Positions 1-64,000 are shown, counted from the stretch's first letter. The stretch is 64,000 nucleotides of DNA from Alphaproteobacteria bacterium (GCA_965228895.1 OZ245842.1:2112001-2176000), one strand, 5' to 3'. Made by a program: numbers and translations. Notes: generated from the letters alone by a model not told the origin.

Positions 1-1
1 G

Positions 2-1615
2 CTTAAGGACGAGCTAGAGGACCTGGCTTTCGTCGAACTCAACCCGACCGCACGCGCGTCGGTGGTCGAGCGGCTGCGCTACCTGCGCGAAGAAGGCGGG
101 GATATGATCACCCGCATTGTCGAGCGCCTGGAACAGACGCTGTCTGAAGCCGGTATCGAGGCCGAGGTGATCGGGCGGGAAAAGCGGCCCTATTCGATTT
201 GGCGCACCATGCAGCGCAAGAATGTCGGCTTCGAGCAGCTGTCGGACATCGTCGCGTTCCGGGTTGTCGTCGACACCGTCCCGCGCTGTTATGAGACCCT
301 TGGTGTCGTCCACGGCACCTGGCCGACGGTGCCAGGCCGTTTCAAGGACTACATCTCGACACCCAAGCCGAACGGCTATCGCTCGATTCACACGACCGTT
401 TATGGGCCCGAACATCAGCGCCTGGAAATCCAGATCCGGACCCGCGAAATGCACGAAATCGCCGAGTTCGGGGTTGCCGCGCACTGGAGCTATAAATCCG
501 GCGACCCGACATCGGCGGTTCGCGATGGACGCCAGTACCGCTGGGTCCGCGAGCTGTTGGAAATCCTGGAGCATGCGGCTGGCCCCGAGGAGTTCCTGGA
601 GCACACCAAGCTCGAGATGTTCCAGGATCAGGTTTTCTGCTTTTCACCGCGCGGCGACATCATCGCGCTGCCGCGCGGCGCGACACCCGTCGATTTTGCC
701 TATGCCGTGCACACGGATGTCGGCGACACCTGTGTTGGCGCCAAAATTAACGGACAAATCAAACCGTTACGGACAATTCTTGAGAATGGAGATCAGGTTG
801 AGATCGTGCGCTCCAACGTCGCCGCACCGAGCCCGACCTGGGAACAGTTTGTCGTAACCGGCAAGGCACGCAGCCGCATTCGGCGCTTTGTGCGGGGCAA
901 GGAGCGAGACGAGTACATTCAGCTCGGCAAGGCGATCGTCGAGCGCGCGTTTGTCCAGGCCGGCTTTGACGCAACGCGCAAGGCCATTCGGCGCGCCTGC
1001 GAGGTGTTGGGCCAAAAGACCCCTGACGATCTTTATGCCGCGGTCGGCGATGGCGGTATCTCCGGCTCTGCGGCGGTTGGCGCGGTTTACCCGGAAGCTG
1101 TCGATGGCAAACCCGCAAAAGGCAAGGCGCGGGGCAAGAAAGGCAAGGGCTCTGCGGGCGACCACGCGATCCCGATCCGCGGCCTGATCCCCGGCATGGC
1201 GGTCCATTTCGCCAATTGCTGCCACCCGCTGCCGGGGGACCGCATTGTCGGCATTGTGACCACCGGCAAGGGCGTCACGATCCACACCATCGATTGCGAC
1301 ATGCTGCAGCAGTTCGAGGCGACGCCGGAACGCTGGATCGATGTCGCCTGGACGGTTGACGGCGAGACCGCCGAGCTGCACGTGGGTCGCATTCACGTCA
1401 CGGTTTCCAACGAACCGGGCACGCTAGGGACCATGTCGACCCTGATTGCCCGCAACAACGGCAATATCTCGAACCTCAAGATCACCAACCGGTCGACCGA
1501 CTTTTTCGACATGGTCATCGATGTTGAGGTCAGGGACGTAAAACACCTGACCAACGTTATTGCCGCGCTCAGAGCCAACCCCAGCGTCAACTCCGTCGAG
1601 CGGTCCAGACTGTGA
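2..1615 (+). CDS. spoT: Bifunctional (p)ppGpp synthetase/hydrolase Rsh (RelA/SpoT), 5'-truncated by window edge
   Basis: Frame open from base 2 (LKDELEDLAF); synthetase motifs GREKRPYS, SDIVAFR, KDYISTPKPNGYRSIHT, EIQIRT; TGS domain (GATPVDFAYAVHT); C-terminal CCHPLPGD and ACT domain. Confidence 0.96.
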   Translation, partial: LKDELEDLAFVELNPTARASVVERLRYLREEGGDMITRIVERLEQTLSEAGIEAEVIGREKRPYSIWRTMQRKNVGFEQLSDIVAFRVVVDTVPRCYETLGVVHGTWPTVPGRFKDYISTPKPNGYRSIHTTVYGPEHQRLEIQIRTREMHEIAEFGVAAHWSYKSGDPTSAVRDGRQYRWVRELLEILEHAAGPEEFLEHTKLEMFQDQVFCFSPRGDIIALPRGATPVDFAYAVHTDVGDTCVGAKINGQIKPLRTILENGDQVEIVRSNVAAPSPTWEQFVVTGKARSRIRRFVRGKERDEYIQLGKAIVERAFVQAGFDATRKAIRRACEVLGQKTPDDLYAAVGDGGISGSAAVGAVYPEAVDGKPAKGKARGKKGKGSAGDHAIPIRGLIPGMAVHFANCCHPLPGDRIVGIVTTGKGVTIHTIDCDMLQQFEATPERWIDVAWTVDGETAELHVGRIHVTVSNEPGTLGTMSTLIARNNGNISNLKITNRSTDFFDMVIDVEVRDVKHLTNVIAALRANPSVNSVERSRL

Positions 1616-1750
1616 CGCCAGGGTTCCCGCCGGACCGGCCATCGGCTATATGCAGGCTCTTGCCGTGAAATCCGAATTGTTTGGAGTGTGTGCCATGGCC
1701 CGCAGGCGGCGCCCAGTGCAGGTTAACCACACCGGATCAGGCCAACCGGC

Positions 1751-2170
1751 ATGATTCTGGGCCTTGGTCTCGACATCATCGACATTCGGCGCATCGAAAA
1801 CACGCTGGAGCGCTTCGGTGATCGCTTCACCCATCGGATCTTTACCGAAATCGAGCGCAGCAAGGCCGATCGGCGTCGCATGCGCGCGGCGACCTATGCC
1901 AAGCGGTTCGCCGCCAAGGAGGCTTGCTCCAAGGCCCTGGGTACCGGCTTTCGCCGCGGCGTTTTTTGGCGCGATCTGCAGGTAACCAACCTGCCGAGCG
2001 GCAAGCCGACCATGAAGCTGACCGGCGGCGCCGCCATACGCCTGGAAGAGTTGTTGCCCGACGGCATGACCGCTGTCATCGATCTCTCCATGACCGACGA
2101 TCACCCTTTGGCGCAGGCCATGGTGATCATTTCCGCCATTCCGCAGTCCGGGAACTCCCTTGATGCCTGA
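1751..2170 (+). CDS. acpS: Holo-ACP synthase
   Basis: GLGLDII and [15 protein letters not shown] motifs; conserved position before lepB. Confidence 0.96.
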
Positions 2171-2945
2171 CGTCGATAAATCCGCCGAAGTGGCCAAGGC
2201 CGAGGCGGCCAAGAAGAAGGATGGCGGCTGGTTCGAGCTGATCCGCACCGTCTTTTACGCGGTGCTGATCGCTCTCGTGGTCCGTACCTTTGCCTATGAA
2301 CCCTTCAACATTCCGTCGGGGTCAATGAAGCCAACCTTGCTGATTGGCGACTATCTCTTCGTTTCGAAGTTCGCCTATGGCTACAGCAAGTATTCGTTGC
2401 CGACCTTCGGCGTCGACCTGTTCGACGGGCGCATCTTCGGATCGGACCCGGAGCGCGGCGACGTCGCGGTGTTCCGCAAGCCGACCGAGCCGGATATCGA
2501 CTTCATCAAGCGGATCGTCGGGTTGCCCGGCGATCGTATCCAGATGATCGGCGGTGTCCTCCATATCAATGATCAACCGGTCGAACTGACCGCCGATGGT
2601 ATATTCGTCGACGACATGTGCTCGCGTACCCGCGAAGTCCCGCAACTCATCGAGACCCTGCCCAACGGTGTCAGCCACCTGATTCTGAACGAGATCGATG
2701 GCCACTATCTCGATAACACCGACGTCTATCTGGTGCCCGATGGGCACTACTTCGCCATGGGCGACAACCGCGATCAATCGTCGGATAGCCGCGTGACCAA
2801 CAGCGTCGGTTTTGTGCCTGCCGAGAACCTGATCGGCCGCGCGGAGATCATCTTCTTCTCCGCCGATACCTGCGGCAGCCTGTACAATCCGCTGACCTGG
2901 CCAAGCTCGATCCGGTGGAGCCGGCTTTTCATGTCGATCGAATGA
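2163..2945 (+). CDS. lepB: Signal peptidase I
   Basis: PSGSMKPTL (catalytic Ser), [11 protein letters not shown] (catalytic Lys), [12 protein letters not shown]; ATG at 2163. Confidence 0.96.
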
Positions 2946-3640
2946 CCGGCGAGCCGGGCCTCGATCGGCTTCAGGAGATCCTGGGTCACCAATTCGGCGA
3001 CGATGAACTTGCCCGTCAGGCGCTGACCCATCGCAGCACGGCAGCAGGTCGCCTGGGACATGGCTACGAACGGCTCGAATTTCTGGGCGACCGGGTCCTC
3101 GGCGTCGTGGTCGCGCACATGCTCTACGACCGCTTCCCCGATGAACCGGAAGGCAAACTGTCCGTTCGTCAGGCCTCGCTCGTACGCAAAGAAACCCTGG
3201 CGGAGGTTGCGCGGGAACTCGGTCTGGGCGACTTCATCAACCTGTCGGCCGGCGAGGACGAGAGCGGGACGCGCGATAGCGCATCGGTTCTGGCCGACGT
3301 GACCGAGGCGTTGATCGGCGCTCTTTATCTGGACGGCGGTCTTAAGGCGGCGTCCGACTTTATCCGCCGCTGTTGGGACGCACGCATGCAGGCGCAGACG
3401 ACGCCGCCGCGTGACGCCAAGACCAGGCTCCAGGAATGGGCTCTGGGCCGCGGGCTGCCTCTGCCGTCCTACCGTATGGTGTCCCAGGAGGGACCGGCGC
3501 ACGAACCGGAGATCACGGTTGAATTGACCGTGAAAGGCCAAGCTGCCGTTGTGGCGACCGGCGGCTCCAAGCGGGCCGCGCAACAACAGGCGGCCGAGGA
3601 TCTGCTTAACCGACTTGGTGAAGCCGGAGACGGCGCATGA
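2942..3640 (+). CDS. rnc: Ribonuclease III
   Basis: ERLEFLGDRVL signature, C-terminal dsRBD (KTRLQEW...GPAHEP); ATGA overlap with lepB stop. Confidence 0.97.
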   Translation: MTGEPGLDRLQEILGHQFGDDELARQALTHRSTAAGRLGHGYERLEFLGDRVLGVVVAHMLYDRFPDEPEGKLSVRQASLVRKETLAEVARELGLGDFINLSAGEDESGTRDSASVLADVTEALIGALYLDGGLKAASDFIRRCWDARMQAQTTPPRDAKTRLQEWALGRGLPLPSYRMVSQEGPAHEPEITVELTVKGQAAVVATGGSKRAAQQQAAEDLLNRLGEAGDGA

Positions 3641-4545
3641 ACGCCGACGCCACGTCCTGTGGTTTCGTCGCTCTGCTGGGCGCGCCCAATGCCGGCAAAT
3701 CGACCCTGCTGAACGCCATGGTCGGCGCCAAGGTCTCGATCGTGACGCCGAAGGTGCAGACGACGCGGACGCGGATTACCGGTATCCGCATCGTTGACGC
3801 GACCCAGGTGATCTTCGTCGATACGCCCGGCATCTTCGCGCCCAAACGGCGCCTGGAGCGGGCCATGGTCGAGGCGGCATGGGCCGGGCTGGAGGGCGCC
3901 GATGTCGCGGTCCTGCTGATCGACGCGACCCACGGCGTCGACAAGAACACCCGGCGCATCCTCGACCGCCTTGCGGAGAAAAAACGGCCTGTTGTTGTCG
4001 CGCTCAACAAGGTCGACCGGGTCGCCAAGCACAACCTGTTGCCGCTGGCCGCCGCGATCAACGAGGCCGGCCAGGCCGACGAGATCTTCATGATTTCGGC
4101 GCTTAACGGCGACGGCGTCGAGGAGCTGCTGCGTTATGTCGCCGAAAGCATGCCGCCGGGGCCGTGGCTTTATCCCGAAGACCAGATCTCTGATGTACCC
4201 ATGCGCATGATGGCGGCCGAGATCACACGCGAGAAGCTGTTCCTGGCGCTCCATCAAGAGCTGCCCTATGGCCTTTCGGTCGAGACCGAGATGTGGACCG
4301 AGATCGACGAGGAAGACGCGGTCAGGATCGACCAGATCATCTACGTCGCCAAGGACGGTCACAAACCCATCGTGCTCGGCAAGGGCGGCCAGATGCTGAA
4401 ACGCATTGGCACGACCGCGCGCAAGGAACTGGAAGCCATTCTGGGCTGCCGGGTGCACCTCTTCCTGCACGTCAAGGTGCGGCCCAATTGGCTGGATGAA
4501 CCGGCCCGCTATCGCGAGATGGGTCTGGAGTTTCCGCGCCAATGA
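3637..4545 (+). CDS. era: GTPase Era
   Basis: GAPNAGKS, DTPG, NKVD and KH domain (VLGKGG). Confidence 0.97.
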   Translation: MNADATSCGFVALLGAPNAGKSTLLNAMVGAKVSIVTPKVQTTRTRITGIRIVDATQVIFVDTPGIFAPKRRLERAMVEAAWAGLEGADVAVLLIDATHGVDKNTRRILDRLAEKKRPVVVALNKVDRVAKHNLLPLAAAINEAGQADEIFMISALNGDGVEELLRYVAESMPPGPWLYPEDQISDVPMRMMAAEITREKLFLALHQELPYGLSVETEMWTEIDEEDAVRIDQIIYVAKDGHKPIVLGKGGQMLKRIGTTARKELEAILGCRVHLFLHVKVRPNWLDEPARYREMGLEFPRQ

Positions 4546-4585
4546 CAGCGTGGCGTTGGATCAATCCCCGCTCACGCGGAAACGG

Positions 4586-4658
4586 CGCTGGCCCGCGCCC
4601 CCTCCTGGCCACCCCGAGGATGCTGCCATGGGTGGCCGGGAGGGGGCGTGGGCCGGTG
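4586..4658 (+). other. Long intergenic hairpin (29-bp stem, 15-nt loop)
   Basis: Arms 4586-4614 and 4630-4658 pair at all 29 positions as + strand RNA, 4 of them G-U. Confidence 0.85.
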
Positions 4659-4692
4659 ATGCCGACGAAACCGAGAACGCGCTAGACAGCCT

Positions 4693-5439
4693 ATGCAGTG
4701 GTCCGACGAGGGTTATGTGCTCAACGCCTGCCGCCACGGTGAAACGAGTGCCATCGTCAGCCTGCTGACCCGCGAACACGGCCGCCATCCCGGACTGGTG
4801 CGTGGCGGCGCGGGCCGCAAGTCGCGCGGCATGCTGCAGCCCGGCAACCGCGTCGAGGCCCGTTGGCGCGGCCGGCTTGAAGAACATCTGGGCACCTACA
4901 CGATGGAACTGGCGACAGCCCAAGGATCAGTGCTGCTGGACGATGCCGATCGTCTGGCCTGTCTGGCCTCGGCGTGTGCGGTCGTCGAACAGACCTTGCC
5001 CGAGCGCCATCCCTATCCGGCGGTCTATGAAGCTTTCGGCGCCTTGCTCGACGCGTTGTCGGCGGACAACGAGATCTGGAGTCCGATCTATGTCCGCTGG
5101 GAACTCGGGCTCCTGGAGCAACTGGGGTTTGGTCTTGATCTCTCGTCTTGCGCGGCAACCGGCGCGACCGATGATCTTATCTACGTCTCGCCAAAGTCAG
5201 GGCGCGCGGTCTCGGCCGCTGCCGGCGAAAGCTATAAGGCGCGTCTGTTGCCGCTGCCGGCATTTCTGACTGGTTCCGGCAACGCTAATGCCGATGATGT
5301 GCTTGCCGGACTGGCCTTGACCGGCCACTTTCTGGAGCGTCACCTGCTTGCTCACGACGCCACCGGGATCGCGCCGGCGCGTGAGCGATTTCTCCATCGC
5401 TTGGCTCGCAAAGAGCCCGATCGGCCCTCATCCAGGTGA
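4693..5439 (+). CDS. recO: DNA repair protein RecO
   Basis: MQWSDEG...HGETSAIV...GRHPGLVRGG, LGFGLDLSSCAATG, YVSPKSGRAVS; follows rnc-era. Confidence 0.96.
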   Translation: MQWSDEGYVLNACRHGETSAIVSLLTREHGRHPGLVRGGAGRKSRGMLQPGNRVEARWRGRLEEHLGTYTMELATAQGSVLLDDADRLACLASACAVVEQTLPERHPYPAVYEAFGALLDALSADNEIWSPIYVRWELGLLEQLGFGLDLSSCAATGATDDLIYVSPKSGRAVSAAAGESYKARLLPLPAFLTGSGNANADDVLAGLALTGHFLERHLLAHDATGIAPARERFLHRLARKEPDRPSSR

Positions 5440-5525
5440 TGAGGGCCGTGAATCGATCTCGCGTTACTAAAGAAGAGCAAGATTCACGCTTCTGATTGGA
5501 TTCAATCAACAGCGATCTTGCTCTT
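5412..5525. repeat. Diverged two-hairpin palindromic element (same architecture as the 7774 and 38327 repeats)
   Basis: Left: CGAT-CGGCCCTCATC/GATGAGGGCCG-TGA(bulge)-ATCG. Right: AAGAGCAAGAT-TCA(bulge)-CGCT..TGATTG/CAATCA..AGCG-ATCTTGCTCTT. GANTC at both bulges. Confidence 0.7.
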
Positions 5526-5554
5526 TCCACAATATCTGGTGGTATAACCCGCGT

Positions 5555-7777
5555 ATGACGGACGTCGTAGACAAACCCAATATTGAACCGGTCGCGCTCG
5601 GCGAGGCGCTCTCCGAGCGTTACCTTGCCTATGCGCTCTCCACGATCACCGCGCGATCCCTGCCTGATGTGCGTGACGGCCTGAAGCCTGTCCACCGGCG
5701 CCTGCTTTACGCCATGCGCCAACTGAAGCTCAATCCGGCCGACGGGTTCAAGAAATCCGCCCGCGTGGTCGGCGATGTGATCGGTAAGTACCATCCCCAT
5801 GGCGATGTCGCGATCTATGACGCGCTGGTCCGGCTGGCCCAGGACTTTGCCGCCCGTTACCCGCTGGTCGACGGCCAGGGCAATTTCGGTAATGTGGACG
5901 GCGATAGCGCCGCGGCTATGCGGTACACCGAAGCGCGCATGACCGAGGTCGCGATGGCGCTGCTGGAGGGCATCGACGAGGACGCCGTCGACTTCCGCCC
6001 GACCTATGACGGCTCCGAAGACGAGCCGGTCGTCTTGCCCGCGCGTTTCCCGAACCTGTTGGCGAACGGCGCCAGCGGCATTGCCGTCGGTATGGCGACC
6101 AGCATCCCGCCGCACAATGTCGGTGAGCTGTGCGCGGCGCTGGTGCACTTGGTCGACAAACGCAATGCCCAGGCCGCGACCCTTGCCGGGTACATTCCAG
6201 GGCCCGATTTCCCGACCGGCGGCGAACTGGTCGAGCCGCATGAGAACATCAAGGAAGCCTATGCCACGGGCCGCGGCTCGTTCCGTCTGCGCGCGCGCTG
6301 GGTCAAGGAGGACCTTGGGCGCGGCCAGTATCAGATCGTCGTCACCGAAATTCCCTATCAGGTGCAGAAGTCACGCCTGATCGAACGCATCGCCGAACTG
6401 ATCGACGCGCGCAAGCTGCCGTTGCTGGAGACCGTGCTGGATGAGTCGGCGGAGGATATCCGTCTCGTCCTGCAGCCCAAGAGCCGGACGGTCGAGGCCG
6501 AGGTGCTGATGGAAAGCCTGTTCCGCGCGACGGAGCTGGAAAACCGCATCAGCCTCAACATGAACATGCTGGATGGCGACGGCGTGCCCAAGGTGATGAA
6601 CCTGCGCGATGCGCTCCTGGCGTTCATCGATCATCGCCAAGTGGTGCTCGTCAGGCGCAGCCGCTACCGGCTCGACAAGATCAACCATCGCCTGGAGATC
6701 CTGGGCGGCTACCTGATCGTCTTCCTGAACCTGGACGAGGTGATCCGCATCATCCGCGAGGAGGACGAGCCCAAGCCGGCGCTAATGAAGCGCTTCAAGC
6801 TCTCCGACGTTCAGGCCGAAGCGATTTTGAACATGCGCCTGCGGTCTCTTCGCAAGCTTGAGGAGATGGAGCTCAAGCGCGAGAAAAAGGCGCTGACCGA
6901 TGAAAAGAAGTCGCTGAACGCGCTTTTGAAGAGCGAAGCCCAGCAGAAGAAGATGCTGAAGGCCGAGTTCAAGGACATCCGCGCGAAGTTCGGCGAGAAG
7001 ACCGAGCTCGGCAAACGGCGCACCACGATTGGCAAGCCGCCGGCCGAGATCGACGTGCCGATCGAGGCGACCGTCGAGCGCGAGCCGATTACGGTCGTTC
7101 TGTCGGCCAAGGGCTGGATCCGCGCGGTCAAAGGCCACGGCGACGCCGTCGGCACCCTGCGCTTCAAGGAAGGCGACCGTGAGCGATTCCGCTGCGAGGC
7201 CCACACCACCGACAAGCTCGTCTTGTTCGCCACCAACGGCCGTTTCTATACGGTCGCTTGCGATAAGCTGCCGGGCGGGCGCGGTTACGGCGATCCCGTC
7301 AAGCTGATGATTGACCTGGGCAATGAGGGTGATATCGCCTCCATGATGGTCTATGTCGGCGGCCGTCAGTTCCTGGTCGCGTCGTCAGAGGGCAGGGGTT
7401 TCCTGGTGCCGGAGGATGCGGTGCTGGCACAGACACGTGGCGGCAAGCAGGTCCTGAACGTCTCGGGCAAGGGCGAGGCTGTTGTCGCCCGTGTCGCGGA
7501 AGGCAGCCACGTCGCGGTTGTCGGGGAAAACCGCAAGCTCATCATCTTCCCGGTCGGCGAACTGCCGGAGATGACCCGGGGCCGCGGTGTCATCCTGCAG
7601 CGCTACAACAGCGGCGGCCTGAGCGATGCCAAGACCTTCACGCTGAAGGAAGGGCTGAGTTGGCGTAGCGGCAGCCGGACGCGTACGGAAACCAACCTCA
7701 AGAACTGGGTCGGCAAGCGCGGTCAGGCCGGACGTATCGCTCCGCCCGGTTTCTCCAGCGCCAACCGGTTCGGCTAG
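5555..7777 (+). CDS. parC: DNA topoisomerase IV subunit A
   Basis: [27 protein letters not shown] (catalytic Tyr); 740 aa with short CTD and no obvious GyrA box. Confidence 0.94.
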
Positions 7778-7911
7778 AGTAGATCCTGTTTTGATGGAAT
7801 CGCTTCGCGACAACGTCAAGGCAGGCGAATTTGCTCTAGTCATAGACGGAGAGCGGGTTCACATGGTTAGGGGAAACCGTCAATCGGTTCCCCCTAACCA
7901 TGATCCGCTCT
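7774..7911. repeat. 138-bp two-hairpin intergenic repeat, copy 1 (CIR/RIME/Bru-RS-like)
   Basis: Ungapped match to 38327-38464 with 14 mismatches by manual count; starts with CTAG containing the parC stop codon. Confidence 0.92.
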
Positions 7912-7925
7912 AAGCCGCCGCGCCG

Positions 7926-8468
7926 ATGGCTGAGCCAACGCCGCCCGCCGGCACCGTTGGCGCGCTGATCGGTCACATTGATGCTCTCAACCGTGCGGTA
8001 GGGCGCGCGGCGTCGTGGCTGCTGCTGGCCATGGCCTTGGTGACCTTGGCCGTTGTTATCCTGCGCTACGTCTTTTCGACCGGCTTTATCTGGCTCCAGG
8101 AAAGTTACGTCTGGCTCGACGGCATCGCTTTCATGGTCGCCGCCGGCTACACGCTTTTGCGTGACGGTCATGTGCGGGTCGATGTCATCTACCGGTCGGC
8201 CTCGACGCGTTTCAAAGCCTGGGTTGACCTTCTCGGCAGTCTGTTTCTCTTGCTGCCGACCGTCATCGTCGTCGCCTGGTTTTCCGTACCCTATGTCGCG
8301 GCGTCCTGGGAACGCTTGGAAACATCCCGCGAGGCCGCCGGCTTGCCCGGCGTCTTCCTGCTGAAGACGGTCCTGCTGGTCTATTGCTTGTTGTTGGGCC
8401 TCCAGGGGCTAGCGCTGGCGGCGCGCAGCGCGCTCGTACTGATGGATCGGCGGGAGAGGCGGCCATGA
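7926..8468 (+). CDS. dctQ: TRAP transporter small permease
   Basis: Four hydrophobic segments, HVRVDVIY motif; overlaps dctM start. Confidence 0.9.
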   Translation: MAEPTPPAGTVGALIGHIDALNRAVGRAASWLLLAMALVTLAVVILRYVFSTGFIWLQESYVWLDGIAFMVAAGYTLLRDGHVRVDVIYRSASTRFKAWVDLLGSLFLLLPTVIVVAWFSVPYVAASWERLETSREAAGLPGVFLLKTVLLVYCLLLGLQGLALAARSALVLMDRRERRP

Positions 8469-10027
8469 GCGGCGCCGAGATCCTCGCCGTCCTGATGGTC
8501 GCGACGACCTTCGCGGTCCTGCTGGCCGGCTATCCCGTCGCGTTTTCCTTGGCCGGCACCGCGCTCGTCTTCGCCGGTATCGGCTGGGCCACCGGCGAGT
8601 TCAGCATCAATCTTCTGGGCGGCTTGAGTTCCCGCTACTTCGGCGCCATGACCAACGAAACCCTGGTCGCCGTGCCGCTCTTCATCATGATGGGGTTGTT
8701 CCTGGAACGCTCGAAGATTGCCGAACAACTCCTTGAAACTATGGGAATTTTGTTTGGTCGACTTCGGGGCGGGCTGGCGCTGTCGGTGATGATCGTCGGC
8801 GTGCTGCTGGCGGCCTCGACCGGCATTGTCGGGGCGACCGTCGTGACCATGGGGCTGCTCAGCCTGCCGACCATGATGAAGGCGGGCTACGACAACCGCC
8901 TGGCGACCGGGACGATCTGCGCGTCGGGTACCCTCGGTCAGATCATTCCGCCCTCCATCGTCCTGATCCTGCTCGGCGACATGCTGCAAGGCGCCAACAC
9001 CGAGGCGCAGAACGCACTTGGCAACTTCGCGCCCGACCCAGTCTCCGTGATCGACCTCTTTGCCGGCGCCTTCATACCCGGCGTCCTGCTGGTCGGCCTC
9101 TACATGATCTACATCCTCGCGCGCTCGGCGCTCAGGCCGGGCGATGCACCGCCGTTGGTCGATACGCAGGACGCGCGTCTGTTGGCGCGGGTGGTCGACG
9201 TTCTGATCCCGCCCCTGGTGCTGATCATCGCGGTCCTGGGATCGATCTTGGCAGGCGTTGCGACGCCGACGGAAGCGGCGGCGGTCGGCGCCATCGGCGC
9301 CGCGCTGCTCGCTGCACGCCAATTGTCGTCTGGGCGAGGCCTGGCGCCGCTGGTGGCGGCCGGTTGTCTGATTGCCATGCTGCTGGTCGCCAATCTGTTT
9401 GATCTGAGGATCGGCCGCGAGGTCGTGCCCTGGTATGACACCGCGGCTTTCTGGGCGGCGGTTATCCTGGCCGTCGGTTTTGTCGGTGGGCTCGTCTTAA
9501 GTCTCCGGCAGCTTCATCGTACCCGTGTGCTGGGCGACGTATTGGACGGTTCGCTGAAGATCACCTGCATGGTCTTCGTCATCCTGCTCGGCGCCTCGGT
9601 CTTCGCGCTTGTCTTCCGCGGCCTACACGGCGACGACTTGGTTCACGAGGTGCTGACCGACCTGCCGGGCGGCGTTTTCGGCGCCATGGTGCTGGTCATG
9701 GCCGTCATGTTCGTTCTTGGATTCTTCCTCGACTTCATCGAGATCGTTTTTGTCGTCGTGCCGATTGTCGCGCCGGTCCTCTTGACCATGGGGCTGGATC
9801 CGGTCTGGCTCGGCGTCATGATCGCAATCAATCTGCAGACGAGTTTTCTAACGCCGCCGTTCGGCTTTGCGCTGTTCTATCTGCGCGGCGTCGTGCCCGA
9901 CAGCATCCGCACGGCCGACATCTATCGGGGCATCGTGCCGTTTGTCGGTATTCAGCTTGTCGGGCTGGGTCTGGTCGCCCTCATCCCGTCACTTGCTACC
10001 TGGTTACCGAAGGTCCTGTTGCGTTAG
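8465..10027 (+). CDS. dctM: TRAP transporter large permease
   Basis: GYPVAFSLAG, ASGTLGQIIPPSI, NLQTSFLTPPFGFALFYLRG; ATG at 8465. Confidence 0.93.
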   Translation: MSGAEILAVLMVATTFAVLLAGYPVAFSLAGTALVFAGIGWATGEFSINLLGGLSSRYFGAMTNETLVAVPLFIMMGLFLERSKIAEQLLETMGILFGRLRGGLALSVMIVGVLLAASTGIVGATVVTMGLLSLPTMMKAGYDNRLATGTICASGTLGQIIPPSIVLILLGDMLQGANTEAQNALGNFAPDPVSVIDLFAGAFIPGVLLVGLYMIYILARSALRPGDAPPLVDTQDARLLARVVDVLIPPLVLIIAVLGSILAGVATPTEAAAVGAIGAALLAARQLSSGRGLAPLVAAGCLIAMLLVANLFDLRIGREVVPWYDTAAFWAAVILAVGFVGGLVLSLRQLHRTRVLGDVLDGSLKITCMVFVILLGASVFALVFRGLHGDDLVHEVLTDLPGGVFGAMVLVMAVMFVLGFFLDFIEIVFVVVPIVAPVLLTMGLDPVWLGVMIAINLQTSFLTPPFGFALFYLRGVVPDSIRTADIYRGIVPFVGIQLVGLGLVALIPSLATWLPKVLLR

Positions 10028-11145
10028 GTCCAGGACGGCGACAGCGCGCGGGCTTGCAGGAAGGCAAGGTCGGCGACATCCGACCAGGCGCTGGCCTCAG
10101 CCCGGAACGCCTTGATGCTGTCATAGGTCTCGCGGCTCAACGTGTCATCGCCGATGGCTTCTTCGATGACGTCGACCGACAGGGTCGCCAAGGTTTCCAA
10201 GATCGTATCGGAGAACCGGCGGATATCGACACTGTGGTCGTCCTTCAGGCTTTGCAGCGAGGAGCTGTTGCGCGCGACAAACTCGTTCAGCACCATCTGA
10301 TTGGCGCCATGGCAGGCGACCTCGACCAGTGATTTGAGATCGGCGGGCAGGTCGTTCCAGGCGTCCAGGTTAACGAAACAGTCGATCGGGCCGGAGGGTT
10401 CGTGCCAGCCGGGGTAATAGTAGTACGCGGCGTGCGACTGCAGGCTGAAGGCGAGGTCGTTATAGGGCCCGACCCAATCGACCGCGTCCAGATCGCCTGA
10501 CGCCATCGCCGTTGGAATCTGGCCGCCCGGCATCGTCACGACCGTCGCGCCGGCAGCCGCCAGAACCGCGCCGCCCAGGCCGGGCATGCGGATCTTCAAG
10601 CCGTTGAAATCGTCCATCGCGTTGATTTCGCGGTTGTACCAGCCGCCCATCTGGGCGCCGGTGTTACCGGCCGGGAAGAATTTGCAGTTGAGTTCGCCGT
10701 AAATGCGGTCGGCCAAGTCCTGGCCGCCACCGAACGCAAACCACGCGTTCTGCTCCTGGGTCGTCAAGCCGAAGGGCAGGGCCGACAGGAACTGGATCGC
10801 CTTGATCTTGCCGGACCAGTAATAGGGTGCGCCGTGCCCCATCTGCGCCGTGCCGTTGCCGACCGCATCGATCGACTCAAACGGCGGCACGATTTCGCCC
10901 GCGCTCCTGACCGTGACCGTCAGACGTCCGCCCGAGGCTTCAGTGATGTACCGGGCCAGTCTGTCGGCACCGGTTCCCAGACCCGGGAAACCGGGCGGCC
11001 ACGCGGTGACCATGTCCCAATCGATCGTGCTTTGGGCAATTGCCGGTGCCGGGAGCGCGGAGGCGCCGGCAGCGACGCCGCCCGCGGCTGCGCCTTTCAA
11101 CATGTCGCGGCGTGCGAGCGGGCGTTTGGGCGTTTTTTCGGTCAT
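10024..11145 (-). CDS. dctP: TRAP substrate-binding protein, TakP-like, Tat-exported
   Basis: Twin-Arg signal ARRDMLKG, GNTGAQMGGW, KIRMPGLGG, WVGPYND, YYPGWHEP; RBS AGGGG upstream. Confidence 0.9.
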   Translation of the reverse strand: MTEKTPKRPLARRDMLKGAAAGGVAAGASALPAPAIAQSTIDWDMVTAWPPGFPGLGTGADRLARYITEASGGRLTVTVRSAGEIVPPFESIDAVGNGTAQMGHGAPYYWSGKIKAIQFLSALPFGLTTQEQNAWFAFGGGQDLADRIYGELNCKFFPAGNTGAQMGGWYNREINAMDDFNGLKIRMPGLGGAVLAAAGATVVTMPGGQIPTAMASGDLDAVDWVGPYNDLAFSLQSHAAYYYYPGWHEPSGPIDCFVNLDAWNDLPADLKSLVEVACHGANQMVLNEFVARNSSSLQSLKDDHSVDIRRFSDTILETLATLSVDVIEEAIGDDTLSRETYDSIKAFRAEASAWSDVADLAFLQARALSPSWT

Positions 11146-11182
11146 CATGTCCCCTGGTATCGTCGGCAACGGCAAGGTTGGC

Positions 11183-11956
11183 TCAGTCGGTCTCGAGGTC
11201 CTGCCAACCTGTCGCGGTCAGTGCCTCGAGAGGCCGGAAGCGTGCCTTGTAGGACATCTTATCGCAGCCGGCGATCCAGTAGCCCAGATAGACGAACGGC
11301 ATCGCGTGCGCCGCTGCGTGGTTGATCTGCCACAGGATCATGTACGTCCCAAGACTGCGCTCGGCGAGATCGGGGTCAAAGAACTTGTAGATGCCCGACA
11401 GACCGTCGCCGATCCAATCGGTAAGCGAGACACCGACCAGATCGTCCTCGCTGGTGCGGAACTCGATCAGCCTCGTCTTGACCGGCGTTTCTTCGATCAT
11501 CGCGCGATAGTCGGCAAACGTCATGGTCGCCATGCCGCCGTCGTGATGCCGCTGCTTTTGATAGCGGTCGAAGACGTCGTACTGCTCCAGGGTCGCGGTC
11601 GCGTCGACGATGGTCGCCTTGAGATCGTCGTTGCGCCGCCATGTCTTGCGCATGGTGCGCCCCGGACTGAAGCGCGCGACCGGTTTGCGCACGGGAACGC
11701 ACGCGTTGCACCCGACGCAGGCCGGTTTGTAGACGAGGTTGTGGCTGCGGCGAAAGCCGGCGCCGGTGAGCTCATCGTGAATATCCTGGGCGAACGGACC
11801 GGACAGATCCGTCACGATTTTCATTTCCATCCGGTTGGGCAGATAGGGACAGGTCTGACCGCGTGTGCCGAAGAAGAAGGCAAGCGGGCGCGTGCGCTCT
11901 TGCCCGCCGCTTGAGGCAAGCGCTGAATCGAGGGGTCTGCCGTCTGGTCTTGTCAT
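11183..11956 (-). CDS. bpt: Aminoacyl-tRNA-protein transferase, ATE1/Bpt family
   Basis: CPYLP, GFRRS, CxxCxAC, SLGTYMIL, YLGYWI...KMSYK; start uncertain. Confidence 0.88.
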   Translation of the reverse strand: MTRPDGRPLDSALASSGGQERTRPLAFFFGTRGQTCPYLPNRMEMKIVTDLSGPFAQDIHDELTGAGFRRSHNLVYKPACVGCNACVPVRKPVARFSPGRTMRKTWRRNDDLKATIVDATATLEQYDVFDRYQKQRHHDGGMATMTFADYRAMIEETPVKTRLIEFRTSEDDLVGVSLTDWIGDGLSGIYKFFDPDLAERSLGTYMILWQINHAAAHAMPFVYLGYWIAGCDKMSYKARFRPLEALTATGWQDLETD

Positions 11957-12017
11957 GCCGGCGAAAGGGTAGAGCAGATCACCTTGTGATGGAATTGCTT
12001 CACGATGGCGCCGTCGC

Positions 12018-13871
12018 TCACGGCAGGTTGTAGTAAACGGGCGCAAAGAATGAGAATGCCACCCACAAGATCAGCACCAGCGGCAGGCCGACCTTGATGA
12101 AGTCGCTGAACCGATAATGCCCGGGCGCCATGACCAGAAGATTGGTCTGATAGCCGATCGGCGAGGCGAACGAGCAACTGGCGGCCATCACGACAGCGAC
12201 GGCAAAGGCCATGGGATCGACACCCAGGCTGTGCGCCATGCTGATCCCTATCGGCGTGAACAAGACGGCCGACGCGTTGTTGCTGAGAATGTTCGTCATG
12301 ATGGCGATCATCAGGAAGAAGGCGGACAACACGACCGCCGGTCCGGCATCGCCGGTCGCGCCGATCACCAGCGCGGCCAAGTAAGCGGCACCGCCCGTGT
12401 GTTGCATCGCAGCGCCCATCGCGAGCGCGGCGCCGACCAGCATGACCACCTTGATGTCGACGGCGCGGGTCGCCTGGCGCACGTTCAGACAACTGGTCGC
12501 GATCATGGCCGATGCGCCAGCGACCGAGGCGATGACCGGCGGCAGGATATCGGTGGCGATGGCAAGCACCACCAGCGCCAAGATGGTGAGGGCGCGGCGT
12601 GCCAGCGGCACGTTGGGCAGTTCGGCGGCCGACCACTCCATCAGCAGAACGTCGGGGTTGGCCCGCAGGGCCTCGATCTCGCCGCGCCGGCCCTGGACCA
12701 GCAGCACATCGCCGGGCTCCAGACGTATCTCGGTGATGCGCTGGCGGATCATGCGCGAGCGCCGTTGAATGCCCAGGACCAGACTCGAGAAACGACGCCG
12801 GAAGCCGATCTGCTCCAGGTTCTGGCCGACCATCCGGCTGGCCGGTGCGATCATAACCTCGACAAGGACGCGTTCCTCGCCCGGCATCCAGCCCCATTGT
12901 TCATCGCCGGCATCGGTGTCGCGCCGGTCGACATCGGCCATCAGGCCGTGGTCACGGGCCAGGGCGTCGGCCAGCGCCTGGCGCGTCCCGGCAACCACCA
13001 GCGTGTCACCGGGCGCCAGGGCGACGGAATCGAACGGCGGCAGCTCGGCGTGTTCGCCGCGCTGGACCATCTGCACCGTGATATCGGGCAAGCTGGCGAA
13101 CTGACCGGCCGCCGCGTGCTGGCCAACCAGGTTCGACGACGGCGCCAGGGTGATTTGCGCGATGTACTGGCGCCCGGCGTTGCCCACCAGGCGGCCGGCC
13201 AGGCCGCTGCGTGGTTTGAGCAGACGCGGGGCGACCAGGATCGTATAGACCAGACCGATACTTGCCAGGACCACACCCGGTACGGCGAAAGAAAACATAC
13301 TGAACGGCTGTTCGCCGAGTTCCCGCAGACTGCCGGAGACCAGGAGGTTCGTGCTGGAGCCGATCAACGTAATCATGCCGCCCAGGCAGGCCGCATAACT
13401 CAGAGGGATCATCACTTTGCTGACGGAACGTCCGCGCCGTTCCGCGAGCGCCTGCAGGACCGGGATGAAGACGACAACGATTGGCGTGTTGTTGGCGAAC
13501 GCCGAAAGCACGAGGGCGACGATCAGCGCAAGGCCGATGGCGACGCGGGCGCGTCCGCGCGTCAGCATCAGCATGCCGCCGGCGATGCGTTGCAGCGCGC
13601 CCGTCTGGATCAACCCCTGGCCAACCACCAACAGGCAGACGACGGTGATCAGCGCGGGGTTGGCGAAGCCGGCCAGAACTTCGCTTGGCGCCATCAGGTT
13701 TTCGCCGTCTGGCCCGGCCAATGGCAGAATGTTGAAAATGACGAGCAGGACGGCGATCACGCTGATCGAGGTGAACTCCAGCGTGTAGGTTTCGGTCGCA
13801 TAGAGGTAGACCGCCACCACAATGACGGCGAATGTCAGCCACATCGACAGAGATGCGTCGGGCATGGGCAT
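12018..13871 (-). CDS. SLC13/CitMHS-type permease with TrkA-C domains
   Basis: LSAFANNTPIV, LIGSSTNLLVS, LSNNASAVLFTPI, SPIGYQTN; central hydrophilic TrkA-C repeats. Confidence 0.9.
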   Translation of the reverse strand: MPMPDASLSMWLTFAVIVVAVYLYATETYTLEFTSISVIAVLLVIFNILPLAGPDGENLMAPSEVLAGFANPALITVVCLLVVGQGLIQTGALQRIAGGMLMLTRGRARVAIGLALIVALVLSAFANNTPIVVVFIPVLQALAERRGRSVSKVMIPLSYAACLGGMITLIGSSTNLLVSGSLRELGEQPFSMFSFAVPGVVLASIGLVYTILVAPRLLKPRSGLAGRLVGNAGRQYIAQITLAPSSNLVGQHAAAGQFASLPDITVQMVQRGEHAELPPFDSVALAPGDTLVVAGTRQALADALARDHGLMADVDRRDTDAGDEQWGWMPGEERVLVEVMIAPASRMVGQNLEQIGFRRRFSSLVLGIQRRSRMIRQRITEIRLEPGDVLLVQGRRGEIEALRANPDVLLMEWSAAELPNVPLARRALTILALVVLAIATDILPPVIASVAGASAMIATSCLNVRQATRAVDIKVVMLVGAALAMGAAMQHTGGAAYLAALVIGATGDAGPAVVLSAFFLMIAIMTNILSNNASAVLFTPIGISMAHSLGVDPMAFAVAVVMAASCSFASPIGYQTNLLVMAPGHYRFSDFIKVGLPLVLILWVAFSFFAPVYYNLP

Positions 13872-14109
13872 GGCAGGCGTTCGCCCTGTTCCGTGGTCGT
13901 CGAGTTGGCCGATTATACCAAAGTTGGTGCCATCGCCCGCTTTTACACGGCGCGGCGCAATCGGGCGGCTATTGGGGCGGCGGGCGCATGTCATACAGCC
14001 TTGTCGGGCCCATGAACAGCGCGATTTTTTGGCAATCTCGCGCCGTACAGGTAGAGGTTTTCAAGACGGCTGCGCTATCATCGCCCGGTGACGGCAGGGG
14101 GATGAGGCC

Positions 14110-14601
14110 TTGAGCCGAAAACGCAACTTTACCAAGCGACAATTGCGCGATGCTCTCGGGCGTTTTGCGACGGGTGTCACGATCATCACGACCTGTACCC
14201 GGGAAGGCGAATTGCTGGGAATCACGGCCAATTCGTTCAATTCCGTGTCTCTTGAGCCGCCGATGGTGCTGTTCAGCTTGGCGCGCGAGGCTTACAGCCT
14301 GAACAAGTTCGAGACCTGTGATTTCTTCGCGGTCAACATCCTGCGCGAGGATCAGAGGGACCTGTCCGACAAGTTCGCCAAGGCGTCAGTCGACAAGTGG
14401 GAAGGCGTCGACTACACGACCGGCGTCACCAGTTGTCCGCTGATCCCTGAATCGCTGGCAACGTTCGAGTGTTACACGCGCTTCCACTATGACGGCGGCG
14501 ACCACGTGATCTTTGTCGGCGAGGCGTTCAACATGACCGCCGGTGACGGCGGTCCTCCGTTGCTTTACTTCGACGGAAAGTACGAAAAAATCAGCTCATA
14601 A
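14110..14601 (+). CDS. Flavin reductase family protein
   Basis: LGRFATGVTIIT, TANSFNSVSLEPP and GGDHVIFVGE motifs. Confidence 0.92.
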   Translation: MSRKRNFTKRQLRDALGRFATGVTIITTCTREGELLGITANSFNSVSLEPPMVLFSLAREAYSLNKFETCDFFAVNILREDQRDLSDKFAKASVDKWEGVDYTTGVTSCPLIPESLATFECYTRFHYDGGDHVIFVGEAFNMTAGDGGPPLLYFDGKYEKISS

Positions 14602-14669
14602 ATCACTTTAAGAGCAGAAGATTTTAAGATTTATAACAAAAGGTTATTGAATATAATTAGTTTAACATA

Positions 14670-15467
14670 TTAGGAGGTTCTTGACACCCATGCCATGGCG
14701 CAATCCAGGAGATTCCTGATCGTTGCCTTCACCTTGTCGGCGCGCTTGTCGAGATAGCGGAACGGCGGGTCTTCTTCCATGTAGGTGATCTCGGAAAGCT
14801 CGAGCTGAACGGCATGGATGCCGTCATCGGGCTGGCCGTAACTGCGCGTGATAAAGCCGCCCTTGAACCGCCCGTTCAGCACCGCGCCGTGTTCGGCGCC
14901 CCGTTCGGCGATCGCCAGCAGTTGGCCGGCGAGTTCGGCGTCGGCGCTGGCGCCTGACGCCGTTCCCAGGTTGAAATCGGGCAGGCGGCCGTCAAAGAAG
15001 CGGGGCGCGACCGAGCGGATCGTATGGCCGTCCCACAGGACAACCCGGTCATGGCGCGCCCGCAGCCGTTTGAGTTCGGCGGCGATCTGATCGTGATAGG
15101 GGCGCCAATAGGTTTCCAGGCGGCGCTCGATCTCCACATCATCGGGCGCCTGTCCGGGCAGATAGATCGGCGAGAAGTCGAACATGGTGAGGGGGCACAG
15201 CTCTGTATTGCTGGCACCCGGATAGAGCGGCGCGTTGTCCGGCGCGCGGTTGAGATCGATGACATAGCGTGAATGGGTCGCCGTCAGCACCGTTGTGCCC
15301 ATGTCAGCCGCCATGTCGTAAAGCCGGTCGACATGCCAGTCCGTATCCGGCACGTGACGCGCCGGACCGGTCATGTGTTCGGCAATGCCGATCGGCACGT
15401 GGGTGCCGGCATGGGGCAGGCTGACAAGAAGCGGCGCCTCGCCGCGGATCAGCGTATAGGGTTGCAT
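14670..15467 (-). CDS. hutG: N-formylglutamate deformylase/amidohydrolase
   Basis: SLPHAGT, DTDWHVDRLY, SRYVIDLNR, RFKGGFITRSYG, HAVQLEL. Confidence 0.9.
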   Translation of the reverse strand: MQPYTLIRGEAPLLVSLPHAGTHVPIGIAEHMTGPARHVPDTDWHVDRLYDMAADMGTTVLTATHSRYVIDLNRAPDNAPLYPGASNTELCPLTMFDFSPIYLPGQAPDDVEIERRLETYWRPYHDQIAAELKRLRARHDRVVLWDGHTIRSVAPRFFDGRLPDFNLGTASGASADAELAGQLLAIAERGAEHGAVLNGRFKGGFITRSYGQPDDGIHAVQLELSEITYMEEDPPFRYLDKRADKVKATIRNLLDCAMAWVSRTS

Positions 15468-15508
15468 CGGTACTCCTTGGTCGCCTCCGTAACGCGGTGA
15501 GCGAGCCG

Positions 15509-17944
15509 TTAGGGCGTCTCAGACGGTTGAAGCAACAGGGTGTGGGCGGGCTCGATCAACGCGCGGTCCGTTGGAATGGTGACCATGTCGTTGTCGCGCC
15601 AGCGCGTGACCATGTTGTCGTAGTACGGCGAGAAGATATGGCCCGATTGCCCGGGCACCCAGACAAATCGAGAGTTGTTGAGATCGGCCAGGTCCATCAC
15701 GGCACGCATGCTGGCGCCGTGGACGGTTTCGAAGACCGCGTTGTCGTTGTTGAAGATGTAGACGCCGACATTGACGCTGTAACTGTCGCCGCCGATGGGG
15801 ACACGGATTTCGGTTATGTCCGACAGCACCGGCACATGCTGAAACAGACGGTGGCGGAAGACTGCGGCGTGGGCTTCGCCCCACCGCCAGGTGGCGGGAT
15901 CGGTTCCGTAGCGCGCGGTAAGAAAGGCTGCGGCATCGTCGAATGCCTGCCCGGCAAGCCGATGGCAGGCAGCCGCGGCTATCTCGGCATCTTGGGTCTC
16001 ATCGACACACCAATCGGCGAGGTCGCCGGACATCACCGCGTGGACAAAGGTCGGCCGGTGCCACCACGCGTCAAAAAACAGCTCACCCAGATCGTCGGCA
16101 TAGATGAGGCGCGTCAGTTCGCGATACCAGGTCGCGAAGATCAGAGGTTGGTCCGATGCCTCGTCCATGTCGCCGCGCCAATCGACAAGCCTGTCTCTCA
16201 ACGTCTGGCCAAGGGGCGTTTCCGGCTCGCTTGCCAGAGCAAAGGGCAGGAAGTGCTGGGCCATCAGGGAGTGCGTATCGGCCTGGATGGCGGCGAACGT
16301 TTCGACCGTATGGTCGCGGCTGAGATCCAGGAGGTCGCGGATCCGCTGGCTGCGGTAGCCCGGCTCCCAGTCGTTGCTCAGAAAGTAAGGGTAATCGTCG
16401 CCGACGACCTTTTCGTTTGCGGTGACGATGTAGCCGCGCGGCGGGTCGACCAGTTGGGGCAGATCCTCGAACGGGATCGCGCCGACCCAGTCGTAGTCGC
16501 CCGACCAGCCGGGGACGGGGACCGATCCGTCGCCGCTTCGCCGGATCGGGATGATGGCGGGCGCGTAGTAGCCGATGCGTCCGCCGGTCTCGGCCAGGAC
16601 GATGTTCTGTTGGGGGCCGCGATAGTCACGCGCCGCTTCAAGCGCATCCTCCCATGACGTCGCCGTGTGCAGCTTGAGGGCCGCCTGGATGCTGCGGTCA
16701 TCGTCGCTCAGCATGGTCCACGCGAGTGCGACAATCTCGTCGTCTTCGCCCAGGCCGTCCGTGTAGTCGGGGTAGATGTCGGAGATGACGGGGCCATGCC
16801 GCGTGCTGCGGATCGTGATGGTCTCATCGTCACCAAACCGAACGGTGATGGTCTCGTCGCGCAGCACGAATGGATCGCTGCCGTCGGGCGTGACGTAGCG
16901 GCCGGGATCGTCCGGGTCGACACGTTCCAGGAAGAGATCCTGGGTGTCGGGACCTGTGTTGGTAAGGCCCCAGGCGAGATCGCGGTTGTGGCCGACAATG
17001 ATCGCGGGAACGCCGGGCAAGGTCGCGCCAACGACGGAAAGACCCGGCGCTTCAAGATGCGCCATGTACCAGGTGGCCGGGATGTTGTGGCCGAGATGGG
17101 GGTCGTTGGCCAGCAGCGGACTGCCCGAGGCGGTCATCGTGCCGTCGACGACCCAGTTGTTCGACCCGTTTCCTGGCCGGGGCAAGAGGTCGAGAAAGGC
17201 TTGGATCCAGGGTGCGCCGCCCAGGCCGGCGGCGCGGAGCGCCTCATCGACAATGATCGGCCCATCGGCCGGATGCGGCGGGAAGAACGCCTCGGTCTTT
17301 TCTGGCCCGAGCAACTCGATCATGCGCGCGCGCAGAACTTCCGAACGCCAGTTGCCGGAGAGGTGAAGCGCCATCACCTTGAGCCAGGCGAGCGAATCCT
17401 TCGGTTGCCAAGGCGCCGGTGCGCCGGCGAGCAAGAGGTCGAGTTCCGGGGCGGCGCCGCCGCGATGGGTGGCGAGGTACGCGTTAACGCCGGCCGCATA
17501 GGCTTCAAGCGTGCCGATCGTTGACGGATCGAGCTTTTCAAGGCTGGCAGCGGCAAGGCCGTCCAGGTCGAGCATGCGGAAGAACCGGTCAAAACGAACG
17601 GTTGCGCTGCCCATAACTGACGACAAGCGCCCCCGGACGATCAGCCGTTGCTGTTCCATCTGGAACATGCGGTCCTGGGCATGAACGAAACCGAGCCCGA
17701 AAAAGGCGTCCGCCGGCGACGCCGCAAAGATATGCGGCACCCCGTTGGCGTCACGCTGGATCTGAACCGTATCGGCCGGACCGTTGACCTCTATCGTGCC
17801 GTCGAGTTGCGGCAGCGAATACCACAGCCACCCGGCTCCGGCCGCGATCAGGCCCGCGATGACCACGACGAGGATCCCCAGGCCGAACAGAAGACGGCGT
17901 GGCCAGCGCCATGGCGACTTCGGTTTTTCTTGTAGAAAAGTCAA
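15509..17944 (-). CDS. Penicillin acylase family (Ntn) amidase with N-terminal membrane anchor
   Basis: GVPHIFA, HAQDRMFQME, GSNNW (beta-chain Ser nucleophile), ANDPHL, PGQSG; start placed at TTG 17944 just after the upstream stop (uncertain). Confidence 0.88.
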   Translation of the reverse strand: MTFLQEKPKSPWRWPRRLLFGLGILVVVIAGLIAAGAGWLWYSLPQLDGTIEVNGPADTVQIQRDANGVPHIFAASPADAFFGLGFVHAQDRMFQMEQQRLIVRGRLSSVMGSATVRFDRFFRMLDLDGLAAASLEKLDPSTIGTLEAYAAGVNAYLATHRGGAAPELDLLLAGAPAPWQPKDSLAWLKVMALHLSGNWRSEVLRARMIELLGPEKTEAFFPPHPADGPIIVDEALRAAGLGGAPWIQAFLDLLPRPGNGSNNWVVDGTMTASGSPLLANDPHLGHNIPATWYMAHLEAPGLSVVGATLPGVPAIIVGHNRDLAWGLTNTGPDTQDLFLERVDPDDPGRYVTPDGSDPFVLRDETITVRFGDDETITIRSTRHGPVISDIYPDYTDGLGEDDEIVALAWTMLSDDDRSIQAALKLHTATSWEDALEAARDYRGPQQNIVLAETGGRIGYYAPAIIPIRRSGDGSVPVPGWSGDYDWVGAIPFEDLPQLVDPPRGYIVTANEKVVGDDYPYFLSNDWEPGYRSQRIRDLLDLSRDHTVETFAAIQADTHSLMAQHFLPFALASEPETPLGQTLRDRLVDWRGDMDEASDQPLIFATWYRELTRLIYADDLGELFFDAWWHRPTFVHAVMSGDLADWCVDETQDAEIAAAACHRLAGQAFDDAAAFLTARYGTDPATWRWGEAHAAVFRHRLFQHVPVLSDITEIRVPIGGDSYSVNVGVYIFNNDNAVFETVHGASMRAVMDLADLNNSRFVWVPGQSGHIFSPYYDNMVTRWRDNDMVTIPTDRALIEPAHTLLLQPSETP

Positions 17945-17954
17945 GTATTTGAGT

Positions 17955-19118
17955 TCATTTCTTAAGGTCTCGTAGCAACGACTCGCGATGCTCGTCCAGG
18001 CGCGGAATGGCGCCTCTGACGCTGGGGTCGTCATAGGCTGACAGTTTGATCGGGTTGCCGGCCATGGAGAGCTTGCCGGTTTCGGCATCCTCAACGCTGA
18101 CCACCATGTTGCGGGCCAGGACCTGAGGATCGGCCAAGACCTCGGCAACGTTGTTGATCGGGCCGCAGGGCACGCCTGCGGCCTCAAGTACCTTCAGCCA
18201 GTGACCCGTCATATGGTCGGCCAGCGCAGCCTCGACCTCGATTTTGAGCGCCGCCACGTGGTGGGCGCGGTCGCTGTTGGTCAGATAGCGCGGATCGTCG
18301 ACCCATTCCGGCTTGCCCAGAGCCCCGGCCAGCTTGGCGAAAAGAGAATCATTGCCGGCCGCAATGATCAGGTGGCCGTCGGCCGTCGCGTAGGCCTCGA
18401 ACGGCACGATCGAGGGATGGCGCGCACCGAGCGGTTTCGGTGTTTCGCCGGTGGCGACATAGCGGGCGATGGCATTTTCCAGGATCGCCACTTGGCAATC
18501 CAGCATGCCGACGTCGATTTTCATGCCTTCGCCGGTACGCTCGCGGTCATAGACCGCCGATGCGATGCCGATGGTCGTGAACAGGCCCGCCGTGATATCG
18601 CCGACACTCGTGCCCACCCGTGTCGGCGGGCCGTCGGGCTGGCCGGTCAGGCTCATGACGCCGCCCATGCCCTGGACGACCATGTCATAGGCCGGCCGCT
18701 CGGCGTAGGGCCCGCTGTGACCGAAGCCGGAGACGGCGGCATAGATCAGTTGCGGATACTGCTCGTGGAGCACATCCCAGCCCAGACCGAGCTTATCCAT
18801 GACGCCGGCACGGTAGTTCTCGACCAGGATGTCGGCGCTGGCCAAGAGATCATGAAAGATCGCACGATCGGCATCGTCCTTGAGGTTGAGGGCGATACTT
18901 TCCTTGCCGCGGTTGAGCGACGCGAAATAGGCGGAGACCGCACCCATATAGGGGCCGAAATGGCGGGCATCGTCGCCCTTTTCCGGGACTTCGATCTTGA
19001 TGACGCGGGCGCCCAGGTCGCTCAGCACCATCGTGCAGTAGGGCCCGGCGAGAACGCGGGTGAGATCGAGAACGGTCAATCCGCTGAAAGGGCCGCTGGA
19101 GGGGCCGTCGGCTGGCAC
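17955..19118 (-). CDS. Family III CoA-transferase (CaiB/BaiF)
   Basis: VLDLTRVLAGPYC, DLGARVIKIE, NRGKESIALNLK, VENYR, AYDMVVQ. Confidence 0.93.
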   Translation of the reverse strand: MPADGPSSGPFSGLTVLDLTRVLAGPYCTMVLSDLGARVIKIEVPEKGDDARHFGPYMGAVSAYFASLNRGKESIALNLKDDADRAIFHDLLASADILVENYRAGVMDKLGLGWDVLHEQYPQLIYAAVSGFGHSGPYAERPAYDMVVQGMGGVMSLTGQPDGPPTRVGTSVGDITAGLFTTIGIASAVYDRERTGEGMKIDVGMLDCQVAILENAIARYVATGETPKPLGARHPSIVPFEAYATADGHLIIAAGNDSLFAKLAGALGKPEWVDDPRYLTNSDRAHHVAALKIEVEAALADHMTGHWLKVLEAAGVPCGPINNVAEVLADPQVLARNMVVSVEDAETGKLSMAGNPIKLSAYDDPSVRGAIPRLDEHRESLLRDLKK

Positions 19119-19271
19119 GGGAGTTCACCTGTCGAAAGAGGAAGATCGCGCGTTTCTAGCCCATGCGGCATTCGTGGTCCAACGCCCGGCGTCACAGCGA
19201 ATTTCTTTGATTCGTGCGATAATCCCCCAATATGAAGGGCCTTCGATGACGGGGGCACCAGGGAAGAACGG

Positions 19272-20450
19272 ATGGCCAAGGACAAATTTGACGACGTCAC
19301 CCAGATGGTCCGCGCGATGACGCCGAGCTATCCGGTCTACTGCATCCATCCCGAAACCCTGAAGGCGACTGCCGAGCGGTTTGTCGAGACCTTCCCGGGC
19401 CGGGTTCTCTACGCCATCAAGTGCAACCCGCATCCCAAGATCATGCAGATCCTGTACGACGCCGGCATCCGCCACTTCGATACGGCGTCGCTGGCGGAAA
19501 TCGCCCAGGTGCGCGAGCAGTTCCGCGATGCCGGCGCCTACTTCATGCACCCGGTCAAGGCGCGGGCGGCGATCAAGGCGGCCTATGAGGTCTATGGTAT
19601 TCGTCATTACGTGGTCGATCATCCGGCGGAACTTGCCAAGGTGCTCGATGAGACGGGCGGCGAGGGCGTCACCATCGTGGTGCGCATCGCGACGCCGGCC
19701 GCCGGTGCGGCCTATGATCTTTCCAAGAAGTTCGGCGTGCGTCCGGCCGAGGCGCCTTATATTTTGAAGGAGGCGAAGTCCTGGGGCTGTCAGACCGGCC
19801 TGTCGTTCCACGTGGGTTCCCAATGCCTGGTGCCGCGCGCCTATAAGACGGCGCTGGAAATGGTCGGGGATGTCATCGAGGCGGCCAAGGTCGATCTGCA
19901 CATGCTGGATGTCGGCGGCGGTTTCCCGGCCAGCTACCAGGGCGTACAGATGCCACCGCTCGAAAGCTACATGACTGAGATTTCCGAAGGTCTGAAGACG
20001 CTCGATCTGCGCAAGGACTGCACGGTCATGTGCGAGCCGGGCCGCGCGCTGGTCGCCGACGGTATGTCGCTGGTCACCCAGGTGCTGCTGCGCAAGGAAG
20101 ATCAGGTCTACATCAACGACGGTATCTACGGCAGCCTGTCGGAGATGGTCACCGCCAAGGTCCAGATGCCGGTGCGCGCCATCCGTCTTGACGAACCGAT
20201 GTCTGACAACGGCATGGACTTCAGCGTCGCCGGGCCGACCTGTGACTCGCTCGATGTCCTGCCGTTCACCTTCCACCTGCCCGAAGACATGCGCGAAGGC
20301 GACTGGATCGAAATCGGCACGGTCGGTGCCTATGGCAACGCGCTGCGCACCAACTTCAACGGCTTCTATCCCGACACCTTCGTTGAAGTCTCGAAGGCAA
20401 CTGATGCCGCGCTGATCGGCGACGGTGTCTTGCAGGCCAAGGCGTCGTGA
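19272..20450 (+). CDS. Ornithine/lysine decarboxylase (fold type III PLP enzyme)
   Basis: YAIKCNP (PLP Lys), SFHVGSQ, LDVGGGFP, EPGRAL, GPTCDS. Confidence 0.9.
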   Translation: MAKDKFDDVTQMVRAMTPSYPVYCIHPETLKATAERFVETFPGRVLYAIKCNPHPKIMQILYDAGIRHFDTASLAEIAQVREQFRDAGAYFMHPVKARAAIKAAYEVYGIRHYVVDHPAELAKVLDETGGEGVTIVVRIATPAAGAAYDLSKKFGVRPAEAPYILKEAKSWGCQTGLSFHVGSQCLVPRAYKTALEMVGDVIEAAKVDLHMLDVGGGFPASYQGVQMPPLESYMTEISEGLKTLDLRKDCTVMCEPGRALVADGMSLVTQVLLRKEDQVYINDGIYGSLSEMVTAKVQMPVRAIRLDEPMSDNGMDFSVAGPTCDSLDVLPFTFHLPEDMREGDWIEIGTVGAYGNALRTNFNGFYPDTFVEVSKATDAALIGDGVLQAKAS

Positions 20451-21340
20451 GCGCGGTCGCCAAACAACATCATATCGACGTGCCCCATGGCGACGGCACG
20501 GTGCGTCTTGGCTATCTGGAATGGGGTGACAGCGACGCTGCGCGAACGGCGTTGTGTATCCATGGTATCTCGCGCAACGCGCACGACTTCAATTGGCTGG
20601 GGCGCGAACTGGCGAAAGCCGGATGGCGCGTTATCGCGATCGACATGGTCGGCCGCGGCGCCAGTCAGTGGCTCGACGATCCCGCCGGTTACGCCGTGCC
20701 GTCATACATTCAGCACACGGCCCACGTGGTGGCGGCGCTCGATTTGGGCGAGGTCGATTGGATCGGCACGTCGATGGGCGGGCTTATCGGCATGATCGCT
20801 GCCTCAATCGGCGCGGTGCCGATGCGCCGCCTGGTGCTGAACGATATCGGTCCTTTCATCGCCGCCGATGTCATCGCCGGCATTGTCGAGCGGGCAGGCG
20901 AGGTGCCGGCATTCGACAACGAAGACGCGATCAAGGCGTTTTTGATGGAGCGGTTCACACCCTATGGTCCGGTGAGCGATAGCCAGTGGTCCTATCTGGC
21001 CCATCATAGCGGTCGGCGCGATGGCAATGGCACGTTGCGTCTGGCCTGCGATCCCGCCGTCGTGGCGCCCATGGCGAACCAGGAACCGGGCGACGCCGAT
21101 CTCTGGGAGAGTTTCGACGCGATCAAGGTGCCGACCCTGGTGGTGCGCGGTGGTGTGTCCGAGGTTTTGGATCAGCCGACCGCCGAAGCGATGATGACGC
21201 GCGGCCCCAACGCCACGCTTGTCACCTTTCACGGCATCACCCACCCGCTATGGCTTGCCGACGACGAGCAGATCCACTTAATACGCGATTGGCTTGAGGG
21301 CCATCCGCTCAGCGAGGATCGCCTCGCCGCCAAGAGTTAG
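20447..21340 (+). CDS. Alpha/beta hydrolase
   Basis: HGISRN, GTSMGG nucleophile elbow, LNDIGP; GTGA overlap with the decarboxylase stop. Confidence 0.88.
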   Translation: MSAVAKQHHIDVPHGDGTVRLGYLEWGDSDAARTALCIHGISRNAHDFNWLGRELAKAGWRVIAIDMVGRGASQWLDDPAGYAVPSYIQHTAHVVAALDLGEVDWIGTSMGGLIGMIAASIGAVPMRRLVLNDIGPFIAADVIAGIVERAGEVPAFDNEDAIKAFLMERFTPYGPVSDSQWSYLAHHSGRRDGNGTLRLACDPAVVAPMANQEPGDADLWESFDAIKVPTLVVRGGVSEVLDQPTAEAMMTRGPNATLVTFHGITHPLWLADDEQIHLIRDWLEGHPLSEDRLAAKS

Positions 21341-21359
21341 GCGGGCACGAGAGGCGGCC

Positions 21360-24628
<3,269 letters not shown>

Positions 24629-24660
24629 GGTGCCCTGATCCTTTGTCTGTCGGTGGTCGT

Positions 24661-24704
24661 AAAATAGAGATGGGGAGCGGCGCCAGCAGGCGCCGCCCCC
24701 CATC
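24661..24704 (-). terminator. Terminator-like or stabilising hairpin between the OsmC-family gene and metY
   Basis: 16-bp stem (one G-U on the - strand), 4-nt loop, followed by UCUAUUUU. Confidence 0.55.
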
Positions 24705-24720
24705 GGGACCCCTGCGGCGG

Positions 24721-25257
24721 CTACTCCGCCGCCGAAATATGTACCGCCGCGGGGGTTATTTCCAGACTGACGGGCGTTTCGCCGCCGATGATGTCGAGCA
24801 CCGGGCAGTGACGATCAACCGTCGCTTTCAGTTCTTCCAGTCGTTCAATCGGCGCTGGGCTATCGATGTCCACGCTGCCACGAATGGCGGTGAAACCCGG
24901 TCGGACGTCCTCGTTTGCGGCGGTAAAGCCGCTCAAGTCGATATCGCCCTCCAGGTGCACCGACACGCCATCCAGCGGGATGCCCAGGCGATCGGCGTAG
25001 AGTCGGTAGGTGATTTCCTGGCATGACGCCAACGAGGCCAGGATCAGCTCGACGGGGTTCGGGCCCTTGTCCGTGCCGCCGAGCGCCTCGGGTTCGTCGA
25101 CATCCAGGAAGAAGTTCCGCGTATTGACCCTGCTGTGCAGGCCCGCGATTTGGCGACTGGTCGCGCTGAATGTCGCTTGTGCCGCTTCGTTGTCGGCAAC
25201 AAAGGTGTCGCGCAGACCGTTGAAGCCATCGCGATAGGCAAATTGTTCCGTGGTCAT
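24721..25257 (-). CDS. OsmC/Ohr family protein
   Basis: DEPEALGGTDKGPNPVELILASLASC and HCPV (both conserved Cys); RBS AAGGAGA before ATG 25257. Confidence 0.9.
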   Translation of the reverse strand: MTTEQFAYRDGFNGLRDTFVADNEAAQATFSATSRQIAGLHSRVNTRNFFLDVDEPEALGGTDKGPNPVELILASLASCQEITYRLYADRLGIPLDGVSVHLEGDIDLSGFTAANEDVRPGFTAIRGSVDIDSPAPIERLEELKATVDRHCPVLDIIGGETPVSLEITPAAVHISAAE

Positions 25258-25310
25258 CGTCTGTCTCCTTGAACCACCGTTATCAAACGGGCCCACGGGA
25301 GACTTCCCGT

Positions 25311-25361
25311 GGCGCTTTAGCGGTTGGCGACGCGGACGCAAGCTGCCCCTCAAATCCCGCG
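25311..25361 (-). ncRNA. SAM-II-class riboswitch aptamer (gene-proximal copy)
   Basis: Minus strand CGCGG-GAUUUGA-GGGGCAGCUUGC-GU-CCGCG-N9-GCUAAAGCGCC: P1, L1 U-tract and pseudoknot P2. Confidence 0.75.
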
Positions 25362-25383
25362 GGTCCCTTCGGGGAACCAAGCC

Positions 25384-25420
25384 AACAAAAAAACCGCCTC
25401 AGCGTGGTGCCGGGCGGTTT
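25384..25420 (-). terminator. Intrinsic terminator between the two aptamers
   Basis: AAACCGCC-CGGC / GCUG-A-GGCGG followed by UUUUUUUGUU. Confidence 0.85.
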
Positions 25421-25432
25421 GAAACGTGGTCC

Positions 25433-25488
25433 GGCGCTTTAGCTGGTATTTTTAGAGCGCCCCGCAAGCTGACAATCAAATCGGCGCT
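25433..25488 (-). ncRNA. SAM-II (SAM-alpha) riboswitch aptamer (promoter-proximal copy)
   Basis: Minus strand AGCGCC-GAUUUGAUUGUCAGCUUGC-GG-GGCGCU-CUAAAAAUACCA-GCUAAAGCG fits the SAM-II consensus; upstream of a methionine synthesis gene. Confidence 0.9.
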
Positions 25489-25736
25489 GATGAATCTTAA
25501 ATCACTATCGCTTGCGGGTTGTCAAGCGGTTCCCGCCGGCGGCATTCGCACAGGTGACATGGCCACCTTGCCGTGATGGCAGGGCAGACAGCGCTCACGG
25601 ATGTGTCGAAGTACGTTGACCTTGCGCCCGTCACCTCTAAGAATCCCAATCGCTGGGCGGACACACCCCCCTTTCGATGGTGTCGCCTAAGCGGGAACCA
25701 AGTGAACGTCACGAGCGACAGAGGAGAGAGCTCACA

Positions 25737-26888
25737 ATGAGACGTGGATTGGACAAACTTTACTATCGTTTGAAGGACGGCGCGCTCAGCCGGCGTGAGA
25801 TGCATGCTGTTCTGGCGGCGGGTGGCTTCTCGCTCGCGGCGATGAATGTCGGCGGCCGACAGGCTCTGGCCCAGGAGAGCTGCGGTTCCGACCACCCGAC
25901 CTTCTTCATCTGGTCGGGCTACGAGATTCCGGAGTTCTATCCGGCCTACATGGAAAAGCACGGCTGCCTGCCTAACTTCTCCATGTTCGGCGACGAGGAA
26001 GAGGCCTTTGCCAAGATGCGCGCCGGTTTCTCGCCCGACGTCATGCAGCCCTGCTCCTACAAGGTGAAGCAGTGGTACGACGCCGGCCTGTTGGCGCCTA
26101 TCGATACATCGCGCCTGTCGAACTGGTCCGATCTGATTCCCGCGCTGATCGACATGCCGGTCGGTACCCAGGGCGGCGAGCGGGTGTTCATCCCCACCGA
26201 TTGGGGCCTGACCTCCGTCACCTACCGCAAGGACTTGGCGCCGGAGTATGTCGACAACAACACCTGGGGCATTCTCTGGGACGAGACCTACTCAGGGCGC
26301 CTGTCGATGATCGACAGCCTGATCGACGGTGTCGCCGTCGCCGGCATCTACAAGGGCGTGCCCAATCCGTTCAACCTGTCGAACCCCGAAGACATGGAAA
26401 CGGTGCGCGAGGCCCTTCAGGTCCAGTTGCCGCTGCTGCGCTTTTATTCGAACAGCATGACCGATGTGGAGAACGCCTTGGCGTCCGGTGAGCTGATCGC
26501 GGCGGCAACCTGGAACAGCTCGTGGGTGGCGCTGAAGGACCAGGGCCTTGATGTCGGCTTCATGACGCCGAAGGAAGGGCCGATGACCTGGGTTTGCGGC
26601 ATCGTGCGCAATCCCGCCAACGACTCGCACGGTCCGGAGATGGTCGACCTGGCTTATGAGGTGATGGACAGCTTCATCAGCCCCGAAGCCGGCGCCTGGG
26701 AAATCGAGAACTACGGCTACGGCGTGTCGAACCAGAAGGCGTTCGAATTGGTCGGTCCGGAGAAGCTTGCCGAACTCGGTCTGCCGGCGGATCCCGGCCC
26801 CTACCTGGCGGCCGGTATCTTCCAGGAGGCCATGGTGCCGGAAGACAAGATCCAGATCATGTTCGAAGAGGTCAAGGCGGGCATGTAA
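25737..26888 (+). CDS. Polyamine-type (PotD/PotF-like) ABC substrate-binding protein, Tat signal
   Basis: LSRRE signal, WSGYEIP, FGDEEEAFAKMRAG, IPTDWG, PKEG; RBS GAGGAG. Confidence 0.85.
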   Translation: MRRGLDKLYYRLKDGALSRREMHAVLAAGGFSLAAMNVGGRQALAQESCGSDHPTFFIWSGYEIPEFYPAYMEKHGCLPNFSMFGDEEEAFAKMRAGFSPDVMQPCSYKVKQWYDAGLLAPIDTSRLSNWSDLIPALIDMPVGTQGGERVFIPTDWGLTSVTYRKDLAPEYVDNNTWGILWDETYSGRLSMIDSLIDGVAVAGIYKGVPNPFNLSNPEDMETVREALQVQLPLLRFYSNSMTDVENALASGELIAAATWNSSWVALKDQGLDVGFMTPKEGPMTWVCGIVRNPANDSHGPEMVDLAYEVMDSFISPEAGAWEIENYGYGVSNQKAFELVGPEKLAELGLPADPGPYLAAGIFQEAMVPEDKIQIMFEEVKAGM

Positions 26889-26910
26889 GCCCTCCCTCGA
26901 TCGTTGGGGG

Positions 26911-26943
26911 CGGGGCGGTCTTTTGGCCGCCCCGTTTCTTTTT
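26911..26943 (+). terminator. Intrinsic terminator
   Basis: CGGGGCGGUC/GGCCGCCCCG stem followed by UUUCUUUUU. Confidence 0.8.
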
Positions 26944-26975
26944 GACGCGGAGTCTGGAGCCGTTAACCTGCCGCC

Positions 26976-27710
26976 ATGCGTTTCCTGGTTTTTCAGCATA
27001 TCGACATCGAACACCCCGGCATCTTCCGCGACCTGATGGCGGAAGCCGGGATCGGCTGGGATGCGGTGGAGCTTGACGAAGGCGAGCCGATCCCCGCCCT
27101 CGACAGTTACGACGCGCTGATGGTGATGGGCGGGCCGATGGATGTCTTCGACGAAGACGAGCATCCATGGCTGGTTCCGGAGAAAGCAGCGATCCGCGAA
27201 GCCGTGCGCGAGCGCGCTATGCCGTATTTCGGATTTTGTCTCGGCCATCAGTTGCTGGCTGACGCGTTGGGTGGTCGGTGCGAGCGCATGCCGGTGCCGG
27301 AGGTCGGCATCATGGAGGTGTCGCTGACCGACGCAGGCAAGCGTGATCCATTGATGCAAGGCATCCCCGGCACATTCAAGGCGCTGCAGTGGCACGGCGT
27401 CGCGGTGACCGAGATGCCCGAGGGCGGTGTTGCACTGGCGCATTCGCCGATCTGCGCGGTGCAGGCGCAGCGCGTCGGCGCTCTTGCCTTCGGCATTCAG
27501 TACCACGTTGAGATGACCGACAAGACGGTCCAGGAGTGGGGCGCGGTGCCGGCTTATCAGGAGTCACTCGAAAAGACATTGGGTGCCGGCGCGCTCGATC
27601 GGTTCGACGCGGAGTGCCGTGCCAACATGGGTGACTTCAACAAGGCCTCTCGCCGGTTGTTCGATAACTTCCTGGGCGAGATCAAAGCGAACGGGCGCGA
27701 CGTCGCCTGA
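26976..27710 (+). CDS. Type 1 glutamine amidotransferase-like protein
   Basis: MGGPM, GFCLGHQLL (Cys), QYHVE (His-Glu). Confidence 0.9.
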   Translation: MRFLVFQHIDIEHPGIFRDLMAEAGIGWDAVELDEGEPIPALDSYDALMVMGGPMDVFDEDEHPWLVPEKAAIREAVRERAMPYFGFCLGHQLLADALGGRCERMPVPEVGIMEVSLTDAGKRDPLMQGIPGTFKALQWHGVAVTEMPEGGVALAHSPICAVQAQRVGALAFGIQYHVEMTDKTVQEWGAVPAYQESLEKTLGAGALDRFDAECRANMGDFNKASRRLFDNFLGEIKANGRDVA

Positions 27711-29068
27711 TGAGCTGGAAGCCGAACGCCGCCGCCGTCCAGGCGTTGCTTGATCATGAGATTCAAACTTTCGAAAACGATCATCCGCGTTCGCGCGCGT
27801 TGTTCGAGGCCGCCGGCGCGCATCTGCTGAACGGCGTGCCGCTCAACTGGATGCGGCGCTGGGCAGGCCCGTTTCCGCTCTACGCTGATCGTGCCAGCGG
27901 CGCCCACGTGACCGATGTCGATGGCCGCGACTACGTCGATTTCTGCATGGGCGATACCGCATCGCTGTTCGGTCACGGCCGGACAGATGTGGCGCAGGCG
28001 CTCAAGACGCGCCTTGCGACTGGCGCCAGTATGATGCTGCCGACCGCCGATGCGGCGGAAGTCGGTGCGTCACTTGCCGAACGTTTCGGTTTGCCGACTT
28101 GGCAGTTCGCGGTTTCCGCGACCGATGCCAACCGCTTCATTCTGCGTTTGGCGCGCGCGGTTACCGGCAAGCGCAAGGTCTTGCTGTTCAACGGCTGTTA
28201 TCACGGCAATTTGGTCGAGGCATTGGTTACAGCGAGAAACGGCGTCGCCGCGGCCAGTCCGGAGATGGTCGGTCATGAGGTCGACCCGCGCGAGACGACG
28301 GAAGTCGTCGAGTTCAACGACATCGAAGCGGTCGAACGTGTGCTGGCCGCCGGCGACATCGCCTGCGTCATGACCGAACCGGCGCTGACCAACTGTCGGA
28401 TCGTATTGCCCGAACCTGGTTTTCTCGAGGCGGTCAAAGCCGCCGCACACCGTCATGACGCCATCTTCGCGCTCGACGAAACACACACCATCTGCTGCGG
28501 CCCGGGCGGCTACACGGCGCTCCATGACGTCAGGCCGGACACGGTGACGCTCGGCAAGCCGATTGCCGGCGGCGTGCCGGCGGCAGCCTATGGTCTCTCT
28601 GCCGACCTCGCCGCGCGGGTTGGTGCGGTGATGGCGGAGACCGGTCCGGGCATCTTTGCCATCGGCGGTACGTTGACCGGCCATGCGCTGGCATTGGCCG
28701 GCATGCGCGTCATGCTTGACGATGTCATGACCGACAAGACGTTCGCTCCGATGATGGAAGCCGCGGAAGCGATCGAAGCAGGTGTTGGTGATGTCCTCGC
28801 GAGGCATGAATGCGACGGTCATGTCATCCGGCTCGGTGCGCGTGTTGCCTATGACCCCTTCAGCAAGACGACGTCGAACGGGCGCGATGCAATGGCGGCG
28901 ACCGATGAACTGTTCGATCGACTGCTGCACCTCTTCATGCTGAACCGCGGCGTATTGTTGACGCCGTTCCAGAACATGTGCCTGGTCGCGCCTCAGACCG
29001 CGCGCTCGGATATCGAGCGCCATAGCGGTCTGCTCGATGATCTGCTGACCGCGCTGCGTCCGTCATAA
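27710..29068 (+). CDS. Class III aminotransferase (GSA aminomutase-like)
   Basis: DVDGRDYVDF, CYHG, LDETHT, LGKPIAGG (PLP Lys); TGATG coupling to the upstream gene. Confidence 0.88.
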   Translation: MSWKPNAAAVQALLDHEIQTFENDHPRSRALFEAAGAHLLNGVPLNWMRRWAGPFPLYADRASGAHVTDVDGRDYVDFCMGDTASLFGHGRTDVAQALKTRLATGASMMLPTADAAEVGASLAERFGLPTWQFAVSATDANRFILRLARAVTGKRKVLLFNGCYHGNLVEALVTARNGVAAASPEMVGHEVDPRETTEVVEFNDIEAVERVLAAGDIACVMTEPALTNCRIVLPEPGFLEAVKAAAHRHDAIFALDETHTICCGPGGYTALHDVRPDTVTLGKPIAGGVPAAAYGLSADLAARVGAVMAETGPGIFAIGGTLTGHALALAGMRVMLDDVMTDKTFAPMMEAAEAIEAGVGDVLARHECDGHVIRLGARVAYDPFSKTTSNGRDAMAATDELFDRLLHLFMLNRGVLLTPFQNMCLVAPQTARSDIERHSGLLDDLLTALRPS

Positions 29069-29113
29069 ACCTGCGCCGGTTCTGCGTTACGTTCTTGTTT
29101 TGGAGATTTGCCA

Positions 29114-29512
29114 ATGCCTAGCAGTGTGGTGTCGCCGACAAAAGAGTCACTTGCCGTCGGTCCGCTGAACGCGGTTCGCCTGTTTTGTGTCGAGGTTGCC
29201 CCGGCGGCCGATTTCTATCGTGACGTTCTCGGCCTGACGGAACTGTTTCGCAGTGACGATGCCGCCATGTTTCAGAGCGGGCAGGTTGGGTTGTTGGTCG
29301 AGAAGGGCGACCCCAACGATGCAGAAGAGGCCGAGCTGATCGGGCGCTTCGCCGGCATCTCGTTCCCGGTCGACGATATCGCAGCGGTCTACGCCGCCTG
29401 GTCCGAGGCGGGCGTTAGATTTCACGGCGAGCCCAAGCGTCAGCCTTGGGGCGGTACGCTTGCCCATTTCGACGACCCCGCCGGCAACACGCTCACCCTC
29501 GTACAGGAGTAA
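29114..29512 (+). CDS. VOC/glyoxalase family protein
   Basis: FYRDVLGL, ISFPVDDI, QPWGG...FDDPAGN. Confidence 0.85.
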   Translation: MPSSVVSPTKESLAVGPLNAVRLFCVEVAPAADFYRDVLGLTELFRSDDAAMFQSGQVGLLVEKGDPNDAEEAELIGRFAGISFPVDDIAAVYAAWSEAGVRFHGEPKRQPWGGTLAHFDDPAGNTLTLVQE

Positions 29513-29530
29513 GCGCGGAACGCGACGTGT

Positions 29531-30754
29531 CTACCCCGTGAACGCCTGGAGGCCGGTCTGCGCGCGGCCCAGGATCAGGGCGTGGATATCGTGGGTGCCC
29601 TCATACGTGTTCACGGCTTCCAGGTTCAGCACGTGACGGATGACACCGTACTCGTCGCTGACGCCGTTGCCGCCATGCATGTCGCGTGACATCCGCGCGA
29701 TGTCGAGCGACTTGCCGCAGGAGTTGCGCTTGATCAGCGAGATCATTTCCGGTGCGGCGCGGTTCTCGTCCTTCAATCGTCCGACCCGGAGACATGACTG
29801 CAAACCGATCGCGATTTCCGTCTGCATGTCGGCGAGCTTCTTCTGGATCAACTGATTGGCGGCGAGCGGTCGGCCGAACTGGGTGCGCTCCAGCGTATAG
29901 GTTCGTGCGGCATGCCAGCAGAAGCTGGCGGCACCCAGCGCGCCCCAGGCTATGCCGAAGCGCGCGTTGTTGAGACAACCGAACGGGCCCTTCAGGCCGC
30001 GGATGTCGGGGAAGGCGTTTTCTTCCGGCACGAAGACGTCGTCCATGACGATTTCGCCGGTCGGCCCGGCGCGCAGACTGAACTTGCCTTCGATCTTCGG
30101 TGTCGTCAGGCCCTTCATGCCGCGTTCCAGGACAAAACCCCGGATGTCGCCCTCATCGTCTTTGGCCCAGACAACGAAGACATCGGCGATGGGCGAGTTG
30201 GAGATCCACATCTTGGCGCCGGACAAGAGGTAACCGCCATCGGCCTTGCGCGCCCGGGTCTTCATGCCACCGGGATCGGAGCCGTGATCGGGTTCGGTCA
30301 GGCCGAACGCACCGATGAACTCGCCGGTCGCGAGCTTGGGCAGGAACTTCTGCCGCTGCTCCTCGGTGCCATAGGCGTGGATCGGGTGCATGACCAGACT
30401 GGACTGGACCGAGGCCGACGAACGGTAGGCGCTGTCAACATATTCGATCTCATGGGCGATCAGGCCGTAGGCGACGTAGCTGACGCCAGCGCAGCCATAA
30501 CCGTCGATGGTCGGGCCCAACAGGCCCATCTCGCCCATCTTGGCCATGACGTCGCGGTCGCTCGACTCGTTGCGGAAATCGTCCTGAACGCGCCCCATCA
30601 GGTAGTCGCCGGCGAATTGGCGCGTGCTGTCGCGGATCATGCGCTCGTCTTCGGTCAACTGCTCGTCGAGCAGGAACGGATCGTCCCATTGGAAATGGGC
30701 GCGCTGCTTGGCGCTGGAAGAGGAGGTGCCCGACTGGGCCGCTGCCTTGCTCAT
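29531..30754 (-). CDS. gcdH: Glutaryl-CoA dehydrogenase
   Basis: [51 protein letters not shown]. Confidence 0.93.
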
Positions 30755-30836
30755 GATCGAGGCTCCGCGTCGCGAATATGGAGGTTAACCGATCATATAG
30801 CGCCTTACCGGGTGCTTGGCGAGGGTAGCGCTGCCA

Positions 30837-32315
30837 TCACTGGTTGGTCCGTGCCAGGTCGTCTCCGGCTTCGACCACCAGTTCGGCGAGCCGGTCGACG
30901 TGCTGACGACTGGTTCCGTAGTGCATGATGTTGGCGCGGATCGCGAACCGGCCGTTCAGTACGGTTTGGGACGGATAGGCTTCGCCGTCGGCCTGGATCT
31001 TGGCCAAAACGGCCTTGTTGAGGGCGTTGAGGCGATCGTCATCGCCGCGCAAAGCTTTGGGCGCGAAGCGAAAACAGACGATAGACAGTTCGACGGGTGC
31101 AAGAAGTTCCAGATCGTCACGTTCGTCGATGACACTAGCGAGGTGACGGGCGAGGCTGTTGTGGCGTGTCACGGTCTTGGCGAGGCCCTGGCGGCCGATA
31201 TGCATCAAGGTCGCCCAGACCTTGAACGCACGGTAGCTGCGGGTTAGCGGAAAACTGTACTCCATCGGCGGGCCCAGTTCATCGCGGCTGTCGGGACCGT
31301 CCACGCGGATGTAAGGCGGAATCAGAGAAAACGTGTCGCGCAAATTGGCGGCATCGCGCACCAGGACACAGCCGCACTCGATCGGCACGGCCATCCATTT
31401 GTGAGGATCGAGGGCGAGCGAGTCCGCCCGCGCCAAACCGGCGAACTGGGGGGCGAGATCGGCGTCCAGGAAACCGAAGGCGCCGTAGGCGCCGTCGACG
31501 TGGAGCCACAGCCCTTCGCGTTCGGCGATGTCGGCAAGACCGTCCAGATCGTCGATCGCACCGGTGTTGACGGTTCCGGCGCTGCCGACAACACAGAACG
31601 GGTGAAATCCATCTTTCTTATCTTTATCAACAAGTTCCGCTAGTTTATTGAGGTCCATATGGAAGTTGTCATCGGTGGATACCTGCCGGATGGCGTCGCT
31701 GCCCAAACCCATCAGCTCAACCGCTTTTCTGACACAGGCGTGGACTTCGCCACCGGCATAGAGCATCAGGCGCGGGCCGCCGTGGAGCCCGTCTTTCCGG
31801 ATATCCCATCCTAATCGCTTGGCGGCATGGTGCCGTGCTGCTGCAAGCGCTGTCAGGTTCGCCATCGAGCCGCCGGAGGTCAGCACGCCGTGGGCCTCGG
31901 GGTTGGTGAACCCCATCAACGTCTTCAGCCAGCCGATCACGCAGCGCTCCAGGACGATCGCGCCGTGGAAACCGCCGCCGCACGCGATATTGGCCGACGC
32001 TGACAGCATTTCCGTCAAAACCGGCATATGCGCCGGCGGCGAGATCACCCAGCCGTAGAAGCCCGGGTTTCCGTTGCCGCGCGGCTGGCTCAAGATGTGC
32101 TCAGCAGCGAAGTCCAGGATCGTATCGGGATCGCTGCCGGTTTCCGGCAGGGGCTGGTTCAGCAGGACGTCGACCGCATCGGGCGTTGGGTCGGGCCGGA
32201 TGGGGTCTTTGACGACGTCGCGCAGATGCGCGTTGGCCAAGGCCACGACACGCTCGCCAAGCCGGCGGAACTCGTCTTCATCGATCACCTGGTCGGCGGG
32301 GAAGGGGTCGGTCAT
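30837..32315 (-). CDS. Group II PLP-dependent decarboxylase (aromatic-L-amino-acid/DABA decarboxylase family)
   Basis: TSGGSMANL, AGTVNTGAIDDL, WLHVDGAYG, DPHKW; ATG 32315 with RBS AAGGAG; the longer tracked ORF is an artefactual extension. Confidence 0.9.
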   Translation of the reverse strand: MTDPFPADQVIDEDEFRRLGERVVALANAHLRDVVKDPIRPDPTPDAVDVLLNQPLPETGSDPDTILDFAAEHILSQPRGNGNPGFYGWVISPPAHMPVLTEMLSASANIACGGGFHGAIVLERCVIGWLKTLMGFTNPEAHGVLTSGGSMANLTALAAARHHAAKRLGWDIRKDGLHGGPRLMLYAGGEVHACVRKAVELMGLGSDAIRQVSTDDNFHMDLNKLAELVDKDKKDGFHPFCVVGSAGTVNTGAIDDLDGLADIAEREGLWLHVDGAYGAFGFLDADLAPQFAGLARADSLALDPHKWMAVPIECGCVLVRDAANLRDTFSLIPPYIRVDGPDSRDELGPPMEYSFPLTRSYRAFKVWATLMHIGRQGLAKTVTRHNSLARHLASVIDERDDLELLAPVELSIVCFRFAPKALRGDDDRLNALNKAVLAKIQADGEAYPSQTVLNGRFAIRANIMHYGTSRQHVDRLAELVVEAGDDLARTNQ

Positions 32316-32387
32316 GCCGCGCTCCTTAAGGTTGATCTTGACCCGGCGCTTGCGCAAGGTCGGGGGATGGTTGCCAAGGCAAGCACG

Positions 32388-33083
32388 ATGATCGCCGCCG
32401 CGCCAGCCACAAGACGCTGCGCACGCTTGGGGCCACTTTGCGGCGCCGTCGTCGTGGCGGCGATGGCGTTGGTTGCGGGAACGCCGGCGCAGGCCGGGCA
32501 GACCGTATTGAGCGATCTCACGCGGACGGAAACCGTATATTTCTGGCCCGATCTCTACCGAAACGGCGGCGAGACGCTTTACTGCCGGCAGCCGTTTTCG
32601 GTCCGGCTTGGGCTGACCATGGCCCATGTCTACGCGCCCGAATGGGTCGCCTTTCAACTGGACTGTGACGACGTCGACCAGTGCCGCGGGGCGGTGCCTG
32701 CCTTCGCTTACATTGAATCGGATCTGCACAATCTCTACCCCGCGCGTCTGGGCACGGACGACGCGCGCGGCGAACTGCCGTTCGGCTATGTGCCCGGCGA
32801 CCGCCGCGATTTCGGGCAAGACTGCATCTTCAAGGTCGATCCGGCACGTGGCCTGGCGCAGCCGCCGGTACCGGCACGCGGCGATATTGCCCGCGCCGTT
32901 CTCTATATGATGTGGGAGTACGGCCTTACGCTGCCGCGTTTGATGACGCGCGATCTCTTGCGCCAGTGGCACCGGGAGGATCCCGTCGATGCCGGGGAAC
33001 GAGAGCGCAACGACTCGATCGCGGCGATCCAGGGCAACCGCAACCCGTTCATCGATACGCCGGAACTGGTCGACAGGTTCTGA
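32388..33083 (+). CDS. Endonuclease I (EndA/Vvn-like) family protein, predicted exported
   Basis: TLYC, SDLHNLYPA, RGDIARAVLYM, QWHREDPVD, QGNRNPFID; hydrophobic signal-like N-terminus. Confidence 0.85.
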   Translation: MIAAAPATRRCARLGPLCGAVVVAAMALVAGTPAQAGQTVLSDLTRTETVYFWPDLYRNGGETLYCRQPFSVRLGLTMAHVYAPEWVAFQLDCDDVDQCRGAVPAFAYIESDLHNLYPARLGTDDARGELPFGYVPGDRRDFGQDCIFKVDPARGLAQPPVPARGDIARAVLYMMWEYGLTLPRLMTRDLLRQWHREDPVDAGERERNDSIAAIQGNRNPFIDTPELVDRF

Positions 33084-33228
33084 TCTGGCGGCATGGTTTT
33101 GCCGCTGTCTGCGCAACCTGGGGGCTGTCATCTTCTCTTGCTCCCGCACCTGACCTTCGGCTAGTGGTGGCTGGCTCACCGGTGCGCGAGATAGCGGGAG
33201 TTTTTCAGGGCTGGGCGGCGGGTTTGGT

Positions 33229-33987
33229 TTGATCGACGTCACGGACATATCGAAGTCCTTCGGCGGCATGCGTGCGGTTGAAGACTGCAGCCTGCGCATC
33301 GAGACCGGCAAAATCACCGGCGTCATCGGTCCGAACGGCGCCGGTAAGACGACGCTGTTCAATATGATCGCCGGCACCATGAAGCCGGATGCCGGGCAGA
33401 TCGTCATGGACGGCAAGGACGTGACCGGCTGGCCGTCCCACCGGCTCTATGGCGAGGGACTTGTCCGGACCTATCAGATCCCACGCGAGTTTTCGCAGAT
33501 GACGGTGGTCGAGAACTTGATGGTGGCCGCGCCCGATCAACCGGGCGATCAGCTTTGGCGAACCCTGTTTCAGCGCCGGCGTGTCGCCGATTTCGACAAT
33601 GGGATCCGCGAGCGCGCGGAGGAGGTTCTGGCGTTCCTGCAGATCCAGAAGCTGCGCAACGAACTCGCCGGCCATTTGTCGGGCGGTCAGAAGAAGCTGA
33701 TCGAAATCGGCCGCACGATGATGACCGAGGCCAAGGTGGCGCTGTTGGATGAGCCCGGCGCCGGGGTCAACCGAACGCTGTTGGTCAAGATCTGCGACAC
33801 TATCCTGCGTCTCAACAAGGAGCGCGGCTACACCATCTGCATCATCGAACACGACATGGATGTGATCTCGCGCCTGTCTGACACGGTCATCGTTATGGCG
33901 GAAGGCAAGGTGCTGACCCAGGGTTCCATGGCCGAGATACGCGCCAACAAGGCTGTCATCGAGGCTTATCTGGGTGGCGCATCGTGA
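33229..33987 (+). CDS. LIV-type ABC transporter ATPase (LivG-like)
   Basis: [22 protein letters not shown]. Confidence 0.92.
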   Translation: MIDVTDISKSFGGMRAVEDCSLRIETGKITGVIGPNGAGKTTLFNMIAGTMKPDAGQIVMDGKDVTGWPSHRLYGEGLVRTYQIPREFSQMTVVENLMVAAPDQPGDQLWRTLFQRRRVADFDNGIRERAEEVLAFLQIQKLRNELAGHLSGGQKKLIEIGRTMMTEAKVALLDEPGAGVNRTLLVKICDTILRLNKERGYTICIIEHDMDVISRLSDTVIVMAEGKVLTQGSMAEIRANKAVIEAYLGGAS

Positions 33988-34694
33988 GTCTGTTGGTGGT
34001 CGATCATGTGACCGGTGGGTACGGCGACTCAACCATCCTTCAGGACCTCTCCGTTCGGGTCGACGAGAACGAGATCGTCGTTCTGATCGGGCCCAATGGT
34101 GCAGGCAAGTCCACGGTCATGAAGGCGATATTCGGCCTTGCCAATGTGCGCGAGGGAACCATCACGTTCGCCGAGCATGACATCACCCGGCTGCGAACCG
34201 ACCGCATCGTGCGCCGCGGCATCGGCTACGTACCTCAGGAATACAATGTCTTCCCCACTATGAGCGTGCACGAAAACCTGGAGATGGGCGCGTTTACCCG
34301 AAGCGACGATATCGAGCCCTTGATCGCGCGCATGTTCGAGTTGTTCCCGGACCTGAAAGACAAACGCCGCGATCCCGCCGGCTCGCTTTCCGGCGGACAA
34401 CGGCAGATGGTCGCGTTCGCCCGCGCGCTCATGCTGGAGCCGCAACTGATCATGCTCGACGAACCAACAGCCGGTCTGTCGCCGCTCTACATGGAGCAGA
34501 TCTTCAACAAGGTCATCGATATCAACAAACTCGGCACGACCGTCCTGATGGTCGAGCAGAACGCCAAACAGGCACTTGCCATTGCCGACAGGGGTTATGT
34601 CCTGGTCCAGGGACACGCACGTTATGAGAACACAGGCGCGAACCTCCTGGCCGATCCCGAAGTCGGTGAACTGTTCCTGGGCGGCGGGGCCTGA
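33984..34694 (+). CDS. LIV-type ABC transporter ATPase (LivF-like)
   Basis: GPNGAGKST, LSGGQRQM, LDEPTAGL, VEQNA. Confidence 0.92.
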   Translation: MSLLVVDHVTGGYGDSTILQDLSVRVDENEIVVLIGPNGAGKSTVMKAIFGLANVREGTITFAEHDITRLRTDRIVRRGIGYVPQEYNVFPTMSVHENLEMGAFTRSDDIEPLIARMFELFPDLKDKRRDPAGSLSGGQRQMVAFARALMLEPQLIMLDEPTAGLSPLYMEQIFNKVIDINKLGTTVLMVEQNAKQALAIADRGYVLVQGHARYENTGANLLADPEVGELFLGGGA

Positions 34695-34703
34695 GGACCG
34701 GCC

Positions 34704-35573
34704 ATGGAGATCGTTGAGATCATTCGTCTGCTGATCCACGGTCTGGTGCTGGGCAGCATCCTGACCCTGGGCGCGGTTGGCCTGTCGCTGCAATACGGCA
34801 TCCTGCGTTTCGCCAATTTTGCCCATGGCGACGTGATAACGCTGGGCGCCTATTTCGGTCTGTTCGCGATTACCGCTTCGGGCGTCCAGGCCTGGGCGGC
34901 GCTGCCGTTCGCCATGCTGATGACGTTCCTGGTCGCACTCGCGATTGATCAGACGCTCTACAAACGATTGCGCAGCACGCAGCCGATTATCCTGCTGATC
35001 GCCTCGGTCGGCATCGCCTTCATGATGCGCAGCGCCATCAGTTTGATCTGGGGGCCGGACAATCACGTCTATCAGGCCGGTGTCCAGGTTCCCATCAGAG
35101 TCGGAGATGTTCCCATCAAACCGGTTTGGATCATGATCGTCGGCGGCGCGGCGATCCTGGTCCTGGCACTGCATCTCTTCCTGAAGCACACCAAGGTCGG
35201 CAAGGCGATGCGCGCGATGAGCGACAACCGTGATCTCGCGCAGGCCAGCGGCATCGCGGTCGAACGGGTTATCATCTGGACCTGGGCGATCAGCGCTGCG
35301 CTGGCCGCGGCAGCCGGCGTCATGCTGGGCATGGATACGCAGCTCAACCCGGTTATGGGTTGGAAGCTGCTGTTGCCGATCTTTGCCGCGGCGATCCTGG
35401 GCGGTATCGGCAAACCTTATGGCGCGATTGCCGGTGGTCTGACGATCGGCGTCGTCCAGGAGATGTCAACGCTTGCGATTGCGCCGGCCTATAAACCTGC
35501 GATCGCCTTTGGCCTGATGGTCATCATCTTGATTTGGCGCCCGACCGGTCTGTTTTCGGGGAGGTCGACCTGA
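34704..35573 (+). CDS. LIV-type ABC permease (LivH-like)
   Basis: NFAHGD, GKAMRAMSDN, FAAAILGGIG. Confidence 0.92.
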   Translation: MEIVEIIRLLIHGLVLGSILTLGAVGLSLQYGILRFANFAHGDVITLGAYFGLFAITASGVQAWAALPFAMLMTFLVALAIDQTLYKRLRSTQPIILLIASVGIAFMMRSAISLIWGPDNHVYQAGVQVPIRVGDVPIKPVWIMIVGGAAILVLALHLFLKHTKVGKAMRAMSDNRDLAQASGIAVERVIIWTWAISAALAAAAGVMLGMDTQLNPVMGWKLLLPIFAAAILGGIGKPYGAIAGGLTIGVVQEMSTLAIAPAYKPAIAFGLMVIILIWRPTGLFSGRST

Positions 35574-36532
35574 TGGAACTCGTCGGCATCTTGAACTACC
35601 TGGTGTTCTTCCTGGTGTTTGCCGGGATCTACGCCATCGTTGCGCTCGGTCTCAATATGCAATGGGGCCTGACCGGACTGTTCAACATCGGCATTGCCGC
35701 TTTCTTTGCGATCGGCGCCTACACGACCGGCATCTTGACCTCGCCACCATCGCCCAACCATGTCGGCGGTTTCGGCTTGCCGTTTCCCGTTGGGTTGCTC
35801 GCCGCCATGGTGACGTCGGCCGTGCTGGCGCTCTTGATCGGTCTCGTGACGTTGCGGCTAAGGGCCGACTATCTGGCGATCTCGACGATCGGGCTTGCCG
35901 AACTGGTTCGGCTGGTCCTGAAGAACGAGGACTGGCTGACCAACGGTGTTCGTGGCATGCCGGGCATACCACGCCCCCTCGGCCACGTGCTGGGCGCTGA
36001 CTTCAATTACTTCTACCTGGCCCTCGTCATCGTCATCCTGCTGGTCCTCTACGGGCTCTGCGAAATCTTGCGCAAGGCGCCGTGGGGCAGGGTGCTGAGG
36101 GCGCTGCGCGAAGACGAACAGGCAGCGTCGTCAACCGGCAAGAACATAGTTTCGTTTCGCCTGCAGTCGTTCGTTGTGGGTTCGTCGATCATGGGCTTGG
36201 CCGGCGCGCTTTATGCTCACTTCTTCGGTTTCATCTCGCCGGAATCGTTCGAACCGATGCAGACGACTTTCCTGATCTGGGTGATGTTGATCGCCGGCGG
36301 CAGCGGCAACAACAGGGGCGCCATCCTCGGTGCGTTCGTCATCTGGGGTGTGTTCTCGGCGACCGATTTCGCAACCAGGCTCCTGCCGCCGGACATGATT
36401 ACCCAGGCCGGCCATATTCGTATTCTGCTTGTTGGCTTGTTGCTTTGCGTCATCCTGGTGATCCGGCCCCAGGGGATCTTAAGCGAAGAGGGCATGTTGC
36501 GCCGCGAAGCGCGTCGCCGCGACAAGATCTAG
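35573..36532 (+). CDS. LIV-type ABC permease (LivM-like)
   Basis: LRLRADYLAI, WGRVLRALRED, GGSGNNRGA; ATG 35573. Confidence 0.92.
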   Translation: MELVGILNYLVFFLVFAGIYAIVALGLNMQWGLTGLFNIGIAAFFAIGAYTTGILTSPPSPNHVGGFGLPFPVGLLAAMVTSAVLALLIGLVTLRLRADYLAISTIGLAELVRLVLKNEDWLTNGVRGMPGIPRPLGHVLGADFNYFYLALVIVILLVLYGLCEILRKAPWGRVLRALREDEQAASSTGKNIVSFRLQSFVVGSSIMGLAGALYAHFFGFISPESFEPMQTTFLIWVMLIAGGSGNNRGAILGAFVIWGVFSATDFATRLLPPDMITQAGHIRILLVGLLLCVILVIRPQGILSEEGMLRREARRRDKI

Positions 36533-36590
36533 GCGTCCTCCGGCGTTGACGCTCGGTTTCCAAGGGAACATCAGAAAGGCTGACGGCATC

Positions 36591-36986
36591 ATGCTGACGG
36601 GTACATGCCATTGTGGCGAACTCACCTGGCGTTTCGATCACAAGCCCCAGACAGCAACGGGTTGCAGTTGTACGATCTGCCGCCGCTACGGCGCGCTGTG
36701 GGGGTATGGCTGGGAAGACCAGAGCGTAACGACGTCCGGCCCCAGTAAGGCGTACACCTGGGGAGACAAAACCATCGGATTTCATTTCTGCCCGACCTGC
36801 GGCTGCCTTGGTTTCTACCGGGCGTTGGCACCCGATGATGAAGGCCGGCGTAGAATCGCGGTTAACCTGCGCATGATCGACGATCCCGGCCTTGTCGCGG
36901 ATATCCCCGTCAATCACTTCGACGGACTCGACACGTGGAAGCGCCAGCCGCGCGACGAGCGGTGCGTCGCCGATATGTGGTTCTGA
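36591..36986 (+). CDS. GFA (CENP-V/Mss4-like) zinc protein
   Basis: GTCHCG, CSCTICRR, FCPTCG. Confidence 0.88.
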   Translation: MLTGTCHCGELTWRFDHKPQTATGCSCTICRRYGALWGYGWEDQSVTTSGPSKAYTWGDKTIGFHFCPTCGCLGFYRALAPDDEGRRRIAVNLRMIDDPGLVADIPVNHFDGLDTWKRQPRDERCVADMWF

Positions 36987-37061
36987 CAACCTGTTTGCAG
37001 CAAACAAAGAAAAAGGTGCCGCGGCAAAAACCGCGACCCGTTGTGCAGCGATCATTGTCAA

Positions 37062-38261
37062 TCAGGGTTCGATCATGCTGTGGGTCACGATCTCGCCGTC
37101 CTCGATACCCCAGAACGCGAAAGTGCCGCTGACGTCGCCGTTGTCGTCGAAGTTCTGGGAACCGGCGGCGCCGACATAGTTGATGTCCTCACCGGCGGCG
37201 ATCAGTTCCTTCGCCTTGGCGAACTCACCCGGCAGGATTTCGGCGCCCGGCGGGTTGGCGACCGAACGCAGGGCGTCGCGGATCGCCGTCGGGTCATCGG
37301 AGCCGGCCTTTTCGATCGCCAGCGCGGCCAGCATCGCCGCGTCATAGGCTGAGTCGATGAACGGTTTGGGTGGCAGTTCACCGAAGCGGGCTTCATACAA
37401 CTCGACAAACTTGACCGCGCCGTCACTGTCGGCGACAGCCTGTGGCGTCGTGCCGATGGAACCGTTCAGCGGTTCGCCGATCGCATCGATGATCTCCGGC
37501 GCCTTCATGCCGTCGGTGAAGATGAACGTGTCGAAGTAACCTTCTTCAAGTCCCTGCCGCAGGATCGTGATGCCGTTTTCGGGATATCCGATCAGGATCA
37601 ACGCTTCAGCGTCGTTGGCGGCTGCCTCGCGCAGTTCACCGCGATAGGACGCCTGGCCGGGTTCATAGGCAAGCGACACGACATCGCCGTCGAAATTGGC
37701 TTCGAACGTCTCGGCCAGACCTTTGCCGTAGTCGTTGTTGATATAGAGAACGCCGACGCTGTCATGGCCGGCTTCTTTTGTCACGTTGGCCAGTACGACA
37801 CCCTGCAGGGCATCGCTCGGCACCGAACGGAACAGGAAGTCGTTGTCGTCGAGTGTCGTGATCACCGGTGAGGTCGAGGCCGTCGAGATCTGCGGTATGC
37901 CGTTGACGGACGTGACGCTTGTGGCAATCGGGATCGTCACACCGGACGAGAGCGCGCCAACGACGACGGTTGCGCCGTCAACCGAGACCAGCTTCTGTGC
38001 GGCATCGACGCCGCCTTGCGGGTTGGTCTGCGTATCGCCGACAACCAGGTCGAGCGTGTTGCCGTTGACGCCGCCAGCTTCGTTGACCTGCTCGACCGCC
38101 ATGATGACGCCGTTGAGCGAGGTTTCGCCGTAGACCTGAAGGTCCCCGGTCATCGGCATCAGCGCGCCCAGGGTTTCGGCGGCGGCGTTGCCGCCGACCG
38201 CGAGGCCAGCGATCATCGCGCCCGAAAGAAGCGCCTGCTTCAGTTTCAGTCCATGTCTCAT
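37062..38261 (-). CDS. LIV-type ABC substrate-binding protein
   Basis: Signal peptide, PMTGDL, GALSSGVT, FRSVPSDALQ, NNDYGKG; RBS GGAGG before ATG 38261. Confidence 0.9.
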   Translation of the reverse strand: MRHGLKLKQALLSGAMIAGLAVGGNAAAETLGALMPMTGDLQVYGETSLNGVIMAVEQVNEAGGVNGNTLDLVVGDTQTNPQGGVDAAQKLVSVDGATVVVGALSSGVTIPIATSVTSVNGIPQISTASTSPVITTLDDNDFLFRSVPSDALQGVVLANVTKEAGHDSVGVLYINNDYGKGLAETFEANFDGDVVSLAYEPGQASYRGELREAAANDAEALILIGYPENGITILRQGLEEGYFDTFIFTDGMKAPEIIDAIGEPLNGSIGTTPQAVADSDGAVKFVELYEARFGELPPKPFIDSAYDAAMLAALAIEKAGSDDPTAIRDALRSVANPPGAEILPGEFAKAKELIAAGEDINYVGAAGSQNFDDNGDVSGTFAFWGIEDGEIVTHSMIEP

Positions 38262-38326
38262 GCTCGTTCCTCCACGAAGACTAGCCTTGCGTCCGACCTG
38301 CACGTGTCGGTTGATTGGGTCGGAGA

Positions 38327-38464
38327 CTAGAGCAGATCCTGTTTTGATGGAATCGCTTCGCGATGACATCAAGGCAGGTGAATCTGCTCTAGTCATAGAT
38401 GGAGAGCGGATTCACATGGTCAGGGGGAGCCGTTTAACGGTTCCCCCTAACCATGATCCGCTCT
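38327..38464. repeat. 138-bp two-hairpin intergenic repeat, copy 2
   Basis: CTAGAGCAGAT...TGA-ATCTGCTCTAG, spacer, AGAGCGGAT-TCA...ATCCGCTCT; ~90% identical to 7774-7911; three GANTC sites. Confidence 0.92.
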
Positions 38465-38511
38465 GGCGTGCCTCGGCTTTGTCTGTCATCAAGCCGATTG
38501 ACGGGATGCCG

Positions 38512-38547
38512 AAAGAAATCGGCCGCCGGGTTGCCCCGGCGGCCGAT
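38512..38547 (-). terminator. Intrinsic terminator after livK
   Basis: 13-bp perfect stem ATCGGCCGCCGGG/CCCGGCGGCCGAT with UUCUUU tail on the - strand. Confidence 0.8.
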
Positions 38548-38573
38548 CGGATCATGTTCAGATGAGCGGATAA

Positions 38574-39674
38574 TCAGTAGTAGTCGTAAACACCTTCTTT
38601 CCACTCGTACATCACATAGCCAGGCGCGGTGACGTCACCTTTTTCGTCAAAGCCGATTTCGCCCAGGACGGTATCGAAGGTGCCGGTGTTCAGCGCTTCG
38701 ATCACGGCGTCGAAATCGGTTGTGCCGGCTGCTTCGACGGCCTGCGCCCATGCCTGAATGGCGGCATAGGTGTAGAGCACGTAGCCTTCCGGCTCGACGC
38801 CCTTGGCGCGGAACGCCTCGACGATGTCGGCAGCGGCCGGGTTCTTGCGCGGGTCCGGGCTGAACGTCATCAACGTGCCTTCGCCGGCATCACCGGTGAT
38901 CGACCAGTATTCGTCGGTGACCAGCGCGTCGCCGGACATCAGAACGGTTTCCATCCCCTGTTCGCGCATCTGACGCACCATGAGACCGGCTTCGGTGTGA
39001 TAACCGCCGACATAGAGAACGTCGATGTCTTCGGCCTTCAACTTGGACACCAGCGCCGAATAGTCCTTCTCGCCAGCCGTGTAGGCTTCGTACATGGCTT
39101 CGGTCACGCCGGCGTTGTTAAGCGCCGCACGAGTCTCGTCGGCCAAGCCTTTACCGTAGGCTGTCTTGTCATGAACGATTGCGATGTTCATGTCGCCGAA
39201 GTTGTCGGCCATGAAACCACCGGCGACCAGGCCCTGCTGGTCGTCACGGCCGCAGACGCGATAGACGCCCGGACCGCCTTCGTCGGTCAGTGCCGGGTTG
39301 GTCGAAGCGGGCGAGATCTGAAGAATGCCTTCCTCGTCATAGACCTGCGACGCCGGGATCGACGAACCCGAACAGAAATGACCGGCGACGAACACGACGC
39401 CGTCATTGACGAACTGGTTGGCGATGGCGACGGCCTGCTTGGGATCGCACGCGTCGTCACCGACCGCGAGGCCGAGATCTTCGCCCAACACGCCGCCTGC
39501 GGCATTGATATCCGCGACAGCCTGTTCGGCGCCATTTTGCATCTGTTCGCCAAACGAGGCGTACTGACCGGTCATCGGACCGGCCGTTGCGATAAGGATA
39601 TCCGCATTCGCTGACATGGTTCCAAAGAACAGCGCCGTCGCGGCGGCAGATACCACCAATCCAAAACGTTTCAT
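38574..39674 (-). CDS. livK: Branched-chain amino acid ABC substrate-binding protein
   Basis: GPMTGQYA, DDACDPKQA, GHFCSGSS, CGRDDQQG, HDKTAYGKGLAD. Confidence 0.93.
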   Translation of the reverse strand: MKRFGLVVSAAATALFFGTMSANADILIATAGPMTGQYASFGEQMQNGAEQAVADINAAGGVLGEDLGLAVGDDACDPKQAVAIANQFVNDGVVFVAGHFCSGSSIPASQVYDEEGILQISPASTNPALTDEGGPGVYRVCGRDDQQGLVAGGFMADNFGDMNIAIVHDKTAYGKGLADETRAALNNAGVTEAMYEAYTAGEKDYSALVSKLKAEDIDVLYVGGYHTEAGLMVRQMREQGMETVLMSGDALVTDEYWSITGDAGEGTLMTFSPDPRKNPAAADIVEAFRAKGVEPEGYVLYTYAAIQAWAQAVEAAGTTDFDAVIEALNTGTFDTVLGEIGFDEKGDVTAPGYVMYEWKEGVYDYY

Positions 39675-39814
39675 CAACTTCCTCCCTGCTTGGATGACCC
39701 CGAGAGGTCAACAAAGAATACTTGCGCCCCCATACTTGTATGCAGACCAGACATGGTCGCTTACATGTCCGAAAGGTTAGGACTAACTATCGTTAACGGC
39801 AACGGAAAACAGGA

Positions 39815-40174
39815 TTACTCGGTTCGTCCGGAATCGGTTGTTTCGCGCCAACCGAAGAGCCCGTTGCGCTCATAGATCCAGGGGTACTGCTCGACCATGT
39901 TGCGCGCCTTGTTCATGCGGTAGGCAACGAGCGCGATCGCCGTCAAGATAACCGTGTCGATGATGTAGCCGGTGATCAGCCACAACTCGCCATCGGCCAG
40001 CGCGTAGACGGCGAAACGATCGGCACAACCCAATAGCAGGCTGTAACCGACAACCATCCAGGTCGGGCGCCAGCGGTTGGCCATGGCCTGGCCGGTCAGG
40101 AACGCCGCGCCGCCGCCCAGAACAAGCGTGACCACGACGAAGACGAGCCACGTCGTGCCGATCAGTTCGGTCAT
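39815..40174 (-). CDS. Small membrane protein typically between livF and livK (DUF6867-like)
   Basis: Hydrophobic 119 aa with TGQAMA..WRP and MVEQYPWIYER.G motifs; operon position. Confidence 0.8.
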   Translation of the reverse strand: MTELIGTTWLVFVVVTLVLGGGAAFLTGQAMANRWRPTWMVVGYSLLLGCADRFAVYALADGELWLITGYIIDTVILTAIALVAYRMNKARNMVEQYPWIYERNGLFGWRETTDSGRTE

Positions 40175-40911
40175 TGGCCGGCCTCCAGATAGGCGGCGCG
40201 TACTTCAGGTTTGGCCAAAAGTTCAGCGCCGGTTCCGGTCATGGTAATCGTGCCGTTGACCATCACATAACCGCGATGCGCCAGCTTGAGCGCGTGGAAT
40301 GCGTTCTGCTCGACCAACAGAATCGTCATGGCGTCGCGCTCGTTGATCTCACGAATGGCGTCGAAGATCTGACGCACCAGGATCGGCGCGATGCCTAGCG
40401 ACGGTTCGTCGAGCAACAGGACGCGCGGCCGGCTCATCAGCGCCCGGCCGATCGCCAGCATCTGCTGTTCGCCGCCCGACAAGGTGCCGCCGCGCTGGCC
40501 GAGCCGTTCCTTCAGACGCGGAAACAGGGTGAAGACCCGTTCGAGATCCTCGTCAAAGTGATGGGGGTCTGTCGTGATGGCGCCCATCTGCAGGTTTTCC
40601 ATCACGGTCATACGCGCAAAGATGCGCCGGCCTTCCGGCGACTGGGCGATGCCCATGCGAATGATCTCGAACGTCGGCGTGTGTGTGATTTGTTTGCCAT
40701 CGAAAACGATGTCGCCGACGGCAGCACGCGGATTGCCGCAGATGGTCATGAGCAGCGTCGATTTGCCGGCGCCGTTCGCGCCGATCAACGTGACGATCTC
40801 GCCGTTGCCGACGGTCATATCGACACCGCGTAGCGCCTGGATGTTGCCGTAGAACGTCTCGACGCCGGAGATCTCCAGCAAGGGCTGCATGGCTGCATCG
40901 GCCGCGCTCAT
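40171..40911 (-). CDS. livF: BCAA ABC ATPase
   Basis: GANGAGKST, PEGRRIF, LSGGEQQM. Confidence 0.94.
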   Translation of the reverse strand: MSAADAAMQPLLEISGVETFYGNIQALRGVDMTVGNGEIVTLIGANGAGKSTLLMTICGNPRAAVGDIVFDGKQITHTPTFEIIRMGIAQSPEGRRIFARMTVMENLQMGAITTDPHHFDEDLERVFTLFPRLKERLGQRGGTLSGGEQQMLAIGRALMSRPRVLLLDEPSLGIAPILVRQIFDAIREINERDAMTILLVEQNAFHALKLAHRGYVMVNGTITMTGTGAELLAKPEVRAAYLEAGQ

Positions 40912-41777
40912 GAATGCGCTCCGTCACCGTCCAGGCCCAGGTCGGCGGCAACCTCGGGCGGAATCTCTTCATCTTCTTCTTCGCCCAGATAGGCGCGGAT
41001 GACGGCGGGATCGTTGCGCACGTGTTCCGGTGTGCCGTCGGAGATCTTGCGGCCGTAGTCGAGCACGATGATGTGGTCGGAGATGCCCATGACCACACGC
41101 ATGTCGTGCTCGATCAGAAGAATGCCGATCTTGTGTTCGTTGCGAATGAACAGCAGCAAGTCGTTCAGGTCGGCTGTCTCGCGCGGGTTGAGACCTGCCG
41201 CCGGCTCGTCGAGGCACAGCAGCACCGGATCGGTGCACATGGCACGCGCGATCTCCAAACGACGCTGATCGCCATAGGGCAGGCCGCCGGCATTGATGTC
41301 GGCGCGATCGGTCAGGCCAACCTGATCGAGCCAATAGCGCGCCAGCTCGACGGCATGCTGTTCGGCATGACGGAACACGCCCAATCCCAGCAGCCCGGCG
41401 AGGGTATAGCCGGAGGCGCGCATCAGCTTGTTGTGCTGGGCGACCATCAGGTTTTCCAGCACCGACATGGCCGGGAACAATCGGATGTTCTGGAAGGTGC
41501 GGGCGACATGGGCATGCTGGGCGATACGGAAATCGTCCATCTGCTCCAGCAAATAGGTGCCGTGCTCAGCGTCGAGACGAAGCTGACCGACGGTCGGCGA
41601 ATAGAACCCGGTCATGCAGTTGAAGACCGTCGTCTTGCCGGCGCCGTTGGGTCCGATGATCGCCGTGATGCGTTCGTCATCGGCGACAAACGAAACGTCA
41701 TCGATGGCGACCAGGCCGCCGAACCGCATGGTCAGGTGGTCGACGGTCAGAAGCGCCTTTGTCGCCCCGACGTTCAC
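40908..41777 (-). CDS. livG: BCAA ABC ATPase
   Basis: [32 protein letters not shown]. Confidence 0.94.
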
Positions 41778-43105
41778 GGCGACGCCTCGTCACGTCTGCG
41801 CCGTCGCTTTCTTAGACGCACGGTCGGTTCGCGGTGCGCCAGCAATCCACGCGGACGCCATACCATGATGGCGACCATGGCCGCGCCGAAAGCGAGCATG
41901 CGGTATTCCTCGAGCTCCCTGAAGACCTCGGTGCCGCCGATCAGCAAGACGGCGGCGATGACGACGCCGATCTGGCTGCCCATGCCGCCGAGCACGACAA
42001 TCGCAAGGATCACCGCGGACTCGATAAAGGTGAAACTCTCGGGGCTGATGAAGCCTTGGCGCGTGGCGAAGAACGACCCCGCAAAACCGCCGAACATGGC
42101 GCCAATGGCAAACGCCGTGAGTTTCGTGTTGGTCGGATTGATGCCGAGCGAGCGACAAGCGATCTCGTCTTCGCGCAGCGCTTCCCACGCGCGCCCGATC
42201 GGTAATCTTCGGATACGCAAGGTGAAGGCGTTGGTGATGAGCGCGAGAACCAGGATCAGGTAGTAGAGAAAGATGATGCGGTGCATCGACGAATAGTCGA
42301 TGCCGAAAAACGTATGGAAGGAGTCTGTCCCTTCGGCCGGGCTTCGATCGAACGGCAAACCGAAAAAGCTGGGCCGTGGAATGCCTGAAATGCCGTCCGG
42401 GCCGTTGGTCACGGGATACCAGTTGAGCAGAATGATGCGGATGATTTCGCCGAAACCCAACGTCACGATCGCCAGATAGTCGCCTCTTAGTCTGAGGACT
42501 GGGAACCCGAGCAGGACGCCGAAGAAGGCCGCAAAGGCACCGGCTAGCGGCAGGCAAACCCAGAAAGACCAATCATACGTGGTCGCTATCAGGGCATAGG
42601 AATAGGCGCCGACCGCGTAAAAGGCGACATAGCCCAGGTCAAGCAGGCCGGCGAGCCCGACCACGATGTTCAGTCCCCAGCCCAGCATGATGTAGGTCAC
42701 GACCAAAGTCGCGATATCGACGTGATAGCGCCCGACATCGGGCATGAACGGCATGCCGATCGCAAGAATCAGAAACACCGCCATGACGTATTTGCCGTAG
42801 TCGGCGTTGAAGTGGGCGATGTGTTCGCCGAAGTCGACCTTTTCGCGTCGCTGCGGAGAGCGCACCTGCAGGTAGATGTTGAGCCCGAAGCGTCCGACCA
42901 TGACGGCGCCGACGGCGAAGGCGACCCAACCCCATCGTGTGTCGAGGCCCAGGCCGCCCGACTGATCGACGGTGCGCAGGCCGACCATCACCACGGTCAG
43001 GCCAAGGGCTACGAGACCGGCGAGGCCGGCCTCTTTGGCGGCACGAACATAATCAACGTCGGGCCGTTGCGAACCGGCGCTGGGTGTGCTTTCGGTGACG
43101 GCCAT
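41774..43105 (-). CDS. livM: BCAA ABC permease
   Basis: [38 protein letters not shown]. Confidence 0.94.
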
Positions 43106-43109
43106 TGCC

Positions 43110-44039
43110 CTAGACCTTCTCAATCTCAGGCTTGCCGAGCAATCCTGTCGGCCGGAAGATCAGCACCAGGATGAGCACGGCGAACGCCGCGACATCTTTG
43201 TATTCGATCGAGAAATAGGCCGACCAGAAGACCTCGATCAGACCAATCAGGAGCCCGCCCAGCATGGCGCCGGGCAGGGAGCCGATGCCGCCCAGGACGG
43301 CGGCGGTGAAGGCCTTAATCCCGGCCAGGAAACCGATATAGAAGTCGATGACACCGTAGTAGAGCATGAACATGAGCCCGGCGACGGCGGCCAGTGCGGC
43401 ACCCATCACAAACGTCAGCGAAATCGTCCGGTCGACGTTGATGCCGACAAGGCCGGCCATCACGCGGTCCTGTTCACACGCCCGCTGGGCTCGGCCCAGA
43501 GCGGTGCGCGCTATCAACAGCGAGAAGGCGATCATCAGTGCGATCGTGATGGCGATGATCAGCATCTGCATGAAGCTCAGCGACACCGAATAGCCGCTGT
43601 CTTCCATCATGTTGACGCCACCGCGGATGACCGGCTGGAGCGGTTTCACCCGAGCGCCTTGAATGAGCTGCACATAGTTTTGCAAGAAGATCGACATGCC
43701 GATGGCGGAGATCAGTGGCGCCAGGCGGAACGATCCGCGCAGCGGTCGATAGGCCAGGCGCTCGACCGTCCAGCCGTAGACGGACGTCAAGACCATGGCG
43801 ATGACCAGCACCAGCAGCAGAGCAAGCGGTATCCAAGTGATGCCGATGACGCCCATGACCAGAAAGGCGATGAGCGCGGTGAACGCGCCGATCATGAAGA
43901 CATCGCCGTGGGCGAAATTGATCATGCCGATGATGCCGTAGACCATCGTGTAACCGATAGCGATCAGGCCGTAGATCGCGCCCAGTGTCAGACCGTTGAT
44001 GAGCTGCTGCGAAAAAACAGCTACATCGAAGTATTCCAT
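43110..44039 (-). CDS. livH: BCAA ABC permease
   Basis: [47 protein letters not shown]. Confidence 0.94.
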
Positions 44040-44288
44040 GAAAACCCTTGCCCCCGGAACGTCCGCTGTTGCCTCGCCCCACGTCTTGACTGGTTCTTTC
44101 GACCAAGCTTTCGACGCCTTTTCCCAACAGGTACGGAATAGCAATCGGCCCGGCAAGCGAATTCCATGCTCAAATCGGTCAATTCCAGCGACAAATCATG
44201 GCAAACCGGATGGTGCGCCGCACTGGCGCCTTGCCCCACGGTATGGTAGTTCTCCGCGCCTTGAACGCCCGATATGGGGGGATATGAC

Positions 44289-44735
44289 GTGACGGCTGGG
44301 CGCCTTGTCATTGCTTCGGATCACGCTGGCTTTCCTTTAAAGGAAGTGCTGCGCGATGAGCTCGTGGCCATGGGGCTCCAGGTCGATGACCTGGGCACGC
44401 ACAGCGAGGATTCCGTCGATTATCCCGATTTCGCCGAAGCTTTGGCGACAGCGATCAAAAACGGCAAGGCCGATCGTGGTGTTCTCGTCTGCGGGACGGG
44501 GATTGGCATCGGCATGGCGGCAAACCGGTATCCGTGGATACGGGCCGCGGTTTGTCACGACGTCACCTCGACGCGGCTGGCCCGCGCCCACAACGACGCC
44601 AATGTGGTCGTCATGGGCGCGCGTCTGATCGGCAGCGAGACGGCGAAGGATTGCCTGAAGGTATTTCTGGACACCAATTTTGACGGTGACCGCCACGTTC
44701 GACGGGTTGACAAGCTCGCCAAGCTGCCGGCCTGA
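44289..44735 (+). CDS. rpiB: Ribose-5-phosphate isomerase B
   Basis: ASDHAG, VDYPD, CGTGIG, HNDANV, RHVRRV; GTG start inferred. Confidence 0.94.
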   Translation: MTAGRLVIASDHAGFPLKEVLRDELVAMGLQVDDLGTHSEDSVDYPDFAEALATAIKNGKADRGVLVCGTGIGIGMAANRYPWIRAAVCHDVTSTRLARAHNDANVVVMGARLIGSETAKDCLKVFLDTNFDGDRHVRRVDKLAKLPA

Positions 44736-44784
44736 ACCCAACACAAGATAAAACGACGAGAAACCTATTTTGGAGAACACGCCC

Positions 44785-46095
44785 ATGTCCGTCGCGGAAC
44801 AGACCCTTGCGTCGTCGGATTTCTTTACCCGCCGGATCGCCGACAGCGATCCCGAAGTGCTGCGGTCCATCAAAGGCGAGCTGCATCGCCAGCGCGACCA
44901 GATCGAACTGATCGCGTCCGAGAACATCGTCTCGACGGCGGTGTTGGAGGCGCAGGGCACGGTCCTGACCAACAAGTACGCCGAAGGTTATCCGGGCCGG
45001 CGCTACTACGGCGGCTGCGAATACGTCGATGTCGCCGAGCAGCTTGCCATCGACCGGGCCAAGCAGCTCTTTGGCTGCAACTTCGCCAACGTACAGCCTC
45101 ATTCCGGCGCCCAGGCGAACGGTGCGGTCTTCCTGGCGCTGCTTCAACCCGGCGACACGATCCTCGGCATGTCGCTCGCCCATGGCGGTCATCTGACCCA
45201 TGGCGCGGCGCCCAGCCTGTCAGGCAAGTGGTTCAACGCGGTCGGTTACGGTGTGCGCGAAGAAGACGCGCTGATCGACTATGACGCCATGGCGAAGCTG
45301 GCGGAGGAGCACAAGCCCAAGCTGATTATCGCCGGCGGTTCGGCCTATCCGCGCATCATCGATTTCCCGCGCATGCGCGAGATCGCCGATTCTGTCGGCG
45401 CTTACCTGATGGTCGACATGGCGCACTTCGCCGGTCTTGTCGCGACAGGCGTCCATCCGACGCCGCTGCCGCACGCCCATGTGGTGACCACGACGACCCA
45501 TAAGACCCTGCGCGGCCCCCGCGGCGGCATGATCCTCACCAACGACGAAGCGATCGGCAAGAAGGTCAATTCGGCCGTGTTCCCTGGTCTGCAGGGCGGC
45601 CCTTTGATGCATGTGATCGCGGCCAAGGCGGTCGCCTTTGGCGAGGCGCTCAGGCCCGACTTCAAGGCCTATAGCCAGTCGGTCGTCGACAACGCCAAGA
45701 CCCTGGCCGGCGCCATGGTTGATGGCGGTCTGGCGGTCGTTTCCGGCGGCACCGATACGCATCTGATGCTGGTCGACCTCAGGCCCAAGGGGCTGACCGG
45801 CAATATCGCCGAACGCAGCCTGGAAAACGCCGGCATCACCTGCAACAAGAATGCGATCCCGTTCGATCCGGAAAAGCCGATGGTGACATCGGGCATCCGG
45901 CTGGGCACGCCGGCCGGCACGACGCGCGGTTTCGGTACCGCCGAATTCCTGCAGGTCGGTCATCTGATCGTCGAGGTGCTGGACGGTCTGGTCGCCAATC
46001 CCGACGACAACAGCGCGGCGGAAAAAGCGGTCGAGGCCAAGGTGGCCGAGCTGTGCCGGCGTTTCCCGGTCTATCAGGACATGAACGTAGGATAA
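44785..46095 (+). CDS. glyA: Serine hydroxymethyltransferase
   Basis: [34 protein letters not shown]. Confidence 0.98.
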
Positions 46096-46104
46096 GCCCG
46101 AACC

Positions 46105-46572
46105 ATGCGCTGCCCCTTCTGCGGACACGACGACACCCAGGTTAAGGATTCCAGGCCGACCGAAGACGGCGCCACCATCAGGCGGCGTCGTCAGTGTCTG
46201 GAATGCGGCGCTCGGTTCACGACCTTTGAGCGGATCCAACTGCGCGAGCTGACCGTCGTCAAAAAGAGCGGCAGCCGCGCGCCGTTCGACCGTGACAAGC
46301 TGGCGCGATCGATCGAGATCGCGGTACGCAAGCGCCCGGTCGATCCCGAGCGGGTCGAGCGCATGGTGTCCGGCATCCAGCGGCGCCTGGAGAGCATGGG
46401 TGAGACGGAGATCCCGTCGACCGTGATCGGCGAGATGGTGATGGAAGCCCTGCGCAATCTCGATCAGGTCGCCTATGTCCGCTTTGCGTCGGTCTACCGC
46501 AACTTCCGCGAAGCGAAGGATTTTGAGCAGTTCATCGAACAAATCGACGGCGCCGGCTTCGTCGACGATTAA
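46105..46572 (+). CDS. nrdR: Transcriptional repressor NrdR
   Basis: MRCPFC...[15 protein letters not shown] zinc ribbon plus ATP cone, AYVRFASVY. Confidence 0.97.
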
Positions 46573-46591
46573 GCACGACGACCGCGCCCAT

Positions 46592-47689
46592 ATGGCGGCG
46601 GCTTTAGGACTCGCTGCGCGCGGCCTTGGCCGTGTCTGGCCGAATCCGGCGGTCGGCTGTGTCATCGTCAACCAGGACCGTGTCGTCGGGCGTGGCTGGA
46701 CCCAACCCGGCGGCAGACCGCACGCCGAGACCGAAGCGCTGGGCCGGGCAGGCGAGGCGGCGCGGGGCGCGACCGCCTATGTCACGTTCGAACCGTGCGC
46801 CCATCATGGACAGACGCCGCCCTGTGCCGAAGCGCTCGTGGCCGCTGGCGTTGCGCGCGTCGTCATCGCCTGTCCCGATCCCGACCTCCGTGTCTCGGGC
46901 GAGGGTGTCGCGATCTTGAAGACCGCCGGCATCGAAGTCGTGGAAGACGTGATGCGCGAGAAGGCCGAGGCCCTGAACCAGGGTTTCCTGACGCGCTTGT
47001 CCGCCGATCGACCGATGGTGACGTTGAAGATCGCGGCGAGCATCGACGGACGGGTCGCCACCGCGAGCGGCCATAGTCGCTGGATCACCAGCGAGCCGGC
47101 CCGCCGCCTGGGCCACTTGCTGCGCGCCAAGCACGACGCCATCACCGTCGGCTCGGGTACCGTGCAAGCCGACAACCCGCTTCTGACCTGCCGCCTGCAC
47201 GGGCTGGAAGCCGCGTCGCCGGTGCGTGTTGTCTTCGACGGTCAACTGTCGACACCGCCTGCCAGCCACCTGGTCACGACCGCCGATGAGGTTTTGACGT
47301 GGCTGGTGACGACCAGCGCGGCGCCGAAGGCCAACCGCAAGGCGTTGGCCGACACCGATGTCGAGATCCTGGATGTCGCCGGTCACCGCGGTGGATCGAT
47401 CGATATGACCGACGCCCTGGAGGTTCTGGCCGCGCGCGGTTTGACCCGTATGCTGGTTGAGGGCGGGCCACGCCTGGCGACGGTGTTTCTGAAGGCCGGC
47501 CTGGCGGACCGCGTCGCCTGGTTCAGTGCGCCGATTGCGCTGGGCGGTGATGCCATGCCGGCCTTGAGCGATCTTGGTCTGGACCGCGTCGACGATGCCA
47601 TACGCCTGGTGCCCGATGAAACCATGGCTATTGGTGACGATATGCTTCGTATGGCCCATGTGCTGCACGCAGAAACCGGAGAGCAATAG
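46592..47689 (+). CDS. ribD: Riboflavin biosynthesis deaminase/reductase
   Basis: PNPAVGCV, HAE, EPCAHHGQTPPC, SRWITS, VEGG; true start may be slightly upstream. Confidence 0.95.
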   Translation: MAAALGLAARGLGRVWPNPAVGCVIVNQDRVVGRGWTQPGGRPHAETEALGRAGEAARGATAYVTFEPCAHHGQTPPCAEALVAAGVARVVIACPDPDLRVSGEGVAILKTAGIEVVEDVMREKAEALNQGFLTRLSADRPMVTLKIAASIDGRVATASGHSRWITSEPARRLGHLLRAKHDAITVGSGTVQADNPLLTCRLHGLEAASPVRVVFDGQLSTPPASHLVTTADEVLTWLVTTSAAPKANRKALADTDVEILDVAGHRGGSIDMTDALEVLAARGLTRMLVEGGPRLATVFLKAGLADRVAWFSAPIALGGDAMPALSDLGLDRVDDAIRLVPDETMAIGDDMLRMAHVLHAETGEQ

Positions 47690-48301
47690 ATGTTCACAGG
47701 GATCGTCACCGATGTCGGCTCGGTTGAGGTTGTCGAGGCGCGTGGCGACAAGCGTTTCGTGATCAAGACGGCCTATGACATGGACGAGGTCGATATTGGC
47801 GCTTCGATCGCGTGTTCCGGTGTTTGCCTGACGGTCGTCGAGAAGGACAAGCACACCTTCGCCGTCGACGTCTCCGCCGAAAGCCTGTCCCGCTCGGTGC
47901 TCGGCGATTGGGTCGAGGGCTCCAAGGTCAACCTGGAACGCTCGCTCAAGCTGGGCGACGAGATGGGCGGTCATATCGTCTCCGGCCATGTCGACGGGAT
48001 CGGCCGGATCGCGGCGATGACGCCGGAGGGGGATTCCGTCCGCTACGATTTCGCCGTACCCGACAACCTCGCGCGGTTCATTGCCGAGAAGGGCTCAATC
48101 GCGGTCGACGGCGTATCGCTGACGGTCAACAAGGTCTGGGTCGAGGGCGGCGAGCACCGTTTCGGCGTCAACATCATTCCGCACACCCAGTCGGTGACAA
48201 CCTTTGGCGCCTACAAGGTCGGCGACCGGGTGAACCTGGAGATCGATATGCTGGCGCGCTACGTCGCGCGGCTGGCGGAGGTGACGTCCGCACCAGGCTA
48301 A
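47690..48301 (+). CDS. ribE: Riboflavin synthase (alpha chain)
   Basis: MFTGI start, SIACSGVCLTV, GGHIVSGHVDG, KGSIAVDGVSLTVN. Confidence 0.96.
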   Translation: MFTGIVTDVGSVEVVEARGDKRFVIKTAYDMDEVDIGASIACSGVCLTVVEKDKHTFAVDVSAESLSRSVLGDWVEGSKVNLERSLKLGDEMGGHIVSGHVDGIGRIAAMTPEGDSVRYDFAVPDNLARFIAEKGSIAVDGVSLTVNKVWVEGGEHRFGVNIIPHTQSVTTFGAYKVGDRVNLEIDMLARYVARLAEVTSAPG

Positions 48302-48309
48302 CCCGTTCG

Positions 48310-49230
48310 TTAGCGCAAGGCCGCGATCGCCTGTCGGACGAAGTCCGCGTGGTGCTCTTGCATCTCCCGCAGTTCGTCCGGCTGCAAACCCCATGTTCCA
48401 AGCTTTGAACAAGGTCGCAGCGCGGCGTAGAGGTCCCAAAGCGGCAGGGCGTTGAAATCGCTTCCGGACTTTTGTTGATAGCAGGCGGAAAACGTCTCCA
48501 TGGCATTGACGCCGTGTTGCCACAGAATTTCAAGGCGCGCGTTCGCAACGTCGGCGAGCGGATCGCCGGCCCCGGCATCCTCCCAATCGATCACGGCGGC
48601 CAGTTTGCCGCCGCGCCACAGCACGTTGCGCGGCCAGTAGTCGCCATGCAGCACCGAGCGCTCTTGTTCACGCTTCGGCGGCCACGATGCCAAGAGCGCC
48701 TCGCGGATCAGACCTTCGGAGAGGCTGCCGTCAAGCCGTTCAGGCGGGTTCACCAGCGCGGTGGCGACCGTGCGCTGTGGGTCAGGCAGGAACGAAAGGG
48801 CAGGATCATTCCCGTCGAGACGGTGGAGGTCGGCGAGGAAGACCGCCATCTGCGCCAAGCTGTCGTTCAGGTTGCCGGCCTCGATGGTGTCGGTGCCGTC
48901 GACAAACGCGATGACGATGCACGGCGAGCCCAGAATCGTGCCGATTTCGTCGACATAATAGGGCTCAGGCACCGCCAGTCCGGAAGCATAGAGGCATGTC
49001 AGCAAACGATATTCGTCACCGGCTACGTTTGGATTGGCGTCGAGGTCACGAGAGCCGTGGCGTCGGACGACCAGTTCTTCGATACGGCCATCCGGCTGCT
49101 CGATGTCCAGCAGCGTTGTCTCCGCCGAAACCCCGCCTTCGAGAACCCGAACTGCACGCAGACGCGCATCGGGTCGAAGCCGTTTGGCAAGGGCTTCGAA
49201 ACCGGCGGCGTTGCTTGACGACGTGGGCAT
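48310..49230 (-). CDS. APH/choline-kinase-like phosphotransferase
   Basis: LEGGVS loop, LHGDYWPRNVL, VIDWE, GDPLADVA. Confidence 0.87.
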   Translation of the reverse strand: MPTSSSNAAGFEALAKRLRPDARLRAVRVLEGGVSAETTLLDIEQPDGRIEELVVRRHGSRDLDANPNVAGDEYRLLTCLYASGLAVPEPYYVDEIGTILGSPCIVIAFVDGTDTIEAGNLNDSLAQMAVFLADLHRLDGNDPALSFLPDPQRTVATALVNPPERLDGSLSEGLIREALLASWPPKREQERSVLHGDYWPRNVLWRGGKLAAVIDWEDAGAGDPLADVANARLEILWQHGVNAMETFSACYQQKSGSDFNALPLWDLYAALRPCSKLGTWGLQPDELREMQEHHADFVRQAIAALR

Positions 49231-49410
49231 GACGGCAACCTTGTGCGTCGGCGGGTCGGATCTTCTAGAAGGGTGGCGAGGGGCTGTCCATGGGCGATCG
49301 CCACGTGATACTGGCGGTCGGCGCACATTTGTGCGAAGGCAGGGTTTGTTGCGAAACCGGAAACGTTGAACAAAGGGCCCTGATGCTTTGGGGGCCAGGG
49401 AGACACAACG

Positions 49411-49851
49411 ATGGCGACAACGCCGCATATCTTGATCCTCGAAGCACGTTACTACCAGGAAATCACCGACGAACTGGCCGAAGGCGCGATCGCCGAGCTC
49501 GATGCATGGGGCGCAACTTGGGAACGGGTAGAACTGTCAGGCGCTTTTGAGATCCCCGGCGGTTTGCAGATGGCGATCGCGACCGGCAAGTATGACGGCT
49601 ACCTGACGCTGGGCTGTGTGATCCGAGGCGAAACCAGCCACTACGATCACATCTGCAACGAGGTTGCGCGTGGCGTGAACGAGCTTGCTATGAAACATAT
49701 GGCGCCGATCGGTTTTGGCGTGCTGACCGTCGAGAACTGGGACCAGGCCAAGGCGCGCGCCGACGTCAAGGGGCGCAACAAAGGCCGCGAGGCGGCGATT
49801 GCGTGCATCAAGATGGTGGAGTTGAGCCGTACGTTGAAGGTCACCGGATGA
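49411..49851 (+). CDS. ribH: 6,7-dimethyl-8-ribityllumazine synthase
   Basis: SGAFEIP, LGCVIRGETSHYD, FGVLT, NKG.EAA. Confidence 0.96.
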   Translation: MATTPHILILEARYYQEITDELAEGAIAELDAWGATWERVELSGAFEIPGGLQMAIATGKYDGYLTLGCVIRGETSHYDHICNEVARGVNELAMKHMAPIGFGVLTVENWDQAKARADVKGRNKGREAAIACIKMVELSRTLKVTG

Positions 49852-50354
49852 GCCGAACGGCGCGCAAGAAAAACGCCGGCCTGACGACGGCGGCCAGATT
49901 GGCCGCTGTGCAGGCGCTTTATCAGGTTGAGCTCGGCGCTGCCGGGCCGGAGGACGCGCTGGCCACGGTCATCGCGCGCGGTGCCACCCTGGACGAGACG
50001 GGTCTGGCCGCCGAGGCCGATCCGGAAATCGCCTCGATCATCGTGCGCGGCGTGACCGAGGGCGCGACGCAGGAGCGTCTGGATGCGATGATTGACGGCG
50101 CCCTGGCCGACGATTGGTCGCTGGCGCGGTTAGAGGTCTTGATGCGATCCATTCTGCGCGCCGGGGCGTTCGAATTGCTCGATCGGCCGGATGTGCCGGC
50201 CAAGGTCGTGATCAACGAGTACGTCGACGTTGCGAACGCTTTTTTCGACCGGGGCGAACCGGGCATGGTGAACGCGGTCCTCGACAAGCTGGCCCATGGC
50301 CTTAGAGACACTGAGTTCGCTGCGCCCGAGGCGGCGACATCCGGGCGTGGATGA
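49848..50354 (+). CDS. nusB: Antitermination factor NusB
   Basis: ARLAAVQALYQ, ILRAGAFEL, VINEYVDVA, VNAVLD. Confidence 0.95.
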   Translation: MSRTARKKNAGLTTAARLAAVQALYQVELGAAGPEDALATVIARGATLDETGLAAEADPEIASIIVRGVTEGATQERLDAMIDGALADDWSLARLEVLMRSILRAGAFELLDRPDVPAKVVINEYVDVANAFFDRGEPGMVNAVLDKLAHGLRDTEFAAPEAATSGRG

Positions 50355-51318
50355 GTTCGATCTGATCAAACGCCTTTTGGCGCCGCTCGCCGCAGCGACG
50401 CCGGGAACCTTCAATCTTGCAAACGACGCCGCGGTCATCAGCCCGCCTGCTGGTGAAGATCTGGTGATCACCAAGGACATGGCGGCGGCCGGCGTCCATT
50501 TTCTGCCCGATGATCCGCCGGACCTGATCGCCCGCAAGCTGCTGCGGGTCAATCTCTCCGATCTCGCGGCCATGGGGGCGAGCCCGCTCGGTTATCTGGT
50601 CGGCGCCGGTTTCAGCGAACCTTTGGACGAGGGCTGGATTGCCCGGTTCGTCGACGGCTTGAGATCCGATCAGCAGACGTTCGGCATCGGCCTGTTGGGT
50701 GGCGACACGATCACGGTTGGGCGTTCGCCCCTGGTCCTGTCGCTGACCGCTTTGGGCCTCGTGCCGCACGGTCAAGCGCTGACTCGCTCTGGCGCCGCGC
50801 CCGGCGATGTGTTGGCCGTGAGCGGTACGCTGGGCGACGCTGCGTTGGGATTGCGGTGCCTGCGCGATGAGGTATCGGCGGACGCCGATGACCGCGACTA
50901 TCTTGTCGACCGCTATCGATTGCCCAGGCCGCGGTTGGACCTGGGCAATGCGCTTCGTGGCCTGGCAACAGCGGCGCTCGATATCTCTGATGGTCTGGTT
51001 GCCGATGCCAACCATCTAAGCGAGGAATCCAACGTCGCGATCCGGATCGATGCCGGGCGCCTTCCGCTTTCCGTCCCGGCACAACGTTTGGTGGGCCGCG
51101 ATCCCAAGCATCTCGACGATGTGCTGACCGGCGGTGACGACTATGAGCTGCTGTTCACGATCCATGAGGCGTCTCTCGCGGCGCTTCGCCAAACGGACAT
51201 TGCCGTGAGCATCATCGGCTCGGTCGAGGAGGGTTCAGGCGTCCGCGTCAACGATGCCACGGGCAACGACATCACGCCGAAACGCGCGGGATGGCGCCAC
51301 GGTGAATCCGTGTCTTGA
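50347..51318 (+). CDS. thiL: Thiamine-monophosphate kinase
   Basis: EFDLI, GVHF, VNLSDLAAMG, GGDT, DISDGL, GGDDYELLFT. Confidence 0.95.
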   Translation: MDEFDLIKRLLAPLAAATPGTFNLANDAAVISPPAGEDLVITKDMAAAGVHFLPDDPPDLIARKLLRVNLSDLAAMGASPLGYLVGAGFSEPLDEGWIARFVDGLRSDQQTFGIGLLGGDTITVGRSPLVLSLTALGLVPHGQALTRSGAAPGDVLAVSGTLGDAALGLRCLRDEVSADADDRDYLVDRYRLPRPRLDLGNALRGLATAALDISDGLVADANHLSEESNVAIRIDAGRLPLSVPAQRLVGRDPKHLDDVLTGGDDYELLFTIHEASLAALRQTDIAVSIIGSVEEGSGVRVNDATGNDITPKRAGWRHGESVS

Positions 51319-51456
51319 GCGTTGTGCACCGCAATATGTTGAAATCGTTTACCAGTTTTGGCATGGTCCGCGCGATTTTGGATCGGGGGCACGGTACCGC
51401 CGGGTCACGGCGGTTGGTGGGGCTGATCTAGCCGGATTTGCAGGAGTTCTAGAACA

Positions 51457-53535
51457 ATGACGACGGCATTGTGGTTCGCTATCGCGTGCGGCGTGGTAGC
51501 CATTCTTTATGGCATTTATGCCATTCGATCGGTGGTTGCCGCTGATCCTGGCAACGCGCGCATGCAGGAGATTGCCGGCGCCATTCAGGAGGGCGCGCAG
51601 GCTTATCTGAACCGCCAGTACCTGACGATCGGCGCGGCGGGCGTTGTCATTTTCGTGCTGCTGCTGGTCCTGCTGGGCTTGTGGCAGGCGATCGGTTTTG
51701 CCATCGGCGCGGTGCTCTCCGGCGCGGCCGGTTACATCGGCATGCTGGTCTCGGTACGCGCCAACGTGCGGACCGCCGAAGCGGCACGCACCAGCCTGGA
51801 AAACGCCATGGGCATCGCCGTGCGCGGCGGTGCGGTGACCGGCATCCTGGTGGTCGGCCTCGGTCTTCTGGGCGTCGCCATCTACTACGTCATCCTGCTT
51901 GGCATCGAGGTGCCGCAGCGTGAGATCGTCGAAGCGCTGGTTGCGCTTGGTTTCGGCGGCTCGCTGATCTCGATCTTCGCGCGTCTGGGCGGTGGTATCT
52001 TCACCAAGGGTGCGGATGTCGGCGCCGACCTGGTTGGTAAGGTCGAGGCGGGCATCCCCGAAGACGACCCGCGAAATCCCGCGGTCATCGCCGATAACGT
52101 TGGCGACAATGTGGGCGACTGCGCCGGCATGGCCGCCGACCTCTTCGAGACCTATGCGGTGACCTTCGTCGCCACCATGCTGCTCGCTTCGATCTTTTTC
52201 ACCGGTGAAACGCAATTGGCCATGATGGCCTTCCCGCTGGTCCTGGGCGGCGCCTGCATCCTGGGTACCGTCGTCGGCAACTTCTTCATGAAGCTCGGCG
52301 GCAGCCAGAACATCATGGCGGCACTCTACAAGGGGTTCCTGGTCACCGCTGTGATCTCGGCGATCCTGTTCATCCCGGTCACCGAATGGATCCTGGGGCT
52401 GGGCACCGAGTTCACCGCCGGCACCACGACCTTCACCGGCTGGGACATGTTCTTCTGCGGTCTGCTGGGCCTGGTCGTGACCGGTCTCTTGATCTGGGTG
52501 ACCGAATACTACACCTCGACCGAGTATCGTCCGGTGAAGGTGATCGCCAAGGCGTCGACGACCGGCCACGGCACCAACGTGATCCAGGGGCTCGCCATCT
52601 CCATGGAGGCGACGGCGGTTCCGGTCCTGATCATCTGTGGCGGTATCCTGGTCGGCTACCTGATCGCCGGCCTGTTCGGTATTGCTATCGCCGTCACCAC
52701 CATGCTGGCCTTGGCCGGCGTCGTCGTGACGCTCGATGCCTACGGCCCGATCACCGACAACGCCGGCGGCATTGCCGAGATGGCCGAACTGCCGGAGGAC
52801 GTGCGCAAGACGACCGACGCGCTTGACGCTGTCGGCAACACGACCAAGGCGGTAACCAAGGGTTACGCCATTGGATCGGCCGGTTTGGCCGCGCTGGTGC
52901 TGTTCGCGGCCTATGTCGAGGATCTTCAGCATTACTTCCCGGATCTCGACGTGACGTTCAGGCTCGCTGATCCCTACGTCGTGATCGGCCTCTTCATTGG
53001 CGGCTTGCTGCCTTATCTCTTCGGCTCGCTCGCCATGCAGGCGGTCGGCCGGGCCGCCGGCTCGGTCGTCGAGGAGGTGCGCCGGCAGTTCCGCGAGATC
53101 GCCGGCATCATGGAAGGCACCGGCAAGCCGGACTACAGCCGCGCGGTCGATCTGCTGACCAAGGCGGCGATCCGCGAGATGATCATTCCCTCGCTTCTGC
53201 CTGTCCTGGCGCCGATCGTGATCTACCTCGTGATCTGGGCGATCGCAGGTCAGAGCCAGGCGTTCTCGACGCTAGGCGCGATGCTGCTCGGCACCATCGT
53301 CACCGGCCTTTTCGTCGCGATTTCGATGACGTCGGGCGGCGGCGCTTGGGATAACGCCAAGAAGTACATCGAGGACGGCCAGCACGGCGGCAAGGGTTCG
53401 GAAGCCCATCACGCCGCGGTGACCGGCGATACGGTCGGTGATCCCTACAAGGACACCGCCGGTCCGGCGGTCAACCCGATGATCAAGATCATCAACATCG
53501 TGGCGCTGCTGCTCCTGGCCATGCTGGGCGGCTGA
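51457..53535 (+). CDS. hppA: Membrane-integral pyrophosphatase, K+-independent H+-pumping type
   Basis: [35 protein letters not shown] (Lys), [14 protein letters not shown]. Confidence 0.95.
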
Positions 53536-53554
53536 CGACCACGGCAGTCGAAAC

Positions 53555-53596
53555 AAAGACGCCCCGATGCCTTGACCGCATCGGGGCGTTTTTTTG
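53555..53596. terminator. Bidirectional intrinsic terminator between hppA and bamE
   Basis: ACGCCCCGATGC/GCATCGGGGCGT stem, T-run on + strand and A-rich 5' flank. Confidence 0.85.
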
Positions 53597-53614
53597 TTGG
53601 CTTGCCGGCTTCGA

Positions 53615-54109
53615 TTAGACGCCTGGAACCGGCGATTGCCGTGGTTCGTTGTCCTGACCGGCGAACCGGCCGATATTGCCCAGGAGTTGCTCCAACAAGC
53701 CAAGCTCCTTGCCGTAGGTTGGCGTCGTGCGGCTGACCGGGTCGACCAGATAGCCATCTGCCAGCACATACTCGTCGATCTCGGTGACCACGCCTGCGTC
53801 GTTGAAGGCGATGGCGACAACCCGTTGGTCGACGACCTCTGGTTCGAAGAAGGCGACCGATTCCGTTCGTTCTGTGATGTAGAGCCAGGTCGGCTTGCCG
53901 AACAGGGCTGTCGTGGACGGCGTGCCGAGGAACTGCGCGACTTCAAGCTCGTTGTGGACACCTGGTTGGATACGGCCCAAGGCGTCGGGATCCGGCACAT
54001 ACCCGTGGGTCGTGATCCGCGGCGAACACGCCGCCAGGACCAGGACCGTCACACACGCTGTCATACAGGTTTTGACCGCTGTTGCGCTGAACCGGCGCAT
54101 ATCCATCAT
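53615..54109 (-). CDS. bamE: Outer membrane assembly lipoprotein BamE
   Basis: Lipobox LAAC, HGYVP, LGTPS, WLYI, TPTYG; conserved position divergent from cbp3. Confidence 0.9.
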   Translation of the reverse strand: MMDMRRFSATAVKTCMTACVTVLVLAACSPRITTHGYVPDPDALGRIQPGVHNELEVAQFLGTPSTTALFGKPTWLYITERTESVAFFEPEVVDQRVVAIAFNDAGVVTEIDEYVLADGYLVDPVSRTTPTYGKELGLLEQLLGNIGRFAGQDNEPRQSPVPGV

Positions 54110-54188
54110 TGACCGACCCCGTTCTGCCGCCTATGTGACGCGCAAGATGCGAGCGATTGGGCCCGGCTGTCAACTGGGTCGCGCAAGG

Positions 54189-54743
54189 ATGGCCATGAAG
54201 CTCTCGACACTGCTTTCCCGTTCCCGGTTCGATGACCGGGCCCATGATCTCTATGACGCGATCGTCGCCCAGGCGCGCGAACCGGCGTTCTATCTGTCGG
54301 CCGGGGTGCCCGACAGCGTCGATGGGCGCTTCGACATGATCGTGATGCACACGGTGCTGGTCGGCCGCCGGTTGCGCGACTGCGGCGAGGCAGGCCGCAG
54401 CCTGGATCAGGCCCTGTTCGACCTCATGTTCGCCGACATGGACCGCTCGTTGCGGGAAATGGGTGTCGGCGATTTGAAAGTGGGCCGGCGGATCAAAGTC
54501 ATGCTCAAGGCATTCTATGGCCGCGCCAAGGCCTATGACGACGCCCTTAACGGCTCGTCCGCCGGAGATGACACGGCGATGGAAGACGCGGTCCGGCGCA
54601 ATCTGTTTGGTACCGTTGAGCCAACCGACACGGCTGTTGCGGCAATGACGGCGTACATCTTTGCTGTCGTTGATGCGCTCGATGAACAGGCGGATGACGC
54701 GCTTTTGGCCGGCAAGGTCACGTTTCCGGCGTTCAGCGCCTGA
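54189..54743 (+). CDS. Ubiquinol-cytochrome c chaperone (Cbp3 family)
   Basis: GVPDSVDGRFDM, DMDRSLREMGVGDL, AFYGRAKAY. Confidence 0.9.
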   Translation: MAMKLSTLLSRSRFDDRAHDLYDAIVAQAREPAFYLSAGVPDSVDGRFDMIVMHTVLVGRRLRDCGEAGRSLDQALFDLMFADMDRSLREMGVGDLKVGRRIKVMLKAFYGRAKAYDDALNGSSAGDDTAMEDAVRRNLFGTVEPTDTAVAAMTAYIFAVVDALDEQADDALLAGKVTFPAFSA

Positions 54744-54814
54744 GGTCGTCGACGCGCTTGCCGAGCGCGGGCGGCCAAGCCATAAAAGCTCATCCTGACA
54801 CGGGAGTATGAGAC

Positions 54815-55369
54815 ATGACGGAGTTGTCCGCTCTCGGAGCGCAACCGGAGTTCAGTTGCCCCCTCGACGTTGCCGACCTTGAAGACGGCGACGAGGGCAC
54901 GCGACACCTGGTTGCCGATGCCGATCAGCGCGCGGCGTTATGCAAACGCTTCGACTTGCTGTCGCTCGATCGCCTGGAGGCGGATCTGCGATATCGCCGG
55001 GATGGCCGGATCGTCGAGATTTCCGGGCGGCTGCGTGGCGAGCTCACCCAGACCTGCGTCGTCACCCTGGAACCGCTGGCCGACCGTGTCGACGAAGAGT
55101 TTGTTCGCCAGTTTGATCCGGACATGGTGGTCGCCGAGGACGACGAACTCGATTTGACGGTCGATGATCTGCTCGACGAGACCGTTTGTGACCCGCTTGT
55201 CGGTGACACCGTCGACTTGGGAGAGGTTGTCGCTGAACAGTTCGGGCTGGCGATCGATCCCTACCCGCGCAAGGACGGCGCACAGATCGACCCGCGTTAT
55301 GCCGCGAAGGCGCCGGAGGACGACGACGACGCGAACCCGTTTGCCGTGTTGAAGAAGCTGAAGCTTTGA
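54815..55369 (+). CDS. yceD: DUF177/YceD family protein
   Basis: QTCVVTLEP, DLGEVVAE, LAIDPYPRK, NPFAVLKKLK; directly upstream of rpmF. Confidence 0.9.
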   Translation: MTELSALGAQPEFSCPLDVADLEDGDEGTRHLVADADQRAALCKRFDLLSLDRLEADLRYRRDGRIVEISGRLRGELTQTCVVTLEPLADRVDEEFVRQFDPDMVVAEDDELDLTVDDLLDETVCDPLVGDTVDLGEVVAEQFGLAIDPYPRKDGAQIDPRYAAKAPEDDDDANPFAVLKKLKL

Positions 55370-55448
55370 GTTTCGTGTCGCTTGTACCCGCTTCCAAAGA
55401 CTGCTAAACGGGCCTCTAAATCTCCAGTCAAGTTAAGGATTTCGTGAG

Positions 55449-55634
55449 ATGGCGGTACCTAAGAAAAAGGTCACCCGTTCCCGCCGGGACAAACGTCGTT
55501 CGCATCACGCCCTGACCGCGGCGGCGTTGAACGAATGCCCGAATTGCGGCGAAACGAAACTCCCGCATCACGTGTGTGCGGCGTGCGGCTATTACAACGA
55601 CCGGGAAATCACGGAGCCGGTGGGCAGCTTCTGA
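55449..55634 (+). CDS. rpmF: 50S ribosomal protein L32
   Basis: [32 protein letters not shown]. Confidence 0.97.
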
Positions 55635-55674
55635 CCGTGCGGCTTTGTCGATTGGCAACGCGGAGCTGACAATC

Positions 55675-56724
55675 ATGAGCGGCTCGCTGGTTCTGGCGCT
55701 TGACGCCATGGGTGGCGATAACGCCCCGGACATGGTGGTGGCGGGCGCCAATGTGGCGCGTGTGCGCTATCCGGACCTGCAGTTCCGGCTTTTTGGTAAC
55801 TCCGAGAAGCTGGAAAAGCTGCTGCGGCGCTTCCCAAAGCTATCCCAGGTGGCGACGGTGATCGCCAGCGAGACGGTGATTGATGCGGCGGAGAAGCCCT
55901 CGCAGGCGCTCCGGCACGGCCGTCAGTCGAGCATGCGCCTGGCCATTGATGATGTGTCGGAAGGCACGGCGCGTGGCGTCGTTTCGGCCGGCAACACCGG
56001 TGCCCTGATGGCCATGTCAAAGATCGTGCTGCGGACCTTGCCGGGTATCCACAGGCCTGCGATCGCCACCATGTTCCCGACGACGCGCGGCGAGTCCGTG
56101 ATGCTGGATCTGGGCGCCAACATTGAGTGTGACGCCGACAATCTGGTCCAGTTCGCCGTTATGGGGGCGGCTTTTGCCCGCAGCGTCCAGGGTGTCCGGC
56201 GTCCAACCGTTGGCCTGCTGAACGTGGGCAGCGAGGAAAGCAAGGGTCACGAGGAAATCAAGCGGGCCGCGCAAACCCTGCGCGAGGCCGATCTTCCCTT
56301 GGAATTTCACGGGTTTGTCGAGGGCAACGACATCGCCGACGGTACCGTCGACGTGGTCGTGACCGATGGGTTCACGGGCAATATCGCGCTGAAGACGGCC
56401 GAAGGCACGGCCAGCATGTACTCAAGCTTCCTGCGCGCCACGTTCCGCCGTTCGGTCTTCTCCAAACTGGGCTACTGGATGGCCAAACCCGCGCTTTTGG
56501 CGCTGAAACGGCGGTTTGACCCCCGGCGCTACAACGGCGGCATGTTCCTTGGCGTCAACGGCATTGCCGTTAAGAGTCACGGCGGGACTGATGCGCTCGG
56601 TTACGCCAACGCCATCGGGTTTGCCGTCGACATGATGACCCAGGGTTTCAACGAAAAGGTAATCCGCGACCTCGAGAGCCTCGATCAGGGGGCGAAGGAC
56701 GCCGCCGAGGCCGCTGCGCAGTGA
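55675..56724 (+). CDS. plsX: Phosphate acyltransferase
   Basis: [39 protein letters not shown]. Confidence 0.97.
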
Positions 56725-57701
56725 GTGGTGTTCGGCGCAGCCAGATTGCTGGCTGCGGGTCCTATTTGCCGGCGCGCTGCCTGACCAACGCCGAGCTCGC
56801 CAAGCAGGTCGACACGTCCGACGAATGGATCGTCGCGCGAACCGGCATCCGCCAGCGCCATATTGCCGCTGATGGTGAGTTCACCTCCGATCTCGCGACC
56901 AAGGCGGCTCAGCAAGCGCTAGCCAACAGCGGCATCGCCATTGAGGACGTCGATCTGATCGTCCTGGCCACGGCGACGCCCGACCAAACGTTTCCCGCAA
57001 CGGCGGCACAGGTTCAGAAGAAGCTTGGCATGCATCATGGTGCGGCCTTTGATGTCCAGGCTGTCTGCACGGGCTTTGTCTACGCCTTGTCCGTCGCCGA
57101 CAACTTCGTCAAGGCCGGGCAAGCCGATTGCGCGCTTGTGATTGGCGCCGAGACCTTCTCGCGGATCCTGGACTGGGAGGATCGCGGCACCTGCGTGCTG
57201 TTCGGCGACGGTGCCGGTGCGGTCATCCTGCGTGCCGGCGACGGGGATGGCAGCAACAAGGACCGGGGCGTCCTGTCGACCCACTTGCACAGCGATGGAC
57301 GCTACCACGACATGCTTTATGTGGATGGTGGCCCGTCGACCACCGGCTTGGCCGGTCACTTGCGCATGGAGGGTCGAGAGGTCTTCAAGCATGCAGTCAT
57401 CAACTTAGCGGAGGCTGTTGATGAGGCGCTTGAACAAAACGGAGTAAGTCCAGAAAATATAGACTGGTTTGTGCCTCATCAAGCCAACAAGCGCATTATC
57501 GATGCGATGGCGCGTAAGCTGTCCTTGGACGAATCGCGAGTCGTTAACACGATCGATCGACACGCCAACACGTCCGCCGCGTCCATCCCATTGGCGCTGG
57601 CTGAGGCCGCCGGCGACGGCCGAATCAAGCCGGGCGACTTGGTCTTGATAGAGGCCATGGGTGGCGGTTTTACTTGGGGTTCGGGCCTTATCCGCTGGTA
57701 A
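56721..57701 (+). CDS. fabH: Beta-ketoacyl-ACP synthase III
   Basis: AVCTGF (Cys), [13 protein letters not shown] (His), ANTSAASIP (Asn). Confidence 0.97.
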
Positions 57702-57746
57702 GGGGCCGACTGGGCGAGCGTCCAGTCTTTGTTAAGATATCCCAGC

Positions 57747-57788
57747 CAACTCTTTGATATTGACGGTTTTTCGCTTCAAAGCTAGCCT
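57747..57788 (+). promoter_or_regulatory. Putative sigma70 promoter of ihfA with abutting IHF site
   Basis: TTGACG(57760)-N17-TAGCCT(57783); TATCAAAGAGTTG on the - strand at 57747-57759 matches WATCAAN4TTR exactly. Confidence 0.65.
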
Positions 57789-57819
57789 TCCTTGTTAAGA
57801 ACAAGGGGGACATGCCGGA

Positions 57820-58134
57820 ATGGTCGAGAAAACCATGACTCGGGCGGATTTAACCGAAGCGGTCTACCATGAGGTCGGCCTGTCGCGCAGCGAGTCGGCG
57901 GAATTGGTCGAATCAGTGTTGGGCGAGATCTCTGAATCGCTGATCGATGGCGAAACGGTGAAGATCTCGTCGTTCGGAAGCTTTTCGATCCGCGACAAGG
58001 CGCAGCGTGTCGGGCGCAATCTTAAGACGGGCGAGGCGGTGCCGATCCTGCCGCGGCGTGTGCTGGTGTTCCGCGCGTCTCACGTCTTGAAAGATCGCAT
58101 CAACGACGAACTCACAAGGCACGACGGGGCCTGA
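57820..58134 (+). CDS. ihfA: Integration host factor alpha
   Basis: [32 protein letters not shown]. Confidence 0.95.
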
Positions 58135-58613
58135 TGGCGATGGCGGCGGACGCCAACAGCGGCGCTGGCGCCGCGGGACGGCGGGGCGGAAAGTCGAAGG
58201 CGGCGTTCCGCACGATCAGCGAGGTCGCGGACGAACTCGACGTCGCCCAGCATGTCCTGCGCTTCTGGGAGACCAAGTTCCATCAGATCCGCCCGCTTAA
58301 GCGTGGCGGCGGGCGGCGCTACTACCGGCCCGAGGACATCGATCTTCTAAGGAACATCAAGCATCTGCTCTACACCGAGGGCTACACCATCAAGGGTGTC
58401 CAGCGTTTGCTGCGCCAGGGCGGCGTCGCGGCGCTTCAGCACGCCATCGATGGGGCGGCCGCAGAGGCGCCGCCTGCAGCTTCCGCACCTCCAGCCCGCG
58501 CCGGCGCCCAGGACGGCGGGTCGGTGACGCTGTCGGCGGCCCAGGTCCGGGCTCTCCAGTCGCTTCTCGATCAGTTGATTGCCTGTCGCGATTTGCTCAA
58601 GGGCGCTTCCTGA
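58134..58613 (+). CDS. MerR family transcriptional regulator
   Basis: [31 protein letters not shown]; conserved after ihfA. Confidence 0.92.
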
Positions 58614-58758
58614 TACACCAGTCGTGAGCGGCTTCGGGCGGTCGCGCACGCTTCGCCCTGTTCTCCCCAGACACCGGCTGCACGGGCGTTGCGGCGCCAC
58701 AGTGCGTTGACTATAGTGCCGCCGCTTTGCGCGGTTGCGTTTGGCAAACCATGTCGGT

Positions 58759-58835
58759 CGGAGCGTGGCGCAGCCTGGTAGCGCAACGGTCTGGGGGACC
58801 GTAGGTCGCAGGTTCAAATCCTGCCGCTCCGACCA
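58759..58835 (+). tRNA. tRNA-Pro(GGG)
   Basis: CGGAGCG/CGCTCCG acceptor stem, ACGGT-CTGGGGG-ACCGT anticodon arm, GTTCAAATC T-loop, encoded CCA. Confidence 0.96.
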
Positions 58836-59064
58836 TTTTCTTTTAATTTCAATATTGTATCACGCACACCTAATGTGACATCATAGAAATGTCAGGGACG
58901 CCGCTAAAAGACCTATCAAAGGTGGTGTGCATCCCCAGGGAGGCAAGATAATTGACCGACACAGCCGATGCCGGCCACTTGGCATCGCAATGTGATCGCG
59001 TCACGATCGCGTATGACTGGGGCGTTGGATGCAGCGCGCTGATGTGTAAGGGGATCTGATCGAC

Positions 59065-59766
59065 ATGCAGGCAGCGGACGCGGGCGACCTCTCGGAAAGC
59101 AGAATCTTGGCGGGGTTACCGCAAGCCGAGATGGGAAAGCTGCAGGAAAACGCTAAGTGGTTCACGTATGACGACGGCGAGCAGTTTTTTCGCCAGGGTG
59201 ATAACGGCACCGAGATGATTTTTCTGGCCGAGGGCAGGGCGCGGGTGCTGATCCACGCGGCTTCCGGCCAGGATGTCGCTTTTGCCGATATTGGTCCCGG
59301 TGGCCATTTCGGCGAGCTGTCGACGCTTGATGGCGGTAGCCGGTCGGCCAGTGTCTTGGCCATCCAGGACTCGTTTGTCGCCGTCGTCGAGCGCGACGTC
59401 ATCCTGCGGGCCATGGCGGCATTTCCGCCGTTTGCGCTGAATTTGCTGCAAGATTGCGCCAGGATCCTGCGCCGCTCCAACGAGCGTGTCGTTGGCTTGA
59501 GTACGAAATCCGGTATCCAGCGCGTTTACGACGAAATCCTGCGCTTGATCGAACCGTCGCCGACCGGCGATGGCCGGTGGCTGATCCCGACGGTGCCGGC
59601 GCATAAAGACATCGCCATTTGGTCCGGCACCACCACCGACACCGTGGCGCGCGCGATCGGCCAGTTGACGAGCCTGGGCATCGTCAAGCGCCGCAACCGA
59701 ACGCTCTTGATCCTTGACCGCCGCCATATTGAAAAGTTGGCCAATACGGGTATCGAAGAACTCTAA
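59065..59766 (+). CDS. Crp/Fnr family regulator
   Basis: cNMP-binding FGELS...RSASV and C-terminal HTH (HKDIAIWSGTTTDTVARAI). Confidence 0.9.
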   Translation: MQAADAGDLSESRILAGLPQAEMGKLQENAKWFTYDDGEQFFRQGDNGTEMIFLAEGRARVLIHAASGQDVAFADIGPGGHFGELSTLDGGSRSASVLAIQDSFVAVVERDVILRAMAAFPPFALNLLQDCARILRRSNERVVGLSTKSGIQRVYDEILRLIEPSPTGDGRWLIPTVPAHKDIAIWSGTTTDTVARAIGQLTSLGIVKRRNRTLLILDRRHIEKLANTGIEEL

Positions 59767-59846
59767 CGCGGCGGCAACACCCAGCGCCTATGACGGTATG
59801 GCGCGGCGGGGCGAGGCCTCGCAAACAGGAAAAGCGGATAACGCCC

Positions 59847-60563
59847 GTGGCCACGTTACGAACGGTCGACAAGGATTTCGGTGACTGCACGGCGCTCGAT
59901 GCGCTCGATGCCCTGATCAATCCGGCGGGGCTCGATCTTGTCGACATTGGTTGCGGCGCAGGTGATCTGGCGCGTCATTTGGCCCAGCGCGGCGCGCGGG
60001 TCACCGCCGTCGAGCCCGATCCAGGGCAGGCCCGCGTGAACGCCGGCATGACCCCCGTGCCCTCACTTGAGTTTGTCGAGGCGGGCGCCGAAGCACTGCC
60101 CTTGGCGGACAAGGCGGCCGATGGTGTCTTCTTCAGCAAGTCTTTGCACCACGTGCCGTCAGCGCACATGGCCGAAGCGATCGGCGAGGCCATTCGGGTG
60201 CTTCGCAACGACGGCTTCCTTTATGTTCTGGAACCCGACATTGAGGGCGCTTTTTCCCAGTTGATGCTGCCGTTTCATGACGAAACGGATGCGCGCCGCC
60301 AAGCGCTGGCTTGCCTCGCAGAGCATGCCGAGCCGGCCTTCGCCACCACCACGGTTGCTGCGTTTGCCGTTGAACGGCGCTATGCGGACTTCGACGCCTT
60401 TGCCGACGCTGTCCTGTCACTGACCTACAACGCATACCGCCGCGAGGATGTTGAGGCGCCGGCTGTGCGCGCATGCTTCGAGGCGGGCTGGGACGGTTCA
60501 GGCTTTGGGTTTCGCCAAACCCTGACGATCTACCTTTTTCGCGACAAGACAGGCCATGGCTGA
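59847..60563 (+). CDS. Class I SAM-dependent methyltransferase
   Basis: VDIGCGAG, AEALPLAD, SLHHV; start uncertain. Confidence 0.85.
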   Translation: MATLRTVDKDFGDCTALDALDALINPAGLDLVDIGCGAGDLARHLAQRGARVTAVEPDPGQARVNAGMTPVPSLEFVEAGAEALPLADKAADGVFFSKSLHHVPSAHMAEAIGEAIRVLRNDGFLYVLEPDIEGAFSQLMLPFHDETDARRQALACLAEHAEPAFATTTVAAFAVERRYADFDAFADAVLSLTYNAYRREDVEAPAVRACFEAGWDGSGFGFRQTLTIYLFRDKTGHG

Positions 60564-62049
60564 AGCGACGTTCGCGCCCGACCATCCCTCACGGCTGCTG
60601 GCGGTGAGTCAGATGTACGATGCCGACAGCGCGGCGATCGCGGCGGGAACGCCGGGCGAGACACTTATGGCCAACGCCGGCGCGGCGATCGCAGCAGCCG
60701 TTGAAGCCCGGTTCAAACCTTGCCGTGCTCTCGTCCTTTGCGGGCCCGGCAACAATGGTGGCGATGGATTTGTCGTTGCCCGCCTGCTCAGCGATGCCGG
60801 CTGGCCGGTCGAGCTCGCGTTGCTGGGCAAGGTCGATAACCTCAAAGGCGACGCCGCCCTGATGGCGGCACGCTGGCAAGGCGACGTCGGTGACGCGCAA
60901 CCCGCTTGCGTCGAGAACGCGGATCTTGTCGTCGATGCCCTGTTCGGCGCGGGATTGGTGCGCGATCTCGACGGTCGGGCCGCAGCGTTGGTCCAGGCGG
61001 TCGTGGCCCGCGGCGTACCGGTCGTCGCAGTCGACGTGCCAAGCGGTCTGGATGGTGACACCGGCGGGGTACGCGGGATCGCCGCGCCGGCCGTCCTGAC
61101 CGTGACGTTCTGCCGCGCCAAACCGGGACATCTGCTGTTGCCCGGGCGTGAGCTGTGCGGCGAGGTGGTGGTCGCGGATATCGGGATAGGTGACGACGTG
61201 GTCGCCGCCATCGGGCCGGCGCTTTGGCGCAACGATCCAAATCTATGGCTGTCACGGTTTCCGTGGCCCGTGCCGACGGGACACAAGTACGCCAGGGGTC
61301 ACACGGTGGTCGCCGGCAGCGATCTTGCGGCGACCGGTGCCTCGCGCCTGGCGGCACGGGCGGCGCTGCGGGTTGGTTCGGGCCTGGTCACCGTTGCCGC
61401 GTCGCCGGCCGCGCTCAGCACCTACGCCGCCCACCTGACGGCGGTTATGCTGCGTCGGGTCGACGACGCCGATGCCTTTGCCGAAATGCTCGCCGATCCC
61501 CGTCTGAACAGCGTTGTGCTGGGGCCGGGGCAAGGTGTGACGGATCGAACCCGTGCATTCGTCGAGGCGGCGCTTGCCGCCGAAAAAAACTGCGTTCTGG
61601 ATGCCGATGCTCTGACCGTCTTTGCCGACGACCCGCAGGCGCTCTTTTCAAGGCTGAACGCCGGCTGTGTTCTGACACCTCATGAGGGTGAATTTGACCG
61701 GATTTTCGACCGGAGCGGGAGTAAACTGGACCGCGCGCGCCGGGCCGCGGAAAAAGCGGGTGCCACAGTTCTGTTGAAAGGTGCCGATACTGTGATCGCC
61801 GCGCCTGACGGCACCGCAATGGTTAACGACAATGCGCCTCCAGATTTGGCGACCGCCGGGTCTGGAGATGTGCTGGCCGGATTGGTCGCCGGTCTGATGG
61901 CGCAAGGCGTTCAGGCTATGGCGGCAGCGGCGATGGCCGCCTGGCTCCACGGCGAAGCCGGCAAGGCGGCGGGGCCGGGCCTGATCGCCGAAGACCTGCC
62001 GGAAGTGTTGCCGCCGATCCTCGCGGCATTGAAGGAGAGCGTTGCGTGA
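60556..62049 (+). CDS. nnr: Bifunctional NAD(P)HX epimerase/dehydratase
   Basis: CGPGNNGGDG, VDALFGAG, DVPSG, HKYARG, LDADAL, TPHEGEF, LATAGSGDVLAG. Confidence 0.95.
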   Translation: MAEATFAPDHPSRLLAVSQMYDADSAAIAAGTPGETLMANAGAAIAAAVEARFKPCRALVLCGPGNNGGDGFVVARLLSDAGWPVELALLGKVDNLKGDAALMAARWQGDVGDAQPACVENADLVVDALFGAGLVRDLDGRAAALVQAVVARGVPVVAVDVPSGLDGDTGGVRGIAAPAVLTVTFCRAKPGHLLLPGRELCGEVVVADIGIGDDVVAAIGPALWRNDPNLWLSRFPWPVPTGHKYARGHTVVAGSDLAATGASRLAARAALRVGSGLVTVAASPAALSTYAAHLTAVMLRRVDDADAFAEMLADPRLNSVVLGPGQGVTDRTRAFVEAALAAEKNCVLDADALTVFADDPQALFSRLNAGCVLTPHEGEFDRIFDRSGSKLDRARRAAEKAGATVLLKGADTVIAAPDGTAMVNDNAPPDLATAGSGDVLAGLVAGLMAQGVQAMAAAAMAAWLHGEAGKAAGPGLIAEDLPEVLPPILAALKESVA

Positions 62050-63494
62050 GCGACGAGCGAGACAACATCTGGGACCGCGCACTGAAGCAGCTGTCGACGA
62101 CGTGGCAGGACGTCGCCGACGCCGCCATGGTGCGCATCGGCGGGCGCATCCGTGTCGATCTGCCCGATGACGATCTCGACAAGCTGCGCAACCAGGTTGC
62201 CGAATGTGTCGCCGGACTGGGCGGTGAGGTCCTTGCCAGGGGCAGGGCGGCCTCGATCGGTGGCAGCTATCTGTCGCTGGCACCGACCGGCAAGCGCCGG
62301 TTCCTGGCAATGCTGGCGAACGACTTCGAGATCGACATGGCCGAGGTCGAGACCGAGGCCCAGGCGATGATCAAGGTCCAAGACCCGGAAGCCAAGCGCG
62401 CACTGGCTGGGTCGTTGCGCGATGCGTTGGAGCCGCCCCGCATGCGGCTCTTCACCCAGTTCAACGGCCTGCAGGACGGCGTCAAGTTCCTTGTCGACAT
62501 GCGCGCCGATGCCATGTCGTGGTCGCGCGAAGAACCGGTGCTGGTGCGCATCAGCAACGACCTGCGCCGCCTGCTGACCGGCTGGTTCGATATCGGCTTT
62601 CTCGAGCTCAAACGCATCACCTGGTCGTCGCCGGCATCGCTGCTGGAGAAACTGATCGTCTATGAGGCCGTCCACCGGATCGCCTCGTGGCAGGACCTTA
62701 AGAACCGGCTGGGGTCTGATCGTCGCCTGTTTGCGTTCTTCCATCCGCGTATGCCGGACGAGCCGTTGATCTTCGTTGAGGTCGCGCTGGTCAACGGCAT
62801 GGCCAGCCAGGTGCAGACGCTGCTTGATGCCGAGGCGCCCGAATTGGCGCCGGACCGCGCGGATACCGCGATCTTTTATTCGATCTCCAACACCCAGCGT
62901 GGCCTGGCCGGGATCAGCCTGGGCGACTTTCTGATCAAACAGGTCGTCGAGCTTTTGAGCGCCGAGCTTGGCAACCTGAAGACATTCGCGACGTTATCGC
63001 CGATCCCCGGGTTCCGACGCTGGTTGAGCGGTCGGCTGGCGACCACCGACGAAAAACTGATTAGGGTCGATGAGGGCCGTGCGGGGGCGGATGAGGATCT
63101 GATACGGCCCGACGAACTGAAAAAACTTGGCTATGAAACCCATCAGGCAGCACTTGACGACCTCACCGTCGCCCTGGATGCCGGACCGGGCGAGGCGTTG
63201 GACCGTTTCGCCGACATCCTGCTTCGTTTGACCGCGCGATACCTTGTCATGGAGAAGCGCAACGATCGCCCGCTGGACCCGGTTGCCCGCTTTCACCTGG
63301 CCAACGGCGCCCGCGTCGAGCGGCTGAACTGGGCCGGCGATACATCGCAGAACGGCTACGAGCAATCGGCGGGAATCATGGTCAATTACCTCTATCGTCT
63401 TGAGGACATCCGGGCCAACCACGAGGACTTTGTTGGCGCCGGTACCGTCGCCATCTCGTCGGCGCTGCGCCAGTTGGTTAAGCGGTCCGCTTGA
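62046..63494 (+). CDS. Malonyl-CoA decarboxylase
   Basis: LEKLIVYEAVH, EPLIFVEVAL, FYSISNTQ, TLSPIPGF, DPVARFHLANGA, MVNYLY. Confidence 0.93.
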   Translation: MSDERDNIWDRALKQLSTTWQDVADAAMVRIGGRIRVDLPDDDLDKLRNQVAECVAGLGGEVLARGRAASIGGSYLSLAPTGKRRFLAMLANDFEIDMAEVETEAQAMIKVQDPEAKRALAGSLRDALEPPRMRLFTQFNGLQDGVKFLVDMRADAMSWSREEPVLVRISNDLRRLLTGWFDIGFLELKRITWSSPASLLEKLIVYEAVHRIASWQDLKNRLGSDRRLFAFFHPRMPDEPLIFVEVALVNGMASQVQTLLDAEAPELAPDRADTAIFYSISNTQRGLAGISLGDFLIKQVVELLSAELGNLKTFATLSPIPGFRRWLSGRLATTDEKLIRVDEGRAGADEDLIRPDELKKLGYETHQAALDDLTVALDAGPGEALDRFADILLRLTARYLVMEKRNDRPLDPVARFHLANGARVERLNWAGDTSQNGYEQSAGIMVNYLYRLEDIRANHEDFVGAGTVAISSALRQLVKRSA

Positions 63495-63586
63495 ACCGCG
63501 TGATGTGCCACGCTTGCGGGCGGGCGCAATCACGACTATATGGTCCCGCCCGGGCGGCTATCTGGCCGCGACGGCCGCGAAAGGCT

Positions 63587-63671
63587 GCGGGCGTGGTGGA
63601 ATTGGTAGACACGCCAGACTTAGAATCTGGTGACGAAAGTCGTGGGGGTTCAAGTCCCTCCGCCCGCACCA
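63587..63671 (+). tRNA. tRNA-Leu(TAG)
   Basis: GCGGGCG/CGCCCGC acceptor stem, CCAGA-CTTAGAA-TCTGG anticodon arm, long variable arm, CCA; conserved position before tig. Confidence 0.95.
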
Positions 63672-63744
63672 CGCTGAAGCCCTTTCGCGCCGCGCGATCG
63701 ATCCGTCGCCTGCCGTTAAACCCCGGAATCACGGTGCCCCTATC

Positions 63745-64000
63745 ATGAACGTCACCGAGCAACTCGCCGAAGGTCTGAAGCGCGAGTACAAGGTCACCAT
63801 TGAGGCCGACGACATTGCCGCGCGTATCGACGGCAAGCTCGCCGAGCTCCAGAAAACCGTCAACATGAAAGGGTTTCGCCCTGGAAAGGTGCCGGTCCAG
63901 CTTCTCAAACGCCAGTTCGGCCCTTCGGTGGTCAACGAGGTCATCCAGCAGACCCTGCAGGACAGCTCCGGCCGCGTCATCTCCGATCAGGGCGTGCGCC
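63745..64000 (+). CDS. tig: Trigger factor, 3'-truncated by window edge (absent from ORF track)
   Basis: MNVTEQLAEGLKREYKV...MKGFRPGKVP ribosome-binding signature. Confidence 0.95.
   Translation, partial: MNVTEQLAEGLKREYKVTIEADDIAARIDGKLAELQKTVNMKGFRPGKVPVQLLKRQFGPSVVNEVIQQTLQDSSGRVISDQGVR

Follow-up and report, generated by a model that had tools for sequence, protein, structure and literature searches.

A conserved tandem SAM-II leader with a structurally variant second aptamer ahead of metY in an alphaproteobacterium

Described SAM-II systems and the metY leader

SAM-II riboswitches were described by Corbino et al. (2005) with the elements P1 and P2, an upstream near-consensus promoter and frequent intrinsic terminators (PMC1273637, the part used here). 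In the sections consulted of the regulon survey by Leyn et al. (2014), metY is the core SAM_alpha target gene, and the family is given only for Rhizobiales and Rhodobacterales (PMC4239095). Sherlock et al. (2022, RNA Biol) counted 44 SAM-II doublets, "many" of them mixed, i.e., a terminator followed by RBS control (PMC9481103, available portion). A SAM-II/SAM-V tandem of 'Ca. Pelagibacter' combines termination as the first step with translation as the second, both responding to one ligand, according to the consulted text of PMC9481103 and PMC11508383.

We analyzed a window, i.e., the whole stretch of 64,000 nt from Alphaproteobacteria bacterium (GCA_965228895.1 OZ245842.1:2112001-2176000), in which all leader features lie on the minus strand. 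Like the tandems in the consulted part of PMC9481103, the leader has a first aptamer before an intrinsic terminator and a second one with an anti-RBS; this terminator-then-RBS architecture of tandem SAM-II is already published there and is not new. No second-aptamer subtype with a P0 hairpin and an inserted P3 hairpin is described in that portion of the paper. With RF00521/SAM_alpha, as presented in the available part of PMC1273637, the leader shares P1 plus an H-type pseudoknot, the core motifs, the near-consensus promoter upstream and the presence of an intrinsic terminator, and with the regulon of PMC4239095 it shares metY as a target. It differs from RF00521 in that both copies score below 36 bits, the second aptamer has no A-rich L3 and carries P0 and P3, and the covarying 3' strand of its P2a stands after P3, not directly after AAAG. 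The second element of the 'Ca. Pelagibacter' tandem is SAM-V, whereas here it matches SAM_alpha. The SAM-II riboswitches of S. meliloti metZ (terminator) and metA (SD-based platform) are likewise alphaproteobacterial (Scheuer et al. 2022, PMC9373788); they are, however, single switches of separate genes, the metA SD lies within the pseudoknot, and no P3-type platform is described in the text of that paper used here. A literature search, with supplements outside its scope, yielded no description of a P0/P3-type SAM-II variant, which is not proof of its absence. Overall, the leader represents a genuine and conserved SAM-II tandem whose architecture is of a known kind, with a structurally variant second aptamer that standard models miss.

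The leader comprises 270 nt from a -35-like TTGACA to the ATG at 25257 and contains, in this order, aptamer 1, a hairpin followed by seven U, P0, aptamer 2 including P3, a small local hairpin and the SD GGAGAC (Table 1). The TTGACA is accompanied by no clear -10 box. A TTGAC(A/G/C) box with equal spacing upstream of aptamer 1 was found in most tandem loci of relatives. A simple consensus-based promoter and terminator scan of the window missed both the leader promoter and the terminator; the latter was missed probably owing to a bulge in its stem and a stacked inner helix.

Table 1. Features of the leader and the operon behind it (positions counted in the window, 5' to 3' on the minus strand for RNA features)
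Feature	Position	Strand	Evidence
-35-like TTGACA, leader promoter	25525-25520	-	sequence reading
Aptamer 1, SAM-II class, canonical topology	25488-25431	-	RF00521 34.3 bits
Aptamer 1 P1, AGCGCC with GGCGCU	25488-25483 with 25461-25456	-	
Aptamer 1 L1, GAUUUGA	25482-25476	-	
Aptamer 1 P2a, adjacent, weak	25475-25471 with 25435-25431	-	
Aptamer 1 P2b	25469-25466 with 25439-25436	-	
Antiterminator strand, predicted (end of P2b, L2, 3' strand of P1)	25466-25458 with 25416-25408	-	RNAfold
Aptamer 1 L3, A-rich	25455-25444	-	
Aptamer 1 GCUAAAG	25443-25437	-	
Intrinsic terminator, stem; seven U	25420-25409 with 25403-25391; 25393-25387	-	RNAfold -18.7 kcal/mol
P0 hairpin, abutting aptamer 2 P1	25378-25373 with 25367-25362	-	minimum-energy folds
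Aptamer 2, SAM-II variant	25361-25289	-	RF00521 24.5 bits; model R1 98.2 bits
Aptamer 2 P1, CGCGG with CCGCG	25361-25357 with 25335-25331	-	
Aptamer 2 L1, GAUUUGA	25356-25350	-	
Aptamer 2 loop strand, GGGC	25348-25345	-	
Aptamer 2 P2b	25343-25340 with 25317-25314	-	
Aptamer 2 L3, UCGCCAACC, no A-run	25330-25322	-	
Aptamer 2 GCUAAAG	25321-25315	-	
Aptamer 2 inserted hairpin P3	25312-25305 with 25300-25293	-	
Anti-SD GUCUCC, loop and start of P3 3' arm	25303-25298	-	exact complement of 25268-25263
Aptamer 2 distal P2a strand, GCCC, after P3	25292-25289	-	
Shine-Dalgarno GGAGAC of the first gene	25268-25263	-	ATG 25257-25255
OsmC-like gene, 178 aa, first in operon	24721-25257	-	Pfam OsmC 82.1 bits
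metY, O-acetylhomoserine sulfhydrylase, 454 aa	23339-24703	-	TIGR01326 620 bits (cut-off 495)
hemB, porphobilinogen synthase, directly downstream of metY	22318-23334	-	Pfam ALAD 446 bits

The first protein of the operon also matches NCBIfam OsmC_like_Se with 80.8 bits, under the cut-off of 95, and the MetY protein also matches Pfam Cys_Met_Meta_PP. In five relatives that have no metY at the locus, the aptamer-2 leader precedes hemB. In two genera of the family, an OsmC-like gene separates the riboswitch from metY, and in a different family an OsmC-like gene lies directly 3' of an aptamer-2-type element (these observations come from the window's own gene, L011, L012, L014 and L067); this suggests a functional link of the OsmC-like gene with sulfhydrylation. 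In a third genus (L015), the first gene encodes a small sulfite-reductase ferredoxin-like half-domain protein instead.

Two aptamers of the SAM-II class

A search of 501 nt with RF00521 gave full-length matches to both aptamers: aptamer 1 with an E-value of 4.3e-6 and aptamer 2 with 0.0019 (1.1e-5 and 0.005, respectively, in the whole genome). RF00521 was the only SAM family among the 11 matches listed for this stretch at E up to 10. The gathering score of the family is 36 bits, and an Rfam scan of the window at the gathering threshold reported two tRNAs only and neither of the aptamers. Orthologues of aptamer 1 in three relatives exceed the cut-off (L018, 41.8; L015, 39.3; and L019, 36.9 bits), as does one orthologue of aptamer 2 (L027, 39.3 bits). 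The original prediction of two SAM-II-class aptamers in one leader, the second possibly a variant that covariance models miss, is thus borne out, and so are the shared GAUUUGA and the different P1 stems, which read back on the minus strand as predicted.

The core motifs of SAM-II (GAUUUGA, the GCUUGC segment and GCUAAAG) hold ligand-contacting bases in the crystal structures. All three are present in both window aptamers, GAUUUGA as L1, and none of them varies among 22 aptamer-2 orthologues or among 25 aptamer-1-type sequences. P2b (CUU with AAG) can pair in 100% of the cells of the aptamer-2 type and in 97% of those of the aptamer-1 type, but it never varies and is therefore neutral as evidence on this pairing. 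The element lies in the 5' leader of methionine/sulfur genes, here metY, as is characteristic of SAM-II. By homology and structure we assign both aptamers to the SAM-II class, not as Rfam-annotated members. In its anatomy, two riboswitches with a terminator and then an anti-RBS, the leader corresponds to a bi-mechanism tandem, presumably with the same ligand for both parts.

RF00521 was found in five places of the whole genome, including both leader aptamers. Two others are a canonical SAM-II with a terminator ahead of a Cys_Met_Meta_PP gene (77.6 bits; G000:C1:3652966-3653045, L001) and an aptamer-1-like copy, also with a terminator, ahead of a siroheme-synthase-like ORF (31.5 bits; G000:C1:5303225-5303302, L003); the fifth place scores 17.8 bits. 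On the plus strand of the window, opposite to aptamer 1, positions 25388-25529 match Rfam RF02424 (Burkholderia sRNA Bp2_Cand287) with 28 bits. In reverse complement, the consensus of RF02424 looks like a SAM-II aptamer with its terminator, which raises the possibility that the strand assigned to this family is wrong.

Aptamer 1 has the canonical topology. In 25 sequences of its type, P1 is paired in 96% of cells, with changes on both sides at three of six pairs and a closing pair that is A-U in 12, C-G in 7 and G-C in 2 of them; the adjacent P2a is paired in 76%, with both-sided changes at three of four pairs. P2a of the window copy is weak (C-G, a mismatch, G-C and two G-U). The type is characterized by a near-fixed P1 (GCGCC with GGCGC), an A-rich L3 and a pseudoknot 3' strand directly after AAAG. 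In a relative (L016:1501-1556, plus strand), GAUUUGA, GCUUGC and GCUAAAG of aptamer 1 are changed to GGUUCGA, GCUCGC and GCCGAAG, respectively, which could be a swap of a U.A-U base triple to C.G-C or decay.

As predicted, aptamer 2 does not have the usual A-rich L3: no A-run is found in its L3, which is conserved as UCACCAA in relatives. This feature, present in aptamer 1, is obligatory for the class only by assumption. The arms of P0 compensate each other in alignments of relatives inspected by eye (GGUCC/GGACC, GAUCC/GGAUC, GGCUC/GAGCC). Among 70 distinct aptamer-2-type sequences, P1 is 96.4% paired and mostly invariant, and P3 has both-sided changes at seven of eight pairs.

In 71 distinct sequences, covariation links the loop strand that precedes AGCUU to the four bases 3' of P3; at the third position, G-C was found in 43, A-U in 15 and U-A in one. 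In the count over 70 sequences, the corresponding columns 20-135 show G-C 43, A-U 14, G-U 3, U-A 1 and other combinations 9. The loop/post-P3 cells are paired in 235 of 284 cases, compared with a shuffle mean of 218.6 (sd 2.6) and none of 2000 shuffles as high, and the pair counts of P3 and P2a on the aptamer-2 alignment exceed those of 500 of 500 shuffles; these figures overstate the significance because the sequences are related. The alignment was fitted to R1, a covariance model built on aptamer 2, for P1 and P3 and not for the pseudoknot pairs. These comparative data support the helices P0, P1 and P3 and the loop/post-P3 pairing.

The adjacent G-C-C after AAAG, which allows two to three pairs, is invariant; its third position has A opposite C in 23 of 71 sequences and is never compensated. 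We dropped this adjacent strand as the sole P2a of aptamer 2, since the loop covaries with the post-P3 strand instead. The covariation supports the post-P3 strand as the probable pseudoknot partner, with P3 closed; the adjacent partner, being invariant, is neutral in this comparison. The overlap of the hairpin base with the P2 strand, as originally proposed, is therefore half of the picture: the adjacent bases are shared with the hairpin, but it is the strand beyond P3 that covaries with the loop.

In another relative, aptamer 2 before hemB (L064:1501-1575, minus strand) has several core substitutions and scores 50.2 bits with R1, compared with at least 94 bits in most orthologues; it is probably a decaying copy.

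Expression platforms and switching direction

An intrinsic terminator with a seven-U tail lies between the aptamers, as predicted, and each of the order's 18 tandem loci has a hairpin with a T-run at the equivalent place. The original prediction proposed a possible antiterminator of five pairs, GCCGG with CCGGC of the terminator. Folding prefers a longer pairing of eight pairs, which RNAfold predicted in the minimum-energy form of nascent transcripts with their 3' ends at 25405, 25400 and 25396; the logic is the same, as SAM binding would remove either pairing. Conservation across families extends to both the terminator-arm CGCCC and the aptamer strand that pairs with it, which fits a strand that would be obliged to pair in two ways. 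Switches of the aptamer-1 type also have a small hairpin, which shares its 5' side with the adjacent P2a strand and reaches into the terminator with its 3' side; we read this as possibly the same positional logic as in aptamer 2 on a smaller scale.

The hairpin P3 holds GUCUCC, the exact complement of the SD, as stated in the original prediction. P3 is SD-like in its 5' arm, and its loop and 3' arm constitute the anti-SD. The 3' half of P3 can form six pairs with the RBS region in the window, seven to eight in sister genera and at least 11 in L066, L068 and L192. The P3 loop and the bases after GGAG change together, being GUC/GAC in the window and GAUC/GAUC in the sister genera. In a duplex-rank test, about a dozen lineages placed ahead of P3 arms taken from elsewhere (rank of at most 6 of 59).

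This evidence bears on the explanation that aptamer 2 binds SAM but works here without SD pairing, the six-pair match being incidental to a GGAG-containing hairpin and control depending instead on mRNA stability, on Rho or on steric effects that the folded pseudoknot exerts. In its favor, the window's own P3 half ranks only 47 of 59 in the duplex test, its best duplex not being the one with the SD, and the SD lies about 20 nt beyond aptamer 2 with a small hairpin between them. According to the consulted part of PMC9373788, the SAM-II riboswitches of S. meliloti likewise influence the stability of RNA and exert effects at a distance. We nevertheless consider this explanation doubtful, given the concerted changes of P3 loop and post-GGAG bases between genera and the far longer anti-SD matches in other lineages.

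Nested folding of the window's leader gave -26.7 kcal/mol with P3 and -20.8 kcal/mol without it. By nested folding alone, SD occlusion is not predicted in the window, and the SD stays accessible except where P3 is weakened. The five bases that follow AAA also form a two-pair extension and the base of P3; when they were blocked, the fold of the window's leader flipped to the SD-sequestered form, the predicted unpaired probability of the SD falling from 0.73 to 0.42. In L041, L066, L068 and L192, the SD is predicted to be closed without any ligand. A mimic of the P3 pseudoknot raised the predicted SD accessibility in these four and in L122.

In the order of genome G176, whose members are Alphaproteobacteria with small genomes of ~2 Mb, aptamer-2-type elements (L216-L220, L223, L224, L228, L232 and others) have a long P3 and are followed by an intrinsic terminator, the 5' arm of which contains the 3' arm of P3 plus the post-P3 strand. 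Since the 3' half of P3 enters either an SD sequestor or a terminator, P3 would be the "ON" hairpin everywhere and its 3' half a part of the "OFF" structure.

The reading we prefer, with a probability of roughly 65%, is that the leader carries two SAM-II-class riboswitches that work independently and each cause repression when SAM is high, by the terminator first and by control of the SD second. Riboswitch 1 would act during transcription, with high SAM leading to repression. In the absence of SAM, the 5' arm of the terminator would be occupied by the 3' strand of P1 and/or the tail of P2a. Binding of SAM would hold these antiterminator strands within P1 and the pseudoknot, leaving the terminator (25420-25391 plus U7) to form and to end transcription. 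Riboswitch 2 would act on the full-length mRNA, on which a closed P3 would leave the SD free. SAM, which we infer to be the ligand here as well, would stabilize the canonical pseudoknot, using the bases right after AAAG (25315-25311); this pseudoknot would strip the base of the extended P3 and so free the anti-SD to pair with the SD. In the ligand-free form, the loop/post-P3 pairing would serve as a lock on the ON state, as would be required in lineages whose sequestor, if no lock existed, would exceed P3 in stability. For riboswitch 2, we regard the OFF logic as highly probable; it is argued strongly by the genes that follow aptamer-2-type elements elsewhere, namely cysH, cysG, metQ-like, metN-like, OsmC and MetY/Z. 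The coupling by which the canonical pseudoknot strips the base of P3 is, in our estimation, an even bet.

The covariation can also be read in the opposite direction: aptamer 2 would be a ligand-activated ON element for SAM or a related compound, the P3-containing pseudoknot being the bound form and the SD being freed, and the tandem would be a band-pass or two-input gate instead of two OFF switches. The loop covaries with the post-P3 strand, a pairing compatible only with a closed P3; if this pseudoknot is the SAM-bound fold, P3 is protected and the SD freed, which makes an ON switch. The OFF structures use the 3' arm of P3 and in some lineages the post-P3 strand too (the SD sequestor and the terminator of the G176 order), and under the standard reading, in which the aptamer fold and the OFF structure are mutually exclusive, an ON switch is predicted for both the window and that order. 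The rise of SD accessibility with the pseudoknot mimic points the same way. Against this stand the regulated genes, which serve sulfur assimilation and methionine acquisition and are expected to be SAM-repressed, and the unchanged core motifs; moreover, an ON switch behind an upstream OFF switch with the same ligand would leave the operon silent at low SAM. We consider an ON element, and with it the gate, unlikely and retain double repression as the preferred reading.

Distribution, subtypes and biological meaning

The whole tandem of 200 nt aligns in 15 of 41 related genomes, the window's own included, and aptamer 2 alone aligns in further species with 83-89% identity (DNA search). Conservation of aptamer 2 in relatives, by which the original prediction was to be judged, was evident: the aptamer-2 type was detected with R1 in 30 of 33 genomes of the order, one strong copy in each. 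In 18 of these 30, an aptamer-1-like core with a T-run lies 70-110 nt upstream. That one of the two aptamers is a decaying relic without function is very improbable: both are under the Rfam cut-off, degraded copies occur in relatives (aptamer 1 in L016, aptamer 2 in L064), and aptamer 1 is missing from 12 of the 30 genomes, but all core motifs are intact in both window aptamers, the window copies are 95% identical to same-genus copies over ~280 nt, and the terminator and the SD platform are intact.

Across the class, R1 matched 31 of 151 genomes (one genome per family, E up to 0.01), and the tandem was also found in several other alphaproteobacterial families. A 14-base pattern scan of genome contigs was unspecific, with at least 120 stretches; R1 gave 31 matches among 100 of these loci, and the search covered seven further loci as well. 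The matches include Azospirillum, Niveispirillum, Bosea, Microvirga, Chelatococcus, Reyranella, Nisaea, Tistlia and Tagaea, and the element is thus alphaproteobacterial. Each subtype also occurs alone, in this genome and in others. The duplicated aptamer of the original proposal is therefore not a recent duplication; aptamers 1 and 2 are two old subtypes.

In other families, single aptamer-2-type elements (L065, L070, L073, L079-L081, L083-L086) are followed by very short ORFs upstream of cysH, cysG, metQ-like and metN-like genes. Many of these ORFs have Cys or Met codons near their end, and they are possibly leader peptides that would add the sensing of these codons to that of SAM.

In one sister genus (L009:1283-1378, minus strand; L010, L013, L016, L017, L021-L026), the SD after aptamer 2 opens a short ORF of 37-106 aa as called. 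Its sequence is not conserved, and it ends in a block conserved at the nucleotide level, in which a closing helix of CCCGGCAG with CUGCCGGG surrounds a GGCGGCGGAG core; the block is followed by a stop codon, a terminator-like hairpin and then metY or hemB. The block looks like an RNA element because the reading frame shifts between species within it. It matched no Rfam family (the best was ar35, with 21.8 bits against a cut-off of 45) and was absent from the genome to which the window belongs, where a search that allowed two mismatches gave 0 matches.

The comparative data on aptamer 2 are compatible with either switch direction, and its type is a compact natural case of a hairpin arm that can choose between a partner within the aptamer region and one in the RBS or a terminator. 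It is a long shot that the aptamer-2 type is a distinct, widespread alphaproteobacterial SAM-II subclass with a two-pseudoknot toggle, or one that is ligand-activated or differently liganded. If the toggle is real, one pseudoknot would be the ligand-free ON lock and the other the SAM-bound OFF form; if, more radically, activation or another ligand is real, the tandem would be a two-input or band-pass gate on sulfur assimilation and not a double OFF switch. Either would be new. As the aptamer-2 type is present in 31 of 151 sampled families and the switches score below the Rfam cut-off, the SAM control of alphaproteobacterial sulfur metabolism is probably under-annotated.
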